20,000 bases of DNA from Rhizaria sp. SCN 62-66. Taxonomy: Eukaryota. Shown here piece after piece: positions 1 through 20,000 of the stretch. Position numbers and translations under genes: made by a program. The DNA is taken from positions 121,138 to 141,137 of the forward strand of contig MEDY01000018.1 in NCBI GenBank assembly GCA_001724265.1. The letters are read 5' to 3'. The notes beneath the pieces are model-generated. The model saw nothing but the letters and a program-made list of their open reading frames with translations, made no database searches and was not told where the DNA came from. The first letter of the stretch is position 1. The number at the start of each line of letters is the position of its first letter.

Positions 1-838
1 GCGTCGAGAAGGTCCGTCTCTGCCCCTCCCCACCACTGTCCCTCTCTGTACATATCTCCCTCATAACACGCTCAATATCACGTACCTTTTATTTTCTTGT
101 GAGTCGCTACTATAGGTTGGCAAGGACGAGTTCGGCAATGAGTACGAGTTGTATTCGTTCAAGGGCGAGGCCAAGCCGCGTCGCCAAGTCAACTACGCCA
201 GCACTGTCCCGGATCCGTCAACCCTGCCGCCGCTCTGGTCCGCCTGGCTGCGCAACCTGCGGCCGTATCCACCCACTGAGGCCGAGATCACGCAGTACAA
301 GGCGCGGCAGGCGGCGCTGGCGCAGCGCGTGCGCGCGCTCGAGCGGGAGGACGCGCTGATGAAGGAGCAGGAGATGGAGCTCAAGCTGCAGCGTACGTTT
401 GATAGAAACAACTATTTACCCACGAAGATGTTGATATTTTACTATAAGACTTCAATAAGATTTTAGTTATTGTATTATCTCATTGGCATACTCTTTTGTC
501 CTATCTGTGTTTGTTTCGTTCTTATATATGCAGACTTCCGCGAAGGCATGCCGACGATCGGACAGGCCTACACCAACAACAACAACAACAACAACAACAA
601 CGCGTCGCGCGCAGACTACACTGGCTACAGCCCCGCCAAGGGCAAGGGCATGGAGCCCATGACGCCCGAGGACATCCTCGCCCGCGTCAACGCCGCGCGG
701 CAGGCGGAGGCGGAGGCGGAGGCCGCGGCTAAGGCAGCGCGTACTAGTTCTACTCCAGCTCCTGCTAGTGCTGCTGCGAATACTACCGCTGGCGCTGGTG
801 CTGGCGCTGACGGCCAGTCTGGTGAGCGTAAAGAGTGA
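1..838 (+). CDS. NDUFAF2: NDUFA12-family complex I protein, most like assembly factor NDUFAF2 (mimitin); 5'-truncated by the window. Exons <1-11, 116-392, 534-838
   Basis: Spliced translation ...VEK|VGKDEFGNEYELYSFKGEAKPRRQVNY...LPPLWSAWLRNLRPYPPTEAEI matches the family pattern VGxDxxGNxY...RR...PxxWxxWL...RxxPPTxxE, followed by a charged helical tail as in NDUFAF2. Introns 12-115 (GTCCGT..TATAG) and 393-533 (GTACGT..TGCAG) keep frame. Stop is TGA 836-838. NDUFAF2 versus NDUFA12 is my judgement. Confidence 0.75.
575..601 (+). repeat. (AAC)9 microsatellite encoding poly-Asn
   Basis: Nine perfect AAC units inside the last exon of the NDUFAF2-like gene. Confidence 0.95.
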
Positions 839-1594
839 GTTCCAAGCGTTACACTATTGATGTGAGCTCTCTTGTGGCGACTTTTAACGAGCTGATCACT
901 AAAACAAAGAGTTTGAGTCGCAGGTGACTTGAAGGAAACGAATTGAAAAGTTCAACTTAAAGAACCTAAATCTTCTCTCCGTATTATATTGTTCGATGGC
1001 CACGGATTTTGCGTAATACAAAGTAACATAGCTGCAACTTTCTAAAAACCTATTCCTCTGTTTTCTGCTTGGCGACTGTGAGCATCGAGCTCTTTGCGTC
1101 TGCCACGGTGGCAACAACAAACTCCTTGGACACGAAAATAAAACCACAGAATTCTTTAACAAAGAAATCGTCAACTGATTTTTTGTCGGGTGCAAATTTT
1201 ATCCGAAATAAGTATCTTGCGGACTATATTGGTTATATCTTCATCACACAGTATCCTGAAGTGATTCAAGTCGTTGAAGTTTGGATACCACAACAGCAAA
1301 TTCCGGTAAAACTTCAAGTCGCAACTTGCTCTAATCCGACTAGATTAACGGCGGCAGTTTGTTATGCAATACCAGACTTACTCATATGCAAAATGCCACT
1401 GTTTTACACGCATCGCCCCACAGACAAGTCCTCAACAAGTCCCTGCAACTTCGTCTCTTCGAAGTGCACCCTTCCACAGACCGCATCAGCTCTGTGTATC
1501 TCGCTTACTCGCGGCAAACCAATAAATCTACGCTACACGCAGTAGCCTGTAGGTTTGTCCTTGGTTTCTGCGTGCGTTTTCTCTGTACCCGTGC

Positions 1595-2551
1595 ATGTTT
1601 GGCCGCATCTGCTGCCTTCCCCGCCTCGTCTACCGCACCATCGTTCTGCTCATCGCCGTCATCATCATTCTCGTCGTCCTCGCGCACTTCAGGATCGTCA
1701 ACTTAGGCAAGCTTACCCCGTCTAGTGGCACTACCGCGGCTGTTATCGGCGTTATTGAGGACATTCCTGTTATCGGCAACTTGATCTCGACGACTGGCGA
1801 CAGCAGCAAAGACAACTCAACCAGCAGTAGCAACGCTAGCTCCGCGACTGAGAACAGCAGCAGCAGCAGCAGCGGCAGCGGCAGCAGTATCAACAGCAGT
1901 AGCAGCAGCAACAGCGGCAATAACGCAAGCGGCAGTAGCGGCAATACCACTAACTCAAACTCTAACCTTGTTGCGTTAATCAACTCACTGCTTGCACCGG
2001 GCGCGACTAGTAGCGCAGCTTCAGCAGCAACAACACCTGCCGACAGTAACGCGAGCTCTAGTACTACCACAAGTAGCGGCAGCAGCAGCGCAGCAGCACC
2101 CCCTGTCACAGCACCTGAATTGACGTCTCTGTTTCCGCTGCCGTCCCTGTTACCGACCGTCACTGTCCCAAGCAGCACGAGCTCAAGCACGAGCTCGAGC
2201 AGTAACACAGAGGCTCCGAGTGCTCCACCTTCGACAAGTAGCACAAGCCCAAACGCTGGCTCTAGCTCCGGCTCCAGTAGCAGTACAAGCTCAAGCTTAA
2301 GCGGTACTGTGCTGCCTAGCTTGCCCGTCCCGCGCCTCCCGTTTCTTCCCTTTGGCGTCAGCTCGACTCCCGCCTGCAGGAGCAGTAGCGCGCAGTTCTG
2401 TCACAGCGGGCTCGGTAGCTTTGGCGCTCGCGCTCATATCTTTAGCGCAGTCAGCACGCTTAGCTACGTCGACTTGAGAATTCTTGCTCGGGACTCTGAG
2501 GAGGCGCTAACAAAAGCAGAGCGCGTGCAATCACTCTTCATTGCGGCGTAA
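1595..2551 (+). CDS. Hypothetical protein (318 aa) with an N-terminal signal-anchor/TM helix and a Ser/Thr/Pro-rich mucin-like region
   Basis: ATG start at the AT-to-GC composition shift; hydrophobic stretch IVLLIAVIIILVVLAHF preceded by basic residues; long AGC-rich Ser tracts; TAA stop. No family recognised. Confidence 0.7.
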   Translation: MFGRICCLPRLVYRTIVLLIAVIIILVVLAHFRIVNLGKLTPSSGTTAAVIGVIEDIPVIGNLISTTGDSSKDNSTSSSNASSATENSSSSSSGSGSSINSSSSSNSGNNASGSSGNTTNSNSNLVALINSLLAPGATSSAASAATTPADSNASSSTTTSSGSSSAAAPPVTAPELTSLFPLPSLLPTVTVPSSTSSSTSSSSNTEAPSAPPSTSSTSPNAGSSSGSSSSTSSSLSGTVLPSLPVPRLPFLPFGVSSTPACRSSSAQFCHSGLGSFGARAHIFSAVSTLSYVDLRILARDSEEALTKAERVQSLFIAA

Positions 2552-2592
2552 GCGTCTCGCTCTAAGTGTCAACTCAGTTGAGAATCGTAACG

Positions 2593-5500
2593 ATGAGCCA
2601 GAACTCCAGTAACAAGTCCAACAAAGGCACTAATACTGGTAACGTCGCAAATACCAGCGCAGGCGCGCGGGGTAGCTCGAACAACAGCGGCGATGGCAGC
2701 GCTGTCAATGGCACTAGTCGGAACACTGGTGATGAACAGCAAGTGAAGCTGTGTGAGAACCTTGCTCACAGTCACGCTGCCCACTGTCACTCAGGCAACG
2801 ACGGCGGCCAGAGTCAAGGAGGGCCAAAGTTGCCACCGCCGTTACCGCCGCAGTACTTACAGGCTATGAGTAGCACTGAAGTTAAGCCGCGTGCCTTCTG
2901 CTTTCCCAGCACTTTGGCCGCGCAAGGGAACAGCAGCCAGAACAGCGCCGACGCAAGCGTGAATGGTCTCGGCGCTGCGTCTGCTGGCGCTGCTGCAGCA
3001 ACGTCACCGCCAGTTAGCAGTCTGACCATTGCGGCCAATACCGGCGCTGGTAACGCAAGCCGGCAAGTGAACGTACACGCAACTCCTGCAGTCAGGTTCC
3101 GTCCGGCTAACGCCAAGAACGGGACTAGTTCGAACGGCAACGCTGCCAATGGCTCAACAACAGCAGCACCTGTAACAGACAGCGGCGCCAACGGTGTGTT
3201 GCACTCTGGTTTTGTTCCCTTGCTTGCTGAAGCAACAATCTACGGTCCGTCGACGAGCTTTCCGCCGCTGGCACAGACCGCGAGTGCTGTGTCGATGACG
3301 CAGAGCAGCGCGGTTGCACCACTAGCTATGGGAACTGAGAAGCTCATTGGTCCGTACCCCTTAGTCGCCGAGGTACTTACGCGGTCTAAGTGGGAACACG
3401 CGAGCAACGCTGGCAACGACAAAAACAGTGAGCAAATGACTGTAAGCAGTCGTGACAGCGGCAACCTTCATCATGTAACAAGCACAGCTTCGAGCAGTGC
3501 GAGTTTAAGTGTCAGTGTTGGAGGCAGCACTAATGTAGGCGCTGGCGTTATTACCGCTGCGGAGTGTGCGTGCTTTGAGCGGTCCGGCGCTGCCTCCATG
3601 TCCGTGGCGTTGGCCCTTATTAACAACCTCAACGTCAACGATGCCATCTTGAACAGCGTGGGCACACAGGGCAACGCTGAGAGTGGGCCGAGTGTGAGCG
3701 CGGCGACAAGGCTTGCGACACAAGGCTACGATGGGTTTCAAGCTGCAGCGTTATCATTGGCCCCACAGCTTAACTTCGTGAACGCACCTCTTGCACAACA
3801 GCAAGCGTTTGTGATGCAACAGCAGCGCAACTTGACTGTTAACACGCCAACTGCTTGGCAATTTGTCGCGCCACAAGCAGGTTCTACAGTATATCCGACG
3901 GACTATGCTGCTCGGTACGCCGGCCTTTTACACCCTATTCATGTACTGTACTTCAAATTAAACTCGCTTAATGAAGAAACAATGCCAGCGCGCTTGAAAC
4001 TTTAGCTCACAACTGGTATCATGCTTTTGTACATTTTTGCAGATACTATGGGTACTCTGCAATCCCGTCTTTAGCGCCCACTGCGTTTGCTCCGATACAC
4101 TTGAGTGTTTACAATCCGGCCCGGTACAACGCGCTTGTGACGTACTTGCACCACGCGCGTCACGCACACATACGGGGACATAAGGGCGGCTACACGCTAA
4201 CGCATCCTAACTTTAGCAACGGCAACGACGGCAGCCTGTTCTCAAGTGCGTCTGCCACAAGCCACAGCGCAGGCAACAGCAGCCAAGCATATGCTAGTAA
4301 AGTTGTTATGAGTGATAGCAGCGATCTTGACAATGCAGCGCGCGGCCACCAGAAAGTAGTGCAGAACAAGAAGCAGCAACTCCGCGGCGATCCAAGCGCA
4401 AGTTCTATTGGCAATCTCAAGCTCGCACGTGTTCGTAATACTGCTGGCTCCAATGGGCAAGACTACAAAGAGGCGCTCTACGACAGCCATTGCAGCGCAG
4501 CTGTAATCAACCGCAAGCACGGAGCAGTTGCTTCAGCCAGTTCAACGGCAGCGACCTGTGCAGCAACTGAGAATAGTGCCTGCGACCTAGCGCCGCTGCT
4601 AAAGAGCAGTATTGCCGAAGCTGTTGCTGACGCTGTTGCCCCGTTGGCTATTCCAGTCGCTCCTGAGCTTGACCTGTTTACGCTGCTCGACTATCTCTAC
4701 GATGGTCCACAGGTATGTGAGAAATTGACTGAGTTTTATTGATATATCACCAATTGACTCTTTAAATTGTGTGCTTTTTGATTCCATAAGAGAATCTGGC
4801 TTTATTTTGCAAGATGTACGGACGTACACTTTAAAAAACTCTCATGCGTACTCTGGACTTTTGTTTTGTTTGTGGTAACTTTAACAGCTAATGGACAAGC
4901 AACATCCAGCACCCACCGCTGCAGATCAAAGCGAAGCAGACAAATTGTCGTCGTCTCTGCTTTACGGCGAAGTGTTCTATCCCGGAGTGCGCCTGCTGCT
5001 TGATCAATTTCACTTGAACGCTGGAAACGCGACGACTATGTACGATCTTGGAATGGGCTGCGGTCGGCTCCTCATGCAAGTACGTCTTCTCTCTGAATGC
5101 ATTTGCACAAATCTCAAAATTAATACTGTGTCATATGCTGTTGCGCTAGGGCCGATCTCAGATGTTTTCAGTTATTTCTCTTTGCTGTATCTTTTTCTTG
5201 TTTAGGCTTTTGTTGAGTACCCAACGCTGTCACGCGTCGTCGGTGTCGAGCTTGCTTACTCACGGTTTCTCACCGCGGTCGACGCCGCCGCCGCCCTTGG
5301 CAAGATGCAAGGATGGCCTGTTGTTGCTTCCGTGACAGACGAGCGTACCTTCAATGTGTTGCGCACAGTTACAAATAGCGTTATTTCTGCGTCTAATCGC
5401 TGTTTAAACGCAAGTGGCATGAACAGTGATAGCCAACACGACAGAACCGAGATTAAGGCTAGTGCTGGAGCGGAAAGTAAGACTAGCACCAATAGTAAAT

Positions 5501-8500
5501 CTAAACGCACAGTGATCGCAAAAACTGCAACGAGTAACAGCGCGGCCGCGGCCAGCCAAAACTCCCACCGTCGCAGCCCTTGCATCGACATAAGTAGTCT
5601 CAACACCGAGTGCCCGTGCGCTGCCCCACTCTTCATTGCTCCTCTCTCAACCACCAGCAATAAAACAGATGCAAGTGCTCACACTCTTGCGAGTAGCACC
5701 CGGCACATTCCGTACCCACGCGGCAGCAATGTAAGCGGTCTGCCCGCGAGTGTTAGTACATTTGGCAGCGTTCCAGGACTAATGTTCCCCGTTGTGGACG
5801 GCGAGTACACGCATCATAGCACTGCGTACAGGCTGGCTAAGGCTCGCGCTGTAACTGCAGTGAGCGTTACGCTGCCGGATAACGCCGTCAATGTAGCGAC
5901 TAGAATTGCGAGCACTGGCAGCTGCAGCAACGGCGAAAACTCAAACAGTTGTGACAGCCAGAATTACAACGCCAGTGTAAGTGACGAAGACAATGAGAGT
6001 GATCAAAAATCAACACAAGCAACAAAGCCAGCTCATCAGCACTCGGAACAGCAACAGCAGCAACACTAGCTCCCTAAGGCTTCTGCTATCGCTCGATCTC
6101 TTGCATCACCGTCACCTGTGCAACGCAACGCTCTCTTGGGTGATCTCGCAAAGCAAGGCTTCTTTGACTTGTCTTTGCTACCAACGCAATTGCTAGGCTC
6201 ATTGGGATCTGTCACTCTGTTGTCTCCCTGCGCAGAGCATTTCTCGGTGATGTTTGCACCTGATAATGCGAGTACACGCGACGATGACTGTGTGGGTGGC
6301 CCTGCCGACTTGGAAGCCAAGACTAATGGTGATAACTTCAATGCAAATGCAAGTGAGAATGACCACCGTACTCGCGTTACAAAAGTGTGCTTGAGCGTTG
6401 ACAGCGTCGGTGGTGCAACCGAGTGCTGCTGTCCGCAGTCAGTGCGCTCGCAGTGGCGTGCAAACAGCGTGCAGCGCCCGCAGTCTGTGCTGTGCGACTG
6501 CAGCAACACGCAGCAAGAGCCATCCAGGCGCAGTCAACCGCAGCAGCAACATCACTAGCAACCGCGCAACTGTGCATGTTTTTGCTGCTACATGCATAGC
6601 AAAAAAATGACTGATACCGATGCCGGCTGCGAAAACAGGCATGTTAATGCACATGATCACTTGGACCTACGCGCGTTTAATCCCACATCTCCTTTGCACC
6701 CACAGCCCTCGCATAATCACGGCGTAATTCGCAATTTCACACGCAGCGACAAGCAGGCAGCGCCAGCTGTTGATGCGCAACTTAAAATTCCGCTCGCAGT
6801 CACCAATCGCGGCTCAACTGCATTGCACAATATCTCTATTCCAATTTCCGTCAGCAGCCATATGTCTCAGCTAGTCACACTTGCGGAAACCGCAGACGAG
6901 CTCGGCGTTGACGTCAAATCTGCATTCACTTCGTTCTTGCCACTACATGAGCACCAACAGCAGCGATGTCAGCAGCGGACGCCGCAATCAGGGCATCACG
7001 GTGCACCTATGTCCGATCGCCCTTCTGACACTTGTGACACGAGCTGTGATATGACTGATGTTGATCGCGGCGCAGCAGCAGGTGTTTCAGGCGGCACTCG
7101 TTCAAAGCAAGCGCAGCTGCAACAACAGCTGCAACAGCAACGTAAGAGTAGCAATGTTCATAAGCACGTCTACTTTAATACGAGTAACGCTTGCAACACG
7201 GATATTCCGATTGTTGAGTCTCACACGAGCTCCATTGCGACTTCAAACGCTGTTAATATCAATACTGGCTCCAGCGGGACCTCTCCCAGCATTGTTGCGC
7301 AGGCAAAGGCAGAGGCCTGGGCGGACCTCGCTCATGTTAAGCTTGGACAGCGTCACCGTCGCTATGGAGATAACGCCACGCAGATTTCAATGCTGACACA
7401 GCTTCTGCTATCTTCTCCAACAGCAACCTCAAGCACTATCAGTCATGCTAACAGCGCCAATACAAGTGCCAAGACTGGTGTTGGCGATTGTGGCAGCGAC
7501 AGTGAAAATGTCACTAAAAACTCCGCTGCGCCAGGTTGGCAGTGCGATCAAAGTACGCCTCCAGGCCTTAACTTCAGCGATACCCACCGGTTCCCGCGCC
7601 CGCCGCCTTGCTTTGTTCCCGGTTGCCGCAATACCTGTCGCATTTTGCACTTGCGCCGCGGCAGTATGTTTGAGGCAACTGACGCTGCGCATAGTGATAT
7701 TGCAGTTATTGAGGTTAAAATTCGCCCTGCACTCTACCATCGACTGCGGTCGTTTCTTCGCTGTCTCAAGCCCGGCACCAGGATTCTCACTTACGAGGAC
7801 CTCAGTGATATTTTCACTGGCTGCGTTCATGAGAGCGACCGTGAGAACGAAGAAAACCAAGTCAGGGCGTATGCGGTTAAGCTCTATCTAAACCACTTGC
7901 ACCGGCTGAAGGAGGCGCTTACTTCTGGTATGGGTGGATTTGTAATTGACTCAGCCTACAGTGGCGCTCCCATGGCGAATACTCTTAGCTTAAGCAAGGA
8001 GACGTACGAGAAGACCCTTGAAGCCGCTCTTAGTACCCTTCTTTATTATCAGCAAGGATCTGCTAAGACTCACACCAACGCTCACTTTGATCGCAGTCAT
8101 TCACGGGCTGTTCGCAATCAGTCTGCGTTTGCTGCGGCCATGTGGTTGCGTCGCGCGCTGGGTCAATCTTTGTATCTCGCGAATCGTCGTTTTCACAGCA
8201 ACATTGCAGCAAACACGCTTCAATCTCAGGCAAATTACATCGGCATTAAAAGCAGCGCCATTACTGACGGTGCTATTATTGTGTGCCGCTGGGCTGCGCT
8301 AGCCCCGCTTTTACATCTTCATTCGCTTGTGCGTTTGCCTTCACTATCACTCGAGTTGCTTTCACATCAACAACAACAACACCAACAAGCGCTGCAGCAA
8401 AGACAGCTCCACCAAACGCAAAATCAACAACGCTTTTTAGCAAAGAAACAACAGCAAGTGATCGGTCTTAGGCAGCAACAACCGCAGTTACAGCATCGCA

Positions 8501-9645
8501 ATCTTAACAGCTGTGCTTGTGCCACTTTGCTGAACAGCAATGAGACCAGTTCGAGTCGAATTATTAATGGTAATGTGACTAACATGGCGGTTAGGGCCTC
8601 TAGCACAAAGCATACCAATACTGATCTCGTTGCCGACAAGCAGCAGTGCGTATGTGCATGTTTCTCTGCAACTACAACTCTTGCCGACTTTAGTGCTCCG
8701 TCGCGATCAGCAGACGCAGCTAATGCGTTGAATCAAACTACCGTTCCTAGTACTGGTTCCGCTGTTTATTCTGACGGCTACAGTCGGTTAGATGCTGGTA
8801 AGCACTCGTCCGCTTACGGTCAATACTTTACCATGGCAAACAGCAGTAGTAGTGACGACCAAAGTCAGAGTAGCGATCACGACTGCGCAGACAGCCGCAA
8901 CTGCAACAGTGGCTCTGGTACAAGTACTGAGTATGAGGGCGACTGCGAGCGTGCTGAGCACGAAGGTCTCCATAGCGACGAGAGCCGAGATCACGGAGAC
9001 ACCAGCGAAAGTAACACTCACAGTGAGCTTCACAGTGATTGTGAACATTTGCATCAACACAAACGTCGTGGCAAGCAACGTTCAATGACAGGCTTAAGCT
9101 CAACCTGCAGCACTTCGCGTGCTGGAAGTACTTGTTGTGCGACAAGTTCAACCGCAAGCAACGTCGTTGATAAAGGTGAATATTCCGCCTTGATGCTAAC
9201 ACCCCATATAATCAATCGCATGCCGTCACTGCAACGCGAAGAAGAACATCAACAACAGCGATCACTGCTGCAGAGCCACAGTCAGGCACAAGGGCAAATG
9301 CAGGAGCATGAGCAGCAATTGCAGCATCCGTTCTCGCATCAGCAATCTGCGCCAGTCTTCTCACTCTGCCCCAGTCCGTTTCTTGCTCCAACAGAACACG
9401 TGCGCAACATGCAGAGCGATGCGGCTAAACTTCCCACCATGCCAGGCTCGTGCTGTCTGCGCGGTGTGTCATCACCAGCAACACTGCCGCCGCCGTGCAG
9501 CCGCGGTTGTGAGCGCAATGTGCACTTCCCCCAGCCATGTGTGCGACTGCCTGCTAACCAAGGCAACGCAAATGATAGGGTGAGTACAAGTTGGGCGCAG
9601 TTTATTGGGCATAGGTTCCATTTATATGTCATGAAAGACGAGTGA
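2593..9645 (+). CDS. Large (~2207 aa) DOT1-like class I SAM-dependent methyltransferase with long low-complexity insertions and two in-frame TAG codons. Exons 2593-3914, 4043-4712, 4888-5079, 5206-9645
   Basis: Introns 3915-4042 (GTACGC..TGCAG), 4713-4887 (GTATGT..AACAG) and 5080-5205 (GTACGT..TTTAG) join four ORFs in frame (6624 nt in total). Splicing gives LLYGEV...MYDLGMGCGRLLMQ|AFVEYPTLSRVVGVELAYSRF (YGE, motif I DLGxGxG, GVEL). Further on come LRRGSMF...DIAVIE...LRCLKPGTRILTYEDL (~7640-7803) and VSTSW...FHLY at the C-terminus, as in DOT1-type folds. The last exon is open except for TAG at 6067-6069 and 6556-6558. Stop is TGA. The start codon is less certain. Confidence 0.75.
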
Positions 9646-9772
9646 ATTTCATTTTAAAAACTAAATTGAGACAATACAACAGCTTACGAACAAAAGACGT
9701 ATCATCAAATCAAATTCGACAATTTATCACATTACTAGTATGCGATGCATACGGCCATCTGTGCTCAAGTGT

Positions 9773-9806
9773 TGCAGCTGGGACCAGGTGCAGCTGGGAC
9801 CAGGTG
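9773..9806. repeat. 16-bp perfect tandem duplication (TGCAGCTGGGACCAGG)x2
   Basis: Copies at 9773-9788 and 9789-9804, followed by TG. Confidence 0.9.
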
Positions 9807-10064
9807 GAACTCTGCTTTCAACACAACAGTCAGGAATAGAAATCCCAGCTTTCAAACCACTTTTCTTCAACACAAAAACCCCGTTGGTTTGAAAGCCGGG
9901 ATTCCTATTACTGACTCAACGACAATATCAATTTGCATGTGCTCGTAGTAAATCTTGCGAGAGACCTTACAAAGGAGTAAGAAACCACATAAGCTTACGA
10001 TTAATGGCAATTGACATGAACATGCTGACCACTAGTGACACGGGAAAGTAATCATTTTACTTAG

Positions 10065-10600
10065 ACACCACAGTCGCAGCTCACGCACACTCAGCGGAAA
10101 TCAGTATGTGCCCTGCGGTTTTGCACACAAGCACTTGGTGTGCTGTTGCGGATACCTCTCCGCTGTTCCCGCCACTTGTAGTGTGCGAGGCAATGCGACT
10201 CATGATTGAGTTAGGGGATACGAGCCCTGACTCAGCCGTACTGGCTGAAGGTGTTGAACCGCGCAACGTGTTCCTTTCAGATTTCTTTGCATCGGGCGGT
10301 AGAGAGGCTCTCGAGAAATTGATTCGACGTAAAGTAACGTTCGACCATGTGATGAGGCTCTACAAGCTTGTGGTATCCATTGTGGGCGGCGGTTTTAAGT
10401 TGTAGAAGGCCATCAATCTGCGGCGGCGCCGCATCATGGCTCGTGGCATGAACAGCAATAACGATGACGACACGCAAGCTCGAGAGATCAAGCCTAAGAC
10501 AAAAAAAATCACGCTAAACGTATCTCTCGAACATTATGATAAACCAAGCAAAATGAATCTATGTATCGAAACATACAAGGACTAGCGAAACCATATTTAA
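10065..10600. other. Coding-like island of uncertain strand (orphan exon, small gene or gene remnant)
   Basis: GC-richer than its flanks. The plus frame 10106-10405 ends at TAG but stays open to TAG 10583 and TAA 10598-10600. A minus frame starts at a strong acceptor (T-run..GTCTTAG, exon start 10493) and runs to TGA at 10081 with one internal TAG (10362-10360). No family recognised. Confidence 0.3.
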
Positions 10601-10768
10601 CAAGAATTAAGGAAGGGAATCCGTAATTTTAATTGTTGCTTTTGTAACGTGGAAAGTATCATATCCACTTATGGAATAAAAAATCTGACAAGAAATGTGA
10701 AATGAATATCTTGTTAGCTATACGTTTTTAAGCTGAAATTAACAGAACTAAGATATAATACAGTGCAC

Positions 10769-12774
10769 TCACTCAAGCGGAGGCAGGTCATCCTCATCAA
10801 CATTGAGACTCTTCATGAGCTCAGCCAACGCAGCACTCGTCTGCTTGTCAGCAACCGCAGCAGACCCCTTAGCGTCAGAGGACGCAGACCCCTTAGCGGT
10901 AGAGGACGCGGCCCCCTGAGCCTTGTTAACCGTGCGCGCGCCCGCCTGCTCGCGCGCCTGCTGCTGCGCAATAACAGCGTTGGTGCGGCGCTCAATCTCG
11001 TCGGCCTCGGCCGCGGCGCGCTGCGCGAGCAGCTTCGCGGAGACGCGCTCGGTCTTGGCCGAGATGCCACAGCTCGCGCCACTCGCGCTCGCGCTCGCAG
11101 TCGCAGCGGAGCTTAAGCTTGAAGCAGGCTTGGTGTTATTGGTCGCGCTACTCGCGCTCGCGCTCGCCTGATTCGGCATCGAGTCAATCAGCTCGGCTTC
11201 AGCATCGCCACCGTCGTTATAGGCGCCCTTGCGATGGCCACTGCTGGCGCTGCAGCTGTTTGCGAGCGATGAGATGGATCCCGTGGCGTAGGGCATCGTG
11301 AGCACCAGCAGTCCCGTGGTGACGTGCCGCTGCACCTTGCACTGCGACACGACGACTTCGCGCTCAAAGTGCAGCAGCAGCGACTTGCCTTTGATGAGGC
11401 ACTGGAACCACGTGGGGTGGACGTCGACGTCGATCGCGCTCGTCTCGAGAAACTTGGGCGCCGCGATCTCGGCCACGCAGCTCAGACCGTCGGGAGAGTC
11501 CTAAAGAACGAGGAAAATGCATGCAAATGGTAGATAGTGAGAGAAAGGCGATTATGCCGACACATGAAGAGATGAAACAAAACAACGATACGAGACAATA
11601 CAAAGAGGTAGTGATCGAATAAACATGTTTCGCAATCAAACAATAATATCTGCGCAGTGCTTACCTTAAGAGTGAAGTGCATCTTGCTGGGGTTGCGCTG
11701 CGTGGGCCGCTCGCCGTCGGGTCCCTCCACAGCCTTTTGGTTCAGCTTATCATACGCTTCCTTGACTAAATCCGGCGCTGGCGCAAAGCGCTCGTTGGGC
11801 TTCTTCTTCTCTTCCTCGCGCTGGCGTTGCTGCTCAACCTCCTCGAGGTACATGGCTGCGCGGTTGGCAGGGGAGTACCGCCAGGAGTACCGGTCGATGT
11901 CTTTCTCGAGAGCCTCGAAGTCGACGCTCGCCAACTCGCCATCTGCGTCGTCGTCGTCGTCGTCACTACAGTTGCCGTTGTCGCAGTTGTTACAGACGGC
12001 AGCAGCCGTCTCCTCCTCCTGCTCCTCTTTTTCGTTGTCCTCAATGAGCTCGACAGTGGCGCCGCCAGTGTTGTCGCTCTCAGCAGCCTGAGCAGCTGCA
12101 GCAGCAGCTTTAGCCTTGGACACGCGAGCAGCCTTCTTGCTTGCTTTCTTGCTTGCCTTGTTGCTCTTAGCCTCGCGGTAAGCCTTGGCCTTCGCGAGCA
12201 AGTCAACCTTCGCCTGCTGCTGCGCGCGCTCAGCGAGCCGCTGCTCGATCGCTGCCGCGAGCTTTGCCTTGATCATCGGCAGGTGCTGCTCGGCCATCAG
12301 CCGTTCCGTCTTGGTCACGTCCTTGCCGTCGAGCTTCTGCAGGCGCGGCAGCGAGGCGATGGTAAACGCGCGGTAGTCGGGGAAGTCGGTGCAGGGGTTG
12401 CCAGTAAGATAGAGGTCATTGAAGAACAGCAGGTCCTTGAGTGCGGCGAGAGACGGGGCGAGGGCGTCGACATCGATGAAGTTGACAGTCAGGTCCAAGC
12501 GCTCGAGTTTCTCGCAGCCCTCGACGCCCTCGATAAGCTGGATGTTGTTAAGGGCGAGGTTAAGGTAGCGGAGCTCCTTGAGCTTGTTGAGGTTCTCCAG
12601 CTTGCTGATGAGGTTGTTCTGGAGGTACAAGATGCGCAGGCGACGGCAGATTTGGCCAAGGAGCTCGATCCTCTCCAGGTGCAGCTGGTGCAGAGAAAGC
12701 TCCTGCAAATCGGCCAGGAGACCGGTGTGGTGCTCGCTCTTTTTAAGGATGAGCTCCTGAGTAATGCGCGGCAT
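10769..12774 (-). CDS. DNAAF11: Dynein axonemal assembly factor 11 (LRRC6/tilB/Seahorse family), 613 aa. Exons 12774-11665 and 11500-10769
   Basis: N-terminus MPRITQELILKKSEHHTGLLADLQELSLHQLHLERIE...LYLQNNLISKLENLNKLKELRYLNLALNNI...LDLTVNFI...LYLTGNPC...LDGKDV is the characteristic LRR plus LRRcap. After intron 11664-11501 (GTAAGC..TTTAG, phase 0) comes the CS-like domain PKFLETSAIDVDVHPTWFQCLIKGKSL...LLVLTMP. The C-terminus is DDLPPLE and the stop is TGA. Confidence 0.95.
10860..10925 (-). repeat. 24-nt coding tandem repeat (~2.7 copies) in the DNAAF11 tail
   Basis: GCAGACCCCTTAGCG(TC/GT)AGAGGAC units encoding AQGAASST-AKGSASSD-AKGSA. Confidence 0.8.
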
Positions 12775-13153
12775 GACACGGGGCTGATTTAGAAGCGGGG
12801 CAAGTAATTGAGTGGAGCGATAGAGGCTTGCTGATCAACAGATAGTCTCGGTCTCTTCAAGTAAGTGGCTACTACGCAAGGCAAAGCATTTAGAAAATAA
12901 TAAAACAAAATTAAGAATAATTATAAGCATAAATCGCATTTTCACCTGGCATCGTCCTATTAACGGATCTTGTGCTGACTTATGGATAAAACACGATGGG
13001 TCATAACGGCCGACATTCAAAATGGGAACTTGCTCGATGTCAAAGCACTTGTGGTAAAAATACTATAATGTGGAGTAGCGTGAAGATATAAGTGTTTATT
13101 GAGATAAGTGTCGTAATAATAATTTGACAATTTTGAATATTAGCTAAATAATC

Positions 13154-13567
13154 TTAAATAAGACTCGCAATCGACGATCCCGAGTACTTATTATTGTTGT
13201 TATTGCCCGCACCGCTGTAGCCGCCGCCGTTGGCGCTGTAACCGCCGCCAGCGGCGCCGTTGTTGTTGGCATGGGCGTTCGAGTTGGTGCTTCGAGCACT
13301 CGACCGCGCAGTGTTGGCGACGGTCACCGAGGCGGACGAGCGCGACGACACGAGCGGCTTGCTGCCGTGCCCGCCGCTGCTCACGGTAACAGCAGTCTGC
13401 TGCGGCGCGGACGCGAACGCGCTGTTGCTGCCACTGCCGTTGTTGTGATTATTTGAAGGAGACTCAGAAGCAGTGCCGTCGCCAAAGGATGCGTTGTTGA
13501 GATACTGCAAGTACCCATCCGTCGCACTCCCACTCGAGTTGCCGCTACTGATGCCCGGGTAAGCGCC

Positions 13568-13617
<50 letters not shown>

Positions 13618-15137
13618 GGGGCTGGGCCGAGGGGATGCGTGGCAGCATCGCAGGCACCGCATTGCCGCCACTCGAGCTCGCAGTAGCGTTCCCGGCGCTC
13701 GTGTTGCTAGGCTGATGCTGTTGCTGTTGTTGCTGCGACTGTGATTGTGCGCTGCTCGGGTGACTTGAGTTCGCGCCAGTGCTATTGTGAGCGGCACTGC
13801 TACTGTGCACTGCGACTGAGGCACTGGCGCCACGAGGGGGGCGGATCCCGGACCGCGCGCTCGGGCTCACAGCACCAGCACTCGCACTGGCACTGGCATT
13901 CGCACCCACAGCAGCGTTGCTACGCCGGCTGCTCGCCGCTGCAGGCGCCGCCGACTGCTGCTGCTTCTGCTGCGGCTTACTGTAGCTGTTCGTGGCGCCG
14001 TCGTCGTTGCTGTTGTCGATAGCCGCAGCAGTATCGTCGTCACCGTCTTCCTCCGGCACGGCGGCTGTGTTGCCCGCGTGGCTGCCGCGCGCGGCGTTTG
14101 CACTCGAGCTGTTGCTGCTAACTGTGCCAGAAGTGGTGCAGTTCGCGGCGGCATCGTAGCTGCCCGTCTCCTTGACGCGGTCGATGATGAACTGCAGCTT
14201 CCCTTTCATGCCCTCCTCGACCTTGCGGCGCAGCGCCTCGCTCTGCTTCACCTTGCCCTCCAGCGCCGCGATCTCACCGTCCTTCTTGTGCAGCTGCTCC
14301 GTCAGCGACGCCGCGACGAGCGTCTTCTCCGCGGTCGCCACATGCAGCTGCTGAGTCAGCAGAGCCAGCCGGGTGTCCTTGTCCTTGTTCGACGCGCCAG
14401 GGCCGAACACATCGTTGCTGGCGTCGCCGCCGCCGCCGCGCGCGTTGCCGCCGCCGCCGCCGCCGCTGCCGTGGGCACCGGCGCCGGCACCACGGCCGTT
14501 GAGCCGCCGCTCCAGCGTCTGCAGACGCGATTTGGTCGACTCGAGCTCCAGCTTGGCCACATGCGCCGCCGCGGTGAGCTCCTTGACCTTGTCATTTGCC
14601 GCCTTGCCCTGTGCCCTGACGCGCTCCAGCTCCTTCTGCGCCTCCGACAGCGACAGAGACGCCGACTCACGGTCCCAGGCCACTGCGACGGCCTCAAGCC
14701 CGGCCGCCAGCTTCTGCTTCAGCGCCGCGGCCTCGGCCTGCGCGGCCACCGCCGCCGCAGCGGCCTCGGCGGCCTCGGCCTGCGACGCCTTGAGCTGCTG
14801 GGTGACCGCGAGCAGGTCCGCGGCCGTCTTCTTCGCGCTGCGCACGGTCTCGCTGGTGATAAGCTTGGCCGCCTCGGCGAGCTTCTCCTTGAGCGCGGCG
14901 ATCACGCTCTCGTCGCCGTCGCTCTTGGCCAGCAAAACCTTGATCTTGCCGCGCAAGTCCGACGCCTGCGTCTCGACCACTGTGAGCCGCGCGCGCGCCG
15001 CCTTGGCTTTCTCCTTGGCGGAGGCCGCGTCGGCGGTCGCGGCGTCGAGCGCGGCGCTGAGGGCCGCCACGTCGTTGGCGTTGCGGCGGGTCGCCACTGT
15101 GCTCGCGCTTTGCTGCTGCTGCTGCTGGGTGATGGCC

Positions 15138-15174
<37 letters not shown>

Positions 15175-18100
15175 CAGAGCTAGTGTTGTTGCTATTGTTC
15201 ACGGCGCTCGTGCGAGCAGCGTACTTGCTCGCGTAGCTTGTGTTGCCGTCGTCGTCCTCGTCGTCGTCCTCGTTGCTGCCAACTTCACCGTCGTCATCGT
15301 TCACGTTGTTGTCACTGTCGCCGTTGTCAGGCTGCTGCTGCTGCTGCTGCTGCTGCTCGGAAGCCGCAGCCGCAGCCGCGGCCGCCGCAGCCGCAGCGGT
15401 CGCGGCCGCCTGCCTGGCCGCGGCGGCCTCCGCGGTGACCACGTCCAGCCGGTCCTGCAGCTCCTTGACCTTGCCCTTGGCGATGACCAGCGCCTCGGAC
15501 CGTGAGCGCCATTTGGTGTTGTTGGGGTCGGCGACGAGCGCGTCGACCAGGGCGTCGTCGCCGATCTCGCGGGCCAGCAGCGCGCGCAGCTTCGCGACCT
15601 CCTTGGCGGCCGTGCTCTGCGCCGTCAGAAGGCGCGACGTGCGCGACAGCTCAGCGTTGTACCGCTTCTGCGATGCGAAAAATGTAACATAAACAAACAG
15701 AATCAAAGCCATATAAATTGGGTGTAAGACAATACTTCGCAAAAGCATAATGTTTAAGTCGTATCCACACTATAACAGAATTCAAGTCAAGTAAATCAGG
15801 TATATGCATGTGACTCAAAATGTCTTGTTCTAGTGATGTCCGTACCTTCCAAAGCTCAGCATTGCTCTCGACCGCGGCCGCCGCGTCCTCGGCCTCCCCG
15901 GGCAGCAGCAAGGCCGCGGCCTTCTTGACCGGCTTCCCGCCGTTGACCGCGCTGCCGCCGCCGCCGCCGCTGAACTCGATCCCACGCGCCTGCAGCTCCG
16001 CCTCGGCGGCCTCCGCGCGGACCCGGCTCTGCTCCTCGGCCTTGCGCGCGGCCTCCTCGGCTTTGCGGGCGCGCGACGTGGCAGCGCGCTCCGTCGCCAG
16101 CAGACGGCCCATCTCGCGGTTCTGCTTCATGAGAGATTTCTGCAGCTCGTACTCCGGCTGCGCGCGCAGCGCGTCGATGTCGGCCTGCAGAAATAGAAAT
16201 GAAGGAAGCATACAAAATAATGAGAATTTAGGGCAAAAATATCGAATATTAATTTTATATGCCTATTTTTAATTGAATAATAAAAGTTCATGCGGAAATG
16301 TGAGGATATGATAGATATATGCTCGTTTTAGTGATATATATGTCGCCCCCGCGTACCTGCATGGCGACCACGGCGTCGGCGAGCTCCGCGACTTCCTCCG
16401 TGCGCGTCTCGAGCGCCTGCTCCACCGCGGCCTTCTCCTCCTGCAGCGTCAGGATCTGCGTCGCCTGCGCCAGCAGTAGCTCGGTGTCCTCAACCGACCG
16501 CGCCGCTGCAACAGGCGCGGCCACCGCGGCTGGGGCTGAGGCTGGTTCGTGGTGCGCGCCGGCGGCAGCGCTCAGGGACGGAGACAGCGCGGCGATCGCG
16601 GTGACTTTGCCGCCCGCGGCTGGCTTGCTCGCAGCAGCGGGCGCTGCAGGCTTCTTGCCCGGGAGGCGCGGCTTAACTTTCGACGGGTCGGCGGCCTCGC
16701 TGCCCACGGTCACGGCGGGCGCAGCGGCGTTGCCACCCTCTACGGCGCTGGTCGGCGGCGCCAGCGCGGCGAGCACGGTGCCGCCGTTGCTGGCGCGGAG
16801 GGCGACCCGCGCGACGACGGTCGGGGCGCCGGCGCTGGCGCCGCCGGCGGTTGCGCTAACATTAACGCACGCACTGGCGTTAGCAAGTGCTGGAGCAGCG
16901 TCGTCGTCGCTGTTGTCGTCGTCTTTGGCGCTAATGGCAGCGCTCGCGCTCGTGGCGAGCGGGCGAGAGGCAGATGACACGCGGACACGCCCATTGCCAG
17001 CAGTCGCAGCGGAGGTGGGCTTCACTGCGGCACCTGTGACACCTGTGGCACCTGTGGTGCCTGTGGCAGGACTCGTGGTGGCAGAAGCACCAGCAACGGC
17101 GGCAGTCACCGCAGGAGCGGGGACCTTTTTAGAGGCGGCGGTCCTCGCATTGGCGACAGGCGCCTTATTCTTGGCACTAGGGCTTTTCGCACGCGCACTC
17201 GCACTCGAACTTACACTGGCATTTGCATGCGCACTATCGCTGTGGCCCGCATCGACTGTGGCGTCATTGTTGCTCTTCATGACAGTATTGCTTTTGGCAG
17301 TTGCTGTTGCAGTGGTATCTGACTCAAGCTCACCGATGATGGCGTCAAGCTCAGCCATGCTCATGCCAGCGATGTCCGCGGTGTCGCCCTTAGACGCAGC
17401 GGCCGCAGCGGGCTGGGGCTCAGCAGCAGCCTTAAGTGCGGGCTTGAGCTGTGTGGCGGCAGCGGTCTTAGACGCGGCACCCTTAGACGCGGCACCCTTA
17501 GACGCAGGGGCGGGCTTGGACTGAGCAGTAGGAGCAGCATCCTTCTCCTTCGTGTGGCCATTGTTGGCGGCAGGAGCGTTCTTGCTGCTGCTCGCACTCT
17601 TGGCATGAGCGCTGCTGTCTGCGTAACCGCCATTGCTAGAGCTGTAGCCGCCGGCACTACTCGCGTAGCCACCACCATTGCTGTTATCATCATTATCGTC
17701 CTCATCATCATCATCAGCGTCGTTATCATTGTCGCCATAACCGTCGGTGTGTTTGTTGGAGCGAATGTTGTTAGACGCATTGGTGTTGTGCTGGTAAAAC
17801 TCGTCGTCCGTGGTCAAGTCATCGTCACCGTCGTTGTTATTGCTCTTGTTTTGGTTTGCATAGCCGTAACTCGGCAACTCAGCGCCGAAGTCGCCGTTGT
17901 CGTCGTCATCGTCGTCATTCGCGTCAATATCTCCGACATCACCGGCCATGTCAGCATAGCCGCGGCTTGCACTCGGGCGACCGCTGCTAGCACCAGCGTT
18001 GGCAGCTGCAGGCGCGTCTTTGTCCTTGCTGCTGTTGTTGCTGCCAACAGTCTTGCTTGAGGTAGAGGCAGCAGATGCAGTGGCGGGGGCGGCGACGGGG

Positions 18101-18348
18101 ACGCGATTTGCTGCCGCAGCAGAGCCAGTGGGAGCGGCTGGCTTTGCTGCAGCAGGTTTCTTCGCGCCAGCAGCAGCTGCCGGCTTTGAAGTGACGGACT
18201 TGGTGGGCTTGGACACAGCAGCGGGCGAGCGGGCTGAGGAGCTCGAATCTCCAGCGTGGCTGTCGTTGTTGTCGGATAAATCGCCGAGGCCATCGTAATC
18301 AGCGCCAGCGCCACCGCTGTAAAGGTCGTCATGTGGAGAACGACTCAT
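13154..18348 (-). CDS. CCDC13: CCDC13-like coiled-coil protein (centriolar satellite/cilium) with long disordered N- and C-terminal extensions, 1614 aa. Exons 18348-16357, 16184-15846, 15667-13154
   Basis: Introns 16356-16185 (GTACGC..TGCAG) and 15845-15668 (GTACGG..CGCAG) are both phase 0, and the exons are 664, 113 and 838 codons. Motifs LLAREIGDD...KWRSRSEALVIAKGKVKEL and AKAARARLTVVE...KIKVLLAKSDGDESVIAAL resemble, from memory, the CCDC13 conserved blocks (ExGE...WRGRAQQI; ARxxxL...LxxKxxxDDxLIxAL). Stop is TAA. Confidence 0.75.
13574..13615 (-). repeat. (AACGGC)7 hexanucleotide repeat encoding (NG)7
   Basis: Seven perfect GCCGTT units on the plus strand. Confidence 0.95.
15137..15173 (-). 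repeat. GCC trinucleotide run encoding poly-Ala, next to a CAG poly-Gln run
   Basis: (GCG)n on the plus strand, adjacent to (TGC)n at ~15111-15127. Confidence 0.85.
17467..17506 (-). repeat. 15-nt coding tandem repeat (ASKGA)x2.6
   Basis: CTTAGACGCGGCACC repeated twice plus a partial third copy. Confidence 0.85.
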
Positions 18349-18788
18349 TTGCGCGGGTGAAAGACAGTTAGAAATCGGCGTAGAGCGCCAGAAGGGGATG
18401 AAGAAGGGAGCTTCAGCAAACCGTTATTCGCTCGCTGAGGGCAATGCAAGAGACTCTCCTGTGGACGCTAGAAATCAAAACAGAGACAGGAAAAAACAGA
18501 AAAGATGTAAAAACAATATTAGTTGTTAGATGTCAAACCAGGTAATCTTGGGATAGAGTGAGGGTGGCGCATGAGTCATGCTCTTTTCAAATGGAATTAA
18601 CCTTGAGCTCTCTAATACAACACTTGCTGTCTTCGGCATCTCGGAACTTGAATAATCATGAAAGTGATTGTATGCACAGGTTAATGATAGAGACCTGACT
18701 GTTGCACCGGCCAACATGCAGTAAATGATTTATTAACATGTGTTTTGCGTTACTTTAACCTGTTGAGCCTGCTTTATACTGATTAATA

Positions 18789-19540
18789 ATGTGTTTTTAT
18801 GGTGTGTGCTGGAGGTGCAACGGGTTTGAACTTTGCTTCGCTCACCACACCGACATCGCCACCTGCACGTCCAGCTGGCGCTGCACTGGCGTTACTCCGC
18901 GCAGTTTGACGACGAGGCCGAGTGCACCATCAACAAAGAAGTTGTCAAGCGCGGTGTTACCACGCGCCCTGGCGTCTGCGGCACCGGTTTCTTCAACGCC
19001 ACATGCAGCCACGTGGGAAAGCACTGCCCGCACTACCGACCTCACTACCTGGGCCTCCAGTCTCAGACGTCAAGGTGACCGTGCGCGTCACGCCGCTTAA
19101 CTACACCCTCGCCATCAACGCCGGCCAGGAGGCACTTGGCGCCCGTGAAATCTCGCTCAACGCCGCCGTGCTCCCTTTCTTTCCTGGCAGACCGCATCCT
19201 ATTCGGACTTTCTAACTAGGTTTTGTACGGTTACAGACTTTGTAACTGTGTCCTCCACCGTCAAAATGGGCTCTCTCTGTGACGCCACATGCGCCAACGG
19301 CGGCACCTGCGACAATAAGCACCCCGCAAACGCCGTGCAATGTAAGCCCGGCCACAAGGACGAGGACTGCGGTTCTCATTTCGCCAACCTGTCTCGTGCT
19401 CCCAAGCCCCTTATCCGCGCTTGCTTTCCTAGGCAAGGCTATGGAGGCTGAAGAGTTCGTGCTTTGGTTGACGACGACCAAGGCTGATCAGTGGCTACTC
19501 CGTGGTCATCTACTGCGAGGTGCTTCAGCACCGGCATGAT
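18789..19540 (+). pseudogene. Probable degenerate fragment of a Cys-rich, EGF-like extracellular protein gene
   Basis: GC-rich, C-ending codon bias. Protein-like text switches frame near 18900 and 19018 (…ATCTSSWRCTGVTP / QFDDEAECTINKEVVKRGVTTRPGVCGTGFFNATCSHVG / KALPALPTSLPGPPVSDVKVTVRVTPLNYTL). After a TTCTAAC..TTACAG acceptor (19236) comes CDATCANGGTCD...QCKPGHKDEDC, an EGF-like motif lacking one Cys. No clear start codon or GT donor. Confidence 0.5.
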
Positions 19541-19689
19541 GGCCCACTCCAACACTGACTCCGATACTATTAATACTACAAAGTACTCGAAGTACGAATT
19601 TTCTTCATGACTCACAGGTTCCACTCACTTTATTAATCAGGAATCACTACTAATAACGTTAATTTCACCGTCACAATGTTTTATGAATG

Positions 19690-19848
19690 GGCAGGTGGAA
19701 TTAGCGGACGATTCGACGACAAATGATTGACAGCAAGCAGGCTTCGCCCTGCTTTGTAGTCATCAATACATGCTTCCTCAGCTGCAACTAGCGGATGAGA
19801 CCAGAGTGTGTAAGTCGTCAAGGTTGGGTTCGACTCCCAGCGCTGCCA
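19690..19848 (+). ncRNA. Candidate RNA polymerase III tRNA-like structured RNA (~160-170 nt), identity unknown
   Basis: A-box-like TGGAATTAGCGG (19696-19707) and B box GGTTCGACTCC (19827-19837). Stems: GGCAG/CTGCC, GAAT/ATTC, GACGAC/GTCGTC, and TTGGG-TTCGACT-CCCAG. There are two long internal hairpins and a T5 run downstream. Confidence 0.65.
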
Positions 19849-19857
19849 GCATCTCTC

Positions 19858-19862
19858 TTTTT
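19858..19862 (+). terminator. Putative Pol III terminator (T5)
   Basis: TTTTT begins 10 nt after the 3' end of the acceptor-like stem of the candidate RNA. Confidence 0.5.
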
Positions 19863-20000
19863 GCTTGACTTAATACTACTGCTACTGGTAATTCGGCCAT
19901 CGCTGGTGCCCTGAGGCACATCATCGCAAGAATCCCAAGATATGTCGCACTCGTGTTGGATCAGTGTGAGCGTGATGGCTTGGCTGCGACGATTGAGCAA

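Follow-up and report, generated by a model that had tools for sequence, protein, structure and literature searches.

A tRNA-shaped candidate RNA gene with a forked arm in place of the anticodon arm in the DNA of a probable flagellate protist

The locus and its genomic setting

The window (the whole 20-kb stretch of DNA that we have analysed) is eukaryotic, as judged by a gene involved in dynein assembly. Two adjacent frames of the minus strand (10769-11500 and 11482-12834) code for the CS and LRR domains of dynein axonemal assembly factor 11, and the LRR part gave 577 protein matches at E<=1e-10. The closest foreign relative of this protein has 80% identity over 40% of the query, and its best named relatives are found in oomycetes, Cafeteria and ciliates (53-61%). 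Of the 11 long ORFs, nine had no match in Pfam, and an ORF of 1017 aa had no relative except itself. The genes are directed along the plus strand up to 9645, along the minus strand between 10769 and 18348, and, past the element described below, along the plus strand again. The host is probably an uncultured flagellate protist, and DNA of the window was present in bioreactor, wastewater and activated-sludge runs belonging to several studies, from 2015 to 2025.

Anatomy of the element

Close to the end of the window, on the plus strand, there is an element with the outline of a tRNA gene, in which the place of the anticodon arm is taken by a forked arm (Table 1). Every stem listed in the original prediction was located where it had been placed, and the MFE fold gives the whole layout.

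Table 1. Features of the tRNA-shaped element, in coordinates of the window
Feature	Position	Strand	Description
TTAATTT, A/T-rich, TATA-like	19659..19665	+	Precedes the first paired base by about 25-31 nt
Body of the tRNA-shaped RNA	19690..19848	+	159 nt, starting with the acceptor-like stem and ending with the discriminator-like A; MFE fold
Acceptor-like stem, 5' strand	19690..19694	+	GGCAG, pairs with 19843-19847; pair probability 0.95-1.0
D-like arm	19698..19714	+	Stem GAAT(T)/(G)ATTC, loop AGCGGAC with GG doublet; pair probability about 0.73
Forked arm	19715-19819	+	6-bp stem and two hairpins, 105 nt, replacing the anticodon arm; RNAfold
6-bp stem at the position of the anticodon stem, 5' strand	19715..19720	+	GACGAC, perfect with 19814-19819; pair probability 0.98-0.99
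Hairpin 1 of the forked arm	19723..19765	+	Apical AAGCAGG/CCTGCTT, loop CTTCGC; register of the basal stem ambiguous
Hairpin 2 of the forked arm	19767..19812	+	TACATGCTT/GAGTGTGTA (3 G.U), CTCA/TGAG, GCTG/TAGC
6-bp stem, 3' strand	19814..19819	+	GTCGTC; RNAfold
T arm	19824..19840	+	TTGGG-TTCGACT-CCCAG, perfect stem; contains the exact B box
B box	19827-19837	+	GGTTCGACTCC, exact; 1 match in the window versus 0.21 expected
Acceptor-like stem, 3' strand	19843..19848	+	CTGCC and the unpaired A19848 at the discriminator position; sequence and fold
T5 run	19858..19862	+	10 nt past the discriminator-like A; likely Pol III terminator

The acceptor-like stem is shorter than that of a canonical tRNA. 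G19695 and T19696 stand opposite G19842 and C19841 without pairing (mismatches G6.G67 and U7.C66 in the ARAGORN register), which leaves five Watson-Crick pairs versus a canonical acceptor of 7 bp. The stem had been described beforehand as imperfect, and five clean pairs followed by two mismatches is indeed what is found. RNAfold, in its own register, pairs five positions in the acceptor and six in the T stem. In the D-like arm, GAAT (19698-701) pairs with ATTC (19711-14), and RNAfold extends the stem by U19702.G19710; its pairs include A-U, A-U, U-A and U.G, i.e., the bases depart from the consensus and are paired nevertheless. The T arm carries the residues typical of tRNAs (G53-C61, T54, psi55, C56 and A58), as does the D loop (G18 and G19). 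The positions of the tRNA core do not follow the consensus: in the ARAGORN register there is a G instead of U8, which is nearly universal among tRNAs, A10 in place of G10, A11-U24 in place of Y11-R24 and G15/G48 in place of R15-Y48.

The two hairpins of the forked arm sit on a stem of six Watson-Crick pairs. Pair probabilities are high in the acceptor, the 6-bp stem, the T arm and most of hairpin 2, whose basal and middle stems reach values of 0.75-0.98. Hairpin 1 is less settled, with sampled probabilities of 0.61 and 0.00 for two apical pairs and of 0.04-0.05 for the basal register that was tested. The final TGTA of hairpin 2 contains what would be U33 and the GUA anticodon if the element were read as a tRNA-Tyr (see below).

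As for the signals of transcription, the A box matches its consensus partially in either register; internal boxes A and B and a U-run terminator are features common to all tRNA-type genes. No internal run of four T was found in 19690-19857, which is not significant, such runs being absent from 3477 of 5000 shuffles as well. The TTAATTT stretch is a candidate upstream Pol III element, which we infer from its sequence and position only.

Folding and chance controls

The MFE fold of the plus strand of 19690-19850 has an energy of -60.0 kcal/mol (z -2.91), a value equalled by one of 200 shuffles in the comparison with shuffled sequence that had been proposed as a check. The minus strand of the same region gave a z-score of -0.80 and was equalled by 43 of 200 shuffles. 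A structure restricted to the plus strand had been claimed on account of the G.U pairs, and the claim is borne out by these z-scores and by the fold, in which 7 of the 55 pairs are G.U. The contrast is also seen in the forked arm (19715-19819) taken alone: its plus strand has z -3.98, matched by none of 200 shuffles, and its minus strand has z -1.70, matched by 12 of 200. A background control was carried out with 796 windows of 105 nt drawn from the same 20 kb, with only 20 shuffles per window; 2.4% of them had z<-3 and 0.6% had z<-4. Since background windows reach z-scores of such size, we have rejected folding energy as a sufficient proof of function; it is notable but not unique.

A more demanding criterion is the tRNA frame itself, for which four features had to coincide: an exact B box, a T stem of 5 bp around it, a closure of 5 bp with a strand located 40-200 nt upstream, and a T4 run no more than 40 nt away. 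The real window contains one complete frame, and so do the 3000 block-shuffled windows taken together, in which the successive filters left 558 B boxes, of which 20 had a T stem, 16 also a closure and a single one a T run as well. The frame is a stronger signal than the folding energy and is decisive against chance. The anatomy of the gene, i.e., the T arm, the closing stem, the terminator and a forked arm that is strongly folded and strand-specific, is well supported.

Searches for known RNA families

ARAGORN with default settings identified neither tRNAs (0) nor tmRNAs (0) in the whole window. Rfam gave no match in the whole window at gathering scores, nor at E<=10 in the 351 nt around the element (19600-19950). 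The tRNA model of Rfam found nothing at the gathering score or at E<=10 in stretches of 351, 165 and 66 nt, and, together with the default ARAGORN run, this agrees with the original prediction in that the element is not a canonical tRNA. There was no match to the Vault model (RF00006) at E<=10 on either 351 or 165 nt, none to the Y RNA models, the 165-nt sub-stretch included, and none to the SRP model on the window or the sub-stretches. The only hits in the sub-stretches of 165 and 66 nt were plus-strand matches based on the T arm (tmRNA with 7.8 bits, permuted tmRNA with 5.9 bits and mascRNA with 10.9 bits) and one chance match on the minus strand. The insert was also inspected by eye for box C/D and H/ACA motifs, an SRP S-domain and a telomerase template, with nothing convincing and no match in Rfam.

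Permuted tmRNA was also called by ARAGORN, only when the thresholds were lowered to 70% and in a form spanning 425 nt, and we have discarded it. The element and tmRNA (RF00023) have in common a frame of acceptor and T arm with a long insert that replaces the anticodon arm, and there are tmRNA-like motifs in the 5' part (GATTCGAC) and in the T arm (GGGTTCGACTCCC); a pattern made from these two motifs recovered a true phage tmRNA from viral contigs. In contrast to a tmRNA, RF00023 aligns to the 15 nt of the T arm only (7.8 bits versus a gathering score of 47), a credible tag frame is missing and the context is a eukaryotic nuclear genome. The alanine identity pair of tmRNA is G3.U70, whereas the element has C3-G70.

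Copies and relatives

Within the window the element is found once: comparing it with the 20 kb by blastn-short, the copy-number check that had been suggested, returned the element itself and no second copy. Relatives elsewhere were sought with the pattern TTAGCGG-N4-TTCGAC-N94-124-GGTTCGANNCC, a search for exact matches that would miss diverged relatives. Two loci were retrieved from metagenome contigs, one of them being the same locus, identical, on a contig of 1789 bp, and the other a chance match that does not fold like a tRNA. The one match in prokaryote genomes was discarded as well, as a chance occurrence inside a bacterial reading frame. Viral contigs contained no match to the pattern (0) and none to exact probes of 18 and 22 nt taken from the two halves of the element (0 and 0). 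A looser pattern gave six loci in the viral contigs, which turned out to be unrelated regions around tRNAs and a genuine tmRNA of a phage.

A DNA contig obtained independently in a 2025 study covers 19074-19931, shows no differences and continues unbroken across both ends of the element, which argues against a multi-copy repeat. From these sequences the element looks single-copy.

Evidence of transcription

Transcripts were looked for in the assembled contigs of four sequencing runs, two of which are labelled 'cDNA' and probably represent DNA. A polyA metatranscriptome contained one contig of 317 nt (19505-19821, depth about 3) that starts 185 nt upstream of the element and ends inside it. It could be DNA carry-over or part of a longer Pol II transcript, and it demonstrates neither a discrete small RNA nor splicing.

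Alternative explanations

The element could be a working gene of tRNA-Tyr(GUA) with an 88-nt intron (19721-19808) at position 32/33 that would be removed by an unusual endonuclease to yield a tRNA of 71 nt, an explanation that we regard as unlikely. In common with an intron-bearing nuclear pre-tRNA, its acceptor, D and T arms fold independently, the entire insert lies within the anticodon loop, the stem of which it lengthens, and a T-run terminator follows downstream. With thresholds of 95% or lower and introns allowed, ARAGORN calls a tRNA-Tyr(GTA) with an insert of 88 nt between C32 and U33, and the same tRNA is called with default settings once these 88 nt have been removed by a script. The original prediction had stated that there is no U33 and that no proper anticodon loop results from the removal of an intron at 37/38. 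This is right for 37/38, where a cut leaves an A at position 33, and for the intact DNA, in which a loop with U33 and R37 is absent; it fails for a cut at 32/33, the only workable one, since the loop C-U-GUA-A-G, with U33 and a purine at 37, appears once 19721-19808 are taken out. The would-be anticodon is base-paired to the insert, as in the anticodon-intron pairing of pre-tRNAs. A review gives 6-133 nt as the size range of eukaryotic tRNA introns, in which 88 nt would fit, and places them nearly always at 37/38 (PMC4090602). Ectopic nuclear tRNA introns, some of them without a bulge-helix-bulge motif, are described for Cyanidioschyzon merolae and nucleomorphs (PMC3728597, PMC4090602). Against a functional tRNA-Tyr, a program run under relaxed settings is a noisy witness: at 95% ARAGORN produced 54 calls in 60 shuffled 20-kb windows (about 0.9 each), 11 of them intronless or with an intron of at most 133 nt, and one of its two calls in the real window contains an absurd intron of 2810 nt. 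The ARAGORN check that had been proposed has a divided outcome, with nothing at default settings and a tRNA-Tyr at relaxed ones that amounts to a weak reading given the noise in shuffles. The loop is weak evidence too because the cut can be chosen freely, and U33 and R37 appear in two of the eight possible 7-nt loops. Apart from its unusual position, the insert lacks a bulge-helix-bulge at the proposed sites, as 19720/21 and 19808/09 anchor none of the best 25 of 238 relaxed motifs, and the 3' splice site would be located inside the 9-bp helix at the base of hairpin 2. On the long stem a single relaxed motif is feasible, with three of the four central pairs, and it would produce the loop AAUGUAA, without U33. 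The identity of eukaryotic tRNA-Tyr requires C1-G72; the element has G1-C72 in both ARAGORN registers, although A73 is present. The core residues and acceptor mismatches described above likewise misfit a tRNA body, and both default ARAGORN and the Rfam tRNA model miss the element. The spliced joint is absent from the contigs of the four sequencing runs, a weak argument given that it covers contigs only. The same off-consensus core and mismatches are what a dead tRNA gene, possibly of tRNA-Tyr, might display, its anticodon loop broken by an 88-nt insertion and the rest drifted, with a functionless RNA as the product, perhaps bound by TFIIIC or transcribed. This is possible, if doubtful. It is in keeping with the empty pattern scans for homologues and the lack of a proven transcript, and insertions at odd positions of eukaryotic tRNA genes are mostly regarded as pseudogenes according to a review (PMC4090602). 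Neutral decay, however, would be expected to break stems as often as loops change, and here every helix pairs, the non-consensus D stem included, while the T arm and the terminator are intact. The insert, for its part, is unusually well folded, in the plus strand only, and has neither terminal inverted repeats nor a clear target duplication. A maintained non-decoding RNA is favoured over a decaying pseudogene because all helices pair despite the non-consensus bases; such a combination would be expected of selection acting on structure and not of random decay.

Other explanations set the element among known non-coding RNAs or mobile elements. A strict vault RNA, i.e., the protist partner of TEP1 and the major vault protein, is quite unlikely, even though the general design is similar, with a putative Pol III gene that has internal promoter boxes of type 2 (an exact box B and a partially matching box A), termini that pair, a central part that is structured and variable, a U tail and a length of similar order. 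The major vault protein has a wide distribution in eukaryotes that takes in oomycetes, ciliates and kinetoplastids (PMC3762200), and a vault RNA is known from a protist, Trypanosoma brucei, according to PMC12547018. However, nothing ties the element to TEP1 or MVP, and among the 11 long ORFs there is none for an MVP- or TROVE-like protein. Moreover, the complete cloverleaf with D and T arms is retained, so that the element resembles a tRNA more closely than vault RNAs do with their paired ends, and the motifs originally listed as recalling these RNAs (A box, TTCGAC, B box, GCGCT and U tail) would amount to a general likeness. The suggested resemblance to vault or Y RNAs gained no support from Rfam, where their models remained silent even on 165 nt. 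For the Vault model this negative result lowers the odds of membership without being conclusive, because vault RNAs, according to reviews (PMC7058938), share little except box A and box B and have a variable central domain that defeats homology searches. A processing element like mascRNA at the end of MALAT1, located in a Pol II transcript and cut by RNase P and RNase Z so as to set an mRNA end or to free a small RNA, seems very improbable. It would account for the polyA-selected RNA contig that enters the element from 19505, and open frames of the same strand are close by, ending at about 19539 on the upstream side and beginning at about 19869 or 19942 on the downstream side. The best of the weak Rfam alignments of the 3' part is also to mascRNA/menRNA (E 5.6), covering the T arm and acceptor strand only, at a score far under the gathering score of 42.5. 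The mascRNA and MEN-beta elements (RF01684) are non-decoding tRNA mimics, and the acceptor/T minihelix of the element would similarly be a substrate of RNase P and RNase Z. They measure some 60 nt, their anticodon-like arm is short and their place is the 3' end of long Pol II RNAs, whereas the element has its own T5 terminator and a forked arm of 105 nt. The T5 run and the B box favour Pol III, the RNA contig is shallow, could be carried-over DNA and reveals neither strand nor ends, and none of the eight small neighbouring frames has a significant Pfam match. Finally, a tRNA-derived SINE or another mobile element, one of the options of the original prediction, is extremely improbable. The promoter head is tRNA-like and a direct repeat of 10 nt (TTAATACTAC) occurs at 19570 and 19870, but the upstream repeat is 110 nt away from the tRNA-like 5' end instead of adjoining it, and a repeated 10-mer within 800 bases is by our own estimate close to the chance level. 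The single copy in the window and in the collections scanned, and the independent DNA contig bridging both ends intact, also speak against mobility. The terminator comes directly after the closed acceptor stem, as in a tRNA-type gene and unlike a SINE, with its body and tail.

A proposed tRNA-derived gene for a non-decoding RNA

The explanation that we prefer, with a probability of roughly 0.45, is that of a single-copy, tRNA-derived nuclear gene of Pol III type 2 in an uncultured flagellate protist, whose product would be a non-decoding structured RNA of about 160 nt. It is based on a tRNA frame that is far from chance (1 in 3000 shuffled windows), on the strand-specific folding of the forked arm (z -3.98 versus -1.70), on the T5 run 10 nt downstream, on the apparently single copy and on the failure of the locus to be called as a standard tRNA. 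It is weakened because no homologue or paralogue was found in the window and the pattern scans, because the sole evidence from an RNA library is the polyA contig of depth about 3 beginning at 19505, because similar z-scores are reached by 0.6-2.4% of background windows, and because there are only five clean acceptor pairs and the A box matches its consensus partially. Of what had been predicted, a tRNA-shaped gene of the Pol III kind is upheld, with its B box, its T5 run and a fold specific to the plus strand; its likeness to vault RNAs is not.

In such a gene, TFIIIC would bind the B box and the A-box-like D region, and Pol III would start near 19690 and stop at the T5 run. Docking of the D loop on the T loop would give the transcript an L shape like that of a tRNA, and the acceptor/T minihelix may direct the trimming of the ends by RNase P and RNase Z and the addition of CCA, by which the RNA would be stabilised. 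It would be neither charged nor able to read codons. The forked arm would be the working part, most likely a platform for protein binding comparable to the variable central domains of vault and Y RNAs, a role that we propose purely by analogy.

Significance

The element is a well-formed orphan candidate. RNAs of the vault and Y types have been described outside animals in very few species (PMC7058938), and the small RNAs that protists make with Pol III have hardly been explored. A wider reading, which we put forward tentatively as a possibility, is that a class of Pol III RNAs built on a tRNA scaffold, so far undescribed, has its first member here, in a protist lineage that has barely been sampled; the L-shaped body would recruit the machinery that processes and stabilises the ends of tRNAs, and the forked arm would be functional, e.g., within an RNP of the TROVE type (TEP1/Ro) or another one. 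A bold variant of equal standing is that of a nuclear tRNA whose long intron, at 32/33, is removed in the absence of a bulge-helix-bulge, which would be the first such case outside red algae and nucleomorphs. If the insert is spliced, the range of intron positions in eukaryotic tRNAs and of the substrates of the splicing endonuclease would be wider. If the product is a stable tRNA mimic with a purpose-built arm, it would represent a further route for the reuse of tRNA genes as sources of regulatory or structural RNAs.

Structured regions and base composition

In the gap that separates the converging gene blocks, a near-perfect inverted-repeat hairpin of 31 bp lies at positions 9826-9915 (with 9775-9806) of the window. 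On the minus strand, the region 9780-9930 folds at -58.2 kcal/mol (z -5.72), and none of 200 shuffles matched it. Two tandem copies of the 16-mer GCAGCTGGGACCAGGT are located immediately ahead of this hairpin. Possible identities for the hairpin are a foldback element, the precursor of a small RNA, or a terminator.

In the scan of 105-nt windows (20 shuffles each), the region directly upstream of the tRNA-shaped element and overlapping its 5' end (19601-19705, plus strand) also folds better than shuffles (z -3.84), with an MFE of only -21.7. A z of -6.07 was obtained at 16751-16855 on the minus strand, probably because of repeats. The stretch 14000-17000 has a G+C content of 65-69%, versus about 48-55% elsewhere, and its minus-strand ORFs encode long, low-complexity products rich in Ala, Ser, Thr and Asp.

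A viral tmRNA

The looser pattern GATTCGAC...GGGTTCGACTCCC caught by chance a full tmRNA gene on a 181-kb viral contig (L003, 662-1099, minus strand; Rfam 65 bits, E 1.5e-23), with identical sequence in a second viral locus, L005. ARAGORN did not report the L003 gene at default settings.

Protein-coding genes

The gene for dynein axonemal assembly factor 11 (10769-12834, minus strand) is divided between two overlapping frames; the split may stem from a frameshift, from a short intron or from misassembly.

Coordinates of coding features within the window
Feature	Position	Strand
Dynein axonemal assembly factor 11, LRR part	11482-12834	-
Dynein axonemal assembly factor 11, second half of CS domain	10769-11500	-
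Open frame, 1017 aa	6592-9645	+

The 1017-aa frame had neither a Pfam nor a PHROG match, and its sole relative in a search among 5.8 billion proteins was itself. It is an orphan gene whose lineage is unsampled.
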